From an uncultured archaeon (GTDB lineage Archaea > Aenigmatarchaeota > Aenigmatarchaeia > QMZP01 > JACQNV01), in contig CAYPFW010000001.1 of the NCBI GenBank assembly GCA_964410585.1, positions 447,814 through 511,813 on the forward strand: 64,000 nt of DNA. The letters are read 5' to 3'. Every line of letters begins with the position of its first letter. The first letter of the stretch is position 1. Below are positions 1 through 64,000 of the stretch, piece by piece. The notes beneath the pieces are model-generated. The model did not search any database and was not told the DNA's origin. It worked only from the letters and a program-made list of their open reading frames with translations. The translations under genes and the position numbers were made by a program.

Positions 1-1
1 C

Positions 2-196
2 TTTGAAAAGCAGGAAAGGGTATACTCAAAAGCCTTTTACAGAAGTCTCTTCCCCTCAATCTATATTGAAGAGCAAATACTTGAAAAAGGGGGAAAACTT
101 TTAGGGAAAACCATACCCCCACTTTTAAGGAAAAGTGTTTTGGAATCTTTGGACGAGTTAAAAAGAACAATGAAGATTAGACAAACTTTCCCTTAA
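2..196 (+). CDS. C-terminal fragment of a CDS cut by the window edge (product unknown)
   Basis: Frame 2 is stop-free from the window edge to TAA at 194-196 (...LDELKRTMKIRQTFP*). It is absent from the ORF track because no start lies inside the window. Confidence 0.35.
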   Translation, partial: FEKQERVYSKAFYRSLFPSIYIEEQILEKGGKLLGKTIPPLLRKSVLESLDELKRTMKIRQTFP

Positions 197-346
197 TATA
201 GGCATTGGTCACAAGTAATACTATGAAGAAAAACATGTCACACAAAAAAACAGCAGCCCTAACCTTTTTTTTATCTGTTTTTACATTCTTAGGAGTCTTA
301 CTTATTCAGACTTTAGTTTCTTAAATCCAAAATACATCTAACCTTC

Positions 347-1675
347 ATGGATAAGCAGCAAATTCAGGCATATTATTCTCGTGAAGATATCAGGCAAAAA
401 ATCTTAGAAATTTCTAAAAATAGGGAAGTTGTTGGTGTCTTCCAAGATGGTGCATATTCTAAAAGGCCAAACTCTATTTCCTATCCAGCTGACATTGATT
501 CGATGATCAAAACAGGCATAGTGGAATTACATGGTTCAATAGAACATTGGCAAAACCCAAATACTGTAAAGGATAGAGTAGGATGGGACATGATTTTAGA
601 CCTTGATTGCGACAAAACAGAACACGGAAAAATCTGCGCCCAAGCTCTTGTATCTTGTTTAAAAAAATATGGAGTTAAAAATATCTCAATTAAGTTTACA
701 GGAGGAACAGGTTTTCATTTAGGTATATCTTGGGCATCTATTCCAAAGGAAATAAACTACGAACCTGCACAAAACTTATTCCCAGATGTTGCAAGAAAAA
801 TAGCTCTTTTTTTGAAAGAACAAATCCGCAATGATTTTTCTAAAATACTGTTAAACAAATATTCTCCAGAACAACTCGCCCAGGATGTTGGACGCCCATT
901 GGGTGAAATTATAAAAGATGAGGGCCTAGACCCATTTGAAATCGTTGAGGTTGATCCCATTTTGATTTCTTCTAGGCACCTTTTCCGTCTCCCGTATTCC
1001 TTAAACAAGAGCTCATTTTTAGTTTCCGTTCCATTGAAGATAGAGGATATAGAAGATTTCAAAAAAGAGGAAGCATCTCCGGATAAAATAAAACCTGTTT
1101 TGGGTTTTTTGGATACAGGGGAAAAAAATGAATCTGAGTTACTGATTGCAGAAACCCTAGATTGGTGGACAAAAAACAAACCACCTGAAAAGCCAAAAAA
1201 GAAAATAGAAATAAAGGAGGCTATACAATCTGATTTCTTCCCACCATGCATCAAAAATATTTCTCAAGGATTAAAAGATGGGAAAAAACGGGGCGTGTTT
1301 GTTTTGATGAATTTTTTGTCTTCAGCAAAATGGGATTGGACAAAAATTGAGGAATACATACAACAGTGGAACCAGAAAAATCAGCCACCTCTTCCAGATT
1401 CCTACATAACATCCCAAATAAGATACAACAGCAGAAAAGATCCAAAGCCTCCACCAAATTGTCCAGAGTCTGTAACGAGATCTGAAAAGGGTAGTAGAGG
1501 ATACTATGATTCAATGGGTGTATGTCAACCAAACGAAGTTTGCCAGAAAATAAAAAATCCAATCAGCTATCCATTTTTTGTTTCAACTGAAAGTGTTTTG
1601 AAAAAAACAGAGATGAAAAAGGAAAAAGCCTCAAGACAAGAACCAAGAGATAGAAGAGAAAATTTTGATATGTAG
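347..1675 (+). CDS. priS: DNA primase: PriS catalytic domain fused to a PriL-type Fe-S C-terminal domain
   Basis: N-terminal archaeo-eukaryotic primase motifs (MILDLDCD, FTGGTGFHLG). The C-terminal part has an FPPCI motif plus further Cys (PNCPES, GVCQPNEVC), like the PriL C-terminal cluster domain. Confidence 0.8.
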   Translation: MDKQQIQAYYSREDIRQKILEISKNREVVGVFQDGAYSKRPNSISYPADIDSMIKTGIVELHGSIEHWQNPNTVKDRVGWDMILDLDCDKTEHGKICAQALVSCLKKYGVKNISIKFTGGTGFHLGISWASIPKEINYEPAQNLFPDVARKIALFLKEQIRNDFSKILLNKYSPEQLAQDVGRPLGEIIKDEGLDPFEIVEVDPILISSRHLFRLPYSLNKSSFLVSVPLKIEDIEDFKKEEASPDKIKPVLGFLDTGEKNESELLIAETLDWWTKNKPPEKPKKKIEIKEAIQSDFFPPCIKNISQGLKDGKKRGVFVLMNFLSSAKWDWTKIEEYIQQWNQKNQPPLPDSYITSQIRYNSRKDPKPPPNCPESVTRSEKGSRGYYDSMGVCQPNEVCQKIKNPISYPFFVSTESVLKKTEMKKEKASRQEPRDRRENFDM

Positions 1676-1677
1676 TC

Positions 1678-1904
1678 TAGCCTTTCTTTTCAAAAAGATC
1701 AGCATCTCACTATGTGATGATGCTGAGATGTCGTGTGCTTGCACATCGTAATTGGAAGCTGGTTTCAGAGACCAGCTTCGGTATCCGCCTGTGAGCACAT
1801 CTTGAGTGAGACAAGCTCACTCAATCTCGTGCCCTGTTAACCGCTATATGGTTAATTGGAGACACGAAAGCGGTAAGGTATCGGAAAGAAAACGGTATAC
1901 ACCT
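1678..1904 (+). repeat. Long-form X repeat with a nested W hairpin
   Basis: TAGCCTTTCTTTT...CATCTCA/TGAGATG hairpin...TTAATTGGAGACACGAAAG...GGTAAGGTATCGGAAAGAAAAC. The W module TTGGAAGCTGG-loop-CCAGCTTCGG sits at 1752-1786. Confidence 0.8.
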
Positions 1905-1957
1905 AACCCCTTTAGAAAAAGAAGGTGTAAGCTATCCCAAGAAAACTAATTTACAAG
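1905..1957 (+). repeat. Short-form S repeat
   Basis: CCCCTTTAGAAAAAGAAGG hairpin followed by the box GTAAGCTATCCCAAGAAAACTAATTTACAA. Same family as 11767, 30833, 35954 and 55451. Confidence 0.7.
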
Positions 1958-1984
1958 TCTAAAAAACATAACCAATTTCTATTT

Positions 1985-2263
1985 TTAAAGTCTTCCATAT
2001 TTTTTATGAGCCTGCTCAGCTGTTAAGAATTCTGTAACCTTCACAACTTTATTTTCGATATCAATAACATAGAAAAATCTATAATCCCCAACCCTTAATC
2101 TATAAGCAGATCTCCGCGTTCCTTTTATTTCCTTTTTATCGCCATCTGGACTAGGAAAGGGATTTTCGAGAGATTTTAATTTTTCTTTAAATCTCGCAGA
2201 TTCCTTTGTTGGGAAGCTATTTATTTTACTCAAAACTTCTGTCTCAACGAGAACCTGGAACAT
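1985..2263 (-). CDS. RelE/ParE-family type II toxin
   Basis: 92 aa with the YRLRVGDYRFFY core typical of RelE/ParE. It lies immediately downstream of a small partner ORF. Confidence 0.8.
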   Translation of the reverse strand: MFQVLVETEVLSKINSFPTKESARFKEKLKSLENPFPSPDGDKKEIKGTRRSAYRLRVGDYRFFYVIDIENKVVKVTEFLTAEQAHKKYGRL

Positions 2264-2449
2264 TTACAACTCCACAAACTTGCCCTTTTTAGCTATTTCA
2301 TTTTGAGTTTCTACAAAAAAGTCTATCCTTGCTATCCTTTCATGCTCCTGTATAAGTTTATTTATTAGACTATCGTAAGTGTCATTCATACTTCCTATAC
2401 TTTTTAACTTTTGCTGGGTTTCCCTTTCAACTTGTATTGTTGTTTTCAT
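2264..2449 (-). CDS. Putative antitoxin of the RelE/ParE module
   Basis: Small ORF abutting the toxin start. Start moved to the internal ATG (MKTTIQVERETQQKL...), confirmed as cat at 2447-2449. Confidence 0.55.
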   Translation of the reverse strand: MKTTIQVERETQQKLKSIGSMNDTYDSLINKLIQEHERIARIDFFVETQNEIAKKGKFVEL

Positions 2450-2545
2450 AATATATAATAAGATATAGTTATATATAAAGATTATCAATTAGCAATAAAA
2501 ACAGAAAAACTGGAGTAATTTAAAACCTCTTTCTATTTTATAACT

Positions 2546-3043
2546 ATGCTAACCTACGAAACAATACGAAAAATACTAGATGAAGAAAAAGCCTCGCCAA
2601 ATTTGGCCAAAATCCCAGCTGATTTTTTCAAACAGGCGAAAGAATATTTGGAGAAAAAAGCACAGGTTTCAAAGGATTGGGAATTTGAATCAACAGAGAG
2701 GAGGCTCAAAGACATAATCGACTTGAGGGAAAAGAAGGTTATAATGTTTGCAATGTATGCTGTCAGAGCAAACACAGATGTCCAAAACTTGACAGAAGAA
2801 GAAATGGAACTCTTTAATACTGTTTTGAATGGTATCAAACTTTTCAGAGAAGGCATAGATAAGCAAATGTCAGCAAAAAAAGGAGAGCCTGTTGTTATTT
2901 TAAATGATGTTGGCGAGTTTGTTGGAATAAATATGGCTGTTTACGGCCCATTCAAATCCGGTGATATTGTTACCCTACCCAAACCAAACGCAGAATTAAT
3001 TGTGAAAAAAGGCTACGGCAAGAGGCTGAATATACCTGCTTAA
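2546..3043 (+). CDS. GINS-like replication protein (Gins51/Gins15 type)
   Basis: 165 aa helical N-terminal domain (LAKIPADFFKQAKEYL, REKKV) plus a small beta C-terminal domain. Adjacency to primase is common in archaea. No search was run. Confidence 0.5.
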   Translation: MLTYETIRKILDEEKASPNLAKIPADFFKQAKEYLEKKAQVSKDWEFESTERRLKDIIDLREKKVIMFAMYAVRANTDVQNLTEEEMELFNTVLNGIKLFREGIDKQMSAKKGEPVVILNDVGEFVGINMAVYGPFKSGDIVTLPKPNAELIVKKGYGKRLNIPA

Positions 3044-3112
3044 ATGTATATAAATACTCTAGATACAATCATATGAATCTGACAGCTTTCTTTTAGAAGC
3101 GATAGGGTAATT

Positions 3113-3400
3113 ATGAAATTTCCAAAAGAGATTAGGATCTATTGTCCAAAGTGTAAAAAACATACAGAACACAAAGTGAAGCAAGAAAAGAAAAGAGCAA
3201 GAAGTTCAAAGCATCCAGATTCATCATCGCAGAGGCGTTTTCAGCGAAAAATGAAAGGTTACCACGGTTTCCCAAGACCACAACCAAGTGGCGAAGGCAA
3301 ACCAACAAAAAAAGTTGATTTGAGATACAAATGCTCTGTATGCGGGAAATCACAAATAAGAGGCATGGGATTTAGGGTTAAAAAATTAGAACTTACATAA
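3113..3400 (+). CDS. rpl44e: 50S ribosomal protein L44e (eL42)
   Basis: [13 protein letters not shown] ... YKCSVCGK zinc-ribbon pattern in a basic 95-aa protein. Confidence 0.9.
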
Positions 3401-3402
3401 TT

Positions 3403-3570
3403 ATGGCATCTGGATTTTTCAAAGTAAAATGTGAGAAGTGTAAGAACGAGCAGACTGTTTTCGAGAAGGTCTCGACAAAAGTTGAGTGTTTAGTTTGTGG
3501 AGAAATTTTAGCAGAACCAACAGGCGGAAGGACAAATTTTAAAGTGACAGAACTTACAGCTGTTAAGTAA
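3403..3570 (+). CDS. rps27e: 30S ribosomal protein S27e (eS27)
   Basis: 55-aa ORF missed by the track: MASGFFKVKCEKCKNEQTVFEKVSTKVECLVCGEILAEPTGGRTNFKVTELTAVK. It has a C-x2-C...C-x2-C ribbon, and the L44e-S27e order is conserved. Confidence 0.85.
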   Translation: MASGFFKVKCEKCKNEQTVFEKVSTKVECLVCGEILAEPTGGRTNFKVTELTAVK

Positions 3571-3592
3571 ATTCCTGACTTCAAAGCTCATA

Positions 3593-4219
3593 ATGACTGA
3601 GTTCATTTACAAAGAAACAGAATATAATTGGAGAGAGGAATTCCCTAAACTGGGTCTCGAGCTTTTTCTACAGCAGAAATTAAAAAAATTCAATGACAAA
3701 AACACGCACCAAGCAGTCCTAAATATCCTGAAGGAAATGATTTCTGGAAGCTATAATTTTGAATGGTTTTACGAAAACTACTCTGACAAAAAATTTGAAG
3801 GCACATGTCACCAAATTTCACCTGTTTTTGCCTTATTTTTGGCTGCCCTTGGAATAGAAGTTGCTTTTTTGGAGTTTTACCAAGTTTCAGACAGAAGCTC
3901 AACAGATCCTGAAAAAGCAGAAAAGAAATTTGAGAAACTTGGGTATAATCCATATTGTTTAGTTGAGGCGAGATTTTGGAATGACAAATTTTTGATTTCG
4001 CCTAAACATTTTAACCAAGATTTAGTGAGCTTACTTCAGCCTGTTTCACACAGGGAATTTGTTGGGGTATTGCCACATCCAGAAGATCCAGACAAGAGCG
4101 GCGTCTATTTGAAAAATTTGAACAAAACAGGAAGAGAAGCTGTTTGGATGAAAAAGGATTATAAAGAAGAAAAAGAAGAATACTTTAGGTGTTTTGAAAA
4201 GAAACGAGTTAAGACTTAA
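3593..4219 (+). CDS. Hypothetical protein
   Basis: 208-aa ORF with genome-typical composition. A GTCHQISP motif could mark a Cys-hydrolase fold, but this is unsupported. Confidence 0.5.
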   Translation: MTEFIYKETEYNWREEFPKLGLELFLQQKLKKFNDKNTHQAVLNILKEMISGSYNFEWFYENYSDKKFEGTCHQISPVFALFLAALGIEVAFLEFYQVSDRSSTDPEKAEKKFEKLGYNPYCLVEARFWNDKFLISPKHFNQDLVSLLQPVSHREFVGVLPHPEDPDKSGVYLKNLNKTGREAVWMKKDYKEEKEEYFRCFEKKRVKT

Positions 4220-5141
4220 CTTCTAAAAAACCTTTAATCAATGGCACAATTTCCTTCCTCATTATTATAGCGTTTCTTTTTGCAACATTATTTTCAAATT
4301 TTATATTGAAGATTTTTGTCACAAGCTCTTCAGATTTCTTATCAATAATCACAAATTTGTTGAAAGCCTTTTCGACGTCTATACAGCTCAAAAACATCAC
4401 ATCGAGAGCATTCTGTTGCTTGATTTCATCTAAGGCTTTTAGTATGGAATCAAAATTGTTTTTAATAAAATCATCAACTTTAACTATTTCTAGCTGGACT
4501 ATACCAATTTTTGTTTTGAAATCAAAGTAGGCAAAATCGTTTAGGAAGACATCTTTCAGCGGCTTGTCAAAATTGGATTTGTGCTCGAACATTTCATGAA
4601 TATAATTTTTTGGTAAGCTGAGATGATTTTTCAGCCATTTGGCCATTTTCCTATCTCTTTCTGTTGTTACGTTTGCTTGGAAGTTAACTGTGTTTGAAAC
4701 TATGGAAGAATATAGAAGAGCTGCAGATTCTTTAGAAATTTCAATTTTGTTTTTGTAGAATTTTTCAGCTATCAAAGTTGCTGCTGAACCTACAAGCTCA
4801 ATTTGCACTTTTGCGTTTGGGAATTTGTTCGCTTGGTTAATTTTCCTGTGGTCAATTATTCCAACAACTTTAGAGGGATCAATTTCTTTTGAGATGCCTT
4901 TTAAGTCACTGCTATCTACAAGAACGATATTTTCATATTTCTCAACTAATTTTTCAGCATTTTTCATTTTACTGATACCAAACTCATCAAAAACAAATTG
5001 GGCTTCCCTGTGAATAGTTCCAAAAATTCCAGCAACTGCGTCCTCTCCTTTCTTTTTTAGAAATTCGGAATAAGCGAAAGCACATGCTGTCCCATCAAGA
5101 TCTGGGTTTTGATAAGCTGTAACAAGTATTTTAGGCTTCAT
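4209..5141 (-). CDS. DHH/DHHA2 phosphoesterase (family II inorganic pyrophosphatase-like)
   Basis: NPDLDGTACAFAY, VLVDSSD and IIDHRK motifs (DHR instead of DHH), with GSAATLIAEKF in the C-terminal half. Confidence 0.7.
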   Translation of the reverse strand: MKPKILVTAYQNPDLDGTACAFAYSEFLKKKGEDAVAGIFGTIHREAQFVFDEFGISKMKNAEKLVEKYENIVLVDSSDLKGISKEIDPSKVVGIIDHRKINQANKFPNAKVQIELVGSAATLIAEKFYKNKIEISKESAALLYSSIVSNTVNFQANVTTERDRKMAKWLKNHLSLPKNYIHEMFEHKSNFDKPLKDVFLNDFAYFDFKTKIGIVQLEIVKVDDFIKNNFDSILKALDEIKQQNALDVMFLSCIDVEKAFNKFVIIDKKSEELVTKIFNIKFENNVAKRNAIIMRKEIVPLIKGFLEVKS

Positions 5142-5195
5142 ATCATCTTATTTAAGTATATTATTTAATAAGTGAATTGTATCATTTTCAATAAA

Positions 5196-5270
5196 GGTTA
5201 ATCGTGGAAGGCGTTTAAAAATTTTTCGAAGCGAACTGAGAAAAATTTTAGCCTCCTGTTTTGATTAACC
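5196..5270 (+). repeat. Y repeat
   Basis: Outer stem GGTTAATC/GATTAACC encloses GTGGAAGGCG, an AT-rich hairpin and AGCCTCCTGTTTTG. Confidence 0.8.
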
Positions 5271-5287
5271 TTTTGGGACAAAAGGTT
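5267..5287 (+). promoter_or_regulatory. Z hairpin ending at the aIF2-alpha start codon
   Basis: AACCTTTT-GGGAC-AAAAGGTT is followed directly by ATG at 5288. The 3' arm contains the AAGG(T) SD-like bases. Confidence 0.5.
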
Positions 5288-6052
5288 ATGAGGAAGACTG
5301 GATTTCCAAAATGGGGAGAATTGGTTATTGTTAGGATAACCAAGATAAACCCACATTCAGCAACAGCAGACCTAATAGAATACAAAAGAACAGGCTATAT
5401 TCAAGCTGTAGAAGTTGCAAAAAAGTGGGTCAGAAATATTTCCGAGTTTTTGAAAGAAGGACAGTTTGTTGTTTGTAGAGTTTTGAGATCTGATCAAAAC
5501 AACATAGATTTATCTGTAAAAAGAGTTGCAAGAGAAGAAGCAAACAGAAAGCTCAGCGCATTTAAAAGGGAAACAAGATTTGAAAAGTTATTCGAGATTG
5601 TTGCAAAGGAGTTTGGAAAAGACTTAGAAACAGCTTACAAGGAAGTGGGTTTTGACTTGCAGGAAAATTTTGGTTCAATTGAAAAGGCTTTTGAAATTGC
5701 TTGGAAAAATCCAGAGCTTTTGAAACAAAGGGTAAACAAGAGAGATTGGATAGAAAAACTAATTGATCTTGCCAATAAAACATTCACTGAAAAGACACAT
5801 GAAATGAAATCAAATTTAAAATTAATTTCATATAATTCAGGTGGTTTGAACATAATCAAAAGCGCATTAGGAAAGGCTGCAAAATCCGACCTAGAAGTCA
5901 GGTACATGTCTGCACCAAACTACCAATTAATCGGAAAGGGGAAAGACATCAAAAAACTTCGAGCTACTTTAGAACAGGTTTCAGAAGAGGTTGTCAAAGA
6001 AGTGAACAAACATAGAGGCGACTGCTCTTTTTCTATTGAAGGAAAACACTAG
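5288..6052 (+). CDS. eif2a: Translation initiation factor aIF2 alpha subunit
   Basis: S1 domain (WGELVIVRITKI...GYIQAVEVAKKWVRNISEFLKEGQFVVCRVL...IDLSVKRV). Start set at the ATG after the Z hairpin. Confidence 0.85.
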   Translation: MRKTGFPKWGELVIVRITKINPHSATADLIEYKRTGYIQAVEVAKKWVRNISEFLKEGQFVVCRVLRSDQNNIDLSVKRVAREEANRKLSAFKRETRFEKLFEIVAKEFGKDLETAYKEVGFDLQENFGSIEKAFEIAWKNPELLKQRVNKRDWIEKLIDLANKTFTEKTHEMKSNLKLISYNSGGLNIIKSALGKAAKSDLEVRYMSAPNYQLIGKGKDIKKLRATLEQVSEEVVKEVNKHRGDCSFSIEGKH

Positions 6053-6090
6053 CATTGAGGCATTTATATCTGGAAACAAAAATTACTATT

Positions 6091-7434
6091 ATGGTTTTAG
6101 ATAAGCTAGGCTCAAGCCTTAAAGACACTTTCAAGAAGCTTGCAGGAATGAGCCTTGTAGACAAGGAATCAGCAGAGAGGATAATTCTAGACATACAAAG
6201 GGCATTGCTACAGTCAGATGTAGATGTCAGGCTAGTTTCTGATTTAACAAAAAGCCTAAAAGACAAAATTTTAAATAAAAGACTACCACATGGCCTGACA
6301 TTAAAGGAACACTTCATCAAAACTCTATACGATGAACTTGTAAATTTCTTAGGCAAGGAAAAGGGTGATTTAGAGGTAAAAAAACAAAAAATTCTTTTGA
6401 TGGGTTTGTTTGGTTCTGGAAAAACAACAACAGCTGGAAAACTTGGAAAATGGTTCAAAACAAGGGGTCTGTCTGTTGGTTTAGTTGCATGCGATATCCA
6501 TAGGCCAGCTGCCCAAGAACAGCTTTCACAAATATCAAAACAAATAGACGCTAAAATTTACACAGAAGGCTCAGGACTTCTTGGGAAAAAGAAAGCTGAA
6601 AAAATAGCAGAAGAAGCCTTGAAAAAATCAAAAGACGATGTGCTTATTTTCGACTCAGCTGGAAGGGATGCTTTGGATAAAGAACTTGCACAAGAATTAA
6701 AAGACCTCTCAAACACAATAAAACCAGACGAAGTTCTTCTTGTAATACCAGCAGACATAGGCCAAGCTGCTAGAAGACAAGCAGAAGAATTTGTAAAATT
6801 AGTTGGCATAACTGGCATAATTGTTTCTAAATTGGATGGAACAGCAAAAGGTGGTGGTGCCTTGACGGCATGTTCTGTTTCTGGAGCAAAAATTAAGTTC
6901 ATTGGTGTCGGCGAGAAGATTGGAGATTTGGAGCAGTATGATCCTCAGAGATTTGTTTCCCGGTTAATTGGTTATGGGGATATACAAGGCCTTTTGGAAA
7001 AAGCAGCTGAAGTGGGCGTAGATGAAGAATCTTTGGAGAAAATAAAAGAGGGACAGTTCACTTTGGATGAGTTTGTGGTGCAAATAAAACAAATGCAAAA
7101 AATGGGCCCATTAGGAAAAATAACAGAGATGATTCCAGGATTTTCAGGGATGAAAATTCCAAAAGATACATTGGATGTACAAGAAGGGAAGATGAAAAAA
7201 TGGGAGCACATAATCAAATCAATGACAAAAGAAGAGAGGCAAGATCCAGAAATAATTAAACAAAGCAGGATCACAAGAATAGCAAAGGGTTCTGGTACAA
7301 GACCCGAGGATGTTAAAGAACTCATGAAAAGCTATAAGCAAATCAAGAAGGTTATGAAAATGATGGGCGGCGGCAAAGGTTTGAAAAGAGGCGCCTTTGC
7401 TGGATTGGCTAAACAGTTTGGAATGAAATTGTAA
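6091..7434 (+). CDS. srp54: Signal recognition particle protein SRP54
   Basis: GLFGSGKTTT, DSAGR and SKLDGTAKGGGAL GTPase motifs plus a Met-rich M domain. Start set at MVLDKLGSSL. Confidence 0.95.
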   Translation: MVLDKLGSSLKDTFKKLAGMSLVDKESAERIILDIQRALLQSDVDVRLVSDLTKSLKDKILNKRLPHGLTLKEHFIKTLYDELVNFLGKEKGDLEVKKQKILLMGLFGSGKTTTAGKLGKWFKTRGLSVGLVACDIHRPAAQEQLSQISKQIDAKIYTEGSGLLGKKKAEKIAEEALKKSKDDVLIFDSAGRDALDKELAQELKDLSNTIKPDEVLLVIPADIGQAARRQAEEFVKLVGITGIIVSKLDGTAKGGGALTACSVSGAKIKFIGVGEKIGDLEQYDPQRFVSRLIGYGDIQGLLEKAAEVGVDEESLEKIKEGQFTLDEFVVQIKQMQKMGPLGKITEMIPGFSGMKIPKDTLDVQEGKMKKWEHIIKSMTKEERQDPEIIKQSRITRIAKGSGTRPEDVKELMKSYKQIKKVMKMMGGGKGLKRGAFAGLAKQFGMKL

Positions 7435-7454
7435 CATTTTCTTTTAGAAAATCT

Positions 7455-8243
7455 ATGGATAAGAACAGATGGAACAATTATAGAAAAGCAAACGATAATT
7501 TTCCGGAGGTTAGAAGAAGAGAACTCCAATTAATGCTGAAAAAGATCAATCCACAAATTGGTGATATCATTGTCGAAGCAGGTACTGGAAACGGTTATTT
7601 AACCTTTCCAGTAGCTCAAAAAGTTGGAAAAAATGGCAAAGTTATCACCTACGATATTATTTCTAATAATCTTTCAGAAGTTAGAAAGCTGAATAAGAAG
7701 TTTAAGTTGCCTATTGATATTAAACAACAAGAAACTTCTTATGATTTTGATGAACAAAACTCTTCAGTTGATAAGGTGATATCTATTGCTTCCTTTCATC
7801 ACTACGATAATAGATCAACTGGTTTTTCTGGTAGATTAAAGGCTCTAAAAGAGTTTAATAGAATATTAAAAAATAATGGAAGGTTAATTATTGCCGATAT
7901 AGGCAAAACCACTGTTTCTTCTAAATATTTTAATGAGATTGATGATCCAAAATATTGTTTTCCAAATGGACATCCACATGAATTTTTGAGTAGAAAAGAA
8001 ATTCAAGACCTTTGTATACAAACAGGTTTTAAAATTGAAAGTTATGAAGTTGCCCAAGTTCCTTGGACATTTGATACTGAAGAACAAGCTAAACAATTTT
8101 TGCATACAATACATAATGCTACATGTTCTCCTGAAGAATCCTTTCAGCATGCTAAAGAACACCTTAATTTCTGGAAGGAAGGAGGAAAATATTATCTGGA
8201 TTGGGAATTGTTCTATTTTGTAGCAATAAAAAGTAGTTTTTAA
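7455..8243 (+). CDS. Class I SAM-dependent methyltransferase
   Basis: VEAGTGNGYLT glycine-rich SAM motif, with LIIADI after motif II. Confidence 0.7.
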   Translation: MDKNRWNNYRKANDNFPEVRRRELQLMLKKINPQIGDIIVEAGTGNGYLTFPVAQKVGKNGKVITYDIISNNLSEVRKLNKKFKLPIDIKQQETSYDFDEQNSSVDKVISIASFHHYDNRSTGFSGRLKALKEFNRILKNNGRLIIADIGKTTVSSKYFNEIDDPKYCFPNGHPHEFLSRKEIQDLCIQTGFKIESYEVAQVPWTFDTEEQAKQFLHTIHNATCSPEESFQHAKEHLNFWKEGGKYYLDWELFYFVAIKSSF

Positions 8244-8265
8244 ATCTAAAATAGTTTCTTATTAT

Positions 8266-8838
8266 ATGAACATTGGTTTTGACCTAGATGAAGTTCTTGC
8301 AGATCTTTTAAGTTCTCTAATAAAATTTCACAACACCAATTACAAAACCAATTTGGTAAAAGAACACTTTGTTTCTAATAAGTTCTGGGAAGTTTGGGGC
8401 GGCACAAAAGATGAAGCAACGCAAAAGGTTTACAATTTCCATGCAAGCGATTATTTGAGAAACCTAAAACCAATTGACGGCTCAAAAGAAATAGTTGATT
8501 TCCTAAAAAAGAAGAATAATTTATTTGTCATCACGTCAAGATCAAATGACTTTGAAAGCGCAACAGTAGAGTGGATAAACCAGCACTTCCCAAAAAAGTT
8601 TTCTAGCATAAATTTCGCAAACCATTATTCACAAAGCGGGAAACAAATAACCAAATCATCCATTTGCAATGATCTTGGTATCGATATTATGATTGAAGAT
8701 TCAGTTGATCACGCTTTGGACTGTCTTAGTCCGACCAGAAAAATTCTTCTAGTAGATCACCCATGGAACAAATCATTTAATCCGATCCGAGGAATTTACA
8801 GGATAAAATCTTTGAAAGAAATTGCTGATTTTGTTTAG
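8266..8838 (+). CDS. HAD-superfamily 5'(3')-deoxyribonucleotidase-like phosphatase
   Basis: N-terminal FDLDEVLAD (DxDxV) motif and a C-terminal IEDS motif. Confidence 0.6.
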   Translation: MNIGFDLDEVLADLLSSLIKFHNTNYKTNLVKEHFVSNKFWEVWGGTKDEATQKVYNFHASDYLRNLKPIDGSKEIVDFLKKKNNLFVITSRSNDFESATVEWINQHFPKKFSSINFANHYSQSGKQITKSSICNDLGIDIMIEDSVDHALDCLSPTRKILLVDHPWNKSFNPIRGIYRIKSLKEIADFV

Positions 8839-10265
8839 ATTTTCTTCACCATGTAGTCGCCTTCTAAATGGTAGCCGAGCTTCTCATAATATTTTCTGAC
8901 TCCTACACCAGAAATAACAACAATTTTGTCAAAGCCTAAATCCTTTGTTATCCTTTCAGCTTCTGCTAACAGCTTCCTGCCAAAACCTTTGTGCTGGAAG
9001 GTTGTTGTCCATGCCTCGTTTTCTTTTAATCCAGCTTCCAAACCAAAAACATGGAGCTCCCTTACAATTGTTGAAGTTGGTGTGATCTCAGGCCTAAAAT
9101 TTGGAACTTTTTCAATAGACGTCGAAGGTATCCTAAGCCTCAACAAGCCAATTATCAAATCGTTTTCAACATCATCAAAAGATAGGAAGATTTCCTTTCC
9201 ACCAGATGCTTCGTATTCTATTCTGTTCAATTTTATATTTTCCTCTTTTACATTTTTTCCTTTTAACAAACCATAACCAACTTCCCTGCATCTTATACAT
9301 TGACATTTCAAACCAAGTTCCTTCATCCTTTGTTTTGCAGAATCTCTTTGGTGACAGAATTTTGTCCCACCAACTATGTATTGAGCAGGAAGATCCCTCA
9401 TCACTCTTTGTATGCGCGCATACCTTGGCACAAGCGCCTTTGTCCTTGCCAAGATTTCAACAATTTCGTCTTCTGTGTATGGTTTGTATTTTCCTTCTTT
9501 GAGCCATTCTTCTAATTCTGTGCCCTCAACAACAACACAAGGATATATTTTCAATCCATCTGGCCTAAAGTTTGGATCAGAAAAAAGTTTTTCAAACTGT
9601 TTGACATCTTCTTCAACATTAGATCCTGGCAAATTGCACATATAGTGATAATAGATTTTGAAACCAGAATCTTTGAGCAAACGTGTCGCCTCTATAACAT
9701 CTTTTACAGTGTGTCCTCTTTTTGTAAGCTCATAGTTTTTGTCGTCTGCTATTTGCACACCTATTTCCACTCGCGTTGTCCCAAAGCTAAGCATCTCATC
9801 TATCTGGTGCTTTTTGCACCAATCTGGCCTTGTTTCTATACACAAACCAACACACCGATGTGTAGTTGTTTCATTTATTTTTTTGGCTTGTTCTAGACTT
9901 TCGGAAACAGTAAAATTCAAACCATCATATATCCCTTTGATAAATTCTGTCCTGTATGATTTTGGCGAGGCCATGAATGTGCCGCCCATTATAATGACTT
10001 CATTTTTTTCTGAAATATGTCCATTCTCTGTGAGTGTTTCTATCCTTCCTTGTATTTGCCCCTTAGAATCATAGTTTTGCCTAAGAGCTCTTAGGACAGT
10101 TGGCGATTTTGGCATGTAACTTTTTGGTGTTGGTATTGGCTTGTCATAGCCGCCTGGACAGTATACACATTCTCCAGGACAAGGAAGTGGTTTCGTCATT
10201 GCAGAGAGGATGGTAACACCTGAAATTGTCCTGACCTTTTTCTTAGGATGAACTGTTTTAAGCAT
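8835..10265 (-). CDS. elp3: Elp3-type radical SAM/GNAT tRNA wobble-uridine modification enzyme
   Basis: CPGECVYCPGG cluster motif, a radical SAM core and a C-terminal GNAT (QHKGFGRKLL). Start set at MLKTVHPKK (cat at 10263-10265). Confidence 0.9.
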   Translation of the reverse strand: MLKTVHPKKKVRTISGVTILSAMTKPLPCPGECVYCPGGYDKPIPTPKSYMPKSPTVLRALRQNYDSKGQIQGRIETLTENGHISEKNEVIIMGGTFMASPKSYRTEFIKGIYDGLNFTVSESLEQAKKINETTTHRCVGLCIETRPDWCKKHQIDEMLSFGTTRVEIGVQIADDKNYELTKRGHTVKDVIEATRLLKDSGFKIYYHYMCNLPGSNVEEDVKQFEKLFSDPNFRPDGLKIYPCVVVEGTELEEWLKEGKYKPYTEDEIVEILARTKALVPRYARIQRVMRDLPAQYIVGGTKFCHQRDSAKQRMKELGLKCQCIRCREVGYGLLKGKNVKEENIKLNRIEYEASGGKEIFLSFDDVENDLIIGLLRLRIPSTSIEKVPNFRPEITPTSTIVRELHVFGLEAGLKENEAWTTTFQHKGFGRKLLAEAERITKDLGFDKIVVISGVGVRKYYEKLGYHLEGDYMVKKI

Positions 10266-10290
10266 GTTAATTATTATCAATAGTATTAAT

Positions 10291-10908
10291 ATGCCAAAAC
10301 CAAACGACAAAAAAATCAAGGAAGTCTACAACAAAATAGCAGAAGGTTTCTTCAATCTGAGACAAAAACCAATCACACCAGAATTGGAAAAATTGGCTCA
10401 AAGGTGGAAGCCCGGGTTGCTTTTGGATATTGGTTGTGGAATAGGAAACTCTACTCTTCCTTTTTCAAAAAAAGGTTTTTCTTGTATAGGAACAGATATA
10501 GCACAAAATAATCTGAAATTCGCAAAAAAATATTTTGAAAAACACAAAGCAAAAGGCTCTTTTTGTGTTTCTGAAATGCAAAGCCTTCCTTTCGAATCTG
10601 GAAGATTTGATTATGTTATTTCTGCTGCAGCTTTTCACCATCTCGATTCAGAAGAAAAAAGATTGAAGTTTTTGGAGGAAATAAGAAGAGTGTTGAAACA
10701 TAAAGGAAAAGTCTTCATTTCTGTATGGCTGAAACAATCTGAAGACGCTTACATCTCATGGACAAACAAAGGTAAAAAATACCTCAGATATTACCATTTC
10801 TTCGAGAAAACCGAATTAAATAATCTTTTTGAAAAATCTGGTTTTAAGAAAATCCAAGTTTTCGAGGACGAAAGGGGAAAAAACATCTGTGTTTTGGCTT
10901 TTAAGTAA
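10291..10908 (+). CDS. Trm9/ALKBH8-like SAM-dependent methyltransferase
   Basis: VYNKIAEGFFNLRQKP...LLDIGCGIGNST pattern resembles Trm9. It is divergent from elp3. Start set at the ATG at 10291. Confidence 0.55.
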   Translation: MPKPNDKKIKEVYNKIAEGFFNLRQKPITPELEKLAQRWKPGLLLDIGCGIGNSTLPFSKKGFSCIGTDIAQNNLKFAKKYFEKHKAKGSFCVSEMQSLPFESGRFDYVISAAAFHHLDSEEKRLKFLEEIRRVLKHKGKVFISVWLKQSEDAYISWTNKGKKYLRYYHFFEKTELNNLFEKSGFKKIQVFEDERGKNICVLAFK

Positions 10909-10926
10909 GCTGGTTAGTATATTGGT

Positions 10927-11727
10927 ATGCGCACATTTCATAGTCTAAACAAAATTGTAAAGGAAGTTATATACGAATCGGATATAATCCTGGAAATCCT
11001 AGATGCAAGATTCATCGACGAAATGAGGAATTTTGAAGTTGAAAAGAAAATACAGGAACTGAAAAAACCTCTTATTTTTGTTTTTAACAAATGTGATTTG
11101 GCTGATAAAAAGCAGATGGAAGCAAAGAAAAGAGAGCTTGCAAATTCTGTATTCATATCTTCAAAAGATAGGATGGGAACAAAAATTCTCATAGACAAAA
11201 TAAAAGAGATTGCCGATAGTCTTGATCCAAACAGAAAGAAATACCACAAATCATTTAAACAGGAAGAGGGATTTGAAAAAAACATAGTTATTGTAGGTTT
11301 AGTTGGCTATCCAAACACAGGAAAAAGCTCTGTAATAAACATTTTGAAAGGCAGAAGAGTTGCTGAATCTTCTCCACATAGCGGTTATACAAAGGCTAAA
11401 AAGCTCATAAAAATAACAGACGACATTTATTTGATGGATACACCTGGAATACTTAGAGCAGAAGATGTTGACAAATCAAACCACGTCCTTGTCGGAGCAA
11501 TGGATGTTTCAAAAATAAAAGACCCGGAAACAGAAGCCCTGAAATTAATGAGAACACTTGACGGTAGGATAGAAAGGTTTTTTGGTGTTGAAAAAAAAGA
11601 AGATGTTTTAGAGGCTTTGGAAGAGATTGCAAAAAAATTCAACAGATACAGGAAAGGTGGAGTTCCTGATACAGAAGTCATGGCAAGGAAAATTATTCAA
11701 GACTGGCAAAGGGGAAAGATAAGATGA
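10927..11727 (+). CDS. Circularly permuted ribosome-biogenesis GTPase (YlqF/RbgA/YawG family)
   Basis: Motif order is G4 NKCD, then G1 GYPNTGKSS, then G3 DTPG. Confidence 0.8.
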   Translation: MRTFHSLNKIVKEVIYESDIILEILDARFIDEMRNFEVEKKIQELKKPLIFVFNKCDLADKKQMEAKKRELANSVFISSKDRMGTKILIDKIKEIADSLDPNRKKYHKSFKQEEGFEKNIVIVGLVGYPNTGKSSVINILKGRRVAESSPHSGYTKAKKLIKITDDIYLMDTPGILRAEDVDKSNHVLVGAMDVSKIKDPETEALKLMRTLDGRIERFFGVEKKEDVLEALEEIAKKFNRYRKGGVPDTEVMARKIIQDWQRGKIR

Positions 11728-11766
11728 AACAAGAAAAAGATTTCAACAAAAAAGAAATTTTGGAAG

Positions 11767-11825
11767 CTATCCTTTTCTTTTAGAAAAAGAAAAGTATACC
11801 GTACCCCAAAGAAAACTAAATACAT
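11767..11825 (+). repeat. Short-form S repeat abutting the pus10 start
   Basis: CCTTTTCTTTTAGAAAAAGAAAAG hairpin plus TATACCGTACCCCAAAGAAAACTAAATACAT, then ATG at 11826. Confidence 0.75.
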
Positions 11826-13031
11826 ATGAACAAAGAAAGAGAATTTAACAAAAAGGATATATTGGAAAAGGCAAAGGAAATTGAAAAACTGAAAAAAGTC
11901 TGCGACAATTGTTTAGGTAGGCAGTTTGCCCAAACTGGTCATGGGTTCACAAACAAGCAGAGGGGAGAGATTTTGAGGAAACTTCTGAAAACAAAAGAAC
12001 CAAAAGAATGCGAGATATGTGATGACTTATTCAAAGATTTGGAAAAATATGGGAAAGAAGCTGTTGGGTGCTTGAAAAAGTATGATTTCAAAACTTTTTT
12101 AGTTGGAACTCAGTTGTCTTATTTGCTCTCAAAGAAAGAGGAATATTTTTGGGAGGAGATAGGAGCAGAAGGCTGCGAATCGATAAAATCAGAGATAAAC
12201 AGGGAAGTGGGAAAGCTGATTTCTAAAGAAACAGGAAAAGACATGGACAGAGATATCCCAGACATAAACGTGATTGTTGACTTGGAGAAAGACAGGATTA
12301 GGATAAAATCAAACCCTCTTTTTGTTTATGGTGGATATAAAAAATTAGTAAGGGGCTTACCTCAAACAAAATGGGAAACTTATCCGGAGACTGTTGAAGA
12401 TATAGTAGCAAAGCCATTCATGAAAGCGACAAAAGGAGAAGAACATGCTTTGCATGGGATGGGTAGGGAAGACATAGATGCTAGGTGCCTTGATTTTAGG
12501 CCATTTGTTTTTGAAGTAGTAAATCCACAAATACGCGGAGTTGATTTGAAAAAAATGAAAACAGAAATAAACAAGTCAAAAAAAGTCGAGGTTTCTGACC
12601 TAAAGTTTTCAAACAAACAAGAAGTAAGGGATTTGAAAGCAGCAAAACCTGCTAAATCATATAGGGTTTTGGTTGAATTTGAAAAGCCTGTTTCTGAGAA
12701 GGATTTGGCTAAATTAAAAAAGTTGAAAGGATTGACAATTAAACAAGAGACACCTAAGAGGGTTTTGCATAGACGAGCTGACAAAACGAGAGACAGAAAA
12801 GTCAGGGAAATAAAATGGAGCATTGTAAATTCTAAAAAAGCGAAAAATGCTTCTAGCAAACTCGTAGAGTTTGAAGTTAAAGGGGATGCTGGGCTTTATG
12901 TCAAAGAGCTTGTCCACGGGGATGAAGGAAGGACAAAACCTTCTGTTTCTGAAATTTTGGGGAACAAAGGAGAAGTAAAAGAGCTAGATGTGATCAAAAT
13001 TTGGACAAAGAACATGCCGAAACCGGTCTGA
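11826..13031 (+). CDS. pus10: tRNA pseudouridine synthase Pus10
   Basis: N-terminal CDNCLGRQF and CEICDDLF zinc motifs, followed by THUMP-like and PUS catalytic regions. Confidence 0.85.
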   Translation: MNKEREFNKKDILEKAKEIEKLKKVCDNCLGRQFAQTGHGFTNKQRGEILRKLLKTKEPKECEICDDLFKDLEKYGKEAVGCLKKYDFKTFLVGTQLSYLLSKKEEYFWEEIGAEGCESIKSEINREVGKLISKETGKDMDRDIPDINVIVDLEKDRIRIKSNPLFVYGGYKKLVRGLPQTKWETYPETVEDIVAKPFMKATKGEEHALHGMGREDIDARCLDFRPFVFEVVNPQIRGVDLKKMKTEINKSKKVEVSDLKFSNKQEVRDLKAAKPAKSYRVLVEFEKPVSEKDLAKLKKLKGLTIKQETPKRVLHRRADKTRDRKVREIKWSIVNSKKAKNASSKLVEFEVKGDAGLYVKELVHGDEGRTKPSVSEILGNKGEVKELDVIKIWTKNMPKPV

Positions 13032-13089
13032 AGACCAGTTTCCAACTCTTACGTAGATTTATAAATCACTATACTCTAATAAGTTGAAT

Positions 13090-13383
13090 ATGGTACGAAC
13101 TAGTAAAGGTACAAGATCGGCGACAAGAAGTAAATATAAGAAAGGTTTGAGAGACAAGTTTACTATTACGCCTTATCTTCAGGAATTTGAAGTTGGGCAA
13201 AATGTTGTAATAAATCAAGATCCATTCTCCCAAAAAGGCCTGCCACACCACAGATTCAAAGGTATGATAGGTGTGATTCAGGAGAAAAGAGGCAGATCAT
13301 ATGTGCTCAAACTACCAGTTGGCCCAAAAAAGACAAAGACGGTTATTTCTAGACCAGAGCATTTGAAGGCTCACAAGAAATGA
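13090..13383 (+). CDS. rpl21e: 50S ribosomal protein L21e
   Basis: MVRTSKGTRSATRSKY...HHRFKGMIGVI pattern. ATG at 13090. Confidence 0.9.
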   Translation: MVRTSKGTRSATRSKYKKGLRDKFTITPYLQEFEVGQNVVINQDPFSQKGLPHHRFKGMIGVIQEKRGRSYVLKLPVGPKKTKTVISRPEHLKAHKK

Positions 13384-13404
13384 GCTTTTTCTGTAAAAAA
13401 GCTC
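13382..13404 (+). terminator. Hairpin overlapping the rpl21e stop codon
   Basis: GAGCTTTTT-CTGT-AAAAAGCTC forms a 9-bp stem with T/A runs. Confidence 0.4.
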
Positions 13405-13408
13405 ATGC

Positions 13409-13504
13409 AAAAATCGGAGGCTCGTAAGAGTTGGAAGCTGATCTCAATAAGCTTCGGTATCTGACACTCGTCGTTGAGACTCCTCGTTCGATTGCGCCTT
13501 CCAT
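13409..13504 (-). repeat. Y repeat (reverse) with a nested W hairpin
   Basis: CGGAGGCTC ... GCGCCTTCCAT termini. The AT-rich hairpin is replaced by TTGGAAGCTG-loop-AGCTTCGGTATC (13431-13461). Confidence 0.65.
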
Positions 13505-13589
13505 TATTTAGATGATATTTATATAGCGAAACTGTATAATAGACTATATTCTATTTAAGAAAGGAGGTTTAGGTTTCTGCGTATGCAAA

Positions 13590-13641
13590 AGGTTTTGGGT
13601 AAAATAGCCTTTTGATGAAGGCGGAAGCCTCGAAAAGGCTA
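13590..13641 (-). repeat. Short S/X-type repeat (reverse)
   Basis: GGTTTTGGGTAAAATAGCCTTTTGATGAAGGCGGAAGCCTCGAAAAGGCTAT. Compare 40194-40321. Confidence 0.6.
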
Positions 13642-13643
13642 TT

Positions 13644-13973
13644 ATGGAAATAAAGAACGAGCAACCTGTTCCAGCAGCAGTTGTCAAAAAATTGCTTTTG
13701 AAAAGAGAGAAGGAAAAAGAGCTTGGTTACGAGCAAAAAGTTACTTTGGATCATTTGAAAAAATTCTGCGATTTGTCTGAAAAAGCATCAGAAGAGCTTA
13801 TTGAGGAGCTAAAAGGCGTTGAAAAGTTGAATGAAAGGCAAATTGTAAACATAGTGAACTTGCTTCCACAGGATTTGGATGAACTTAGGCTTATTTTTGC
13901 AAACGAGAGGATAGACCTCTCTGACGGCGACAAGAAAAAGATCCTCGATGCTGTCAAAAAGGCAACCAAGTAA
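13644..13973 (+). CDS. rpoF: DNA-directed RNA polymerase subunit Rpo4 (RpoF)
   Basis: 109-aa helical protein (LGYEQKVTLDHLKKF..., LNERQIVNIVNLLPQD) in the conserved position after L21e. Confidence 0.8.
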   Translation: MEIKNEQPVPAAVVKKLLLKREKEKELGYEQKVTLDHLKKFCDLSEKASEELIEELKGVEKLNERQIVNIVNLLPQDLDELRLIFANERIDLSDGDKKKILDAVKKATK

Positions 13974-14050
13974 TCTTGGCTTATTTTTAAATGAGCAAAT
14001 ACAATCTAATAGATAGAGGAATGTAGGTGTTGGAAAAAGTTTAGGCATAT

Positions 14051-14135
14051 AGTGGAAGGCGTAATCAAGTGGAAGCCGTTTAAAAAAATTGCGAATCGCA
14101 ATGAGCAATTTTTTAGGCTCCTGTTTTGATTAACC
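14051..14135 (+). repeat. Y repeat
   Basis: GTGGAAGGCG...GTGGAAGCCG, an AT-rich hairpin (AAAAAATTGC/GCAATTTTTT) and AGGCTCCTGTTTTGATTAACC. Confidence 0.8.
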
Positions 14136-14200
14136 TTCGTGTCTCGCAGAGTGCGTAGGACACGAGACATCTCTGCACCAATATAATTGGAGATGCAGAT
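14136..14200 (-). repeat. X repeat core (reverse)
   Basis: CGTGTCTCG...CACGAGACATCTCTGCA...TGCAGA is the reverse complement of the GAGATGTCTCGTG core. Confidence 0.75.
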
Positions 14201-14215
14201 TTAGGATAAAAGGTT

Positions 14216-14803
14216 ATGGAACAGCATGAAATAAAGAAAGATGAATGGGGAATAGTGTTGGAGTTCCTTCCAAAAGGACATATTGGTATGCAAAGATCTC
14301 AACCAGTTGCACAAGTCCTTGGGGACAAATACTTTTCTTTACTTGAAGTTATAATCAGGGAAGGCGCGACAGCCGCAGCAGAAGAAAGGCTATACATAGG
14401 AGATAAAAAGAGAGACAAAGTCAAATACATACAAGGCAGGATAGAAATGTCAGGCCTTACATCAGGATCAAAAGATGAGCTTTCAAAAGCAATAGAGACT
14501 GTTGTTGAAAAAAGCCCAGAACAGTTCATAAAGTTTTTCAATGAGTGCGGACCCCTTACAACAAGGATGCACCAACTTGAACTACTTCCAGGAATTGGAA
14601 AAAAACATTTGTGGAAAGTTTTAGAGGAAAGGAAAGTTGAGCCTTTCAAGTCTTTTGACGATATCAAAAACAGGGTCCCAATGATCCCAGACCCTAAAAA
14701 GATGATTGTGAAAAGGGTGGAAGCAGAATTAGAGGGAAAGGATAGGTATTATTTGTTTGCTTTGAAACCCAAGGAAGCTTTGAGGGAAGAGTTCAGGCGC
14801 TAG
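14216..14803 (+). CDS. DUF655-family protein (HhH-containing, conserved archaeal partner of Rpo4)
   Basis: VLEFLPKGH...SLLEV...RMHQLELLPGIGKKHLWKVLEER...PFKSFDDIKNRV pattern. Confidence 0.75.
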   Translation: MEQHEIKKDEWGIVLEFLPKGHIGMQRSQPVAQVLGDKYFSLLEVIIREGATAAAEERLYIGDKKRDKVKYIQGRIEMSGLTSGSKDELSKAIETVVEKSPEQFIKFFNECGPLTTRMHQLELLPGIGKKHLWKVLEERKVEPFKSFDDIKNRVPMIPDPKKMIVKRVEAELEGKDRYYLFALKPKEALREEFRR

Positions 14804-14937
14804 CCTTTCTTTTTCAAAAAAAGATCAACATCTCACCGATGCAAAGGATGATGAGATGTCTCGTGAACAATTAACTGTTCACGCAGTTAATAGGAGACAC
14901 GAAAGTCTACCGTACCCAAAGAAAAACGATATACAAA
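14801..14937 (+). repeat. Long-form X repeat (best reference copy)
   Basis: TAGCCTTTC (the TAG is the stop of the upstream gene), CATCTCA-N16-TGAGATG, GTCTCGTG, hairpin GTGAACA-ATTAAC-TGTTCAC, TAATAGGAGACACGAAAG, TCTACCGTACCCAAAGAAAAAC. Confidence 0.85.
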
Positions 14938-14957
14938 CAACATTAAAGGATTCAAAT

Positions 14958-15386
14958 ATGTTAGTACAAGAGATAATGAGCAAAAAAGTTCTGACAGCAG
15001 AAGGAAGTCTAACTGTTCAAGAAGCTGTTGAATTAATGAACAAGAACCAAGCAGGCTCTTTGATAGTTGTTGATTCTGGAAAAATGAAAGGTATTGTTAC
15101 TGAACGTGATGTTTTGAAAACAATTGAACAAGGCAAAGACGCGAAAAAAGTTTTGATCAAGGAAATAATGACAACAGATGTTTATTTTGTGAAGCCACAA
15201 GACAATGTTGTTGATGCTGCGCAACTCATGGCTGAAAAACACATCAAAAAACTTCCTGTGATTAGCGGCGGCGCACTTGTTGGCATTTTAACTGCAACAG
15301 ATATTGTTGCATCTGAACCTCTGTTCATGCACCAACTCGGAGAGATTTTCTTGACAGCTAAAAAGCACACAACAGCTGCTGGTTAA
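14958..15386 (+). CDS. CBS-domain pair protein
   Basis: Two CBS repeats (IMSKKVLTAEG..., IMTTDVYFVKP...HIKKLPVI). Start set at the ATG at 14958, downstream of the repeat. Confidence 0.8.
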   Translation: MLVQEIMSKKVLTAEGSLTVQEAVELMNKNQAGSLIVVDSGKMKGIVTERDVLKTIEQGKDAKKVLIKEIMTTDVYFVKPQDNVVDAAQLMAEKHIKKLPVISGGALVGILTATDIVASEPLFMHQLGEIFLTAKKHTTAAG

Positions 15387-16422
15387 TTTTGAGCTCATTT
15401 TTTATTAGATCTTCTGCAGCTTCGTATAATGTTTTGTTTTCTTCCTTACTCATTTCAATAGTTTGCTCTAGTCGGCTTTGGATTATTTCTCTTGTTTTAG
15501 AAATCACATAGTCAAAATCTTTTCCCTGAACTTCGCACATTGAAAGGAAAACACCGCCTATGTTGATCACATAATCCGGAACATAAACTATTTTTCTTTT
15601 CGCAAAATCATCTATCAAATCTTCGCTAGCCAAAGGATTGTTTGCTGCGCCTATCACCATGTCACAATTTAATTTTCCAATAGTTTCTTTTGTTAATATT
15701 CCGCCACAAGCATTTGGAGAAAAAATATCACATTTCACTTCATAAATTTTATCTGGTTCTACAGTTTCAACATTGAATCTTTCTTTTATTGATTTTATTT
15801 TTTCAGGATCGATATCAGTCACAACTATTCTACATCGTTCATCAACAAGCCTTTTAACAAGGTCTGCTCCAACACTCCCAACACCTTGAACTGCAATTGT
15901 CTTGTTTTTGAGGCTATCTGTTCTATATTTCCATTTGCACATTGTTTTCATTGCTACCAAAATTCCGTATGCCGTTGGTATAGCTGTATCGCCAAGACCC
16001 GAATTCAGGCCATCTATGAATTTGGATTTTTCTGCCATATATTCTATGTCTTTTATGTCAATATTCATGTCTGTTCCTGTTTGAAGTTTTCCATTCAAAG
16101 ATTCAACAAATTTTCCAAATTCCCTAAGCATCTCTGGTGTCTTTTGAGTCTTTGGGTTTCCAACTATCACACCCTTTCCGCCGCTATATCCACCATTGTA
16201 TTTTTTTCCAATTATCACACATTTCTTTGTCATCACCTTTACAAGTTTTGTTGCATCTTTTATTCCATCAAGCAAAGTTGGATAGTATACCATTCTTGTC
16301 CCACCATTTCCCTTGTCACCATAAACAGTATTCATTGCCGCAATGAAAAAACATCCTGATTTTTTATCATGTTTTATGTGCAATTCATTGCACCAATTTT
16401 CTTTCATTAGTTTTTCTATCAT
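15358..16422 (-). CDS. Glu/Leu/Phe/Val-family amino-acid dehydrogenase (Leu/Val dehydrogenase-like)
   Basis: GGYSGGKGVI catalytic-Lys region and a VQGVGSVGADLVKRL Rossmann motif. Confidence 0.75.
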   Translation of the reverse strand: MIEKLMKENWCNELHIKHDKKSGCFFIAAMNTVYGDKGNGGTRMVYYPTLLDGIKDATKLVKVMTKKCVIIGKKYNGGYSGGKGVIVGNPKTQKTPEMLREFGKFVESLNGKLQTGTDMNIDIKDIEYMAEKSKFIDGLNSGLGDTAIPTAYGILVAMKTMCKWKYRTDSLKNKTIAVQGVGSVGADLVKRLVDERCRIVVTDIDPEKIKSIKERFNVETVEPDKIYEVKCDIFSPNACGGILTKETIGKLNCDMVIGAANNPLASEDLIDDFAKRKIVYVPDYVINIGGVFLSMCEVQGKDFDYVISKTREIIQSRLEQTIEMSKEENKTLYEAAEDLIKNELKINQQLLCAF

Positions 16423-17198
16423 TCAATCATCCTACTTGTTGCTATTATTCCTCTGATATACAACTCTTTTTTTAACCACACATACCAATCATCGCCTAAA
16501 ATTTTGTATTTTTTACAAAGATCATCAACTACTTTCTGATTTTCTCTCAATGGGTTTTGCAGCATACTCAAACAAACCTCAGGCTCCAAATTTGACAACG
16601 GCAAAATATAACCGTCAACTCCTTTGGATTCAAAACAAAGATGCTCCCATCCCTGAAAAATAGGAACTTCCAAATTCGCATCCAATAACCTTTTTGTAAA
16701 ATCAACAGAACCGCTTGCCTCTTTTATTCCAACAATATTTCTCAATTCACAAATTCTCAAAATGGTTTCATATTCTATTTGGTTTCCAGAAATTGCAGAC
16801 TCATTGTAAATGAAAACAGGAGAATCTGCTTCGTTTCTTATTCTCCTGAAATGTTCATATATTTCTTCCTGAGAGCATTTTCTAAAAGGTGTTGTCACAA
16901 CAACAGCATCTGCGCCAAGCTTTTTTGCGATTCTTAATTTTTCCACAACCTCTTCTGTTGTTTTAAACTCAACTCCTGCCAAAACAGGTAAACCTTGGGC
17001 ACATTTTACTGTATATTTTATCATATCTTCAAATTGTCTATCATTTAATTTCCAACCTTCACCTGAACTTAGAGTTGGCATCAAAGCGGTGGAATAAGGC
17101 CTGACAAAATCTACCAACTGTCTTACACTTTTTCTGCACACATCGCCTCTGCTGTCTAAAGGTGTGACTAGAGGCGGAATTACTCCTTTGTATCTCAT
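16419..17198 (-). CDS. DapA/HTPA-synthase-family class I aldolase
   Basis: GVIPPLVTPL...LSSGEG...GADAVVVTTPF pattern. ATGA overlaps with both neighbours (17195-17198 and 16419-16422). Confidence 0.7.
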   Translation of the reverse strand: MRYKGVIPPLVTPLDSRGDVCRKSVRQLVDFVRPYSTALMPTLSSGEGWKLNDRQFEDMIKYTVKCAQGLPVLAGVEFKTTEEVVEKLRIAKKLGADAVVVTTPFRKCSQEEIYEHFRRIRNEADSPVFIYNESAISGNQIEYETILRICELRNIVGIKEASGSVDFTKRLLDANLEVPIFQGWEHLCFESKGVDGYILPLSNLEPEVCLSMLQNPLRENQKVVDDLCKKYKILGDDWYVWLKKELYIRGIIATSRMIE

Positions 17199-18193
17199 AA
17201 ACCAACCTCCTTGGCCCATTGGTCTTTGCATTCGTGGTATAGTGATCTTAATTTTGAAGCATCCTGATCAGCGTTGAACTGTTGTATGGCTTCTCTGACC
17301 TCTTTATCACAAACACCGCAGTTGGATGATTGTCTATCCCCTGACAAATTTTCATCACTCATTCCAGCAAATAGTCTACCATCTGTTCTTCCTATTCTTT
17401 CAGCTGTTTGAGCCAGCACTTCAACAACACTCCATAGCTTTGGCGGCTTGTATTGGCCAGTTAAGAAAAGGGTTTCTATTGGCTTGCCTCTAACTACATA
17501 AATAGGTTCAAAGGCTATTCTTCCATATACACTATATTTGTCAGCTTTTTCGAGAACATGCAATGCTGTCGCTACTGAATCTTCTATAGCTTCTCTTTCC
17601 GAAAATCCCTGCGGTTTGATTTGGACATAAGCTACAAAATCTAAACCAGCTTTCCTACACATCATCATAGATTCATCTAAGTGCACTTCTGGCACATTTT
17701 TATTCAGGACATCATTTCTAATTCTTGGATTAGAGGTCTCGTATCCTAAGGCAAATTCCAATACTTGGTCCTCCCTTAAACACCCCTTTGCTTCCTTTAG
17801 TTTTTCCACTGTTGTATAGCCTCTTCTGGATTCTGTCATAATCCTTTTTACAATTGGTATATTTGCAAGTGCTGAAAGCATATATCTTCTAACTTCTGGC
17901 GACATTTCCCTGTCGCTGTAGAAATTTCCTAGAGAAGCCAAATCGAAATGCTGGAATTTACCAGTTCTCAAAAGTTCTAAAACAGTGCTGTGCTGAGCTT
18001 TCAGATTTTTGTCTCTGATGTCGGGTCTAGAATATTCTGCAAAATTGCACATTGTACAGCCCCTTCCCTTTTTGTCATATTCGCATCCTTTTGTTCTGTA
18101 AGAAACAAAGAGCCTATTTGCTGGGCTACCTTTGATGTTGATTCTACTTGCAGTAATGTAAGCAGGGCTATCAAGCAAAGATTGAGATGTCAT
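17195..18193 (-). CDS. Radical-SAM-like Fe-S enzyme (COG1244/TIGR01210-like), atypical C-x9-C-x2-C
   Basis: YRTKGCEYDKKGRGCTMCNF motif with a TIM-like remainder. The family assignment is from memory of the motif pattern. Confidence 0.5.
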   Translation of the reverse strand: MTSQSLLDSPAYITASRINIKGSPANRLFVSYRTKGCEYDKKGRGCTMCNFAEYSRPDIRDKNLKAQHSTVLELLRTGKFQHFDLASLGNFYSDREMSPEVRRYMLSALANIPIVKRIMTESRRGYTTVEKLKEAKGCLREDQVLEFALGYETSNPRIRNDVLNKNVPEVHLDESMMMCRKAGLDFVAYVQIKPQGFSEREAIEDSVATALHVLEKADKYSVYGRIAFEPIYVVRGKPIETLFLTGQYKPPKLWSVVEVLAQTAERIGRTDGRLFAGMSDENLSGDRQSSNCGVCDKEVREAIQQFNADQDASKLRSLYHECKDQWAKEVGL

Positions 18194-18309
18194 ATTTTAT
18201 TATTTATCACCATCATGTGATAACTAATTAAACTATGGTTGTTGGGTATATCAAATTGTGTCGCACCATACTGGTACGACTATTTAAGGACAAGAAAGGA
18301 AATAGAAAT

Positions 18310-19065
18310 ATGAACACAGAACCATTGAAGAAGTTGGGTCTTGGCGAAAACGAGATAAAAGTTTATTTGACTTTACTTAAGACAGGATCAATCACAGCAT
18401 ATGAATTGGGTAAGAAAACAGGCATATACAGGGCTCATGTTTATGACAAACTAGAAAGATTGATGGAGAAAGGCTTGGTGACACATGTTTATCAAGGATC
18501 AAAAAAATATTTCCAAGCAACTTCCCCTGAAAAATTAAAAGACTATTTAGAAGAGAAAAAGAAAGTTTTAGAAGAGCAGGAGGTTGAAGTCGATAAAATT
18601 CTTCCAGATCTTCTGGAAATGCAAAAAGCTCCAAAAGAAGATACAAGGGTTGAAGTTTTCAAGGGAAAGGAAGGATTGAAATATTTTTTGAAAGATATTT
18701 TGAAAACAAAAAAAGAAGTTCTTGTAACAGGAATAGATGATAAAAGATATGAGCAAGAATTGCCAATTTTCATGAAGCAGTATTTCAGAGATTTGAAAAA
18801 TCAGAAAATAAAAGAAAGGATAATCACAATAAAAAGGCAGGATATATTTTTATTCAACAAAACAATGGCACCGACAACAGAATATAGGTTTCTAGAAGAA
18901 GAACAATTTAATCCAACCAATACATTTGTCTATGGAAACAAGGTTGTTATTGTTTCTTGGGGAACGCCGGTAACCGCGATAATGATACAAAACAAGCAAA
19001 CAGCAGACACATACAGAAACCATTTTGAACATTTGTGGGAAATTGCTTCTAAAGAGAATAGATAG
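18310..19065 (+). CDS. TrmB-family transcriptional regulator
   Basis: LGLGENEIKVYLTLLKTGSITAYELGKKTGIYRAHVYDKLERLMEKGLV wHTH. Divergent from the radical SAM operon. Confidence 0.8.
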   Translation: MNTEPLKKLGLGENEIKVYLTLLKTGSITAYELGKKTGIYRAHVYDKLERLMEKGLVTHVYQGSKKYFQATSPEKLKDYLEEKKKVLEEQEVEVDKILPDLLEMQKAPKEDTRVEVFKGKEGLKYFLKDILKTKKEVLVTGIDDKRYEQELPIFMKQYFRDLKNQKIKERIITIKRQDIFLFNKTMAPTTEYRFLEEEQFNPTNTFVYGNKVVIVSWGTPVTAIMIQNKQTADTYRNHFEHLWEIASKENR

Positions 19066-19100
19066 ATCAATCCCCATATCAAATTCTTTACATCATTTTC

Positions 19101-19712
19101 TCAAATAAAACTTCCAGCTAGAAAACTCAGAACAAACAAAACTAGCCCAACAACAACTGGAATCAACCAATTATCATCTATCCAACCACGCCTTCTGTGT
19201 TTATCGATTCCTTTTGCAGAAACACCAAGCTCTAACAGACCTCCAACAACAGCACCAATAATTGCAAGCCAAGCACTAACCCAAATCAAGGAAACTAAAA
19301 AAGAGCCGATGACAAAACCGAGGAAGCCTTCCAGTGTTTTGTGGCCGCATACTTTATGTCGGCCTATTGATTTTCCAACTAATGTTGACAAACCATCTCC
19401 AATTGCTAAGGTTGCAGAAGCAGCAGACGCAATAGGCATAGGGAAAAGTAAAAAGCTGAAAAAGCAGCCCATGTAGAACCAAATTGCACCTGTGAATGGC
19501 CAATTTTCATTTCCTCTTTCAAACTTCAGCATGAATTTTCTCAGACCAATAAGCTGTGTTTTAACAATTTGTATATATTGAGAATAAGCAAGGAATGCAA
19601 AACCTATCACAAAAAACATCAATGTTGCTTCAACCTTTGTCAAAAACTGCGCGAGCAAAACAAACAAAACACCAATTATATGTATGCTCTGCCTCAGGAG
19701 CTCTTTTTTCAT
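19101..19712 (-). CDS. Polytopic membrane protein, dolichol kinase / CdsA-like cytidylyltransferase family
   Basis: About 6 TM segments with a GDGLSTLVGKSIGRHK motif. Confidence 0.5.
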   Translation of the reverse strand: MKKELLRQSIHIIGVLFVLLAQFLTKVEATLMFFVIGFAFLAYSQYIQIVKTQLIGLRKFMLKFERGNENWPFTGAIWFYMGCFFSFLLFPMPIASAASATLAIGDGLSTLVGKSIGRHKVCGHKTLEGFLGFVIGSFLVSLIWVSAWLAIIGAVVGGLLELGVSAKGIDKHRRRGWIDDNWLIPVVVGLVLFVLSFLAGSFI

Positions 19713-19762
19713 AAAGTAAGTTGCATGAACTGCTTATATAAAGTTTTGTCCAAAGTAAATAT

Positions 19763-20503
19763 ATGGAAGCAACAGAAGATAGGACAAGAAGATTTTTTAC
19801 AGACGAAAGAACTTTAGAAGAACTTCCAAAAGATTATGGAAGATATTTGGGCGAAAAACTTGGATTTGTTCCTTATGTTGGGAGATTAAGGGATTTAGTA
19901 AGCCCCGAAGATGTCAAAACAGAACCAAGATACTTAAACGCTAAAAGATTGCTCTCTGATTATTTTGATTCTGTGCAGGAAAATGTGGCTTGGCATTTTG
20001 CAGATGAATTTGGCGTGCTACCATTTTCAGAGGGGTTGGAAATTGGTGTAGCTGAATTGCCAACAAATTATATAGTTGAAAACAATGAAGTTGTTGGAGT
20101 TGAAAAGGTTTTTGGTTTGTATGATCCTTCTAGGAAAAGAATACTTTTGGATCCTGTTTTGTTCAAGGAATTAAACCATCCAGAAAGAGCTAGACTTCTC
20201 AGATATTTGGGCGAGTTGCCAACAGCAGAAAGAGTTTTGACAGAAGAATTCATACATTCTGTGCAAGATGATTTAGGAATAATTTACCACCATTACAACA
20301 AATATGGCCCTGAAAAAGCAAGAGCAAAGATAGAAGGCGCAGCTGCAAGAGAATCTGAGAGGATTGTTGGAAAAACAGACAGAATTTATGCTGATTATAA
20401 AAGACAATACGAAGATGAGGTTGAAAGAAAAGGCAGGCGCAAAGCTTTCTTAGAAGGCAGCATTCCTGAAGTTATGGGTGTACCGTTGTATGGATATAAT
20501 TAG
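19763..20503 (+). CDS. Hypothetical protein
   Basis: 246-aa ORF with no recognisable motif. Confidence 0.5.
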   Translation: MEATEDRTRRFFTDERTLEELPKDYGRYLGEKLGFVPYVGRLRDLVSPEDVKTEPRYLNAKRLLSDYFDSVQENVAWHFADEFGVLPFSEGLEIGVAELPTNYIVENNEVVGVEKVFGLYDPSRKRILLDPVLFKELNHPERARLLRYLGELPTAERVLTEEFIHSVQDDLGIIYHHYNKYGPEKARAKIEGAAARESERIVGKTDRIYADYKRQYEDEVERKGRRKAFLEGSIPEVMGVPLYGYN

Positions 20504-20526
20504 AACAAAATTATCACTGTCTTTCG

Positions 20527-21498
20527 CTACTCAAACGGAAAATAGACAATTTTCTTCTCTTCTCTTGAAATAACAAACTCATAATCATCTATCATGCCTT
20601 CAAATTGTCGCCTCAACTCATTCATAATAGAATCAAACTCGTCAAAAGATTTAGCTTGAAGTTCTATTTCAAAATCCCTACCCCCAATTGTTCTATTTAC
20701 ATTTAGTATGTTAGGATGCTGTAAGCAAAATTGCTCTAGTTCCCGCACTCTTTCGGTGTTGATGAGATTTATGTACGATTTGTAATATCTGTAACCAAGA
20801 AATGAGACATCAATTAGTGCACGATATCCAAGAATGACTTTATTTTTTTCTAACTTCCTAATGTGATTTCTTATCACTTGTGGACTGGTCTTAAGTTTAT
20901 TTGAGATTTCAAGTAAAGACATTCTTCCATTATTAGATAAAAGTCGGAGCAACTCTATATCTAATTTATCAACAGGAAAAATCTCTCTAGATGCTCCAAC
21001 AAGAGTTCCTGTCTCTGCATTTTTTTGGTTGACGATATACGATTTTGGATACTGTCTAATATGACTATAAACTACAATCAATCTCTTGCTAATATATTTT
21101 CTGTACTTTTCCATAATCTTGTCCCAATAGTCGTAGAAATCAAGAATGTTTTTGACAGCAACAGCAAAACCAACATCCCATTGCCCTTCTAGTGCAACTA
21201 GCCACCAGACCTCCTTATCTTTGATTAAATTGTTTTCTAATTCGTCTTGTTTTTCTCTGGTGATATTGTGGAACTTAAAATAAACCCGAATGCTTTGGTA
21301 TCCTAATTTCGAATAGTCAATAACAGTTATGTATCCGGGCAAGACATCAACTTCCTCAAGCCGCTTTATTCTATAATCTACAAACTGTTTTGATTTACGT
21401 ATCATCCTTCCTATTTTTGTAGTCGTTAGTCTTGCATTTTTGTCTAGATCAAAGATGATTTTTCTGTCATAACTGTCAAGTTTTATCTCTTTCTCCAT
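20527..21498 (-). CDS. Tandem (duplicated) Lrp/AsnC-type transcriptional regulator
   Basis: Two HTH plus RAM-like halves (LDSYDRKIIFDLDKNARL... and LDIELLRLLSNNGRMSLLEISNKL...). Confidence 0.75.
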   Translation of the reverse strand: MEKEIKLDSYDRKIIFDLDKNARLTTTKIGRMIRKSKQFVDYRIKRLEEVDVLPGYITVIDYSKLGYQSIRVYFKFHNITREKQDELENNLIKDKEVWWLVALEGQWDVGFAVAVKNILDFYDYWDKIMEKYRKYISKRLIVVYSHIRQYPKSYIVNQKNAETGTLVGASREIFPVDKLDIELLRLLSNNGRMSLLEISNKLKTSPQVIRNHIRKLEKNKVILGYRALIDVSFLGYRYYKSYINLINTERVRELEQFCLQHPNILNVNRTIGGRDFEIELQAKSFDEFDSIMNELRRQFEGMIDDYEFVISREEKKIVYFPFE

Positions 21499-21606
21499 AT
21501 TTAAGACAATAGTAATTTTATCCTTATAAATCTTTCTATTTGTCCAAATTTCTAATAGTTTATTTTATTATTTCGTTTATTCAAGTATTAACTACTTGGT
21601 GGTAGA

Positions 21607-23133
21607 ATGTCAAAGAAAATAATGTTGATAAAACCTGCATACGAAACGGATGCGATTTGGGATACGATTAGAACAAGCCATCCACTAGGATTATGGTGGA
21701 TAGGCTCTGCATTAAAAGAAAGGGGTCATGAAGTAAGGCTTCTTGATGAAACTGTAAGAGACAGGGGATTGGAAAAAAGAACAATGTTCACTCGAGAATT
21801 ATGTGGGACTGAAAGTATGGATATTCCAAAAGAATGTTCATATGAAGACTTTCAGCGCCAAAAGATGCACGATTTCAATACTCTTGATCCAAGAGAATTT
21901 GTAGAGAGGTATTCTTCTTTTAGGGGAGACAAGATTGTAAGAAACATGGTGAGAACAGGAAATCCTCTTGAAAAAACATTGGACGAAATAGGGAAAATGG
22001 ATCCTGAATTTGTCGGTATACCTATTTTTGCAAGTTGCAATTATCCTGCTGCATTGACATTGGCTAGAGCAGTAAGATCGGTTTTTCCTGACACAAAAAT
22101 AGTAATGGGAGGACAACATGTAACTGCACAACCTATCGAAATTTTATCAACTGGGGTAGTAGATCATGTGGTTACAGGTGATGCCGTGGCTGCGGCTATC
22201 AATCTAATTGAAAATGGATCGAATCGGAAAATAATATTTGGCGGAGTATCACAGATAGGGGATTTTCCATTATTGGATATGGATTTGATGGCTGAAAACC
22301 AGTATCCATTGAAGCCTACGCACACTTATGATACACAAGGAAGAAAATCTGTCGATTACATGTTTTCTAAAGGGTGTTTCCGCAGTTGCGAGTTTTGCGT
22401 GGCAGGCGAGAAGGAAAATAGGGTTTCAACATCAGATCTTGAAAAGATATATGAACAATTGAAAAGATTTTCGGATGCTGGAATTGAAGAGATTATAGTT
22501 CAGGACGATGCTTTTTTATTCAAACCACAAAAAAATCTGAGGTCATATCTAGAATTGATGAAAAAACATGGACTTTATTGGCAGGATAATGGTGGTATTG
22601 AATTTGAAGGGTTAACACCTGAAGTTATTGAGATGTTAATGGAATACCAAAACAGCGGTTCTGGAAGGATAAATTCGTTATATGTTCCGCTAAACCCACG
22701 GAAGGGTGCAGAAACTGGGAGCGCATTGAAAGATATGCAAAAAAGATTTGCGACCCACTTTCCTCACATCAAAACACTAAGAGAATCTGGAATTTATGTA
22801 TACACAAGTGAAATAATTGGCTATCCTGGACAATCTTTGAATGATATGGAAGAAGATATTCACCTTCATCAAGAATTGGTACACAATGGCTACGCTGATA
22901 AATCCATGACTTTCGTGACTTCAACTTTACCAGGAACCAAACTACACAGGGAACGTAGTCACAACATTGTAAATCCTTTAGATTGGGCTGCTTATTCTAA
23001 TTTTGTTCCTCAAAGCGTTACAGATGTTGTTCCAAATATTCAGGATATTGAGCGGATGACTGTCTTCAGAAACAAGGAAATGAATAAAGTTCAGACAAGC
23101 TATCCGTGGGGTAGCACATTTCCTAATGAATAG
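21607..23133 (+). CDS. B12-binding-domain radical SAM enzyme
   Basis: N-terminal Rossmann-like B12 domain (IMLIKPAY...GHEVRLLDE) and a CFRSCEFC CxxxCxxC motif. Confidence 0.75.
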   Translation: MSKKIMLIKPAYETDAIWDTIRTSHPLGLWWIGSALKERGHEVRLLDETVRDRGLEKRTMFTRELCGTESMDIPKECSYEDFQRQKMHDFNTLDPREFVERYSSFRGDKIVRNMVRTGNPLEKTLDEIGKMDPEFVGIPIFASCNYPAALTLARAVRSVFPDTKIVMGGQHVTAQPIEILSTGVVDHVVTGDAVAAAINLIENGSNRKIIFGGVSQIGDFPLLDMDLMAENQYPLKPTHTYDTQGRKSVDYMFSKGCFRSCEFCVAGEKENRVSTSDLEKIYEQLKRFSDAGIEEIIVQDDAFLFKPQKNLRSYLELMKKHGLYWQDNGGIEFEGLTPEVIEMLMEYQNSGSGRINSLYVPLNPRKGAETGSALKDMQKRFATHFPHIKTLRESGIYVYTSEIIGYPGQSLNDMEEDIHLHQELVHNGYADKSMTFVTSTLPGTKLHRERSHNIVNPLDWAAYSNFVPQSVTDVVPNIQDIERMTVFRNKEMNKVQTSYPWGSTFPNE

Positions 23134-23175
23134 TTTCCAACAAAAAGCGAAAAATTTTATGTAATAAAATTAACT

Positions 23176-23439
23176 CTACTTTGATACCAATCCTTTTTGA
23201 ATTATTTTTTTAATCAGTTCTGGATTCCAGACCCAGACTATTTTTTCGTCTTTGTCTATTATTATTTTGTTCAAATCAACTAGATAATCAACTATCATAG
23301 AAAATGTTTGGTACATAACCTGTTTTGGGAGAGCCTTCCACAATTCTGTTCTTGTTGGATAGAAATCCAACTTTTTGATAGTTTCTTCTACCATTAAAAC
23401 AGTGTCTAATCTTGGATAGTGCAAAATATCTTGGCTCAT
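23176..23439 (-). CDS. Small DNA-binding/antitoxin-like protein, orphan paralog of 44417-44680
   Basis: MSQDILHYPRLDTVLMVEETIKK...; strongly similar at nucleotide level to the 44.4-kb copy by eye (my rough estimate 85-90% identity), including its promoter. Confidence 0.6.
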   Translation of the reverse strand: MSQDILHYPRLDTVLMVEETIKKLDFYPTRTELWKALPKQVMYQTFSMIVDYLVDLNKIIIDKDEKIVWVWNPELIKKIIQKGLVSK

Positions 23440-23447
23440 GTAATTAT

Positions 23448-23466
23448 ATAAGTTTATATAACTTAT
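23448..23466. promoter_or_regulatory. Palindromic TATA-overlapping operator candidate
   Basis: ATAAGTT-TATAT-AACTTAT lies 9 nt upstream of the ATG. An identical copy is at 44689-44707. Confidence 0.5.
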
Positions 23467-23638
23467 AAAGTTATCGTTAACACATATAACACCGTTATAT
23501 TCCTTTGGTTTAAAGTATTTATACAAGATACCACCAAATAGTAATAATGACAATAATTAATCTAGATCTTCTATATTATAATGTGTTTAAGATACTACGG
23601 TTTTGGAAGGAGATGTAATCGAATTTTTAAAGAATTGT

Positions 23639-23655
23639 CCGCGATAACATCGCGG
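23639..23655 (+). promoter_or_regulatory. 17-nt perfect palindrome upstream of the start codon
   Basis: CCGCGAT-AAC-ATCGCGG lies 11 nt before the ATG at 23667. The same element is at 39917-39933 before the helicase gene. Confidence 0.55.
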
Positions 23656-23666
23656 TTTCTGTGAGT

Positions 23667-24548
23667 ATGTTAACTAGAAAAAAGTCGCTAAAAATTCAGG
23701 ACAGGCTTGGAATGAGGGTTGGAATAGCCTACGGAACATACAAAAAGCCAAATGCAAAAACAACAAACGATGTACTCGAAGTTTTGTCTGACTTGTACCA
23801 AGCAGGTTTCAAGGCATTTGTACTTTGCCCAGATCTGTTTGAAAAAATCCAAGACTCTGCAGACATTTACAAAGAACACTACAATGATTTGCTGAAAATC
23901 AGGAACCTAGCTGCAAAATACAACATCGAGCTCGCAGTGAGAACAGAAAACCTTCCTGAAGATCCATTCAAACTCGACAACAAACTCAAAATTTATTTCA
24001 CAGCTGCTTCTGTTATGGATTGTAGGATGTTTATCATGCCACCTAATTTTTACACAATGATGCCAAAAGACCAAGCAGTGAAATTGATTGTCCACAAAAT
24101 AAATGAAATCACAAACAGCCTTAATTTGAAAGTAAAAATAGGCGTTGAGGCAACTGGAAAAGTCAAGGATGTTGGTTCATTGGAGGATATTTTAGAAGTT
24201 GCAAAAAGGGCCCAAAACTCTGAGCCTGTTTTGAATTTCGCTCACATACATGCAAGAGGTTCTGGTGCTCTGCGATCAGAAACAGATTTCAAACATGTCA
24301 TTGATACTGTTAGGAAAGAGCTTGGTTCTGGTGCAATCCAAAACCCATACATGCTGTTCTCTGGTGTGAAATACGGCCCTTCTGGAGAAATCCAACACAT
24401 ACCATTTAGAAAAGCAGACATCAACTTAAACCATTTGATCAAGGCAATCATGACATTTGGAACAAAAGGAACTTTGATCTTCGAAGACCCTGAAAGAGAG
24501 AAAGGAATTTTAGACATGTTGAAAGATTTTGGGGAGATGGTGCGATAA
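23667..24548 (+). CDS. Xylose-isomerase-like TIM-barrel protein (AP endonuclease family 2-like)
   Basis: The alternating beta/alpha pattern and the LNFAHIHARG and LIFEDPE motifs are suggestive of the metal-binding barrel. Confidence 0.45.
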   Translation: MLTRKKSLKIQDRLGMRVGIAYGTYKKPNAKTTNDVLEVLSDLYQAGFKAFVLCPDLFEKIQDSADIYKEHYNDLLKIRNLAAKYNIELAVRTENLPEDPFKLDNKLKIYFTAASVMDCRMFIMPPNFYTMMPKDQAVKLIVHKINEITNSLNLKVKIGVEATGKVKDVGSLEDILEVAKRAQNSEPVLNFAHIHARGSGALRSETDFKHVIDTVRKELGSGAIQNPYMLFSGVKYGPSGEIQHIPFRKADINLNHLIKAIMTFGTKGTLIFEDPEREKGILDMLKDFGEMVR

Positions 24549-24549
24549 T

Positions 24550-25020
24550 ATGGAAGGATTAATTATTTCTTTAGTTCAAACAGACGACGATTTGTTAGAT
24601 ATAGTTCCATTGAAACAAGATGACGACAACCAAGCCCTGAAAAGAATGAGATTAGAAAGTCAAACAGAAGACCAAACCCTTGAAAAAATTCTTAGATTGA
24701 AATTCAAAGGTTATGATTTTTGGATAGCTAGACTTAATGGCGAAGCAATTGGGTATGCTACAGGAGAATTACAAACAAATGGAAGTTATAGATCAGAAGG
24801 AATTTATGTCAAACCAGAACAAAGAAGAAAAGGATATGGGACTGAAATAAAAAGGACTCAAATAGTTTTTGCAAAAGAATTGGGGTGTACAGAACTTGTA
24901 TCAAATGTTTCTGGAGATAACGTTGCAAGCTTAAGGGTCCAAGAAAAATGTGGAATATCAGCAGTCCCAAATGAAAGAACTGGTGGATACTTTCTTTCAC
25001 TCAAACTAAGCGATGCTTAG
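24550..25020 (+). CDS. GNAT-family N-acetyltransferase
   Basis: IYVKPEQRRKGYGTEI motif A. Confidence 0.75.
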   Translation: MEGLIISLVQTDDDLLDIVPLKQDDDNQALKRMRLESQTEDQTLEKILRLKFKGYDFWIARLNGEAIGYATGELQTNGSYRSEGIYVKPEQRRKGYGTEIKRTQIVFAKELGCTELVSNVSGDNVASLRVQEKCGISAVPNERTGGYFLSLKLSDA

Positions 25021-25050
25021 CCTATTTATTTCTTTGCTCCTTTATTTGGT

Positions 25051-25983
25051 ATGCCAAATCCTAAAATTAGAAATTTATCAATTTATCCAGTAAAAAGTTG
25101 TGATGGGATAGAAGTGCCGAGAGCCACTTTAACACAGTCTGGACTATCTGTAAACGGTTATAGAGATCACCAATACATGGTTGTTAGAGCTAAACCAAAT
25201 GATAGAACTGTATACGAATTTCTAACGCAAAAAGACGCAGATCAAATGAGAAAAGAAGGTTCAGATAGGATAGCCTTAATGGCTTTGATAAAACCAGAAA
25301 TAAAAAGTGGAATTTTGAGATTAACTTGGAGATACGAACAACCAATAGAAGTCCCTGAAGATACAAGAGGAACTGAATTAACTGTTAAAATTTGGGATGA
25401 TGAAACTTCAGCAGTTGATAAAGGGAGAGAAGTTTCTGAGTGGTTAAGTGATCATCTAGGATTGAAAGTCAGACTTGTTGAAGCTACTGGTTCTTTCAGT
25501 AGAACTGCAGAACAAACATATACAGAAAATCAAAACCCTTTACGATTTCAAGATATCTATCCAGTTCACTGGTTTTCAGCAGAATCTTTACAAGAACTTT
25601 ATGAAAAATCTGGACAGCAAATTCCTTGGCAAGCTTTCAGGCCCCAAATAGTTACAGAAGGTTCTGAACCAAGGTTTGAACACGATGTCGAATTTGCTCG
25701 AATTGCTGGACTTGTTTCTTTTAGAAATATAAGACCATGTGACAGATGTCTAGTCACACAAGTTGATCCTGAAACAGGAATAATAAGAACAGATGAACCT
25801 CTTCGAACTTTGGCTAAATACAAAAACTGGATCAAAAACACTGGAAAAAGAAAAGTTATTTTTGGTGAATATGCTCTCCCAGAAGGCATAGGAAGGATAG
25901 CAGTTGGTGATGAAGTTGTTGTCAATTCATTTAGAACGCCGCCTCTGGAGTATGGAACTTTGGAAGAGATTCAGGCAGCCTAG
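25051..25983 (+). CDS. MOSC-domain protein (MOSC_N beta-barrel + MOSC)
   Basis: IRNLSIYPVKSCDGIEV N-terminal signature, with RPCDRC in the MOSC domain. Confidence 0.8.
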   Translation: MPNPKIRNLSIYPVKSCDGIEVPRATLTQSGLSVNGYRDHQYMVVRAKPNDRTVYEFLTQKDADQMRKEGSDRIALMALIKPEIKSGILRLTWRYEQPIEVPEDTRGTELTVKIWDDETSAVDKGREVSEWLSDHLGLKVRLVEATGSFSRTAEQTYTENQNPLRFQDIYPVHWFSAESLQELYEKSGQQIPWQAFRPQIVTEGSEPRFEHDVEFARIAGLVSFRNIRPCDRCLVTQVDPETGIIRTDEPLRTLAKYKNWIKNTGKRKVIFGEYALPEGIGRIAVGDEVVVNSFRTPPLEYGTLEEIQAA

Positions 25984-26016
25984 GAAACTTTTTATTTCTT
26001 CATTCTATTTTTCTGA

Positions 26017-26589
26017 ATGATCATAACAATTTCTGGTACATCTGGAAGTGGAAAATCCACTGTTTCTAAAATTCTACAGCAAAAACTTGGAGCAGAAAGA
26101 ATCTATGTTGGAGGAATTCGGCGCGAACTTGCACGGAAAAAAGGAATGACGCTTATCGAATTAAACGAGTATGCAAAAAACAACCCTGAGACAGATGTTG
26201 ACGTAGATAAGGCAGCAGCAGAACAAGCAAGGGAATTGGAAAAGCAGGGGAAAACAGTTATAGCAGAAGGCTATGTGATGTTCCACTTCCTTCCAGAGTC
26301 AATAAAAATTTTCATAAAAGCTGATTTTGATGTTTGCGCAGAAAGAATATGGAAAGACTTGCAAAATGAAAAATCAAAACAATCCAGAAATGAGGGTGAA
26401 ATTGTTTCATTTGATCAAATGAAAAAACGTGTTAGAGAAAGGCTAAAAGAGGATTCAGATAGATACAAAAAATATTATGGTATTGATCATTTAGACGAGA
26501 AACATTATGATTTTGTTGTCGATGCAACAAAAATAAATGCAGAGCAAGTCGCTGAAAAAATTCTAGAATTTTTGAAAAAGAAATTATGA
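26017..26589 (+). CDS. cmk: Cytidylate kinase, archaeal type
   Basis: MIITISGTSGSGKST P-loop and a short NMP-kinase layout. Confidence 0.7.
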   Translation: MIITISGTSGSGKSTVSKILQQKLGAERIYVGGIRRELARKKGMTLIELNEYAKNNPETDVDVDKAAAEQARELEKQGKTVIAEGYVMFHFLPESIKIFIKADFDVCAERIWKDLQNEKSKQSRNEGEIVSFDQMKKRVRERLKEDSDRYKKYYGIDHLDEKHYDFVVDATKINAEQVAEKILEFLKKKL

Positions 26590-26825
26590 TAAGAGAATCA
26601 GTATTTAGGACATATGCAACAACAATATACTTTACCTCATTAGGTCTTGCTTGGGGATATGTACATATTCCACTTGCAATGGCCTACAGGACTGAGATCA
26701 CACAAAAATACACAGCCCAAGACTGGCTTTTATTTGGTTCTATTCATGCAATTCCAGCTGCCCTCTTTTTAGGAACATTTGGTTTTGTGGTAGATAGAAA
26801 TCGCAAACAGTATCCAAGAGATTAG
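26586..26825 (+). CDS. Small membrane protein
   Basis: 79 aa with two hydrophobic segments. ATGA overlap with cmk. Confidence 0.5.
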   Translation: MIRESVFRTYATTIYFTSLGLAWGYVHIPLAMAYRTEITQKYTAQDWLLFGSIHAIPAALFLGTFGFVVDRNRKQYPRD

Positions 26826-26833
26826 AATCCATA

Positions 26834-28123
26834 CTATTCTGCCCCAACATCAGGCGCAACTAAATTCTTTTTCAAAACAACACCAACATCGCGGATGAAC
26901 TTTCTGACCATTTCCCTTTGCTGTAAAATATTCCTTTTGTCAACATCAATAACCTTGCCTTCGTCAACTGCTTTTACCATTTTCTGAAGCTCTAAAAATA
27001 CTTGCATGTATTTGTCTGAAACAAGACCCTTTTTGATGACTTCACTTTCAAATGCATCCACAATTTTTTCATTTGAAGCAGGCAATTTGCCAAGCGATTT
27101 CAGCAAAGTGACAATTGTCTCCATCATTATTGCATAAGACTTATCAATCATGTTTTCCCTTTTCAAAACTTCTATTTTCACTATAAGCGACTGCATTTTC
27201 TTTGTGAAGTCTTTTGCGCGCTCAATCCATTTGTCAACATCTGCACCAGAAATCTCATTTATTCTTTTGTGCTCGACTTCCTTTCTCACATGGATTATCT
27301 CTTCCATCCAATCTGCATATTTTTCTTCCAAAAGTTTTGCCTGAACAAGGCTTCTTTTCATTTCAATTGCAGCATCAGAAGGCCTTGGTGGACTTTTTCC
27401 CAAAAACATTAGAACAGCTTGAGCAGATTCAAGCATCGCATAATACAAATCCTCTACAACAGAATAAATTTTGTTGTCTTCTGCTTTGAAAATTCTTTTT
27501 GGGGCTCGATCAATGTATTTTTCAACAGCTTCTTTGCTTGGTCTTATTTCGCCCATTTGGAGTAGCCTTTTGATTGGCAAGAAAATATCCTTGTCGTAAA
27601 CAGGCACACCTTCTCTGATGAAATTGAAAATAATTGGATGACCTTCCCTTACCATTGCCCAAAACTCAGTAAGCAAATAAGGTTGTTGGATAGAAAGTTG
27701 CTTTGACAAACTTCTTGCAATTTCAACAACATCCTTGTCTATCTTTGCAAGCATTTCAGGCGATATTCTTTGCCTTGTGTCGTCTACAATCACAAAAACA
27801 TCAATATCAGATTCTCCTCTCCATTCTTCCCTTGCAGTAGAACCAAACAAGACAACAGAGCGTATCAACGCACCATGCTTTTCCAAAAGAACCTTTGTGA
27901 ATTTTTTTAAGATTTCAATCCTTTCCTCCTTTCCTATTCCCTCTGCCCCTTCTTTGTCATATTCACCTTTCAATGTATAGTTAGAATCAATTGCAAAATT
28001 TTCCCTGTCTCTTTCTGCTGCTTTTACATCTTGTTGAACAGGATTTTCAACTGTAGAAACATTAGCAAACTTATCTGCTTTTTTTATTGTAATTGGCTTC
28101 TCCTTTGCTTCTTTTTTTGTCAT
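26834..28123 (-). CDS. Nucleotidyltransferase (MNT/Pol-beta superfamily) fused to helical HEPN-like region
   Basis: VVLFGSTAREEWRGESDIDVFVIVDD NTase motif followed by long helical C-terminal repeats. Confidence 0.6.
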   Translation of the reverse strand: MTKKEAKEKPITIKKADKFANVSTVENPVQQDVKAAERDRENFAIDSNYTLKGEYDKEGAEGIGKEERIEILKKFTKVLLEKHGALIRSVVLFGSTAREEWRGESDIDVFVIVDDTRQRISPEMLAKIDKDVVEIARSLSKQLSIQQPYLLTEFWAMVREGHPIIFNFIREGVPVYDKDIFLPIKRLLQMGEIRPSKEAVEKYIDRAPKRIFKAEDNKIYSVVEDLYYAMLESAQAVLMFLGKSPPRPSDAAIEMKRSLVQAKLLEEKYADWMEEIIHVRKEVEHKRINEISGADVDKWIERAKDFTKKMQSLIVKIEVLKRENMIDKSYAIMMETIVTLLKSLGKLPASNEKIVDAFESEVIKKGLVSDKYMQVFLELQKMVKAVDEGKVIDVDKRNILQQREMVRKFIRDVGVVLKKNLVAPDVGAE

Positions 28124-28154
28124 AATATATATTATATCCCTTTATTAAATACAT

Positions 28155-28535
28155 TTAGACATTTGGATCGCCGAAAAATTGTTTTGCTTCTCTTTCTAAA
28201 GTGTCCATACCTACTGGTTTTTCTAAATATTTAGCATTTCCGGATCTTTCTACAATGGCTGTTATTTGAGCTCTTTCACTATCTGAAACAGGTGAGCAAC
28301 ATATCAAAACAGGTGTTCGCCTTCCATCTTTTCTTAATTGCTCGAGTATTTCTATACCCCTTGGGCTACCCATGTTGTTGTCAAACACAGCGCCATCGAA
28401 GTTTCCTGAGTAAATTTTTTCACGAGCTTCTGTCCCATTTGCTGCTTGTTCAACAACATATCTATTTCTAGTCAATAGTCTAGAGTATAAATCTCTCAGA
28501 GGTTTTTCATCATCTGCAACTAAAATTCTTTTCAT
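28155..28535 (-). CDS. Stand-alone response-regulator receiver (CheY-like)
   Basis: ILVADDE, phospho-acceptor context AVFDNNM, ICCS, and LEKP conserved Lys. Confidence 0.8.
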   Translation of the reverse strand: MKRILVADDEKPLRDLYSRLLTRNRYVVEQAANGTEAREKIYSGNFDGAVFDNNMGSPRGIEILEQLRKDGRRTPVLICCSPVSDSERAQITAIVERSGNAKYLEKPVGMDTLEREAKQFFGDPNV

Positions 28536-28897
28536 AGTTCTGCTCCTACAGCTGATTCGTCTTTGATGTATTTGAATAAATCATCGAACAAAAATCCAGG
28601 CTTTTTGAAAATTGGTATTTTTTTGTCAACGTCTTGCCTCAAAGAATCATATTCAAAATTATCCAAAGTTGTTGTCAAGGCCAACTTTGTTCCAACTGGA
28701 ACGCTATGTACCATATCAGCTATCTGATCAACATTAGCATAGTGCACATCGAAAACAACTGCATCAAATCTGCTTGAGTCAACTTCTTTGTAGTTCCTAG
28801 CAAATCTTACATCAACTTTAGCTCTTCTGGCCCAAATATCGTATGCACTTCTCAAACTCTCATCTGGCTCAACAAAACAAACTCTAATCCTATTCAT
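28532..28897 (-). CDS. Second, divergent receiver-like domain protein
   Basis: VCFVEPDE, AVVFDVH, LALTTT and FKKP occupy the canonical REC positions. 4-nt overlap with the next gene. Confidence 0.55.
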   Translation of the reverse strand: MNRIRVCFVEPDESLRSAYDIWARRAKVDVRFARNYKEVDSSRFDAVVFDVHYANVDQIADMVHSVPVGTKLALTTTLDNFEYDSLRQDVDKKIPIFKKPGFLFDDLFKYIKDESAVGAEL

Positions 28898-28938
28898 ATA
28901 ATCACTAATAAATAGTGAAATTAAGGCTTTATAAAGGT

Positions 28939-30831
28939 TTATCTCAGCTCGCCCTTCTTGAACATTTCAGCTTTGCCTTTGTTCTTTGCTGCTGAGGATA
29001 GGATACCCCATTCTTCTTCTGGGACTTCAAATAGATCTTTTAACGGATCCATTTTATGATCCTCAATTATCTGCATTTGTCTTTTTACTCCACCCATAAC
29101 AAGTGACCCTTCCAATGCAAAAAATTCAGCTGGTAACTCCTTTAATGGAGTTTCTTTTTCAACATACTTTGCAATCAATCTCAAGACGTCTATTGATTTT
29201 TGGAAAGGATCATCTCCACCTCCTCTTTCATATATTAAAAATGATGTTCTTTTTTTACCAAAACCTGTTTTCACAAGATTTAATATAAGTTCATACAAAA
29301 CAACATCGCCAAACTCCAGTATGTCATGTGGATGCATTGGATTTGGGTGGTTAGCATGTATAGAAATTGTGAGTTCTCCAAAATCAGGTTTAGTCAAAAT
29401 ATCCGCTCTGCTTTCCAAAAGAGCGTCTACACCCTGTGTGGCCAAGTGCTCATGATCCACTATCAACATTAACCTAGACAGCTTACTTTCTTTTCTTGAT
29501 GTTTTAACTGCAGCATATAACTGTTTTGGCCTCCACAATAAATGGGAACCAGCATAATGAGGCTCTCTGGCTTCTGGATTTTCTATTCCAACTATTATAC
29601 TTCTTGCAGTCTTAATGCATTCTTCTTTAAACCTTTTATCCTCAGGCGATTTATCAGGAAGTTTTTTCAACTCTTTGCCAATAAATTCATCCTCAATCCA
29701 CTTGAATGCAGCTTCCATGTGACCCTGTAAAAATTTAGCTGCAACAACAGAATAAAAAAATTCTTTGAACTCTCTATCATTATACTTTTGCGCCTCTAAC
29801 CATGTATTATCAAACCAATCTGGATCATTATAATTTATTTTATATTTTTTCATCAAATCCTTGTATTCAGCTGCCATTGCAACCCACATAGGATCCTTTT
29901 CCAAAAACAAGTAGTTTGCCATTATTAGATAACCTTCAACTATTGTCACACCACCTCTTATTTCCTCAGAATACCATCTATCTCCTTTGGCTAACTTTTC
30001 TCTTGCAGCATCATCATATGCCTGCTCCTCCATCAAAGATCTTTGAACTATATATTCCTGCCTCACCCTGTCCATTGTTTTTCTTATTTCAGCATCAACT
30101 TCAGGGTGGCCTGTTTTTGGGACAACACCTCTTGTTTGTGCATCCTCAACTACATCATCTATAAGCTCTTCAATTGAAATTTTTCCTTGATATTTTATTT
30201 CAACAATCTGTTTAAGCTGAGGTCTCAACTTATTAAGCACTTGTCTTAATACCTCCTCTGTATGCTCTTTTTCCCAATTTAAAGAATCAACAGAAACTTT
30301 GTTTCCCAATTTTATTCTTTCATCTCTTGAAAAGATATCAGCAAGATAGTGCTCAATTTTTTTCTTGATAAACCATTCTCTGAGTTTTTTGGATTCTTTC
30401 AAAATTCCAGAAATAAACCTTCCCTTATGATCACAAAAAGACAAGGTCATTTTTCTTCCAGTACCATATGTCAGAAGCTCGAGCCAAATATTTAGACATG
30501 CATGGAAATCAATATACGTAGCCCCAACATAAATTGCTGATCTCAGGGATTTTGTTATCCTTTCATGCGAATCTCTCCAATCAGACCTTTCAGGCATGTC
30601 CAAAGCTATCTGCAAATCACCGTGCATGTTCAATTCAAGGCCCTGTTTTTTTGCTATGCTTCTAATTTGTTTGGCATCTGTAAAAGTGACTTCACTCGGC
30701 AGGTCCAGAGGAAGTTCTATTGTGTTTACACCTCGAGTAAGCACATAACCAATTTTTTTGATAGTTGTGGCTAACTCTGGCGACCTCGCTATATAATGCA
30801 ATCCCGGTGTTGTTCCAACTTTAAATCCCAT
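28939..30831 (-). CDS. Large uncharacterised protein, possibly a split xylose-isomerase-like TIM barrel with a ~330-aa insertion
   Basis: N-terminal TIELPLD, LNMHGDL and YIDFHAC, C-terminal IVDHEHL, SIHANHP and LIYERGG. Weak motif-level reading only. Confidence 0.3.
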   Translation of the reverse strand: MGFKVGTTPGLHYIARSPELATTIKKIGYVLTRGVNTIELPLDLPSEVTFTDAKQIRSIAKKQGLELNMHGDLQIALDMPERSDWRDSHERITKSLRSAIYVGATYIDFHACLNIWLELLTYGTGRKMTLSFCDHKGRFISGILKESKKLREWFIKKKIEHYLADIFSRDERIKLGNKVSVDSLNWEKEHTEEVLRQVLNKLRPQLKQIVEIKYQGKISIEELIDDVVEDAQTRGVVPKTGHPEVDAEIRKTMDRVRQEYIVQRSLMEEQAYDDAAREKLAKGDRWYSEEIRGGVTIVEGYLIMANYLFLEKDPMWVAMAAEYKDLMKKYKINYNDPDWFDNTWLEAQKYNDREFKEFFYSVVAAKFLQGHMEAAFKWIEDEFIGKELKKLPDKSPEDKRFKEECIKTARSIIVGIENPEAREPHYAGSHLLWRPKQLYAAVKTSRKESKLSRLMLIVDHEHLATQGVDALLESRADILTKPDFGELTISIHANHPNPMHPHDILEFGDVVLYELILNLVKTGFGKKRTSFLIYERGGGDDPFQKSIDVLRLIAKYVEKETPLKELPAEFFALEGSLVMGGVKRQMQIIEDHKMDPLKDLFEVPEEEWGILSSAAKNKGKAEMFKKGELR

Positions 30832-30832
30832 G

Positions 30833-30888
30833 CTAGCCTTCTTTTAGAAAAAGAAGTCTACCGTACCCAAGAAAACTATTATACATAC
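30833..30888 (+). repeat. Short-form S repeat
   Basis: CTAGCCTTCTTTTAGAAAAAGAAG plus TCTACCGTACCCAAGAAAACTATTATACATA. It starts 1 nt from the start codon of the 630-aa gene. Confidence 0.75.
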
Positions 30889-30976
30889 CCACTCTTTCTA
30901 AAAAATCACCCCTTGCGTTTAGACAACTCCTTTTCAATAATTTTAGCTTCATCTTTTCGATTAGGTTTTTAAAAGG

Positions 30977-32566
30977 TTAATAACTCGGTCCCGATCCTGG
31001 AACCCCCATTTTCCATTTTAAAAATTTTATAACCTCTGCATATAACTGTCCTGCAGGAAGGAAATACATTTTTGTTAACCTTTCCTCTAAATTGCTTTCA
31101 TATGGTCCAGGTCTGATAAATGGACTTGTTATTTTAATCAAAAAATTTTTAGAGCCGGAAAAAGCGCTTTTTACTCCGTCTCGTGTTTTTGAGAGAACAG
31201 AAGGCTTACTTGGTTCCTTTTTCTCTTCCATCTCTGTCTCTATTTCTTTCCTTATATCATCTTCATATTCTTTAGAACCAATGAGCTCGTTTATATGTCT
31301 ATTAAATTTTTCCTCAACTGCAGCAAGCTCGATTATATGTAAAAGTAAAACATTTTGAGAAACTGTTCTATGCTTTATATCAAATGTTATATCCTCAAGC
31401 TCACCCTTCCCTGGGATTTTGCCTAAAAATTTCATGACTTTTATGTCATAGACTCTGTAATAAAGAGCTGTCTCTGACATTTCTTTTGATGAGACTGCTT
31501 TCTTGAATAGCTTTTCCATTCTTTCCTCAAGCTTTTCATCATCCTCAACAACAAATTTACCATCCTTAACTTTACCCCAAACCTTGTGGTGCTCTGCTAT
31601 TATTCTTGCCCACTTTTTAGAAAAGCTATCTATTGGGCTTATTTGACCTGTTCTTTCTGGCTTTGACATTTCAGGTGGATTAAAAACCTTCCAACCTAAA
31701 AATCTAATGTGTGATGAAGCAACAGCATTTCCAAAACCAGGTGCCATATAAACACTTGTCACAGCTTCCTGTGGATTTTTTTCCAAGCTATCTCTCATCA
31801 TCTTGTGCCTAGAAACATAAGGCTTGAGCCACTCTCTATACTCTGCTATACTTCTTTCTCTGGCTTTAACTAGTGAATTTATCCTCGCATATCTCTTTTG
31901 TACTTCAGGAAGGAACATTTTTTTCCAATTTTCAAAAAGCTCGTTTTTTGTTTTTAGAACAGTGGCCTCTGCCTGCGAAACAGCTAGCTTGTCCTTTATT
32001 TTTTCAACATCTTTTCTTGACTTTTCATCTAAGGTTCCAAATCTTATGAAATCTGTGATTATTGTTGGCCATCTTTTAGTCATGCTAATCATAGAAAAGT
32101 TTTCGCCTGTAAATGCATCAACCCTGTCAATGAAAAGCGATCTTAGAACATGCTCATCTTTGTCTTTTTTGGCTTTTACAAAATAGTTTATTATCTCCCT
32201 ATATTTTCTTAAATCATGCATCGCTAACTCATAGTCTGCAACTGCTTGGGCAGCAGACGCAAGGCCTTGTTTTATTGATCCTTCTAGTTTTTGTTTTTGT
32301 GTGATTGTTAATTCATATGCCTGTGTATGTGTTGGTGAAACAGACATCCATTCATCCAATTTTTTCAATGTATATTTCCATTTAGGCATTTGAAAGACCA
32401 AGGAATAATAAAGAGCTGTACATCCACCAACTTCTGTTGTGTAGTTTATGTCCATTTGTTGGTCACCAGGAAGGGCACAAAGGGCCTCGCCTAGTGTTAT
32501 TTTTTTTATTGCATTATTGTATAAGTGATCTATTACAAAATCTTCCTTTATTTCATCTTTTCCCAT
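30977..32566 (-). CDS. Hypothetical 529-aa protein (largely helical)
   Basis: Long uninterrupted ORF with a GGTGA SD upstream. No recognisable motif. Confidence 0.6.
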   Translation of the reverse strand: MGKDEIKEDFVIDHLYNNAIKKITLGEALCALPGDQQMDINYTTEVGGCTALYYSLVFQMPKWKYTLKKLDEWMSVSPTHTQAYELTITQKQKLEGSIKQGLASAAQAVADYELAMHDLRKYREIINYFVKAKKDKDEHVLRSLFIDRVDAFTGENFSMISMTKRWPTIITDFIRFGTLDEKSRKDVEKIKDKLAVSQAEATVLKTKNELFENWKKMFLPEVQKRYARINSLVKARERSIAEYREWLKPYVSRHKMMRDSLEKNPQEAVTSVYMAPGFGNAVASSHIRFLGWKVFNPPEMSKPERTGQISPIDSFSKKWARIIAEHHKVWGKVKDGKFVVEDDEKLEERMEKLFKKAVSSKEMSETALYYRVYDIKVMKFLGKIPGKGELEDITFDIKHRTVSQNVLLLHIIELAAVEEKFNRHINELIGSKEYEDDIRKEIETEMEEKKEPSKPSVLSKTRDGVKSAFSGSKNFLIKITSPFIRPGPYESNLEERLTKMYFLPAGQLYAEVIKFLKWKMGVPGSGPSY

Positions 32567-32573
32567 AACTCAC

Positions 32574-32744
32574 CTAAAATACTATTAAAACAATGCCTAT
32601 GAAGAATGAAATTAGACCTATGACTATTCCAATTATCGGAAAATCTTCTCCTTGGTGCTCTGTTGTCCCAGGAAATATAAAAGCCATGAAAACACCAAAA
32701 GCCATCAATAGTATACCAATTATTATGCTTAGCAATCCGCCCAT
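32574..32744 (-). CDS. Small two-TM membrane protein (56 aa)
   Basis: Not in the track: MGGLLSIIIGILLMAFGVFMAFIFPGTTEHQGEDFPIIGIVIGLISFFIGIVLIVF. It ends 8 nt before the 529-aa gene. Confidence 0.5.
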   Translation of the reverse strand: MGGLLSIIIGILLMAFGVFMAFIFPGTTEHQGEDFPIIGIVIGLISFFIGIVLIVF

Positions 32745-32783
32745 ATCTACTCTTTATTTATATTTGATATATTAAATACTATA

Positions 32784-32922
32784 TAGGGCTATCCTTTTCT
32801 TTAGAAAAGTCTGCATCTCCTAAGAAATGGATGCAGAGATGTCTCGTGAACAACGAGCAAAGAAAAAGGTTAATAGGAGACACGAAAAAGTCTACAGTAT
32901 CCAAAAGAAAACTATTATACAA
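32784..32922 (+). repeat. Long-form X repeat
   Basis: TAGGGCTATCCTTTTC, CTGCATC/GATGCAG hairpin, GAGATGTCTCGTG (32836-32848), TAATAGGAGACACGAAAAAG, TCTACAGTATCCAAAAGAAAACTATTATACAA. Confidence 0.85.
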
Positions 32923-32971
32923 CAGAGGAAAAAAGACTATAGAGAAGAAAAATATTTGATTTGAGGTAAAT

Positions 32972-33493
32972 ATGCCAGTTTTTGCGCGAACGAAATTAGT
33001 GATGTATGACAACTGCTTCCCAGAAGACCCTGGAGAAGTAGAGTTGAAATATGTAGGCCCAAACGCAATGGAAGTTTATCACAGGATGTATGAACTAATC
33101 AAAACAGTTTGGAGGGCATCTGACAAAGATGTACAGGAAGATCAATACAATTATGGAAAGGGGGAAGTTGAAAAAATAAAGGTAAGATGGCATTTGCACA
33201 AAGATGCTGATAGGTTTACCTATTATTGGGTAAGGTTCGATTTGAGCGCATCTGGAAACGAGAAGTCTGGAAGTGTCTACATCAGAATCAAGCCAGTTTT
33301 AATGACAGAATATCCACAAGATACTGTTTGGCAAAGATCATTGCTTTATGAAATGCTTAGAACATTTTGGCACAGGGTTTTCTATCACAACAAAAGAAGA
33401 GAGTTTTTAGATGAATGTAAGGACTTGACATCTTTCTACTTGAAAAAAATGAGGGAATATTTCAAGTATTTGGCTGAAGATAATAAAGAATAA
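32972..33493 (+). CDS. Hypothetical protein, paralog of 33527-34051
   Basis: 173 aa, with a possible start at the ATG at 33002. Shares length and a W...YYWVR/LYWVR...D(L)R... pattern with the next ORF. Confidence 0.55.
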   Translation: MPVFARTKLVMYDNCFPEDPGEVELKYVGPNAMEVYHRMYELIKTVWRASDKDVQEDQYNYGKGEVEKIKVRWHLHKDADRFTYYWVRFDLSASGNEKSGSVYIRIKPVLMTEYPQDTVWQRSLLYEMLRTFWHRVFYHNKRREFLDECKDLTSFYLKKMREYFKYLAEDNKE

Positions 33494-33526
33494 TTTTAGT
33501 CACATTCAAATATTAAAGGTTACATT

Positions 33527-34051
33527 ATGGGGGATTCGTTAAAAATAACAGATGATTGTCTTGCACCAAGGGGTAGACTTCAGCTATTTTATACAGGGAA
33601 AGATCCATTCACAGTAGCCGTAGAAACAGAAGAAGTTTTCAAACCATTTTTCCGTATATCAACTTCTAAAAGAAATCAGCAAACATTCAAATGGGATGTA
33701 GCAGGCCAAAACCAAGAGTTTACAATCTTGTATTGGGTGAGGAAACCGTTCAGCAGATATTCAGAAATGAGAGTTGATCTTAGATTCCAGGGATACCAAG
33801 ATAAAGAAACCAAAAAGGGCCACTGTAGAGTTGAGATAATATCAAAACTTGAAAACACTTTTCCTAAAAATTGGGTTGTCAAAGGATTTTTCTTTTTGTA
33901 TAATATATTTTTTTATGATAAAATTAGGCAAAAATATCTCCAAATTTGCAGTTCCATGACCCAAGGCTTGGCTGAAATCATAAAAGACAAATATGGAATG
34001 AGACCATCTGCTTCGCAAGCTGTTGACAGGTTCCCATCAGAGGAAGATTGA
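33527..34051 (+). CDS. Hypothetical protein, paralog of 32972-33493
   Basis: 174 aa, arranged in tandem with its paralog. Confidence 0.55.
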   Translation: MGDSLKITDDCLAPRGRLQLFYTGKDPFTVAVETEEVFKPFFRISTSKRNQQTFKWDVAGQNQEFTILYWVRKPFSRYSEMRVDLRFQGYQDKETKKGHCRVEIISKLENTFPKNWVVKGFFFLYNIFFYDKIRQKYLQICSSMTQGLAEIIKDKYGMRPSASQAVDRFPSEED

Positions 34052-34128
34052 GCCTTTTTCAAAATCTACATCTCCAACAATATTGGTGCAGAGATGTCTC
34101 GTGCACATTGCAATAGGAGACACGAAGG
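34051..34128 (+). repeat. X repeat
   Basis: GCCTTTTTC, CATCTCC...GGTGCAGAGATGTCTCGTG (34091-34103), CAATAGGAGACACGAAGG. Confidence 0.8.
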
Positions 34129-34135
34129 CTCATGC

Positions 34136-34195
34136 CAAAAAGGAGGCTAAATTTTTCTTCATTTGCGGATTCGCAAAAAATTTCACGCCTTCCAC
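34136..34195 (-). repeat. Y repeat (reverse)
   Basis: AAAAAGGAGGCT, AT-rich hairpin, CGCCTTCCAC. Confidence 0.8.
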
Positions 34196-34204
34196 ATTGA
34201 AGTT

Positions 34205-35953
34205 TTATCCATAGTAATACTGTCCTTTTTCTTTTTGCTCCCTGTCTAAAACAGAACCGAATTTGTTTGCCCTTGGCCTTCCTGTATGCGGATCTCGACG
34301 GAAGGTCAAATTCATTTGCTTCAAAAATTTGTTCATACCATCTTTCAAATCACATGGTGAAAGGCCGCGCCCTTCTTGTCCTGGCCTCCCTTCAAAAATC
34401 ATAACTCTGTCAGATATCACATCTATCAACTGCAAATCATGGTCAACAACAAAAGCTGAAACAGAATTTTCTTCCACCCAATCCTGGATAATTTTTGCAA
34501 GCCTGAGCCTTTGCTCAACATCTAAAAAAGCAGAAGGCTCGTCTAGAAGCAGGATTTTGTGTTCTCTTGCTAAAGCAGCTGAAACAAAAACGGCTTGTAG
34601 CTCCCCTCCAGAAAGTGATCCTAATTCCCTTTCCAAAAATTTATCTACACCAAGAATATTGTTTACTCTTTGGACTCTTGACAAATTTCCAATAAAATTT
34701 CTTACAGTTGTTTCTTTTTGTTCTTCTGTTAATTCCAGCCTTTGGGGCTTGTAGGAAAGTTTTAGATCTAAAGAGCCTCCTTTGTCTGGTTTCAATTCGC
34801 CTGCAAGCATTTTTACAAAAGTTGTTTTTCCAATCCCGTTCGGGCCTAAAATTCCTATTATTTCTGATTTGTTCAAGCTTCCTTCTTCTGTTTTCAAGGA
34901 AAAATCTTTGAAACTTTTTTCAAACTTTTCGAATTCAAAAAGAGGTGTTGTTTTCGTTGATATTTTTGCCGACTTAGAAAAAATTATTGGATCCTTTCTT
35001 ATCCTCATGTTTTCTTCTTTCAGATGACCGTCTAGATATGCATTTATGCCAACCCTAACACTGTAAGGGTGCGAAACAATACCAAATGTTCCAGGCGTTC
35101 CATACAAAACATGAATTTGGTCAGCAAGATAATCAGCCAAGGCTAAGTCATGTTCTATGACAACAACATAATTTTTTTCAGCAAGGTTTCTAATAACCTC
35201 AGAAACTTTGAACCTTTGTTCAACATCTAAATAAGAAGAAGGCTCATCAAAAAAATAAAAATTGCCGCCCTTGATTATTGTTGCAGCAATTGCAAAAAGC
35301 TGAAGCTCTCCGCCTGAAAGGTCTGAAATATTTTTTTCCAAAAGATGGTCTATACCCAAACCCTTTGCAGTTTTTTCAAACTTACTTTCTGTATCTATCT
35401 TTTTCAAAAGGTCTTTTATCTTTCCTTTCAATGTTTCCTGTATCTTATCTATGTTTTGTGGCTTGTAAGCGAGCTTAATTTTTTTTAAATTTGCTAAATA
35501 ATCTTGGAGTTCTGTTCCCTTGAATCTTTGTACGACTTCCTCCCAACTAACGTCTCTTTCCAAAACATCACAATTTGGCTTTAGGTTACCTGAAAGAATT
35601 TTCATCACAGTTGATTTACCGACACCATTTGGCCCAACTAAACCAACAACTTGACCTTTTTTTGGTATAGGGAGTTTGTACAAAGCAAACATATTTTTTC
35701 CATATCTATGTATTGGAAATTCATCAAGAGCTGTGGGCAAGTTAACAACAGAAACAGCATGAGGCGCAGCCTTCACGCAAAGCATACAGGAGATACAGGT
35801 TTCTTCATCTATCAAAAGGTTTTCATTCTCGTCTATTGATATGCATATTGTATCTGCTCTGTTTACAGGGCAAACACTTTGCACATATTTTTTCTGGTTC
35901 AGATCCTTGAACTTCTCATTATCTACAACAGCTATACGCTTTTTCGATGACAT
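34205..35953 (-). CDS. abce1: ABCE1 / RNase L inhibitor (ribosome recycling ATPase)
   Basis: N-terminal 2x[4Fe-4S] Cys motifs (CPVNR..., CISCMLCVKAAP) and two ABC cassettes (GPNGVGKST, GPNGIGKTT, two LSGGELQ). Confidence 0.95.
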   Translation of the reverse strand: MSSKKRIAVVDNEKFKDLNQKKYVQSVCPVNRADTICISIDENENLLIDEETCISCMLCVKAAPHAVSVVNLPTALDEFPIHRYGKNMFALYKLPIPKKGQVVGLVGPNGVGKSTVMKILSGNLKPNCDVLERDVSWEEVVQRFKGTELQDYLANLKKIKLAYKPQNIDKIQETLKGKIKDLLKKIDTESKFEKTAKGLGIDHLLEKNISDLSGGELQLFAIAATIIKGGNFYFFDEPSSYLDVEQRFKVSEVIRNLAEKNYVVVIEHDLALADYLADQIHVLYGTPGTFGIVSHPYSVRVGINAYLDGHLKEENMRIRKDPIIFSKSAKISTKTTPLFEFEKFEKSFKDFSLKTEEGSLNKSEIIGILGPNGIGKTTFVKMLAGELKPDKGGSLDLKLSYKPQRLELTEEQKETTVRNFIGNLSRVQRVNNILGVDKFLERELGSLSGGELQAVFVSAALAREHKILLLDEPSAFLDVEQRLRLAKIIQDWVEENSVSAFVVDHDLQLIDVISDRVMIFEGRPGQEGRGLSPCDLKDGMNKFLKQMNLTFRRDPHTGRPRANKFGSVLDREQKEKGQYYYG

Positions 35954-36013
35954 CTACCCCTTTTCTTTAGAAAAGAAAAGTGGTAAGGTATCCCAAAAGA
36001 AACTAATATACAA
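35954..36013 (+). repeat. Short-form S repeat abutting the abce1 start codon
   Basis: CTACCCCTTTTCTTTAGAAAAGAAAAG plus TGGTAAGGTATCCCAAAAGAAACTAATATACAA. On the minus strand it reads AAAGGGGTAG-ATG. Confidence 0.8.
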
Positions 36014-36079
36014 ATTCATTCTTTTCTAAAAGAAATTCACCTCATTATCTGTATAATAATATAGATCAGAAATATAACC

Positions 36080-36397
36080 CTATTTCACACCTTTCAAAAT
36101 CCTTTCAACTTCTTCATCAGAAACATATGTTTTTGTGACTTGGTCTGCTTGGTTCTTGTCAAAGATTTGAACCATCACAAAGGTACCTTCTGTCCTACCT
36201 TCGCCTACTGTATACTCTGTAATCACACATCTTCCAAAAGCTTTCCAGTCTGTTGTCCTTAAATCCATTGGAACTTTTATTTGGTATAATCTATGGCCTT
36301 CTTTTCTAAAATGATATTTCTTGCCTAGTTCCAAAGGTTTTGGCATTTCTTTCGGGTCTAGCCTCAAACAGGCTTGGAGCAAAAACGGATTTCCCAT
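36080..36397 (-). CDS. Hypothetical protein
   Basis: Start set at MGNPFLLQ (cat at 36395-36397). The longer track ORF overlaps the upstream gene. Confidence 0.45.
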   Translation of the reverse strand: MGNPFLLQACLRLDPKEMPKPLELGKKYHFRKEGHRLYQIKVPMDLRTTDWKAFGRCVITEYTVGEGRTEGTFVMVQIFDKNQADQVTKTYVSDEEVERILKGVK

Positions 36398-36416
36398 ATA
36401 ATTATGTATATAATAA

Positions 36417-36977
36417 CTAGCTTTGCATTTTTTTAACCAGCCTATGAATCTTATCTTCAACTGTTTCTTTCTTTTCGTAGGTTTTCTGGAATTCCAAAGA
36501 AATTGGTTTGCCAAGTATTTGGGATGCAACTTCTGTAAAAGATTTTATTTGAATTGGCAAGGTTTTGTTTGGGACAGTGACTTTGTATTTTTCGCCCTCA
36601 GAACTAAAAACTAGGTTTAGGCTAAGTATTGGAACAGGATAGATGAGGTTTTGGAGAAATGACCTTTTGTCAGATGATTCTTCTATTATCCTGACTGTTT
36701 TTCCAATGTCTTTGCTGAGCTTTCTTATGTTTGTAGCTCCCTTTCCTATAAGTTTTAGGGCTTCGCCTTTGGAGCATACAATTGCTAACAGGCTATCTGT
36801 TTCATAAACCCCCTTTATGTCAGCTTTATCAATTCCTTTAATTTTGTCAGAAAGAGCATTTATTCTTCTAATAATTTCCAATTCTCTAACTGAGACCTTC
36901 CCTGAATCTACTTTTTCCTGGCATGCTGGACACAGAATTTCTGAGTTCAAGCATACTTGGCAAATCTGAGCCTTCAT
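36417..36977 (-). CDS. KH-domain RNA-binding protein with N-terminal zinc ribbon (NusA-like)
   Basis: CQVC...CPAC ribbon and a GKGATNIRKLSKDIGKTVRIIE KH GXXG motif. Confidence 0.55.
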   Translation of the reverse strand: MKAQICQVCLNSEILCPACQEKVDSGKVSVRELEIIRRINALSDKIKGIDKADIKGVYETDSLLAIVCSKGEALKLIGKGATNIRKLSKDIGKTVRIIEESSDKRSFLQNLIYPVPILSLNLVFSSEGEKYKVTVPNKTLPIQIKSFTEVASQILGKPISLEFQKTYEKKETVEDKIHRLVKKMQS

Positions 36978-36997
36978 ATAAGCTTTTATCCTAAAAG

Positions 36998-37060
36998 CTT
37001 AAGCAAAACAGGAGGCTATTTTTTGCTTCGCTGCTGCTTGCAAAAAATTACGCCTTCCAG
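36998..37060 (-). repeat. Y repeat (reverse)
   Basis: CAAAACAGGAGGCT, hairpin TTTTTTGC/GCAAAAAA, CGCCTTCCAG. Confidence 0.8.
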
Positions 37061-37074
37061 CCTAAACTTTTGAT

Positions 37075-37095
37075 CGACCTTTTCCCAAAAGGTCG
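37075..37095. repeat. Z hairpin
   Basis: CGACCTTTT-CCC-AAAAGGTCG. Confidence 0.7.
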
Positions 37096-37170
37096 GGTTA
37101 ATCAAAAACGGAGCCTAAAATTTTCTTCATCTGCGGATTTGAAAATTTTTACGGCTTCCACGATTAACCC
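37095..37170 (-). repeat. Y repeat (reverse)
   Basis: Outer stem GGGTTAATC/GATTAACCC enclosing CGGAGCCT, an AT-rich hairpin and CGGCTTCCAC. Confidence 0.8.
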
Positions 37171-37354
37171 ATCTTCCCAACTTGTTTGAAAATTTTAGAT
37201 GAACTCTGGATTAACCAATAACACTGTTAAGTTCCGCTTTCGGTTCTTCCAAAATGTACTAATATTATACATTTCAAGGCTTAAAAAAACATGTTTGGAT
37301 ATATATACTTTTCGCTTTTCAAAGTTTATAAACGGGTCAATACAACTTAATATC

Positions 37355-38008
37355 ATGTTCAACCCATTTAGCGTAACAGGCGCGGTTGATGACGCAAAGA
37401 AAAACCGCAGTTTGGGTAAGTCAGTAGTAGTGAACGTAATTGCAGGCGTACTAGTATTAGTAGGCCTTGTAATAACCTTCGCAGTAAACCCTCTATTGGG
37501 AGCTGTTGGTGGTGCAGTCACTGGTGTAATTGCTGGTGTCGGTGCTATCATTGGTCTTCTAGTAGGTGAACTGATCCTTGGATGGGTCTACAGCTTGGCT
37601 GTAGGTGTTATCGGAGGAAAGGGTAGTCTATACGAAGGATTTACAGCACTAACATATCCAACATACGTTCTAGCACTAGGATGGCTAGTTGCTTCAGTTT
37701 TGGGATTGATCCCTCTAGTAGGACCTTTATTGGCTCTATTGGTCGGTTTGATCTTTGGAGCAATCGGTGTAGCTACATTCTTTAGGGTAACAAAAGATTT
37801 GTTTGCTCTAGACTATGTCGCAACATTAGTAGCTGTCGGTGTTTTAGTCCTAGCACTTAGTGTTGCTGGTGTATTCGCTGCAGGAACAGCTTTCACACAA
37901 TTAGGCGGATTACTCGGTAGTACAGGCGGACTAACAGGCGCTGGAGCAGCTAATCCACTTGCTGGATTGGGCGGCCTTGGTGCATTGAACCTACCAACAG
38001 GATATTAA
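37355..38008 (+). CDS. Gly/Ala/Val-rich polytopic membrane protein (Yip1-like?)
   Basis: MFNPFSVTGAVDDAKKN followed by about 5 TM segments and a GGLTGAGAANPLAGLGGLG tail. The gene looks GC-richer than its surroundings. Confidence 0.5.
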   Translation: MFNPFSVTGAVDDAKKNRSLGKSVVVNVIAGVLVLVGLVITFAVNPLLGAVGGAVTGVIAGVGAIIGLLVGELILGWVYSLAVGVIGGKGSLYEGFTALTYPTYVLALGWLVASVLGLIPLVGPLLALLVGLIFGAIGVATFFRVTKDLFALDYVATLVAVGVLVLALSVAGVFAAGTAFTQLGGLLGSTGGLTGAGAANPLAGLGGLGALNLPTGY

Positions 38009-38084
38009 TGACTTAACCTAGAAATAGATTATTAACTTTTTCTTATTTTTTTGTTTTCTAGCGTAAGCTTTTTCTGGGAAAAAA

Positions 38085-38152
38085 GTCGTGTCTCGTTCCA
38101 ATATCAAAAGACACGAGACATCTCAGCATCTTTCGCATTGGTGAGATGCTGA
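38085..38152 (-). repeat. X repeat core (reverse)
   Basis: GTCGTGTCTCG...CACGAGACATCTC (38112-38124)...GGTGAGATGCTGA. Confidence 0.8.
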
Positions 38153-38217
38153 CTTAAGCAAAAATAGGAGCCTAAATTTTTGCTCATTGTGATTCGCAAA
38201 AATTTTACGGCTTCCAC
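38153..38217 (-). repeat. Y repeat (reverse)
   Basis: AAAATAGGAGCCT, hairpin AAATTTTTGC/GCAAAAATTT, CGGCTTCCAC. Confidence 0.8.
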
Positions 38218-38245
38218 TTTTAAAACCTAGAACTAAAAACAAAAG

Positions 38246-38581
38246 ATGAGGCAGTTTCTTAGATCAAAAATTGAGAGGCTTAGGATTACTTCTATCAATC
38301 CAGAAGGTGTTGGTGGAATTGTTTTAGACGGGTTTTTAATGGAAAAAGCTGGCATATTACCCGGAGAAAGAGTTTTAGTTGGAAATATTTCTAACGGTCA
38401 ACACTGGGAAACTCATGTGACTCAGGGAGAAAAGTTTATGGTTTCTGTTAGAGAATCAGGAGCCAAACTTTGTAAGATTGGGGATATCCTTGCCATCTCT
38501 ACATTTGAACTTTCTGATTTACCAATAAAACCAAAAATAGTTGTTGTAGATAAGGAAAACAAATTTGAGAAAATTGTTTAG
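38246..38581 (+). CDS. PanD-like (aspartate decarboxylase fold) protein lacking the self-processing Ser
   Basis: Aligns by eye to PanD (KIERLRIT..., AGILPGERV, NISNGQHWETH, IGDILAISTF). However, the Gly-Ser cleavage site reads GVGGIVLD. Confidence 0.6.
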   Translation: MRQFLRSKIERLRITSINPEGVGGIVLDGFLMEKAGILPGERVLVGNISNGQHWETHVTQGEKFMVSVRESGAKLCKIGDILAISTFELSDLPIKPKIVVVDKENKFEKIV

Positions 38582-38644
38582 ACTGTAAGAAAAATATAGT
38601 TTTTATAAGCCGGTTTGTAAAAAAGTTTCCTTATCCCTAAAAGA

Positions 38645-39904
38645 CTAGGTTGGTCTTGATCCCCAATATCCTTTAGGTTTATCATGCCTAGGTCTATGAG
38701 GCCTGTTTTGTCTTTCTGATTGTCTTTCCCTTCTCCAATCCATTGGTCTGTGGAAGCCTCTGTCTGGCCTTCTTTCTGGGAATTTTTTCACAAAAACCCT
38801 TTGGAATTGGGGAAGTTCCATTTGCTCAACTTTTATTGAATGGTCCCTCAAAACAGCATTGAAATTATTGTAATCCATTTCATCTAAAAGATTTATTGCC
38901 AAGCCACTTTTTCCCATTCTAGCTGTCCTTCCAACCCTGTGGACATATTCTTTTGATGTTTTGGGAATGCTGTAATTGAATATGTGTGTTAAGTCTTTGA
39001 TGTCTAATCCTCTCGCAGCAACATCACTTGCAACTAAAATGTTTATATGTTGATTCCTGAAGCTTTCCATTACCCTGTTTCTTTTTTCTTGGCTTAGGCC
39101 TCCATGTAGAGCCATTGCCTTTATCCCGTTTTCATATAGGTTCCTTGCAACTATGTCAACTTCCCTTCTTGTTGAACAGAAAACAAGTGCAAGCCTTGGG
39201 TTTTCTGCTTTCATTAGATGAACAAGTAGAGAAAATTTTTCACCTCTTGGGACATCATAGTAAACTTGTTTTAGAAGTTCTTTTTTTACAAAATCTTGAG
39301 TCTTTATTTTTTCTGGGTTCTTCATGTACCTCAATGCTATCTTTTGGACATCATGATTGAAAGTTGCACTGAACAATAAAGTTTGTCTTTCTTTTGGACA
39401 AAGAGAAATTATTTGGGTTATGTCGTCTATGAATCCCATGTCTAACATCCTGTCTGCTTCGTCTAGGACTAAAAACTTAATTTTGCTTAGGGACAGTGTG
39501 TTCCTTCTTAGGTGATCTAAAAGCCTTCCTGGAGTTCCAACAACTATGTCAGCTGATTTTAGGTTTTCTATTTGTGGATTCATACTGACTCCACCATAAA
39601 CAGTTGTGATGAAAACCTTTTTGTGTTTTGAAAAACTTCTCAGATTTTTTGCTATTTGTTCTGCTAACTCCCTTGTAGGAGCCATTATCAAAGACTGTAT
39701 TCCAAAGCCATGTTTTACTTTTTCCAAAATCGGCAAGCCAAAAGCAGCTGTCTTTCCAGACCCTGTTTCTGATTGGCCCATAACATCTGCACCTTTCTTT
39801 ATTATAGGTATTGCTCTTTCCTGTATTTCTGTTGGTTCTTTGAACCCCAATTCTAGAATTGCATCTAGGATTGGTTTTTCTAAATTCATTTCTGCGTATT
39901 TCAT
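38645..39904 (-). CDS. DEAD-box ATP-dependent RNA helicase
   Basis: Q motif, SETGSGKT, DEAD, SAT and HRVGRTARMG. ATG at 39904 (the track start at 39916 is a TTG). Confidence 0.9.
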   Translation of the reverse strand: MKYAEMNLEKPILDAILELGFKEPTEIQERAIPIIKKGADVMGQSETGSGKTAAFGLPILEKVKHGFGIQSLIMAPTRELAEQIAKNLRSFSKHKKVFITTVYGGVSMNPQIENLKSADIVVGTPGRLLDHLRRNTLSLSKIKFLVLDEADRMLDMGFIDDITQIISLCPKERQTLLFSATFNHDVQKIALRYMKNPEKIKTQDFVKKELLKQVYYDVPRGEKFSLLVHLMKAENPRLALVFCSTRREVDIVARNLYENGIKAMALHGGLSQEKRNRVMESFRNQHINILVASDVAARGLDIKDLTHIFNYSIPKTSKEYVHRVGRTARMGKSGLAINLLDEMDYNNFNAVLRDHSIKVEQMELPQFQRVFVKKFPERRPDRGFHRPMDWRRERQSERQNRPHRPRHDKPKGYWGSRPT

Positions 39905-39916
39905 ATTTGAGTGCAA

Positions 39917-39933
39917 CCGCGATGTTATCGCGG
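39917..39933 (-). promoter_or_regulatory. 17-nt perfect palindrome upstream of the helicase start
   Basis: CCGCGAT-GTT-ATCGCGG. In gene orientation it is identical to 23639-23655 and lies 12 nt before the ATG. Confidence 0.55.
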
Positions 39934-40193
39934 AGACTTCTAACTCTCCTTTTTAGTTTTATAGAAATATCTTACTAAGCCACAAGGCTCATATCGATTA
40001 TAGCGTAGAGAATATCTGCGCGCAAAAGCCAGAAGTTCTGGCATAGAACAAGTCTTACCAAAATTTCCAACTTTAGTTTCTATTAACTATATCAAAATAG
40101 TAACCAAGGGCTTATAAAGGTTATTCCTCTCTGTGCCCACAAAACAAGATTTCTGTAATTGTGCTCACAAAAATCAGAAAAATACTTTAACCA

Positions 40194-40321
40194 GGTTTTG
40201 GGTACGGTAGCCTTTTGACAAAGGCGGAAGTCGCGTCTCCAATTAGCTGAGTGTTCAGTTAGTTGTTCGCGAGACGTCTCTGCGTCAATTTAGCAGGAGA
40301 CGCAGACCTTGAAAAGGCTAG
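40194..40321 (-). repeat. Long-form X repeat (reverse), starting 2 nt after the peroxiredoxin stop
   Basis: GGTTTTGGGTACGGTAGCC...GCGTCTCCAATTA...CGCGAGACGTCTCTGCGTC...GACGCAGA...GAAAAGGCTAG. Confidence 0.8.
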
Positions 40322-40323
40322 CT

Positions 40324-40893
40324 CTAAATCTTCCCAACCAAATCTAAGCCGGGTTTCAATGTTTTTTTTCCTGGTTCCCAGTTTGCTGGGCAGACAAAGC
40401 CTTTGTTTTCTCTGACAAATTTTGCAGCCTGAAGTTTTCTCAATAATTCTTTTGCACTTCTTCCAATACTATTATCATGAAGTTCAAAAGCTTTTAGAAT
40501 TCCGTCTGGATCAATTATAAAAGAACCTCTCAAAGACAAACCCTCTTCTTCAATATATGTTCCAAATTCCTTGCAAATATTTCCAGTTGGATCAGCAAGC
40601 ATTGGATATTTTATTTTTTTGATAGAAGGTGAGTTGTCGTGCCATGCTTTGTGAACAAAAACAGTGTCTGTGCTGACTGACATGATTTCTGCACCGAGCT
40701 TCTGGAATTCTGGATATAGGTCTGCTGCTTCTTCTAATTCTGTTGGACAAATGAAAGTGAAATCAGCCGGATAGAAAATTAAAACAACCCATTTTCCTCT
40801 AAAATCTGAAAGTTTCAAAACCTTTTCTTCTTCATTTACAAAAGCCTTTGCTTTAAAGTCTGGAACTGGGTGACCTATTTTTACCATACTCAA
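40324..40893 (-). CDS. 2-Cys peroxiredoxin (AhpC/TSA family)
   Basis: FYPADFTFICPTEL active-site motif and a C-terminal resolving Cys (GFVCPANW). Confidence 0.9.
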   Translation of the reverse strand: MSMVKIGHPVPDFKAKAFVNEEEKVLKLSDFRGKWVVLIFYPADFTFICPTELEEAADLYPEFQKLGAEIMSVSTDTVFVHKAWHDNSPSIKKIKYPMLADPTGNICKEFGTYIEEEGLSLRGSFIIDPDGILKAFELHDNSIGRSAKELLRKLQAAKFVRENKGFVCPANWEPGKKTLKPGLDLVGKI

Positions 40894-41070
40894 TTAGAAA
40901 TCGACACAACCGATTTCAATTCTCTAACCCCTTAATAGCTACATTTGCCTTTTACATAAAAGAAGTAGCCATAGTTTTATTGAAGTTTAGATTTAAATAT
41001 CTTTTTGGGTAATAAGGTTTTCCCATGGTAAGACACAGGCCCCTCTCAAGTCGTTCAGAGAAGACCAAAA

Positions 41071-41107
41071 TTGAAACTAAGTGTCTTAGTTTCTCGCGAA
41101 TACTTGG
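41071..41107 (+). repeat. Linker copy C0 (diverged)
   Basis: TTGAAACTAAGTGTCTTAGTTTCTCGCGAATACTTGG. Same layout and same GTGTC centre as C3. Confidence 0.55.
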
Positions 41108-41232
41108 AGCGATCGAGCCTTTGCAAATAGAATTGAAAGGCGAAGAAGTTTGAGAGCCCGAACTTGTTATCATTAACAATTTATTCAGACATTATTTAGG
41201 TGCCCGCAGTTATCTCGAAATATATTAGAATT

Positions 41233-41583
41233 TTATTCCACATATTCCCCACGAATTGCAATAACTTTAAACCTAATGGCCAAATCTTCAATAATATCTG
41301 CAGCACCTGATTTATCACACTTTGATGTTCCTAGAACCTCATAACCTCCACGAGACCCCCCTAACCTATCTATAAAATAATCTTGCATCTCCTTAAAGAA
41401 CTCTAGATATCCCTCGTTACAAATTGTAACTTCGCGACGCTCATGATCAATTGCTATTGCACAATCTATTCTTTCACCAGACAAATGAAAAAGAGTTCTT
41501 CGCAACCCATCAGAAACCGCATTTCTATATTGCCCTAGATTTTCAAATTCTACTATCTTTTGTCTTGTCATTTTTTCACCCAA
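41233..41583 (-). CDS. Cassette ORF a, hypothetical (116 aa)
   Basis: Flanked by inverted repeats TTTGAGAGCCC (41149-41159) / GGGCTCTCAAA (41647-41657) and AGGTGCCCGC / GCGGGCACCT. Confidence 0.55.
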   Translation of the reverse strand: MGEKMTRQKIVEFENLGQYRNAVSDGLRRTLFHLSGERIDCAIAIDHERREVTICNEGYLEFFKEMQDYFIDRLGGSRGGYEVLGTSKCDKSGAADIIEDLAIRFKVIAIRGEYVE

Positions 41584-41657
41584 TATAAAATGTAATTTTA
41601 AAGCATATAAGCTTGTGGATCTCGTGGGCGGGCACCTCGTTAGTGAGGGCTCTCAAA

Positions 41658-41711
41658 TTTCACTTAATGATCTTATGCTCCCACGATAGTGGTTCGAACG
41701 CAGTGAGAAAG
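41658..41711 (+). repeat. Linker copy C1 (left arm replaced)
   Basis: TTTCACTTAA-TGATC-TTATGCTCCCACGATAGTGGTTCGAACGCAGTGAGAAAG. Confidence 0.75.
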
Positions 41712-42095
41712 TCGAGATTGCAGTGCAAAAATAAAAACAAGTTTTTGGATTTAATTGTTAAACGGTGGGGGCGGGTTTGTAGTTCCAGTTCTTACTATAA
41801 CTACCAACTCTCCAAGGTTCACAATCTCTTCTGCCAACAATTTCCCACCACATACCAGGGAAAAGGATAGTCGCTATAAAAGTATCTCCTATCTGCTCCA
41901 TGCGTGTATCAGAATAAGTCCTGATATCTTTTCTTAACTCATCAAAAAGATAACCCACTTTAGTTCTGTATACTTTTCCTGTATCTTCAGATACCCATTT
42001 TGGTTTAAACATACAAATAATTAAAGTGTAAATAATTTAAGCTTAACCCCGCCCCCTCGCCAGTCGTCTAGGAATCCAAAAACCTGCGATCTCGA
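41712..42095 (-). mobile_element. TIR-bounded small-ORF element b (384 bp)
   Basis: TCGAGATTGCAG..TTTTTGGATT..GGGGGCGGG at the left. The right end is the inverse: CCCCGCCCCC..AATCCAAAAACCTGCGATCTCGA. Confidence 0.7.
41758..42012 (-). CDS. Cassette ORF b, hypothetical (84 aa), paralog of ORF e
   Basis: MFKPKWVSEDTGKVYRTKVGYLF.... The C-terminal ...KPAPTV is encoded by the GC-rich TIR box. Confidence 0.6.
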   Translation of the reverse strand: MFKPKWVSEDTGKVYRTKVGYLFDELRKDIRTYSDTRMEQIGDTFIATILFPGMWWEIVGRRDCEPWRVGSYSKNWNYKPAPTV

Positions 42096-42130
42096 TTGAG
42101 CATAATGATCTTATGCTCCCACGATAGTGG
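42096..42130 (+). repeat. Linker copy C2 (3'-truncated)
   Basis: TTGAGCATAA-TGATC-TTATGCTCCCACGATAGTGG. Confidence 0.8.
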
Positions 42131-42136
42131 CGAGAC

Positions 42137-42433
42137 TTACTTTGGCTGATCAGAAGTCGAAGAGTCGACGGCGGAGGCTCTTGAAACAATATATTCTTCT
42201 GTAAAATTTTCGAGTTCGGTAAGAACTTCTGGGTCAGATCCTATATAAGCAAATAATCTGTGTGCAAGCATATCATAACTACCAACTTCTTTACCTTCTC
42301 TATCATAAATTAAAGCACCATCAATCCCTGGAATATCTAAAACTCTGAAGCCTCTTCTCTGTATTGATTCTGCAAAATCTTTAAAAGATTCGTCCCTTCC
42401 TAATTGATATTCTCCAATTTTAATTTGTTTCAT
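42137..42433 (-). CDS. Cassette ORF c, hypothetical (98 aa)
   Basis: Bracketed by TCGACGGCGGAGGCTC (42165-42180) / GAGCCGAAGCCGTCGA (42478-42493), 13/16 complementary. Confidence 0.55.
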   Translation of the reverse strand: MKQIKIGEYQLGRDESFKDFAESIQRRGFRVLDIPGIDGALIYDREGKEVGSYDMLAHRLFAYIGSDPEVLTELENFTEEYIVSRASAVDSSTSDQPK

Positions 42434-42493
42434 AAGCTATGAATTGACACCAAGTTTTAAATATACCAAACACAGAAGAGCCGAAGCCGTCGA

Positions 42494-42563
42494 TTGAGCA
42501 TAAGTGTCTTATGCTCCCACGATAGTGGTTCGAACTTGGGAAAATGATATAGAAGTGAGAAAG
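42494..42563 (+). repeat. Linker copy C3 (complete, centre GTGTC)
   Basis: TTGAGCATAA-GTGTC-TTATGCTCCCACGATAGTGGTTCGAACTTGGGAAAATGATATAGAAGTGAGAAAG. Confidence 0.85.
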
Positions 42564-42581
42564 TCGCATGTGGAGGGGCTA

Positions 42582-42836
42582 TTAACCATATTTTATTTTA
42601 TGAAACAGAACAGTTAATGAAAAAATAAATGTAACTATATTTATGCTTATCAAGGGCAACGAATTAATCAATACACCATAAATCAACCACAATAACTGAC
42701 TTATCGTAAGGATAAGATACATGTGAAAGTTAATATCGCGAGTCAACTTGGTTCTCCACACTTGAACTACTTGAGGGAAAATAGCAACAATTGACAAAAT
42801 GGTGGCAATATACCCGAGAAGGTCAACATAAATCAT
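42582..42836 (-). CDS. Cassette ORF d: SemiSWEET / PQ-loop 3-TM transporter (84 aa)
   Basis: Three TM segments with FPQVVQVWRTK and LWLIYG motifs. Bracketed by TCGCATGTGGAGGGGCTA (42564) / TAGCCCCGGAACATGCGA (42888). Confidence 0.7.
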   Translation of the reverse strand: MIYVDLLGYIATILSIVAIFPQVVQVWRTKLTRDINFHMYLILTISQLLWLIYGVLINSLPLISINIVTFIFSLTVLFHKIKYG

Positions 42837-42888
42837 ACAATTAATTGAATTCGCATATGTAAATATTTTTTAGCCCCGGAACATGCGA

Positions 42889-42957
42889 TTGAGCATAATG
42901 ATCTTATGCTCCCACGATAGTGGTTCGAACTTGGAAAATAATATAGAAGTGAGAAAG
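42889..42957 (+). repeat. Linker copy C4 (complete)
   Basis: TTGAGCATAA-TGATC-TTATGCTCCCACGATAGTGGTTCGAACTTGGAAAATAATATAGAAGTGAGAAAG. Confidence 0.85.
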
Positions 42958-43413
42958 TCGAGCTCGCAGTTAACAAATAGAAACAAGCTTTTGGATTAAT
43001 CTGTCAAATCAAGAGAGGGGGCGGGGATTGTTTTTGGTTCATCGATTTTTCTCAAATCATAGAAAGATCTAAGATAAAAATAAGGTACTAAAGCAGGAGT
43101 AACGACTATTCCAGAAATACCAATGCCTAAGCTAAGCAACGCATCTACAGGATCTTCTTCCCAGTTTTCTTTTGATATATCAAGATCTCTATATATACTA
43201 TCAACAGCTTTTGAAAAAGACCAACCTAAACGGGTTCTATAAACCAGTCCATACTCCTGACTCAAATGATTAATTGTAGAACGTGTAAGTTCCTCACTTT
43301 CTGAAACAGCTGTCTTGGGAATAAACATATAACCAAAATATAACTGCAAACAATTTAAGCTTAATCCCGCCCCCTCGTAAGTTGCCTAGTAATCCAAAAA
43401 CCTGCGAGCTCGA
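42958..43413 (-). mobile_element. TIR-bounded small-ORF element e (456 bp), homologous to element b
   Basis: TCGAGCTCGCAG..CTTTTGGATTA..GAGGGGGCGGGGATT at the left. The right end is the inverse: AATCCCGCCCCCTCG..TAATCCAAAAACCTGCGAGCTCGA. Confidence 0.7.
42996..43328 (-). CDS. Cassette ORF e, hypothetical (110 aa), paralog of ORF b
   Basis: Start set at MFIPKTAVSESEEL...LVYRTRLGWSF, matching the ORF b N-terminus. The C-terminal ...IPAPSLDLTD is encoded by the TIR box. Confidence 0.6.
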   Translation of the reverse strand: MFIPKTAVSESEELTRSTINHLSQEYGLVYRTRLGWSFSKAVDSIYRDLDISKENWEEDPVDALLSLGIGISGIVVTPALVPYFYLRSFYDLRKIDEPKTIPAPSLDLTD

Positions 43414-43436
43414 TTGAGCATAATCAGTGTTAAGTG
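43414..43436 (+). repeat. Linker copy C5 (right arm replaced)
   Basis: TTGAGCATAA-TCAGTG-TTAAGTG. The new right arm is the reverse complement of the C1 left arm CACTTAA. Confidence 0.7.
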
Positions 43437-43515
43437 ACTCTGTTAGGAGCGAGGCTTAACAGGTTATTAAGTAGCCGAAGAGTCGAAAGAAAGTAAACAA
43501 CTAATAGGGGCGGAA

Positions 43516-43884
43516 TTAGTCAGATCGTCTAGGCATAGATATAATGGTTGGTTTACCCATATCATCCCAAGCTTCCCAGGCTTCTCGAGAAACACCTGTT
43601 TGTCTAACGTCATCCCCAGTAACTACATGTGGAGGTTGAGCGTCTTCTGGAAGATTTTGCACATATCTATCAAAAACCCTACTAACAGCATAAAGTGTAA
43701 ATCCAGGATTTCCCCCAGTAAGTTCTTCCAAAGCGGCATAACCAGAATCATCAAATCTAATAAAACTACCAGGCTCTTGACCCATCGCTTTGTGTGCAAA
43801 ATCTAATCTACGCTCAACGACTGGTCTAACCATAGAACGGTTGGTAGGTATTTCGATGTAACGCATCTCAATTGGCTCTGACAT
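43516..43884 (-). CDS. Cassette ORF f, hypothetical (122 aa)
   Basis: Bracketed by TCGAAAGAAAG...GGGGCGGAATT (43483-) and AATTACGCCC...CTTTCTTTCGA (-43970). The composition looks GC-richer than neighbouring genes. Confidence 0.55.
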   Translation of the reverse strand: MSEPIEMRYIEIPTNRSMVRPVVERRLDFAHKAMGQEPGSFIRFDDSGYAALEELTGGNPGFTLYAVSRVFDRYVQNLPEDAQPPHVVTGDDVRQTGVSREAWEAWDDMGKPTIISMPRRSD

Positions 43885-43970
43885 ATAATCACCAAATCAA
43901 CCATTAAATATTGAAAGTAAACTATTTAAGTTATAAATTACGCCCTTCACGGTTAACCGCTTTCTTTCGA

Positions 43971-43985
43971 TTTCACTTAAGAGAC
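43971..43985 (+). repeat. Linker remnant C6
   Basis: TTTCACTTAAGAGAC shares TTTCACTTAA with C1. Confidence 0.45.
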
Positions 43986-44093
43986 TTTATACGAACGTTG
44001 ATAAACTAGACTGATTTTGGGCTTTATTTGTTGTTTTGAGATTGTTTTGGATATATTGATTCTGACGCTTCTGGAAATCTATAGACGCTAAAT

Positions 44094-44420
44094 TTAGCCA
44101 TATCCAAATCTTCTCTCATAATTTTTGTGATCAAACCACTCAAGTAAGATAGCCATTATTTTAATTTCGTCTTTTGCTATTGTGTATATTAGTCTCCAAG
44201 CGTTTGGCAAATCATATTTCCACAAATTGTCTATTTTGTATTTCTTGATGTATTCTTTCGGCCACAAATCTTGAGGAATCTTTATTCCACAATTTGGATT
44301 CTTTTTCAAATCATCGGTTGCTCTTTCAAGAAATTTGTAAAGCTGAGGATCTTCAGATTCTGCCTTTTCGTACTCCTCCTTTGTTTTCTCATCTATAAAA
44401 CCAACAAACACATTTGTCAT
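44094..44420 (-). CDS. RelE/YoeB-like type II toxin
   Basis: 108 aa with ...NLWKYDLPNAWRLIYTI...ILLEWFDHKNYERRFGY. 4-nt overlap with the upstream small ORF. Confidence 0.6.
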   Translation of the reverse strand: MTNVFVGFIDEKTKEEYEKAESEDPQLYKFLERATDDLKKNPNCGIKIPQDLWPKEYIKKYKIDNLWKYDLPNAWRLIYTIAKDEIKIMAILLEWFDHKNYERRFGYG

Positions 44421-44680
44421 TTTAATATCAATCCTTTTTGTGTCACTTTCCTAATTAGTTCTGGGTTCCATATCCATACTATCTTTTCATCTTTGCCTAT
44501 CGTAATTTTTCCCAGTTCTTCCAGATAATCAATTATCATGGAAAATGTTTGGTACATAACTTGCTTGGGGAGCGCTTTCCACAACTCTGTTTTCGTTGGG
44601 TAAAAACCCAAATTTTTTATAGTGTCCTCTACCATCAATACCGTGTCCAGTCTTGGATAGTGCAAAATATTTTGGCTCAT
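44417..44680 (-). CDS. Small DNA-binding/antitoxin-like protein (paralog of 23176-23439)
   Basis: MSQNILHYPRLDTVLMVEDTIKN.... It sits upstream of and overlaps the toxin. The palindromic promoter copy is at 44689-44707. Confidence 0.6.
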   Translation of the reverse strand: MSQNILHYPRLDTVLMVEDTIKNLGFYPTKTELWKALPKQVMYQTFSMIIDYLEELGKITIGKDEKIVWIWNPELIRKVTQKGLILK

Positions 44681-44711
44681 GTAATTATATAAGTTTATAT
44701 AACTTATAAAG

Positions 44712-45599
44712 CTATCTGTTGTCTCCATATATCCCATCCAGAGGACTCCTAACTTTTATCAAAGTTGGTGCAGCTGTGTGTAGATAAATTTGTGTGGTTT
44801 CTGGGCTTTTGTGGCCGAGCAGGCCTTGGACTTCTGAAACAGAGCAACCGTTTTCAATCAAGTGGGTTGCGAAGGAATGTCTTAAAGTGTGAGGATGAAC
44901 CTTCTTTCCAATTTTGGATTTTTTTGAGGCCTTTTTCAGGATTTGCTGGATGCTGCGGACGCTGTATTTGGTTTTTTGGTTTGTAAGAAAGAGTGGGTTT
45001 TCTGGGAGAAGACCTTCATCTTGGATAAGTTTTCGGATTGCTGATTTCAGGCTTTCTGCGATAATAAACAATCTGTCTTTATTTCCTTTGCCTCCTCTAA
45101 CCCAGCCATAGTTGTTTTCAAGATTCAATTCCTTTACAGTTAAATTTACAAGTTCAGAAACCCGCATACCAGAAGAGTATAGGAATTCTATCATCAGCTT
45201 GTGTTTTTGATTTTGTACTGAGGAAAATAATTTTTGAATTTCATCTTTGGTCAAAACAACTGGAATTTTCTCTGGAACTTTGGAGTAGCTTATATCTATC
45301 CAAATTCTTTTGTCAAGGACTTCTTCAAACAAAAATCTGATCGCCATGTGGTAGACGTTCATTGTGCTGCCTGATTTTTCTTTTTCAGAGAGATTTTCAA
45401 GAAATTCGCGGACATCTTTTTTGCCTATTTTATCCAGACTCTTTCTAGAGAATTTTAGAAATTGATCGATACAATAAATATAGGTCTCAGATGTTCTGGG
45501 ACTATAGTTTCTTCTTCTACATTCTTTTTCGAGAGAAGATTTCCAATCGATAGGTGTGTAGGACATACGATTTATGTATATTTTTAATTCTTTTGGCAT
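44712..45599 (-). CDS. Tyrosine site-specific recombinase (Xer/integron-integrase-like)
   Basis: SAM-like N-terminal domain. Catalytic positions are R (GMRVSEL), HTLRHSF, LLGHKS and IYLH. C-terminal IKVRSPLD resembles the IntI1 C-terminus GVRSPLD. Confidence 0.85.
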   Translation of the reverse strand: MPKELKIYINRMSYTPIDWKSSLEKECRRRNYSPRTSETYIYCIDQFLKFSRKSLDKIGKKDVREFLENLSEKEKSGSTMNVYHMAIRFLFEEVLDKRIWIDISYSKVPEKIPVVLTKDEIQKLFSSVQNQKHKLMIEFLYSSGMRVSELVNLTVKELNLENNYGWVRGGKGNKDRLFIIAESLKSAIRKLIQDEGLLPENPLFLTNQKTKYSVRSIQQILKKASKKSKIGKKVHPHTLRHSFATHLIENGCSVSEVQGLLGHKSPETTQIYLHTAAPTLIKVRSPLDGIYGDNR

Positions 45600-45624
45600 G
45601 GTAGCTGACAGTATCTGGAAATTT

Positions 45625-45831
45625 TCAAGCTGCTTGTAGAGAAGAAATTGTGTTTTTAGGGACTACTTTGCTTGCTGAAAGGATTTCTATTCCAATTAAT
45701 TTTTTGTTTGAGTCAAAATCGAGGACAATATTTTCGTTCATAGACACTGTGCTCTTTACTTCGCCTTTGGAGATTTTGTCCTTTAGGTAAATGTAGGCTG
45801 CATCTGCTTCTTTGTCGTATGTTATTTTCAT
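45625..45831 (-). CDS. DUF2283-family small protein (antitoxin-like partner)
   Basis: ITYDKEADAAYIYL...LIGIEILSAS pattern. Confidence 0.65.
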   Translation of the reverse strand: MKITYDKEADAAYIYLKDKISKGEVKSTVSMNENIVLDFDSNKKLIGIEILSASKVVPKNTISSLQAA

Positions 45832-45835
45832 ATCT

Positions 45836-46051
45836 CTAGTAGACTGTTATTATAATTATAGTGTCTTTTTCTTCCTTATAAACAACCTCTATAGTGCGGT
45901 TGCTAATTTTTTTGGTAGCTGTGTTTCTATCTTTGAACGATGATATTGAATAATCATAAGAATATATGGTTTGTTCAACTTGTTCTTTTGATATGTCACG
46001 CTCTTCCATTCTCTGTTTAGCATGGTTTGTGTACACTATTCTTTTTGGCAT
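45836..46051 (-). CDS. DUF4258-family toxin-like protein
   Basis: YTNHAKQRMEERDISKEQVEQTI signature. Confidence 0.65.
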   Translation of the reverse strand: MPKRIVYTNHAKQRMEERDISKEQVEQTIYSYDYSISSFKDRNTATKKISNRTIEVVYKEEKDTIIIITVY

Positions 46052-46085
46052 AAGACATTAGATCTAGAAATATCATCTTACAAAA

Positions 46086-46430
46086 TCAGTTAGCATAGTC
46101 TTCTTGAGAAAGAACAACGCTCAATTTTATTGGTCCGTCTTCTATTGGTTTTAGCCTCATTTTCAGAATTTCGTTGAAAAAGAAGCTAAGAGAATTCGAA
46201 ATAAGTTGTGGGAAAGCCCCTGATTTGTTGGAGAGCTCTTTTTCCAAATATTCTTGCAAATCGCTTTCTGTTATTTCTTCCAACGGTTTGTCTATCTTAA
46301 AAACAAACTTTTTAATGTTGAAAAGATGTGTTGCTATTGTTTCTTCTGGCAGATTCTTGAGCCTCATTTCCCTGTATGCAACAAATATTGGGTCAATATC
46401 CATTTCCATAATACTCCTCCTATTCATCAC
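46086..46430 (-). CDS. Stand-alone integrase N-terminal SAM-like (core-binding) domain protein
   Basis: Helical pattern ...EETIATHLFNIKKFVFKI...ITESDLQEYLEK...SLSFFFNEIL without any catalytic domain. Confidence 0.5.
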   Translation of the reverse strand: MMNRRSIMEMDIDPIFVAYREMRLKNLPEETIATHLFNIKKFVFKIDKPLEEITESDLQEYLEKELSNKSGAFPQLISNSLSFFFNEILKMRLKPIEDGPIKLSVVLSQEDYAN

Positions 46431-46758
46431 TCATTGCAATCTCCCTGAAAAGGAGATGTATAGCGTCTCTTGCAATTTTTTTATTTGATTGTATTTGGTT
46501 TAGGTAATCGTTAAGGTCTTCCTCGCAGGCTGCTGATGGGTCCTTTTCCAAAAAGTTTAGGAACCCGTATATGTGGAACCAGTAGTCTTTTATTTCCTCT
46601 TTTGAGAGGCTTCTTCTCTCCATTTCTAGAGAAAGTTTAAACTCTAATGTCCTTGGATAAAAATCCAAAGCTGTGGAAAATTCTAAGAAGGCTCCTTGGA
46701 CAATTTGTTTTTCCAATTCATCGGCCTTTGGAGGGCAAGATTGTAACATAATGATCAC
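46420..46758 (-). CDS. Second stand-alone integrase SAM-like domain protein
   Basis: ...YWFHIYGFLNFLEKDPSAACEEDLNDYLNQI...IHLLFREI. An S-repeat box lies directly upstream. Confidence 0.45.
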   Translation of the reverse strand: MIIMLQSCPPKADELEKQIVQGAFLEFSTALDFYPRTLEFKLSLEMERRSLSKEEIKDYWFHIYGFLNFLEKDPSAACEEDLNDYLNQIQSNKKIARDAIHLLFREIAMSDE

Positions 46759-46761
46759 TTA

Positions 46762-46856
46762 AATTGTAATTTAGTTTTCTTTTGGGATACCTTACCACTT
46801 CTCTAGTTGTAAACTTTTGATCAACCTTTTCTTAAAAGGTTGAGAAAGGGGAAGTT
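46762..46856 (-). repeat. S repeat (reverse) with a Z hairpin nested in its loop
   Basis: TTTAGTTTTCTTTTGGGATACCTTACCACTTCTC ... TCAACCTTTT-CTT-AAAAGGTTGA (46821-46843) ... GAGAAAGGGGAAG. Confidence 0.7.
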
Positions 46857-46969
46857 GGAGGGGTATCCTTCGGGGGCAATCCGAAGGTTGCTGACATGTA
46901 TTTCAGTCAGCTCTCCACAATAAGACGTTCTTTTGGACAGTATATAAGGCAAACCCAAGGGTAGCTTTC

Positions 46970-47100
46970 CGCAATTCCAATTTCGGTGTTATATTGGCTA
47001 TGTATATCGATTTTCGAGATTCCAATAAATTCCACAAAGAAACAGTGTTATTTATTTTTATGCTTCAATAAAATAGATGAGGAAAGATTTGGTCAAAATT
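46970..47100. other. Candidate replication-origin features (ORB-like TTCCA boxes plus an AT-rich tract)
   Basis: AATTCCAATTTCGG, GATTCCAATAAATTCCACAAAGAAAC, then TGTTATTTATTTTTATGCTTCAATAAAATAG. A further AGTTCCAATTTTGA lies at 48640-48655 on the other side of cdc6. Confidence 0.25.
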
Positions 47101-47172
47101 TATAGAGAGGATAGGAGACGATTAGCTAGACAAATTTATGCGGAATTTTTATCTTGAGACTCTCGCGGAGTT

Positions 47173-47511
47173 TTGGATTTGGTTAGATCAAAGGGATATG
47201 AGGTAGATGGTCTTCAAATTAGAGGCGATATACAAGTTGATTTTTATGCAACAAAACCAGTAGGACAGAGAAAAATTTATGTTGCTGCACCTGTTTTAGA
47301 TGATAAGGGACACAAACTTTTGATAAGAGGTGAGGCATATGGCAACCCATTATTTGATTTGCATAGGGGAGTTCATCTTGTTTTGCATCCACCTCGCCAG
47401 GAGGAATCTGATCTTGATCAGCTTTTTGAGGCAGTATCTCAACAATTTCCACCGCTACTGTTACTTAAGTTGTTTTATAGGGATGTAAATAAAAGAAGAG
47501 AAGCCTTATAG
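47173..47511 (+). CDS. Hypothetical protein (TTG start, weak)
   Basis: 112-aa ORF with no ATG start and no recognisable motif. Confidence 0.3.
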   Translation: MDLVRSKGYEVDGLQIRGDIQVDFYATKPVGQRKIYVAAPVLDDKGHKLLIRGEAYGNPLFDLHRGVHLVLHPPRQEESDLDQLFEAVSQQFPPLLLLKLFYRDVNKRREAL

Positions 47512-47579
47512 AACCAAGGAATAGCAGACGGTTTGGATGTTGTAGAGGAACTTATTTTAGAAAACGATAGCATGCTAAG

Positions 47580-48599
47580 TTAAATAGTATAAATCCTTCC
47601 CCTACCATCTCCAACAAGTTTGATCAGCTTATAGTGTTCCAATTTATCTAAATAATTCCTTGCTGTCCTGTCAACTATTTTTTCCAGTTTATTTTTTTCA
47701 CATAACTCTTCAAATTTTTTGTAGAAGTCTTGAGGCGCTATTTTTCCTGAAGCACAAATAATTTCATACATTAGTTTTTGATGCTTGTTTAGAGAGGATA
47801 TTAGATCATTTCTTCCAACGATTTTGGCCTTGTGTATGAATTTATCTACAAAATCAACTGGGATTTTTTTTAAATCTTTTCTCTCTGCCTCTTCTGCAAC
47901 TATTCTTAAAGTATCTATAGCAAACCTCGAATCTCCCTCTGAAACAGAGGCTATTTTTTCAATCAATTCTTGGGAAGCCGCGTGTGGGAGGAGACCATAT
48001 TCTGCTCTGGTTTTTAGTATGTCTATTATCTCATACTCTTTGTAGTGCGGAAATTCTATGTAGTTTATTGAGGCTAACCTACTCCTTATTCTTTCCTCGA
48101 AACCAAAGAGCGCTGTCTCTTTATTTGAAATGAAAATTAAACAAGCACCCAGTGAAAGAAATTCATAGATAATTCTGTCAGATTCTATCTGGTCCACCTC
48201 ATCTAAAATTATCACACAATTCTTGCCTTTTATTTTTGCTTTAACTTTTTCCAAAAGCTCGTCTGTTGGTATGCCTTTCCTGTGGATGAATGTTTGACCA
48301 AATTCATGAAGAATATTGTAAAGTATTTGGAAATCAGAAGGTGTTGTCCAACAGTTTATGTAAGAAGATGTTACAGGAATGTGAGATTTCAGTTCCTCAA
48401 TAATAAATTTTGAGAGGCAGGTTTTTCCTGTTCCAGGTGGCCCGTACAAGAAAACATTCCTTGCCTGCTTCCCATTTACTATTGGAGAAAGGTCGTCGCG
48501 TATAGTGGATATTTGAGAATCTCTATGAATAATTTTTGATGGAATGAATTGCTCTGTTAGAACGCGAAGATCTCGGATGATTGTATTATCTGTATACAT
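47580..48599 (-). CDS. cdc6: Orc1/Cdc6 replication initiator
   Basis: AAA+ fold (LYGPPGTGKT, VIILDEVD), an initiator-specific region and a C-terminal winged helix. Confidence 0.9.
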   Translation of the reverse strand: MYTDNTIIRDLRVLTEQFIPSKIIHRDSQISTIRDDLSPIVNGKQARNVFLYGPPGTGKTCLSKFIIEELKSHIPVTSSYINCWTTPSDFQILYNILHEFGQTFIHRKGIPTDELLEKVKAKIKGKNCVIILDEVDQIESDRIIYEFLSLGACLIFISNKETALFGFEERIRSRLASINYIEFPHYKEYEIIDILKTRAEYGLLPHAASQELIEKIASVSEGDSRFAIDTLRIVAEEAERKDLKKIPVDFVDKFIHKAKIVGRNDLISSLNKHQKLMYEIICASGKIAPQDFYKKFEELCEKNKLEKIVDRTARNYLDKLEHYKLIKLVGDGRGRIYTI

Positions 48600-48659
48600 A
48601 ATCTATATTGGTTGTAGAAGTATTTATTGGAAAGGTTAAAGTTCCAATTTTGATCAAAT

Positions 48660-48692
48660 GGTTTTGGTTACAGAGGCCTCGAAAAGGCTAGC
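48660..48692 (-). repeat. Short S/X-type repeat remnant (reverse)
   Basis: GGTTTTGGTTACAGAGGCCTCGAAAAGGCTAG. Confidence 0.5.
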
Positions 48693-48719
48693 ATTTAAAA
48701 CTTACAACAAACTCTTAAT

Positions 48720-49103
48720 ATGGGATATGGAAGGCCTTTGGTCACACTGATGGTAATTGATGATCAACCAAAAGTTGATATACTTAATGTTAGCGGATTT
48801 TCGTACACAGGTATAGAGAATAGAAGAATGGTTTTCAGAAGATATTGGAGAGATCCTCAAGACCAAACATTTCAGAGATTGAATGAAGTAAATGAGGCTG
48901 TTCAAAGAGGCCGCGGTTTGGAATACACAAACGTTGTGCATGTAGAAAGAAAAGGCTATATTTTTGAGGTCACATGTTTTTTTGAGGGTCCTGTGCTTAG
49001 CATGCTAAATGGAAAAAGAGCGATTATTAAAACAGAAAAAAATCCAGACCATTTTGTGACACAGAGTTTTAGGGAAGCTGCGGAAAAACTTTTACAAAGT
49101 TAA
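48720..49103 (+). CDS. Hypothetical protein
   Basis: 127-aa ORF with no motif. Confidence 0.45.
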   Translation: MGYGRPLVTLMVIDDQPKVDILNVSGFSYTGIENRRMVFRRYWRDPQDQTFQRLNEVNEAVQRGRGLEYTNVVHVERKGYIFEVTCFFEGPVLSMLNGKRAIIKTEKNPDHFVTQSFREAAEKLLQS

Positions 49104-49948
49104 ACTTCTAGAACAAATAAAATATGGTATTCTGGACATAAAGGTTGATCTAAACCATTGTCATCTACTTCTTTTAATTTAAGACCACACTTTTCAAAAA
49201 CATTTTTCCAACCATCTATTGTATTGTGGTTGTATGGGACTACGACCTTTTTGTCTTCATGTTGACAGAAGTGGAAAACTCTATTGTACAAATGGTCGAA
49301 GAAAAAATTTACCATCATTTGTTCCTCTGCAGAAAGTTGGCCAAGCTTTGAAGAATTTTTCATACCAAAAACAGATTCTAAAACAAGAATTCTTCCGCCT
49401 GCTTTTGTTAGCCTTTTAGCTTCGAGCAAAGTTTTTACAGGGTCATCTGCATGATGGAGAACTGTGAGCAAAAGCACGTTATCGAATTTTTCGCTTGTCG
49501 GAACCGAAGTTTGGTTACAATTAAAAAAATCAATTCCTGTTGATTGAATATTTTCGTGTTTGTAAATGTCTGTTGCAATGACTTTCATTTTCGAAATTTT
49601 TGAGACGCGCTCTGCGACTTTTCCATCACCGCAACCGAAATCAAGTACAGTTTTTCCTTCAAGATGCTTTTGTATTTGTGAGTAAATTATTTCTGCCCGA
49701 CAATCTAATTTTGCAGATATTTTTTCAGCTGTTTTTTCTCGTTCAAAAATTTCGTGGGCCCTTGATTCGTATTCGCTCAGAGTTTTGTAAGACAAGCCCA
49801 ATTCTATGATTTCTTTTACAAGATTTTCGTTGTCTATGTCTAGCGATCCTAAAATAGAAGATAGTGACTGCTCTATAAACTGCCTAGCATTTTTGTTTGC
49901 CAAGATTTCCTTTATTTCTGGGATTTGGAAATTAAATTTGCTTTTCAT
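49100..49948 (-). CDS. Class I SAM-dependent methyltransferase
   Basis: VLDFGCGDGKVAERV motif I and ILVLESV. Confidence 0.7.
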   Translation of the reverse strand: MKSKFNFQIPEIKEILANKNARQFIEQSLSSILGSLDIDNENLVKEIIELGLSYKTLSEYESRAHEIFEREKTAEKISAKLDCRAEIIYSQIQKHLEGKTVLDFGCGDGKVAERVSKISKMKVIATDIYKHENIQSTGIDFFNCNQTSVPTSEKFDNVLLLTVLHHADDPVKTLLEAKRLTKAGGRILVLESVFGMKNSSKLGQLSAEEQMMVNFFFDHLYNRVFHFCQHEDKKVVVPYNHNTIDGWKNVFEKCGLKLKEVDDNGLDQPLCPEYHILFVLEV

Positions 49949-50043
49949 ATTTAACCACTATTTAGATACTAAAGTTTAGATATATCAATCTTCTATTCCC
50001 CTCAGGGGGGAAAGTTTAAGAACACAAAAAACAATTGGTTAAC

Positions 50044-50805
50044 ATGGATACACGAGCTCTGGAAGATCTGGGTTTGACAAAGGGCGAAATCAAAGTTTAT
50101 TTGGCTCTAATTGGTCTAGGAGAAACAACATCTGGACCTTTAGTAGAAGAGTCTGGAGTATCTGTTTCCAAGGTTTACCAAATTCTAAATCGCCTTGCAA
50201 AGAAAGGTTTGGTTAGCCACATTGTAAAAGGAAAAACAAAATACTTCAAAGCAGCTGACCCAAATAGGCTTTTAGATTATTTGTCTGAAAGGGAGGATAA
50301 ACTGAAAGAGGAAAAAGAAGAGCTGAAAAAATTCATTCCTTTATTGGAAACAAAACAAAAATCTTTGCTGACTGCTGAAACTGCACAAGTTTTTGAAGGC
50401 CTTCGTGGCATACAAACCGCTAGAGAGAGGACGCTAAAAATAATGAAGCCCGGGAATGAAATGTGGCTTGTTGGAATTGCTAAAACACCTTATGAAAAGC
50501 TAACACCATATTTCAGGGAATATCATAAAAGGAGGTATGGGAAAGGAATAAAATGCAAATATCTTTACAACGAATATTCAAAAAAGCCCTATGGCGAAGT
50601 TTCAGCAACATATCCTCTGAGCGAAGTTAGATATATGCCAAAAGATGTTGTCACACATTCTTGGATGGAAATATATGCAGACACAGTGACAATTGGTTTG
50701 CACCACAAAAAATCTTTTTCTGTTGTTATTCAAAATCAGGATGTAGCAGACTCGTTCAGAGAATATGCAAAACTTTTATGGAGAATATCAAAACCACATA
50801 AATGA
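50044..50805 (+). CDS. TrmB-family transcriptional regulator (paralog of 18310-19065)
   Basis: LEDLGLTKGEIKVYLALIGLGETTSGPLVEESGVSVSKVYQILNRLAKKGLV. Confidence 0.8.
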   Translation: MDTRALEDLGLTKGEIKVYLALIGLGETTSGPLVEESGVSVSKVYQILNRLAKKGLVSHIVKGKTKYFKAADPNRLLDYLSEREDKLKEEKEELKKFIPLLETKQKSLLTAETAQVFEGLRGIQTARERTLKIMKPGNEMWLVGIAKTPYEKLTPYFREYHKRRYGKGIKCKYLYNEYSKKPYGEVSATYPLSEVRYMPKDVVTHSWMEIYADTVTIGLHHKKSFSVVIQNQDVADSFREYAKLLWRISKPHK

Positions 50806-50807
50806 TT

Positions 50808-50862
50808 TGTAAACTAGTTCTTTTGGGATACCTTACCACTTTTCTTTCTAAGAAAAGGGGGA
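50808..50862 (-). repeat. Short-form S repeat (reverse)
   Basis: TGTAAACTAGTTCTTTTGGGATACCTTACCA plus CTTTTCTTTCTAAGAAAAGGGGG. Confidence 0.75.
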
Positions 50863-50923
50863 GCTTTGGTCTATTTCTAAGCCGCATAAATAGGCTTATA
50901 TATACTGCTTTCAATCTATCCAC

Positions 50924-51664
50924 ATGTTATATTTAATTTCTCTTGGACTTGCAGATGAAAAGGATATGAGCATAAAAGGTCTTGAAACTGCAAAGAAATG
51001 TGACGCTCTTTATGTTGAATTCTATACAAATAGGCTTGAGACTAATTTGGAAAAATTGGAAAGTTTGATTGGAAAAAAAGTTGCTCAGCTCAATAGAGAG
51101 GATTTGGAAGAGAAATCAAAAAAGATTTTGAAAGAAGCTAAAACAGCTGATGTCGGGGTTTTTGTTGGCGGAGATGCATTGGCTGCGACAACACATATCT
51201 CCTTGGTTTTAGATGCAAAAAAAGAAGGAGTTCCTGTTAAAGTGATACATAGCTCTTCTATTTTCACAGGAGTTGCTGAAACTGGACTTCAGCTATACAA
51301 GTTTGGTGCGACAACTACATTGGCTTTCCCACAAGATGGATATCACCCAACATCCTGCTATGATGTTATTGTGAAGAATAAAAAAACAGGCTTACATACA
51401 CTGGTTTTGTTGGATATAAGAGAGAGATTGATGAGTGTGAAAGATGGTCTTAACACGCTTTTGGATTTGGAAAAATTAAAACAGGAAAAAATTATTTCAG
51501 CTGAAACAAAACTAATTGCTGCCTCAAACCTGGGATCTGAAAAACAAAAAATAAAATACGGGAAAGTCAAAGACTTGATGAAAGAAGAATTTGGGATGCC
51601 TGCTGTCATTGTTTTTCCTGGAGATTTGCACTTCATGGAAGAAGAGTTCTTGTCTCTTCTGTGA
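50924..51664 (+). CDS. dphB: Diphthine synthase
   Basis: MLYLISLGLADEKDMSIKGLE...LYVEFYTN and the tetrapyrrole-methylase fold pattern. Confidence 0.9.
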   Translation: MLYLISLGLADEKDMSIKGLETAKKCDALYVEFYTNRLETNLEKLESLIGKKVAQLNREDLEEKSKKILKEAKTADVGVFVGGDALAATTHISLVLDAKKEGVPVKVIHSSSIFTGVAETGLQLYKFGATTTLAFPQDGYHPTSCYDVIVKNKKTGLHTLVLLDIRERLMSVKDGLNTLLDLEKLKQEKIISAETKLIAASNLGSEKQKIKYGKVKDLMKEEFGMPAVIVFPGDLHFMEEEFLSLL

Positions 51665-51715
51665 AGAAGAGCAAGAGACATCTCAGCACTCACCTCATAG
51701 TGAGATGCTGATCTT
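51664..51715 (-). repeat. Partial X repeat (hairpin-1 module only, reverse)
   Basis: AAGAGACATCTCAGCA...TAGTGAGATGCTGATC. Confidence 0.6.
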
Positions 51716-51803
51716 GGATAGTTTATAGTTTTTGTTAACATCGTTAACCTTAACATCCAAAACTTTTTCAGTTATTTTTATTAACCGCTCCCCAATTATT
51801 TTC

Positions 51804-52373
51804 ATGCAAAACAAATCAATGATTTTGAAATCACTAATACTCGCCGTTGTTGTAGTTGTTGCACTGGTCCTTGGTTTGCAGGGGTTCGGGAAAGCTTTTC
51901 CAGACACGTTCTCTAATTTGCAAACTTTAGCTGATCAGTATGGTTTGCTTGGGGTTTTTCTTGTGATGTTTGTTGGCGGAACACTTTTTCCCCTTCCAGT
52001 TGATGCATTTTATATTGGATTGGTGAAATTGGCAATAAATCCGTGGCCTATAATTATCGCAAGCATTGTGGCTTCTTTCTTTAGTGGTTTGCTTAATTAC
52101 TACATTGGATATTTTTTGCAGGACAGGATTTTTGGCAGGTTTGTGAAAAAAGAACACTTGGAAAAAACAAAAAACCTTTTTGATAAATATGGACCAGTTG
52201 GAATAATTATTTTTGGAGCAATTCCACTAAGCCCAGTTGAAGATCCTATAAGCTTGTTTTGTGGTTTGGTAAAAATGAATGTAAAAAAGTTTGCTTTGTA
52301 CTGGCTAGTTTCTAGGGTTTTGAGCTTTGGGATTCTGACAGCTGCGGCGCTGTTTTTGAATATTGCTTTCTAG
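51804..52373 (+). CDS. DedA/VTT-domain membrane protein
   Basis: YGLLGVFLVMFVGGTLFPLPVDAF..., then KYGPVGIIIFGAIPL. ATG at 51804. Confidence 0.6.
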   Translation: MQNKSMILKSLILAVVVVVALVLGLQGFGKAFPDTFSNLQTLADQYGLLGVFLVMFVGGTLFPLPVDAFYIGLVKLAINPWPIIIASIVASFFSGLLNYYIGYFLQDRIFGRFVKKEHLEKTKNLFDKYGPVGIIIFGAIPLSPVEDPISLFCGLVKMNVKKFALYWLVSRVLSFGILTAAALFLNIAF

Positions 52374-52392
52374 TAGGAATTCAATGGGTTTG

Positions 52393-52407
52393 TATAACAG
52401 TGTTATA
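52393..52407. promoter_or_regulatory. Palindromic operator candidate 1 of 3
   Basis: TATAACAGTGTTATA. Confidence 0.55.
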
Positions 52408-52429
52408 TTTACTTGCTTTCCTGATTTAC

Positions 52430-52443
52430 ATAACACTGTTATA
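52430..52443. promoter_or_regulatory. Palindromic operator candidate 2 of 3
   Basis: ATAACACTGTTATA. Confidence 0.55.
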
Positions 52444-52499
52444 TCAACACACAGAAGGCTCGTGAAAACATGTTTAAATTTCCATATTTCAGCCTCATA

Positions 52500-52514
52500 T
52501 ATAACACTGTTATA
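52500..52514. promoter_or_regulatory. Palindromic operator candidate 3 of 3
   Basis: TATAACACTGTTATA, about 50 nt upstream of the ATG at 52566. Confidence 0.55.
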
Positions 52515-52565
52515 TCGAGGCAAAGCTTTATAAGTAACTAAAGTAACTACTACATAGTGATTGTT

Positions 52566-53327
52566 ATGGGTGGTCAAAAAATAACTCAGTTTCTAAGGGA
52601 AGGTCCAAGACCTGAAGAATTAGGTGCATACGCAACCAACGCAATAAGATCAACACCTTTAGCTCGAAGAGCAACAGAGCTTTATGAAACAGTTGATCCT
52701 ACAAACCTTACTCCAGAAAGATTAGCAAGAACAGGACAAACACTTGTAGAAAAAGCATACAGATCGGCCCTAGACAAGGTTTTTGGAAAACCAAGAAAAG
52801 CAAGCAGACCCGAAAATGCTGTTAGAAAATATGTTCTAAAAGTTTTAGCAGGCGACAATTTAGGGGCACAAGTAAACGAGGTCTCAGCTGACTGGTTAAG
52901 CAACTTAGAATATGTTGACATAAACATAGGAAAAAGAGGAAGATCGCCTTTAGGATTCAATGAAAATGTTAATGGAAGAAATATAGTCTACATCCCAAGA
53001 GTTGGAGAAAATGTAGGCTTAGTTGTTTCTCGCGGAATACAAGATTACATAAAAATACACGAGCTCATGGAAACAACAGAAGCAAAACCAAAAGGAGAAA
53101 GAGAACATGAAAAAATGGACGCAGCAATACTTTCTGTTTTAAAAGAATTCAGCACAACAAGCGAAAGAGCAAGACAAGCATACAGAGGCGCTCTTTCAGT
53201 CTATGAAGCAAGGGGAGAAAATGACCCATACTTCAGAGGAGTTTCAAAATTCTATCCAGTTAGAGAAGAGATACGTTCAAATGTCTTTAGTTTAAACAAT
53301 AAAGGAGAGTTTGCTTTCGCGGCTTAG
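52566..53327 (+). CDS. Hypothetical protein
   Basis: 253 aa from the ATG at 52566 (the track start at 52557 is a GTG). No motif recognised. Confidence 0.55.
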   Translation: MGGQKITQFLREGPRPEELGAYATNAIRSTPLARRATELYETVDPTNLTPERLARTGQTLVEKAYRSALDKVFGKPRKASRPENAVRKYVLKVLAGDNLGAQVNEVSADWLSNLEYVDINIGKRGRSPLGFNENVNGRNIVYIPRVGENVGLVVSRGIQDYIKIHELMETTEAKPKGEREHEKMDAAILSVLKEFSTTSERARQAYRGALSVYEARGENDPYFRGVSKFYPVREEIRSNVFSLNNKGEFAFAA

Positions 53328-53336
53328 GAAAATAGC

Positions 53337-54500
53337 ATGCCATCAATAACAGAAATGGATTTGTTTGAAGAAGATTTGGAAAATTTAGACATAGATCCAT
53401 CAGGATTGGAAGCTGGCGAGACCAGCTTCGGCCCTCGAGGGGGAACAGGAAATTTTAGACACACTGATTTATCTCCTAGATACAGATTCGGCGGAGCAAA
53501 TCCAGCACCAGCAGGCCAACAACAAGGTGTCTTCAAAAGATGGAGAGAATACAGAAAACAAATAAGAGAAAAACAACCTTTGGTTAGATGGGGAAAACTT
53601 TTTGGCTTGTGGAAACCATTGGCATATAGAGGTGTTTCACAAGTACTTGAAAAAATTTCAGTCCCAGCAGAACAAAGAGGAAACTTTTTTGTCGATCTTT
53701 ATGGTGGTATAGTTGATGGATATAAAACAAGTTTTAAAAAACAAGCTGACATTAAACCAGCTGACATAGTGCCTGGTTTAAGAAGAGAATTAGAATTTGC
53801 AGGAGGCTCAACTAAAATAGAAAAAGTTTACTTCTACAGATACAATGGCCAAGATGTGCCAATATTTTTCAGCACAGGTGACAATCCATCAGAACAACAA
53901 TTACGAGAAGGCATAGCTCATGTCCAGCAAATCAAACAAGCAGGAAGAAAAAGATATAGGGAATCAAAATACAACAAAATGGACAAAGCTGTAGCAGATT
54001 CATTTTTAGATGGAGATTTCATCACATGGGCAGCTGATAAATTTACTCGCGGTGACTATAAGAGATATTTTGAACAAGAACCTGGAAAAGCGCACAGATG
54101 GTTTGTCAAACTTGATACAGCATGGATACACCAATACGGTGATCAAGACGCAGTAGCAGAGGCTGCTTTGCCAAATGATTTGAAGCCAACTGTTTTTGTA
54201 AGAAAAGTTCCAGAAAATCAACACGGTGTAAACAGCTTTTGGAACTATGTAGGAAAACTAGTTGGAAAAGAAAAACCATTTAGTTGGGGAAGATATGCTT
54301 ACTGGAAAGCAGGTGACATAATCGTGGATTTGGTAGACTTAGCTTTTGGAGACCATGTACTTGAATCTGCAGAAGCCCTAAAATTCCCAGCAGATAGTAT
54401 AAGGGACTTGTCTTATTCATTCCTTAAAATAGGTTCTGATGCAATGAGAGGTTTTTTCAATCCAAGAACTCCATATCTTGCATACGAACAAGTTTTATGA
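53337..54500 (+). CDS. Hypothetical protein with an in-frame W-repeat copy near the N-terminus
   Basis: 387 aa. Nucleotides 53406-53431 (TTGGAAGCTGG-CGAG-ACCAGCTTCGG) encode LEAGETSFG. Confidence 0.6.
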   Translation: MPSITEMDLFEEDLENLDIDPSGLEAGETSFGPRGGTGNFRHTDLSPRYRFGGANPAPAGQQQGVFKRWREYRKQIREKQPLVRWGKLFGLWKPLAYRGVSQVLEKISVPAEQRGNFFVDLYGGIVDGYKTSFKKQADIKPADIVPGLRRELEFAGGSTKIEKVYFYRYNGQDVPIFFSTGDNPSEQQLREGIAHVQQIKQAGRKRYRESKYNKMDKAVADSFLDGDFITWAADKFTRGDYKRYFEQEPGKAHRWFVKLDTAWIHQYGDQDAVAEAALPNDLKPTVFVRKVPENQHGVNSFWNYVGKLVGKEKPFSWGRYAYWKAGDIIVDLVDLAFGDHVLESAEALKFPADSIRDLSYSFLKIGSDAMRGFFNPRTPYLAYEQVL

Positions 54501-54584
54501 AAAGAGTAACTCATAATTGGATTCAAATTCGCTGATCGCTGTTTAAACGCATAAAAGCACAGCGCACCAATTATACCTATTATA

Positions 54585-54648
54585 GTGGAAGCCGCGAATT
54601 TTTCGAGCTAGCAAGCGAAGGAAAAATTAGGCTCCTGTTTTGGTTAAG
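54585..54648 (+). repeat. Y repeat
   Basis: GTGGAAGCCGCG, AT-rich hairpin, AGGCTCCTGTTTTGGTTAAG. Confidence 0.8.
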
Positions 54649-54743
54649 TCAGCATCTCACTGTGAGGTGGATGCTGAGATGTCTCGTGCACAGTTAACTG
54701 CTTATGCGGATAATTGGAGACACGACTTTTGGGACAAAAGGTT
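54645..54743 (+). repeat. X repeat ending in a Z-like hairpin at a start codon
   Basis: CAGCATCTCA...TGCTGAGATGTCTCGTG (54676-54688)...TAATTGGAGACACGA, then CTTTTGGGACAAAAGGTT-ATG. Confidence 0.85.
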
Positions 54744-55382
54744 ATGGCTTTGGATATATTTCAGTTATTATTTCAGGCTTTGAGAATTCAGGATTTGGCT
54801 TACAAATACACAAACCCAGTTGACCAGTTTTTGTATTTGATTTTCTTCCCATCTTTAATTATCATAGCAATTGTCACGCTGTTTACAAGCAAAGTTTTCA
54901 GCGGCAAGCTTGCTTTCTTGTTCACGTTTGCATTTTACATCTTCATCATTGTCTATCCACCGGGTGGACAAAAAAACATATACTCTGCAATTGCGCCTTT
55001 GGGTGAATTATGGTTCTTGGGCTTTGCTGTGATAGCTGTTCTTTGGTTCCTTTTCAGGTTCCCATTTAGCCATGGTGGAAGCGGTGGAAAATCTGGTGGC
55101 GGTCTATTTGGCTTAGGTGGTGGCCTATCTGGACTTCAAACACGAGAAGGAAGGAAAGGATTAATAGTGGAACTTCATGAAATTGATGAACAATTAAAAG
55201 CAATGCAAATTTATGCGGAAAAAATGAAAGCTCATCCTGATGAGGGTGATTATGCAAAACTTTTTGAGGCAGCAAGAGAGAAAGCCGATGCAAAAATAAC
55301 AAGTCTAAGTGTTTTTGGAGCAAAACACGGCGATATTAGTGGAAAGCGAGCTAGGTATAATAAAATTATTGGAAGTATATAA
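54744..55382 (+). CDS. Membrane protein with Gly-rich linker and helical C-terminal domain
   Basis: 3-4 TM segments, then GGSGGKSGGGLFGLGGGLSG, then a charged helical tail. ATG at 54744. Confidence 0.6.
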   Translation: MALDIFQLLFQALRIQDLAYKYTNPVDQFLYLIFFPSLIIIAIVTLFTSKVFSGKLAFLFTFAFYIFIIVYPPGGQKNIYSAIAPLGELWFLGFAVIAVLWFLFRFPFSHGGSGGKSGGGLFGLGGGLSGLQTREGRKGLIVELHEIDEQLKAMQIYAEKMKAHPDEGDYAKLFEAAREKADAKITSLSVFGAKHGDISGKRARYNKIIGSI

Positions 55383-55450
55383 TAATTTATAGCATTACCT
55401 CAGCTATATAAATTCTAAATCACAAAATAAATATTGAAAAAACAGAAGCC

Positions 55451-55506
55451 TACCCCTTTCTTTAGAAAAGAAAGTGGTAAGGTATCCCAAAGAAACTAAT
55501 ATACAA
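55451..55506 (+). repeat. Short-form S repeat
   Basis: CTACCCCTTTCTTTAGAAAAGAAAG plus TGGTAAGGTATCCCAAAGAAACTAATATACAA. Confidence 0.8.
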
Positions 55507-55512
55507 TTTTAT

Positions 55513-55761
55513 ATGGAAAAAACAGAAGCTTTGATGTCTGCAGTAAAAAGGGAAATTGGTATTGGAAACTTTCTTTTAGAAAAATACAAAACTGAAGAAA
55601 AGGAATTTGAAAAAAAATACAAAATGCAAACCAAAAACTTTTTGCAAAAATTTGAGAGCGGCAAAATCGGAGACGACGAAGACTTTTTTGAGTGGTTGGC
55701 AATTTCAAAGGCTGTCTCGCATTGGGAAATCAAATTAAAAATGCTGAAGGAATATCAATGA
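55513..55761 (+). CDS. Putative antitoxin partner of the DUF6516-like protein
   Basis: 82-aa helical protein with an ATGA overlap with the next ORF. Confidence 0.4.
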   Translation: MEKTEALMSAVKREIGIGNFLLEKYKTEEKEFEKKYKMQTKNFLQKFESGKIGDDEDFFEWLAISKAVSHWEIKLKMLKEYQ

Positions 55762-56126
55762 TAGACGAGTATTTTAAGAGTGTGGAAAATACAATAAATG
55801 CTTTCCCCTTAACTCTTTTTAGTTCTCACAAATTTGAAAAAGTAGACATCAACGAGGGTTTTTTAAAAATAAAACTTGTACTCCTAGATCAATCACAACT
55901 TCATATTTTCGAATACATAAAAATCAAAAATAGTCCAATTGTGGAAAACTATAGGTACCATTGGCAGGATAAAAATTCCAATGTTATTAAAAGATGGGAC
56001 AATGCTCCTCATCATAAGTCAATACCAACTTTCCCACACCATGTTCACGAAGGAGAATCAGTGAAACCATCTCAACAGCCAAATATAAATCAGGTTCTCA
56101 ATATAATTTCAAAGGAGATGGGATAA
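55758..56126 (+). CDS. DUF6516 / TumE-like toxin-family protein
   Basis: YRYHWQD...RWDNAPHH...FPHHVH motif string. The family name is recalled from memory. Confidence 0.5.
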   Translation: MIDEYFKSVENTINAFPLTLFSSHKFEKVDINEGFLKIKLVLLDQSQLHIFEYIKIKNSPIVENYRYHWQDKNSNVIKRWDNAPHHKSIPTFPHHVHEGESVKPSQQPNINQVLNIISKEMG

Positions 56127-56551
56127 TGGCCTTTGCAGAATTTCTTCCATTTATTTTTGTGATCGCAGTAGTGTACGGAGGCCTTGAAGTATCTGATGTT
56201 TTCAAAAACAAGGCAGTCAAATTTATCATAGCTTTGGTTGTTGGCTATTTTGCAATGACAAACGCCTCTGTTGTTGCTTTCATCACACAATTCCTTCCTT
56301 TAGCAGCTATCGTGTTTGTTGTTGTTTTCCTTATTGGTTTCATCTACAAAGTTTTCCAAAAAGGTGGAGAAAAAGATTGGACACTGATAGGTTTGATAAT
56401 AGCAACAGGATTAATAGGCCTTGCACAATTCCAAGGAAGCCTAACACCATACCTAAACAACTTACCAATTGATCCAAACAATTTCTTAGCAATAGTTTTG
56501 ATCATGGCTTTCATAGCTTTTCTGTATGCTGCTTACAAAAAGGGCGGGTAG
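56126..56551 (+). CDS. Polytopic membrane protein (related in layout to 58052-58606)
   Basis: 141 aa with 4 TM segments. The N-terminal FLPFIFVIAVVYGG resembles FLFPFLLSLAILYS in the 58-kb ORF. Confidence 0.55.
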   Translation: MAFAEFLPFIFVIAVVYGGLEVSDVFKNKAVKFIIALVVGYFAMTNASVVAFITQFLPLAAIVFVVVFLIGFIYKVFQKGGEKDWTLIGLIIATGLIGLAQFQGSLTPYLNNLPIDPNNFLAIVLIMAFIAFLYAAYKKGG

Positions 56552-57929
56552 GCCAATCGTTGTTTTATTTGTTCTGATTTTTGTAGTTTTAGTCAGTGGA
56601 TGCACTCAAAACCTCGATCAGTGTGTTTCTGACTCTGACTGTAAAGAAGGTCAATGCATTCACGGAGAATGTATTTCAATTCAAGTGAGTGGATGCAGTT
56701 CTGACAATAATTGTTTGTCTAATCAAACTTGCCAAGACACCAACTGTATTTCAAACAATAACTATAGTGACTCTGAAACCGTCAAAAACCAACTAGTTGA
56801 CAAACTTGAAAATAAGGAGTATATATTCCCAAATTCTCCAGCCGAAAGCAATTTTTTCAAAGGCGATAAAACAGCTGAAAAAATACTTCTCGGCGAAATA
56901 ACCAACTACAGCATAAATGAGTTTAATGATAGAATAGAAACATCGAACAATACATTTGCTTTCAAGGTTTTGAATGCACTCAAAATCATTGGATATACAT
57001 TTGTTTCAACAGAGTATAAGGATACCTATTATGCTTATCTTAAAGAAAACAACTTCACGAAAAGTGATATAGTTTCAAAAAATGCTTTGGGGAAAATTGA
57101 TTTAGAACTAAGCGAAAAAGAAAAATTTGATTCTCAAAAATCGAGGGAAATGCCTCTGTATAGCGAATTTATAGAAGAAAATATAGAAGGTGATGTAAAT
57201 AAAAACCATTTAGTTTCATTGCTCACACAAGGAATTAACTTGCTTCCAAGTAATCTAGTAGACTGGAACCAGCACCTAAGCAGCTTTTTTGATGAGACAT
57301 ATTTTTCAGGTAAGACCTCAAGAAAATGCAATAACAAATGCCTCATTTCATTTAGCAAATATTACTATGGTCAGCTGAATCCCTGGTCAGATTCAAATGG
57401 AAATGTGGGAAAAAGTTGGTCACTAAAAGATGATTTTTCCACAATTACAACAATAATTCATGAATATGGACACTTCTTGGACAGTGAACTAAAGGTAAGT
57501 GATGGTATAACAAAGCGTGGGTCAATTAACACAACTGAATTTTACTCAATAAGCTATGATGTTGGAGATACAAAAGAAGGCTACTTTAAGCCAAGAAATG
57601 GTGTGATTGACAATAAAGAAGAGAACTTTGTTTCTGGATATGCTGCTAGTGGATTTGAAAGCGAAAAATATCAAGGCTACTATACACCTTATGAGGATTT
57701 TGCAGAGTCTTTTGCAATGTACGTTTTTGCTGGAAATGTCTTTAGATGTAAGGCAGGCAAGTATTCATCAATTAGCCAAAAATACAACTGGCTGAAGACC
57801 AACGTATTTAATGGTGAAGAATATTCATACAATCTAGCATCTGATTGCGGTAAGTTTTATTTCAATCATCAAGCCTACATAACCAATCCAAATTTTGTTA
57901 AATTTGACTTTGCTGATATAGTAAATTGA
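56526..57929 (+). CDS. Secreted/lipoprotein zinc metallopeptidase with Cys-rich N-terminal module
   Basis: Signal peptide plus LVSGC lipobox-like site, several short CxxxxC/CxxC-type Cys repeats by eye (CVSDSDCKEGQCIHGEC...) and a TIIHEYGHFLD HExxH motif. Confidence 0.65.
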   Translation: MLLTKRAGRPIVVLFVLIFVVLVSGCTQNLDQCVSDSDCKEGQCIHGECISIQVSGCSSDNNCLSNQTCQDTNCISNNNYSDSETVKNQLVDKLENKEYIFPNSPAESNFFKGDKTAEKILLGEITNYSINEFNDRIETSNNTFAFKVLNALKIIGYTFVSTEYKDTYYAYLKENNFTKSDIVSKNALGKIDLELSEKEKFDSQKSREMPLYSEFIEENIEGDVNKNHLVSLLTQGINLLPSNLVDWNQHLSSFFDETYFSGKTSRKCNNKCLISFSKYYYGQLNPWSDSNGNVGKSWSLKDDFSTITTIIHEYGHFLDSELKVSDGITKRGSINTTEFYSISYDVGDTKEGYFKPRNGVIDNKEENFVSGYAASGFESEKYQGYYTPYEDFAESFAMYVFAGNVFRCKAGKYSSISQKYNWLKTNVFNGEEYSYNLASDCGKFYFNHQAYITNPNFVKFDFADIVN

Positions 57930-58051
57930 CACTACTCAACAGTTAAGAATATAAAGCTTTCTATCAAATATAGATAGAAACAAAGAGAAGTTCCTTGAGG
58001 CTTCTCACAAATATATAAGGGAGTTGAACCAAACTATAATATTGATTTAAT

Positions 58052-58606
58052 ATGGGCGCTGAATTATTGCTTTTCCAACTTGGTGGAATACCAGAACTTG
58101 CAAACACAGGAATATTCAAATTCCTATTCCCATTCTTGTTATCTTTAGCTATATTATATTCTATAATAAACTTTGCTGCAGGAGACAGAATACCTAAATC
58201 AGCAAATGGTTTGATCTCAATTATAATTTCATTCTTCGTAATGCTTTACACAAGCTGGAACCCTTCAATAACAGCATTTTTCACACAAATATCAGGCAGC
58301 TTCCTTATCATAGGTTCAGGTATATTGTTTTTAATAGTCATACTAGGTATAGCAGGATTCAAATTCCATGACTTTGGTGGAGAACACTTCAAATGGGCAG
58401 TTGTCCTATTCTTGATCCTAGTAGCATTCCTAGTCTTCTTCGGAGCAGGTGGAGCTCAATTCCTAAACTTGCCTTCATTTGCATCTTCAGGTGACTTTTG
58501 GTCAATAATATTCTTCGTAGTAATAATCGCAATCGTCTTCCTATTCTTGACAAAGGGCGATAGCGGTGGCGGCGGAAAGAAAGGCGGAGATAAGAAAGAG
58601 GGATAA
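58052..58606 (+). CDS. Polytopic membrane protein with Gly/Lys-rich tail
   Basis: 184 aa with 5-6 TM segments and a C-terminal GDSGGGGKKGGDKKEG. Confidence 0.55.
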   Translation: MGAELLLFQLGGIPELANTGIFKFLFPFLLSLAILYSIINFAAGDRIPKSANGLISIIISFFVMLYTSWNPSITAFFTQISGSFLIIGSGILFLIVILGIAGFKFHDFGGEHFKWAVVLFLILVAFLVFFGAGGAQFLNLPSFASSGDFWSIIFFVVIIAIVFLFLTKGDSGGGGKKGGDKKEG

Positions 58607-58718
58607 AATCTAGTTCTTTTGTTTTTGTAAATTCAGATGTAGAACTAGATTTATAGATGTTGATGTATTCAAACGAAATTTCTTTTCTAAGAAGCTGTAA
58701 TCAGCAAGATCTAAATGT

Positions 58719-59573
58719 TTATTCATCAGAAGATCGTCTTCTTCCTTTCAAGCCCTGTATAGAATTATCCAAGCTAGCTATTCTATCTGTCACACTCACC
58801 AAAGTCTGCTCTAATGCTGTTTTTATTCCATCCATTCTATCCTTTACGGTGTCCATCGAATCCTTGTAAGAATCCATTTTCTTTGCTAGACCCTGTATCT
58901 CTGTTTCTTTTTCCTGCAACATTTTATTTACTTTCTGTCCTAGCTCTTTTATCTCAGCTTCATAATCTTTAAACTTTCCTTCAAAATCAACAAACTTGGC
59001 GTCTAATTCCCCGAGCTTCTCCTTCACAATAACTTCAATTAATTCCTCTGCCTCTTTCCTCCCTAAAGGCGGCTCTTTAAATGGTTCATGTGGAACAGGA
59101 GAAGGCCTTCTCATAGGAGGCGGAATAGGTCTATTTACCCTGCTCGGTGGAGCAATAGACATTGGCTCCTCTTCTAGCTTTTCCTTCAAATCATTAAGAT
59201 CTGGTAATCTAGGTATAGAAGACTCGTCTATATCACCTTCAATTTCCTCATGTGTCAATGGGGGTCTTGTAGGCTTTTTCACTGCGGCTGGCCGTGGCTC
59301 ATCTGCTTGTTCAGTCTTTCTAACAGGTGTGCCTAGCTCTGCCTTTAAGTATTCTCTTATTCCCCTATCTATTTCCAAAGAATTAAATCCTTCCTTCTTC
59401 AAAGTTCTGAAAACTTCAGGCTCTGAAAAACCTCTTGAAAACAACTCCTTAACTCTATTAAAAATATTAGAATGCTCTCTTACACTTTCGGGCGGTCTTA
59501 TAGGCGCTGATTGTGGAGGACGATGACTTGGAGCCTCAGTCTTTTTCTTCAGAAAACCAAATGGACTGCTCAT
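58719..59573 (-). CDS. Pro-rich / coiled-coil protein
   Basis: Pro-rich middle region (RPPLTHEE..., PPPMRRPSPVPHEP) and a C-terminal heptad-like region. Preferred over the antisense ORF 58996-59526. Confidence 0.55.
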   Translation of the reverse strand: MSSPFGFLKKKTEAPSHRPPQSAPIRPPESVREHSNIFNRVKELFSRGFSEPEVFRTLKKEGFNSLEIDRGIREYLKAELGTPVRKTEQADEPRPAAVKKPTRPPLTHEEIEGDIDESSIPRLPDLNDLKEKLEEEPMSIAPPSRVNRPIPPPMRRPSPVPHEPFKEPPLGRKEAEELIEVIVKEKLGELDAKFVDFEGKFKDYEAEIKELGQKVNKMLQEKETEIQGLAKKMDSYKDSMDTVKDRMDGIKTALEQTLVSVTDRIASLDNSIQGLKGRRRSSDE

Positions 59574-59699
59574 GTTATATTATTACTTGAGCACCCTTAT
59601 TAAATCTTGTTTTCAAATTTGAAATAAATGAACACATTTTTGGGAGAATTTTAAGATTATATGCTTTTCAAAAGTCCAAAAATGTGTCAAGTTTATACT

Positions 59700-60092
59700 A
59701 TGAAAATTTATGTCGCGGCAAAGTTCGAAAAAAAGGATCTTGTGTTGGACACTTTCAAAAAACTAAAAGATTTAGGTCATTCTATATCTTATGACTGGAC
59801 ATATCACAAAAACTATAGACCATATGACCAAAACCAGGAAATGGCAGCACACTATTCTCAAAATGAGCTTTCTGGGATAGAAAACTGCGATGTTTTCATT
59901 TATTTCTCCGAAGACCGTGGCCACACTTTGCATATGGAGTTTGGCTCAGCCCTTGCTTTTGCCAAAAAAACCGGAAAACCAATAATCTACGCAATTGGTG
60001 AATTCAACTCAAAGTCGCCTTGGTTTTTCAATCCTTTAGTAAAAAGAAGAAATTCTATAGAAGAAGTTTTGGAAGAGATAAAGAAAATGTAA
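59700..60092 (+). CDS. Nucleoside 2-deoxyribosyltransferase-like protein
   Basis: MKIYVAAKF..., CDVFIYF and HMEFGSALAFAK (Glu in the typical position). ATG at 59700. Confidence 0.5.
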   Translation: MKIYVAAKFEKKDLVLDTFKKLKDLGHSISYDWTYHKNYRPYDQNQEMAAHYSQNELSGIENCDVFIYFSEDRGHTLHMEFGSALAFAKKTGKPIIYAIGEFNSKSPWFFNPLVKRRNSIEEVLEEIKKM

Positions 60093-60094
60093 GA

Positions 60095-60586
60095 TTAACA
60101 CAACAATCTAATCCAAATTTTCATGCTTGGAGTAAACTGCTCGGGATTTGAGTTTATTTTTTGCTTCAATTCTTTTTTAGAAAACCACTTCACTTGAGCC
60201 ACTTCTTCGTTTTGTATTTTAAACTCATTTATTTGTCTATCAATTTTTAGAGTATACATCTGGCAGAAAAAATTGTGTTTTCCGAAAATCCTTTTCTTTG
60301 GGCCTTTAGAAGGTTTTATGCTTTTCAAGCCAATTTCTTCTTCAGCCTCTTTGACTATATTTTGTTTGTATGTTTCGCCCCTTTCCACAGTTCCAGCAAC
60401 AGCAGGCGACCATTTTCCAGGCTCGTTTTTCTTGGTTAATGCTCTCTGAGCCAAGAGTATTTGGTTTTTAGAATTTGTTATCCATAAGGCAGAGACGCGG
60501 TAGATGTCTTTTGGTTTTATTTCATCCAAACCTTTATAGCCGATTATTTGGTCTCTTTGGTTTACAATAGTAAAAAGGGATTTCAT
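60095..60586 (-). CDS. NUDIX hydrolase
   Basis: Nudix box GTVERGETYKQNIVKEAEEEIGL. Confidence 0.8.
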   Translation of the reverse strand: MKSLFTIVNQRDQIIGYKGLDEIKPKDIYRVSALWITNSKNQILLAQRALTKKNEPGKWSPAVAGTVERGETYKQNIVKEAEEEIGLKSIKPSKGPKKRIFGKHNFFCQMYTLKIDRQINEFKIQNEEVAQVKWFSKKELKQKINSNPEQFTPSMKIWIRLLC

Positions 60587-60649
60587 AACATGATCAATAC
60601 GTCCTCACGCAATCCACGAATATATAAGTCCCTAGATCTTATATAAAAT

Positions 60650-60784
60650 ATGGAAACAGTGACAATATCAAAACAGGAATACGAACACTTAAAACAGCAA
60701 GCACAGATAGATGTAGAGTTATTGCAACAATTAATATCTAGTTTTACTGATATAAAAGAGGGGAGAGTTAGAAGAGTTAAGTAG
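60650..60784 (+). CDS. Small antitoxin-like ORF (44 aa)
   Basis: Not in the track: METVTISKQEYEHLKQQAQIDVELLQQLISSFTDIKEGRVRRVK. The DIKEGRV ending is typical of RelB/Phd-class antitoxins. Confidence 0.35.
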   Translation: METVTISKQEYEHLKQQAQIDVELLQQLISSFTDIKEGRVRRVK

Positions 60785-60785
60785 A

Positions 60786-61100
60786 CTATCGTACTAAATT
60801 CTCGATTTCATTTTTGTAAAAATCCAGCATCATTTTGATGCCATTGATTACTCTTTGTTGATCCTTCTTTTCGCTTATACCAACCATGTAAACAGATTTT
60901 AGGTTTTCATAGATTAGATAATAAACTCTGAATTTATCGTGCTTCTTTTCTCTAAGCCATTTAACTCCTAGAGGATCACCAACATAAGGAAATTCAACAA
61001 GTTGATCTTCAATTTTATCGAGCCATCTATGGAACTCATTATCGAATTCCTTTAGCTTATCATCGAATGTTTTAGAATGAAATATTTTATAATCTCCCAT
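60786..61100 (-). CDS. RelE/ParE-family toxin-like protein
   Basis: 104 aa with the KFRVYYLIYE core. Confidence 0.6.
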   Translation of the reverse strand: MGDYKIFHSKTFDDKLKEFDNEFHRWLDKIEDQLVEFPYVGDPLGVKWLREKKHDKFRVYYLIYENLKSVYMVGISEKKDQQRVINGIKMMLDFYKNEIENLVR

Positions 61101-61133
61101 ATATTCTATTTATCATACTCTTAAAAATACAAG

Positions 61134-61511
61134 CTATCTTCTTTTTTGGCTTATCATTTCCTCGACCTGTTCCCTTGTTACGAATTTTGATTTGAGTGGA
61201 TTGTAAATGTCCAAAAGTTCTTTTATCCCAGTGACCTCTGATTTTGTTGCAAATCTTTTCAGTTGATTTATCAATTCATTTACTGTGTTTTCGAGCTGCC
61301 CAAACTTGGAAAGAAAATCATTCATTCTAGAATCAATTGACTGCTCAAGCCTTGAGATATCCTTTTTTTGGTTTAAGATTTCATTTTCCAAAGATGTTGT
61401 TGTGTTGACTGTTTCATTGTATCTCTCTTCCAAATCCCTCAACCTTCTTGTAACATCATTGACTCTGCTTGTCAATTCGTTTATAACCCTAAACATCTCT
61501 TGGTCTGGCAT
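61134..61511 (-). CDS. Coiled-coil protein
   Basis: 125 aa with heptad-like repeats throughout. The C-terminal half resembles the coiled-coil part of 58719-59573 in composition. Confidence 0.5.
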   Translation of the reverse strand: MPDQEMFRVINELTSRVNDVTRRLRDLEERYNETVNTTTSLENEILNQKKDISRLEQSIDSRMNDFLSKFGQLENTVNELINQLKRFATKSEVTGIKELLDIYNPLKSKFVTREQVEEMISQKRR

Positions 61512-61683
61512 ATCTACCTATATTTGGTTGAGCGTTCCTTTAAATTAAGATTTTAGCCGAAAATCAATTAACCATTAAATACTGCTTCAATCAATATTAC
61601 ATATATAGGGGATTACGCTACAAGAGAGCGTTCAGAGTTACCAAAAAGAGGGGTGAATTTTTCTTTTAGTGGAATGAGTGGTT

Positions 61684-61743
61684 TTGTATCCTAGTTTTCT
61701 TTGGGGTACCTTACCACTTTCTTTTTCTAAAAGAAAGGGGTAG
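61684..61743 (-). repeat. Short-form S repeat (reverse) abutting the ATPase start codon
   Basis: TTGTATCCTAGTTTTCTTTGGGGTACCTTACCA plus CTTTCTTTTTCTAAAAGAAAGGGGTAG, then ATG at 61744. Confidence 0.8.
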
Positions 61744-63999
61744 ATGCCAGCGTGTACTTGTAAAAAAGAATTTGATCAGGAAAGGGGTGTCTTAAAATTC
61801 AATTGTTTAGGAACCCTTTGCGGAGCTTCGATAGAGGATTATTCTTCTTGTACAGCAGAAGCAATAGATGGCTTGCTTGAAAACAAAACCGCAGAATATA
61901 TTGTTTTTGCAAAAGAAAGGGAATATGAATATGGGCCAGAGCAGGTCAAGGTCTTGAAAGAAATAGCTCATGTTATAGAATCAATTATCAGGGAAAAACT
62001 AATTTCTAATTTAGGTCCCCCACAAGGCAGGCGCTTCTTTCCTGAATGGAGTTCAAGGCTGCAGTATATTGTTTTAGATTTGATTAGGACAGATCCTATA
62101 GGTGCATATGTCGAATTGATCAGAGAAATAAGGCGCGCAAAAATAAGGCAAGACAAATCCCTTCCAGCATTCAAGCCCTCATACAAATATTATATCGACA
62201 ACATACTGGAAGTTTTGAAAGAAAAATTAGAAAAAACAGAATTGATAAAAATCGCAGAACCAAACCTTGATGGCTACCATGTTGGCGACCGCTCTTTGTA
62301 TAGGCAAATTTTCTCACCTTCAATCAGACCAAATTTCATGCTCACAAGATTCATGGTCATCCCTCCAGAAGGTGGAAAGGTCATAGCAAGATACGAAGTT
62401 GGTGACACCCAAGTTGAAATTTTCAAAATCCCAGGCGAAACATCCTACATGTATTATGCAATTCCACCAGAATTCCGTCTTCCAGAAGAGCAATACAGAG
62501 TGCTGGATGCGGCTAGGAGATACATGGCAACACACAAACCAGCCTCTGCTGAATTTGTGAAATCAACAGAAGTGAGGAAGATTTTCTACAATATAGGAAA
62601 AGACGTCATCTCAAATATAGTCGCAAGTACAAAAACAAACTTGAAGATTGAGGATATAGAAAAACTCGCAAATATTTTAACAAGATATACAGCTGGTTTT
62701 GGTGTGCTCGAGGTTCTTTTAGCAGATGAAAAAATCCAGGATATTTACATCAACTCACCAATTGAAAGACTGCCTATACTCATCGCTCATTCTGATTTTG
62801 AAGAATGCAAGACAAACCTAATTCCAACATCAGATGATGCAGAGAGCTGGGCTACACGATTAAGGATCCAATCTGGCAGACCTTTAGACGAAGCAAACCC
62901 TGTATTAGACACAGGTATAGAAGTCCCTGGAGGAAGGGCGAGGTTTGCAGTGATTACAAGGACCCTATCTCCTGAAGGTTTAGGATTTGCAATAAGAAGA
63001 CACAGAGATTCTTCTTGGACATTCCCTCTTTACATGCAAGAAAAAATAAAAATGATGAATCCACTTGCAGCCGGTTTGCTATCCTTTTTAGCAGACAACT
63101 CTGCGAGCATTTTGATAGCAGGCGGTAGAGGCTCTGGAAAAACATCTGTCTTAGGTGCAATGATGTTGGAGCTTCTTCCAAAAACAAGAGTTGTAACAAT
63201 TGAAGATACTCTTGAGCTTCCTGTTTTCCAAATGAGGAATTTAGGCTTCAACATTCAGGCAATGAAATCTCGATCAGTTATAACAAGAGTTGAAACAGAA
63301 ATGGCAGCAGACGAGGCTTTGAGGACGGCTTTGAGGTTAGGTGATTCTGCAATGATTGTAGGAGAAATCCGTTCTTTGGAAGCTAAGGTCTTGTGGGAAG
63401 CAATGAGAATCGGTGCTTTGTCTAATGTTGTGGCAGGTACAATCCACGGTGAGTCTGCATATGGTGTTTATGATAGGGTTGTCAATGATTTGGGTGTGCC
63501 TTCAACGAGTTTTAAGGCCACAGACATTGTTGTAATTTGCAGAAGGTTGAGATCAGCAGATGGCTTGCATACATTCAGAAGGATAGTTGGGATCACAGAG
63601 GTTAGGAAAAATTGGGACACAAATCCTTTGAAAGAAGGCGGATTTATCGACTTGATGTCTTATTCTGGAAAGAAAGATAATTTAGAAGGCTCAGACACTT
63701 TTGTCAATGGCGAGTCTGAAATTTTGAACAGGATTTCCAATTTTGTCAAAGAATATTCAGGCAACTGGGAAGCAATGTGGGACAACATAAAACTTCGAGC
63801 AGATATGAAAAAAACGACAGTTGAAATTGCAGAGAAACTGAAAAAACCAAAACTGCTAGAGGCAGAAGCAATTGTCAGGTCAAATGTCCAATTCCACTCT
63901 ATCTCCGACAAAATAAGGCAAGAAACAGGCGCAGCAGACTCAAAAAGGGTTTTCAAAGAATGGTCTAATTGGTTTAAAGTAGAAGCACAGGGGAAATAA
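61744..63999 (+). CDS. FlaI/PilB/GspE-family type IV filament or secretion ATPase with long N-terminal extension
   Basis: Walker A LIAGGRGSGKTS, Asp box, Walker B-like MIVGEIRS and a His box region. The N-terminus is Cys-rich (CTCKKEF...NCLGTLC). 751 aa. Confidence 0.85.
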   Translation: MPACTCKKEFDQERGVLKFNCLGTLCGASIEDYSSCTAEAIDGLLENKTAEYIVFAKEREYEYGPEQVKVLKEIAHVIESIIREKLISNLGPPQGRRFFPEWSSRLQYIVLDLIRTDPIGAYVELIREIRRAKIRQDKSLPAFKPSYKYYIDNILEVLKEKLEKTELIKIAEPNLDGYHVGDRSLYRQIFSPSIRPNFMLTRFMVIPPEGGKVIARYEVGDTQVEIFKIPGETSYMYYAIPPEFRLPEEQYRVLDAARRYMATHKPASAEFVKSTEVRKIFYNIGKDVISNIVASTKTNLKIEDIEKLANILTRYTAGFGVLEVLLADEKIQDIYINSPIERLPILIAHSDFEECKTNLIPTSDDAESWATRLRIQSGRPLDEANPVLDTGIEVPGGRARFAVITRTLSPEGLGFAIRRHRDSSWTFPLYMQEKIKMMNPLAAGLLSFLADNSASILIAGGRGSGKTSVLGAMMLELLPKTRVVTIEDTLELPVFQMRNLGFNIQAMKSRSVITRVETEMAADEALRTALRLGDSAMIVGEIRSLEAKVLWEAMRIGALSNVVAGTIHGESAYGVYDRVVNDLGVPSTSFKATDIVVICRRLRSADGLHTFRRIVGITEVRKNWDTNPLKEGGFIDLMSYSGKKDNLEGSDTFVNGESEILNRISNFVKEYSGNWEAMWDNIKLRADMKKTTVEIAEKLKKPKLLEAEAIVRSNVQFHSISDKIRQETGAADSKRVFKEWSNWFKVEAQGK

Positions 64000-64000
64000 G

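Follow-up and report, generated by a model that had tools for sequence, protein, structure and literature searches.

The DNA studied here is a 64-kb stretch, out of a contig of about 600 kb, of an Aenigmarchaeota-like DPANN genome, called the window below, in which a XerA-type recombinase gene is followed by an attI-like region and by six small units, a to f, separated by a recurring linker (Table 1). Two of these units, elements b and e, had been described in an earlier note as homologous mini-elements bounded by inverted repeats. The limits given there for both elements are correct. Their terminal inverted repeats are imperfect and have the blocks TCGAG.T.GCAG, TTTTGGATT and GGGGGCGGG in common; both elements occupy the same position of the linker, between ...GTGAGAAAG and TTGAGCATAA...; the block GGGGGCGGG(G/A)TTAAGCTTAAATT lies upstream of the ATG in b and e alike; and the final codons of the two ORFs (KPAPTV in b, IPAPSLDLTD in e) are inside the GC box. 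Identity between the two elements is 86% at one end (88 nt) and 82% at the other (61 nt), and GGGGGCGGG occurs four times in the window, always in b or e. These features are therefore real, but they do not set b and e apart, since all six units (6/6) possess their own terminal inverted repeats abutting the same linker. Both elements belong to a set of six small gene cassettes beside a XerA-type recombinase gene.

Table 1. Position of the recombinase gene, cassettes and putative recombination sites in the window.
Feature	Position	Strand	Characteristics
XerA-like tyrosine recombinase, candidate cassette integrase	44712..45599	-	
attI-like region	43981..44078	-	conserved ~100-nt block, CCAAAAYAAC-type repeats
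Cassette F, by predicted crossover points	43424..43980	-	start arm TTAAGTGA, end arm TCACTTAA, 8/8 complementary; inverted repeat TCGAAAGAAAG plus GGGCG.AATT
ORF of cassette F	43516-43884		
Cassette E, holds element e	42899..43423	-	arms TTATGCTC / GAGCATAA, 8/8
Element e, repeat to repeat	42958..43413	-	repeat arms 42958-43026 and 43363-43413
ORF e	42996-43328	-	within element e; 110 aa from ATG, orphan, one hydrophobic segment
Cassette D	42504..42898	-	arms 8/8; inverted repeat TCGCATGT-3 nt-GGGGCTA
ORF of cassette D	42582-42836		PQ-loop/MtN3 half-transporter
Cassette C	42106..42503	-	arms 8/8; inverted repeat TCGACGGC-3 nt-GGCTCTT
ORF of cassette C	42137-42433		runs through its own 3' repeat arm into the linker
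Cassette B, holds element b	41668..42105	-	arms TTATGCTC / GAGCATAA, 8/8
Element b, repeat to repeat	41712..42095	-	repeat arms 41712-41778 and 42045-42095
ORF b	41758-42012	-	within element b; 84 aa, orphan
Cassette A	41081..41667	-	inverted repeat TTTGAGAGCCC plus GGTGCCCGC
ORF of cassette A	41233-41571/41583		
Distal boundary	41040..41080	-	start arm TTAGTTTC-AA, then degenerate b/e-type 5' module (TTTTGGTCTTCTCTGAACGACTTGAGAGGGG)
Putative recombination core site, dif-like	42891..42911	+	GAGCATAA-TGATC-TTATGCTC
Equivalent core sites	41073-41093, 41660-41680, 42098-42118, 42496-42516, 43416-43437, 43973-43993		
Hairpin 2, abuts core	42912..42923	+	CCAC GATA GTGG
Hairpin 2, further copies	41681-41692, 42119-42130, 42517-42528		

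The cassettes and their ORFs

The inverted repeats differ among all six cassettes, each being cognate within its own cassette. In all of them, the stems enclose the ORF and the 3' repeat arm is followed by a pyrimidine-rich tract. A putative TATA-like element can be recognized inside the 5' arm, about 20-30 nt upstream of each ATG, suggesting that each cassette has a promoter of its own for transcription. The annotated frame was the best one for all six ORFs when scored with the codon usage of the host. No cassette encodes a recombinase gene, and Pfam and PADLOC searches gave no match for ORFs a, b, c, e and f.

The proposal that ORFs b and e are paralogs did not survive closer comparison. BLASTP between them gave an E-value of 1.2, and shuffle tests detected likeness only in the first ~23 residues and in a C-terminal PAP motif, the middle parts being at chance (local p = 0.68, global p = 0.60). 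These similar ends are the parts encoded by the common cassette termini. Among 5.8 billion proteins, we found no homologues of ORF b or ORF e other than themselves. AlphaFold2 models built from the single sequences (pLDDT 48.9 for ORF b and 41.0 for ORF e) were too poor for fold comparison. The exact product of ORF e turned up solely on short Logan contigs; these keep the gene order (toxin, f, e) and stop in the linker. The products of ORFs b, c and d are not on record.

The recombinase, the attI-like region and related loci

The recombinase contains the motifs MRVSEL, KGNKDR, HPHTLRH and LLGH...TTQIY and passes the XerA equivalog model NF040815 (229.8 bits for a cut-off of 220). Its best solved relatives are XerA proteins (5hxy, E = 6e-41; 4a8e, E = 4e-37), each aligned in a single stretch. 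Its alignment to the integron integrase VchIntIA (IntI4, 2a3v) falls into two stretches, with residues 190-216 of the query opposite residues 179-246 of VchIntIA; about 40 residues are missing, and the IntI-specific insertion is absent. The protein is highly conserved across DPANN archaea, with 60-80% identity in hundreds of proteins, which is more in keeping with a housekeeping XerA than with a dedicated integrase. Its gene lies beside the site in every such locus, in conserved synteny with orc1/cdc6. Two stand-alone core-binding-domain proteins are encoded at 46086-46758.

Five genomes (the window, L002, L112, L109 and L114) have an attI-like block with homology over ~100 nt. The block ends in all five (5/5) with ...ATAAA G(T/C)CT(C/G)|, which in the window reads TCGTATAAA GTCTC| at the start of the first cassette. 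The first cassette that follows differs (TTAAGTGA in the window, TTATGCTC in L002, TTAGTTTC in L112, TTAAGTGA in L109 and TTAATTGA in L114). The locus displays one defining trait of integrons, a conserved insertion point beside the integrase gene with variable cassettes downstream.

Five related genomes carry an array next to a XerA-like recombinase and an attI-like site, with a cassette content that varies and includes GNAT acetyltransferases, HicAB, a methyltransferase and orphans, a cargo typical of cassettes. Of the further copies and empty sites that the earlier note had asked for, copies and a near-empty site were found at L001, L002, L112, L109, L114 and L008. L002 has the same proximal and distal flanks as the window and one cassette instead of six; the distal boundary of the array in the window is shared with L002 and L114. 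In a Woesearchaeota MAG (L008), an integrase with 53% identity lies 4 kb from a homologous array. The recombinase gene is co-directional with the array in the clade of the window and divergent only in L008. Elements b and e, L001 and the distal unit of L002 have common end modules and different ORFs, and in L001 an IS110-family transposase adjoins a cassette of the b/e type.

An exact search with the linker core gave no match in GTDB genomes, none in viral contigs and a single one among metagenome contigs (L001). Two more viral scans were carried out; one was empty and the other produced 25 chance 15-mer matches, none of which was confirmed by nhmmer. With nhmmer linker probes, matches among 81 loci of integrase homologues were confined to L001, L002 and L008; a further search hit L112 and L114. 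Most of these loci show no recognizable array with the probes used, about six related platforms being retrieved. A generic detector of matched arms gave 3-10 matches per shuffled window, the AT-rich background being too high to find new arrays. We found no identical cassette in two contexts, and no published description of such a system in the literature.

Core sites, covariation and a putative route of strand exchange

Seven core sites are present in the array. They consist of covarying arms of 8 nt around spacers of 5-6 nt, and all seven (7/7) point the same way, with an end arm, the spacer, a TTA start arm and AA in that order. Start and end arms are exact reverse complements of each other over 8 nt in 10 of the 11 complete cassettes, from five genomes and with five arm types, and in 11 of 12 when the L001 cassette is added. 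Non-cognate arm pairs match at 4.5 of 8 positions on average, and adjacent arms of different types at 3-6 of 8. The arms of cassette A (TTAAGTGA / GAAACTAA) are unmatched (4/8), which counts against the array model. Half-linkers that match each other on the two sides of a cassette, such as TTAAGTGA...TCACTTAA around cassette F, must belong to that cassette. The true cassette boundary is therefore within the linker hairpin (spacer|TTA) and not at the tips of the repeats. The crossover would take place after ...TAA on the plus strand, which on the ORF strand corresponds to a position immediately before TTA.

Arms, hairpin 2 and repeat boxes covary strongly; the stem of hairpin 2, for instance, becomes TCCC/GGGA in L112. 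Simulated circular junctions fold far better than their shuffled versions (z from -3.6 to -8.7). In an alignment of 12 circularised junctions, 91.2% of cells are paired, as compared to 62.4% in shuffles and 28-40% in slid controls; the covariation score of 0.739 (0.208 in shuffles) was reached by none of 500 shuffles, and 15 of 20 pairs show compensatory changes. Neither mismatches nor G·T wobble asymmetry pointed to a consistent folding strand. The inverted repeats have a fixed placement relative to the arms, and the orientation of the ORF varies, being sense in the window, L002, L112 and L109 and antisense in L114_1b and L008. A scan of the whole window with Rfam (gathering thresholds) and for tRNA/tmRNA gave no match, and the idea that the linker is a tRNA-like or known structured RNA was dropped.

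From these comparisons, we consider it probable that positions 41040-44078 hold a gene-cassette array in the chromosome of an Aenigmarchaeota-like DPANN archaeon, and that the array arose through site-specific recombination at the attI-like site beside the XerA-type gene. On the ORF strand, each cassette starts with a TTAnnnnn arm, AA, a proximal box, a short unpaired spacer and a GC-rich box. The putative TATA-like promoter and the ORF come next, followed by a GC-rich box, a spacer, a proximal box, a CTYTYY motif, ~46 nt including hairpin 2, an nnnnnTAA end arm and a spacer of 5-6 nt. If strands are exchanged between the spacer and TTA, the excised circle should carry one compact, imperfectly palindromic element of ~100-200 nt. 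This recombination element would be made of the repeat stem, hairpin 2 and the arm hairpin, which gives the repeats a candidate role. On integration the element would be split, one half coming to lie on each side of the gene.

The cassette enzyme is likely to be the adjacent XerA-like recombinase acting at the attI-like site, in which case the logic of the system would be that of integron-like site-specific recombination. Three observations make a folded single strand its probable substrate, resolved as in integrons by exchange of one strand: conservation is limited to TTA/TAA, the arms covary, and partner sites have spacers of different sequence and length. More tentatively, we suggest that DPANN archaea (Aenigmarchaeota, Woesearchaeota) may possess an undescribed Xer-based counterpart of integrons, in which a XerA-type enzyme without the IntI domain captures single-gene cassettes beside orc1/cdc6 and a covarying 'split hairpin' encloses the integrated gene.

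Alternative explanations and known systems

Elements that exploit Xer recombination (IMEX) offer a different view of the locus. CTX/TLC-type elements in Vibrio pile up in tandem at dif. By analogy, the recombinase could be the housekeeping XerA, the 'attI' a present or former chromosomal dif, and the cassettes minimal elements accumulating there in tandem without any dedicated integron-like platform. This explanation and our reading differ only in the status of the enzyme, the cassette mechanism being the same. The enzyme family is shared, and the XerA profile of the protein together with its conservation across DPANN speaks for such a housekeeping function. The core site also has the Xer/dif geometry, with two inverted arms around a short central region, here of 5-6 nt (compare 11-6-11 in archaeal XerA-dif, PMC2958812). 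In addition, one start arm of L114, TTTATATT, could pair almost fully with the attI arm CGTATAAA, as would be the case for the displaced half of a palindromic dif. However, the recombinase gene is linked to the site and to orc1/cdc6 in every locus, unlike in Thermococcales where xerA and dif are unlinked (PMC2958812), and the locus is not at an obvious terminus. The arms are moreover far too variable for a sequence-specific dif, and many such sites occur here, as opposed to a single conserved dif of 28 bp that lies in the termination region and serves the resolution of chromosome dimers. What is inserted here are cassettes of 0.2-0.8 kb with a single gene, and not phages or islands. We regard this explanation as rather unlikely. 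CTX phage uses a folded single-strand substrate and exchanges one strand, and it is plausible that the cassettes do the same. The pdif modules of Acinetobacter plasmids are also small, with one or two genes, often toxin-antitoxin, and are strung together by Xer-type sites. These sites alternate in orientation, whereas all core sites here have one polarity, and the cassette-specific inverted repeats are an extra feature distinct from the Xer sites.

The repeats could alternatively operate at the RNA level, as stems that process or stabilise mRNA (BHB- or RNase-site-like) or as transcriptional insulators, outside the recombination machinery. That they enclose each ORF, fold well as single strands and precede a pyrimidine-rich tract is in line with this idea. 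A leaderless mRNA would nevertheless be devoid of the 5' arm, in which the TATA-like element is located, and the repeats keep their place relative to the recombination arms with the ORF on either strand. No bulge-helix-bulge (3-nt bulge / 4-bp helix / 3-nt bulge) was seen in the stems, and the Rfam and tRNA scans were empty. Such a role appears improbable.

The view of the earlier note, that b and e are non-autonomous cargo elements inserted at one position of the linker, can be read as one of MITE-type transposons placed into a repeated linker target, with the transposase encoded elsewhere. One part of this holds: like MITEs, the units are short, have terminal inverted repeats and lack an enzyme of their own, and they almost certainly require one acting in trans. 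The repeats are real and long, the end modules are shared by units with different ORFs (b, e, L001 and the distal L002 unit), and the IS110-family transposase beside such a unit in L001 speaks for this view as well. It is the MITE-like transposon bounded by inverted repeats that we consider very improbable. The repeats differ per cassette and covary within it, unlike conserved ends to which a protein binds, so that no single transposase could recognise them by sequence. We found no target-site duplication around b and e (flanks GAGAAAG and TTGAGC), no b/e repeat block elsewhere in the window and no matching transposase in the window; the matching half-linkers place the mobile boundary outside the repeats.

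That the array is a canonical integron or a CALIN, a group of attC sites with no integron integrase, of the type listed in two Aenigmatarchaeota MAGs (contigs QNAB01000166.1 and JAFCEM010000048.1; Ghaly et al. 2022, PMC9668308), is hardly credible despite the common logic of a tyrosine recombinase, an attI and a variable array of small ORFs and a crossover just before TT that recalls the integron G|TTRRRY, because the recombinase lacks the IntI insertion and scores 201.9 with TIGR02249, below the cut-off of 265, a regex search of both strands of 40901-44200 found no RYYYAAC...(35-130 nt)...GTTRRRY pair, and the two halves of the palindrome flank the ORF, where an attC would form one hairpin on its 3' side.

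The likeness to integrons, including archaeal ones (PMC9668308), extends from the conserved insertion site by the recombinase gene and the small, mostly orphan ORFs that vary among relatives to the sites themselves, which are conserved in structure (covarying stems) and not in sequence, with only the triplet TT(A)/(T)AA invariant at the crossover. As in integron cassettes, the recombination element contains the end of some ORFs. An IS110-family element is inserted at a site here, a situation reminiscent of the IS1111-attC group. Besides the XerA-like enzyme, the differences are that the R''/R' consensus boxes are absent and that the crossover lies in the apical hairpin, so that the two parts of the palindrome lie on either side of the gene. 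Each cassette appears to have its own promoter, whereas most integron cassettes lack one and rely on Pc for expression; the integrase gene is co-directional with the array in this clade, whereas intI is divergent; and the ORFs are found in either orientation relative to the site. We read the array as a new integron-like variant, its recombination sites matching no described integron.

Integrons are the textbook gene-capture device of bacteria. To our knowledge, two old questions about them are still open, namely their origin from Xer-like recombinases and the way in which cassettes are generated. A platform run by an unmodified XerA-type enzyme, with sites that follow an integron-like logic (structure over sequence, crossover before TT) in a different topology, would be a natural point of comparison for both. 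If our reading is true, either the integron principle would have been invented here a second time, independently, or the system would be a living relative of the transition from Xer to IntI, and it would provide a second, simpler system for asking how cassettes are made. Arrays of this kind interrupt assemblies directly after the integrase and would probably escape integron finders that rely on attC. DPANN archaea have tiny genomes, depend on hosts and carry accessory genes that are mostly orphans; such arrays would identify a mechanism for the rapid change of gene content in these organisms.

Elements b and e and their array

The two mini-elements b and e were recovered as the earlier note had described them. 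Their ends are imperfect inverted repeats made of three blocks (TCGAG.T.GCAG, TTTTGGATT and GGGGGCGGG, the last with four copies in the 64 kb, confined to the b and e arms). Each lies between GTGAGAAAG and TTGAGCATAA of the linker and carries GGGGGCGGG(G/A)TTAAGCTTAAATT 5' of the ATG, and both ORFs terminate within the GC box. Aligned with each other, the elements agree in 86% of positions across 88 nt at one end; for the other end the figure is 82% across 61 nt. The ORFs had also been called paralogs, which was not confirmed: BLASTP gave no significant match, and in shuffle tests it was residues 1 to ~23 and a C-terminal PAP motif that alone made their whole-length likeness significant, with chance-level scores (p = 0.60-0.68) for the middle parts. 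Neither ORF has a homologue among 5.8 billion proteins, and single-sequence structure models (pLDDT 48.9 for b, 41.0 for e) were too poor for fold comparison. A third cassette with this type of end, found on metagenome contig L001, has a different ORF; here too the repeat arm supplies the codons of the C-terminus (NPAPLDLTD). Since the three share ends and differ in ORFs, the cassette ends are homologous and the cargo is not demonstrably so. The earlier observation was largely right and its interpretation half right.

Elements b and e belong to a 3-kb region (41040-44078) in which six small ORFs share the minus strand of the window (the ORF strand) and a ~69-nt linker recurs between them; codon usage supports the annotated frame in all six. 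Bounded at the inferred crossovers, the units form cassettes A to F, B containing b and E containing e. The window is a stretch of archaeal chromosome (34-40% G+C) encoding PriL, RLI ATPase, Elp3, Orc1/Cdc6 and a FlaI-type ATPase, and the closest relatives of the neighbouring recombinase are found in Aenigmarchaeota and other DPANN MAGs. The orc1/cdc6 gene lies ~2 kb from this integrase, a synteny kept in relatives, and cumulative GC skew across the window is lowest at 42-44 kb; the platform may adjoin a replication origin. A sequence complementary to the distal start arm TTAGTTTC(AATT) at 11/12 positions, AATAGAAACTAA (ORF strand), lies ~250 nt past the stop codon of a peroxiredoxin gene. This gene may be an old terminal cassette, or the match may be due to chance (about 1%, a rough estimate).

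Features of the array and its surroundings
Feature	Position	Strand	Sequence or location
Element b	41712-42095
Element e	42958-43413
Inverted repeat, unit a			GAAGTTTGAGAGCCC plus GGTGCCCGC
Inverted repeat, unit c			TCGACGGC-3 nt-GGCTCTT
Inverted repeat, unit d			TCGCATGT-3 nt-GGGGCTA
Inverted repeat, unit f			TCGAAAGAAAG plus GGGCG.AATT
Hybrid junction	41660		TCACTTAA-TGATC-TTATGCTC
Hybrid junction	43416		GAGCATAA-TCAGTG-TTAAGTGA
Hybrid junction	43973		TCACTTAA-GAGAC-TTTATACG
attI-like block	43981-44078	-
ParE/YoeB-like toxin and partner	44094-44737		between integrase gene and attI-like block
MazE/PemK	L109:8917-9521		between integrase gene and attI-like block
Fic fragment	L114:8891-9379		between integrase gene and attI-like block
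XerA-like recombinase (integrase)	44712-45599	-
DUF4258/DUF2283 pair	45625-46051		upstream of integrase
Two stand-alone ORFs, SAM-like (core-binding) N-terminal domain of tyrosine recombinases only	46086-46430, 46420-46758	-	just upstream of integrase
orc1/cdc6 gene	47580-48599
Peroxiredoxin gene	40324-40893		flanked by 40073-40080 and 41073-41080

Cassette boundaries and pairing of the ends

At the start of the linker stand a perfect hairpin (GAGCATAA-TGATC-TTATGCTC) and, after it, another (CCAC-GATA-GTGG). The arms of the first hairpin are non-complementary at three junctions of the window. Along the ORF strand, TTAAGTGA opens cassette F and TCACTTAA closes it, and cassettes B-E have TTATGCTC and GAGCATAA in these places; the hairpin halves therefore travel with the cassette, and junctions of unlike cassettes are hybrids. 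Such hybrids would be the product expected of strand exchange between the spacer and TTA, and the crossover position is fixed at spacer|TTA. The arms fail to match in cassette A only (TTAAGTGA / GAAACTAA). The 3' linker of this cassette (..GCTCCAAGTATTCGCGA) is similar to the one of cassette 1b in the related locus L114 (..GCTCCAAGTATTCGCGG), with a compensatory change in a small stem, which suggests exchange between linkers.

All six units carry a terminal inverted repeat of their own, directly abutting the linker. The repeat arms are alike within a unit and unlike between units, and this is the signature of base-pairing rather than of a common protein-binding end. The distance from the 3' repeat box, which is followed by CTCTTCG or CTTTCTC, to the end arm is near-constant (31-55 nt, mostly 45-53). 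The repeats are fixed relative to the arms whichever strand holds the ORF, which argues for a role in recombination over one in mRNA.

The two 8-nt arms of a cassette, start and end, are exact reverse complements in 10 of 11 complete cassettes (5 genomes, 5 arm types), or in 11 of 12 once the L001 cassette is counted; for non-cognate pairs the mean is 4.5/8, and neighbouring arms that differ in type match at 3-6/8. We aligned 12 'circularised' junctions over three helices (proximal repeat box, hairpin 2 and arms). These were 91.2% paired, against 62.4% in shuffles and 28-40% in slid controls, with compensatory changes in 15 of 20 pairs and a covariation score of 0.739 (0.208 in shuffles, reached by 0/500). 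When circular junctions were simulated for the six window cassettes, they folded with z-scores of -3.6 to -8.7 into a common architecture, namely GC box, internal loop, proximal box and a branched tip with two hairpins. The stems are cassette-specific and covarying.

Related loci

Relatives were retrieved from GTDB genomes and metagenome assemblies with the recombinase as query. Loci L002, L109-111, L112 and L114/115 encode recombinases 73-81% identical to that of the window and keep the synteny of orc1/cdc6, a histidine-kinase-like ATPase, small SAM-like ORFs, toxin-antitoxin genes and recombinase. Downstream of the recombinase, a ~100-nt attI-like block with CCAAAAYAAC-type repeats is homologous in five of five genomes and ends ...TCG(T/C)ATAAA G(T/C)CT(C/G)| in all of them, and the sequence that follows varies: TTAAGTGA (window, L109), TTATGCTC (L002), TTAGTTTC (L112) or TTAATTGA (L114). 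The insertion point beside the tyrosine recombinase gene is conserved and cassette content is variable. L002 shares the proximal block and distal flank (TTAGTTTC-AA-TTTTGGTCTTCTCT...) with the window, with one cassette versus six. L109 has a methyltransferase cassette, and L114 at least five cassettes, including HicAB, three GNAT acetyltransferases and a 207-nt cassette (9508-9714) devoid of ORF, whose arms match perfectly (TTAATTGA / TCAATTAA). A Woesearchaeota MAG (L008; recombinase 53% identical) harbours a homologous array with shared linker motifs (TTGAGTATAA..., and CGAAGAG before the repeat box), each ORF being enclosed by multi-block inverted repeats.

The stretch from integrase to attI-like block also varies between genomes (see table), with nothing in between in L002 and L112. 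The stand-alone SAM-like ORFs may be accessory DNA-binding factors of the cassette system. Small ORFs of this kind are also found before the integrase in L082 and L114 (Phage_int_SAM_4 matches, weak or faint), and L109 and L112 have small ORFs at that position, without recorded Pfam match. The next-best non-archaeal relatives of the recombinase (30-40% identity; L011-L062) come from Saprospiraceae, Opitutaceae, Puniceicoccaceae, other Verrucomicrobia and Sedimentisphaerales.

On contig L001 (Ga0114945_10168684), an IS110-family transposase gene (495-1261; DEDD_Tnp_IS110, E = 3.5e-24) starts 78 nt past ...TCGA-TTGAGCATAA|TCCGT, so that the IS seemingly sits exactly at the crossover inferred for a b/e-type cassette. 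The situation is reminiscent of IS1111-type elements, which target integron attC sites. Many assemblies from related populations (L082, L083, L110-L113, L115-L118) stop ~0.1-1.7 kb after the integrase or within a linker, which suggests that repeated linkers and variable arrays break assemblies; such arrays may therefore be under-represented in MAGs.

Recombinase, proposed mechanism and known systems

The recombinase gene is intact, with catalytic motifs visible in its sequence. The protein is a XerA member that aligns continuously with solved XerA structures and is ~40 residues short where IntI4 has its specific insertion. Cassette recombination would be carried out by this neighbouring enzyme. 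Partner sites have only TTA/TAA in common, their spacers differing in sequence and length (5 or 6 nt); since classical two-strand exchange requires identical central regions, it is unlikely here. One-strand exchange on a folded substrate, finished by replication, would fit better; integron attC sites recombine in this way (PMC2727003). Once excised as a circle, a cassette would have its repeat halves, hairpin 2 and arm hairpin joined in one attC-sized element of about 100-200 nt. Integration would cut this element at the tip, versus the base in integrons, which would explain why the halves bracket the gene.

The array logic is that of integrons. However, two defining traits are missing, the IntI domain from the window recombinase and canonical attC boxes from the array. 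Two further traits differ. The divergent orientation of integrase and array known from integrons is not seen here. Integron cassettes are mostly promoterless, whereas a TATA-like element lies here ~20-30 nt 5' of each ATG, within the 5' arm, which points to a separate promoter, and a leaderless mRNA, for every cassette. Ghaly et al. 2022 (PMC9668308) describe archaeal integrons of the canonical kind, which have an IntI domain and attC folding, and list CALINs in two Aenigmatarchaeota MAGs. The enzyme and core geometry are those of Xer/dif (PMC2958812), and a second reading therefore takes the array as a stack of minimal Xer-exploiting elements at a dif-like site, XerA perhaps being a housekeeping enzyme as well; we consider this reading the less likely of the two. 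MITEs are ruled out because the repeats vary, no duplication is present and the half-linkers match, and pdif modules because all core sites share one polarity.

Our search of the literature found no prior description of a Xer-type cassette array in DPANN; an earlier report may exist elsewhere. Judged from its sequence, the b/e locus is probably a cassette platform resembling an integron, which combines a XerA-type recombinase with sites of split-hairpin architecture and is conserved in at least two DPANN lineages. Two stray mini-elements would have been of less interest.
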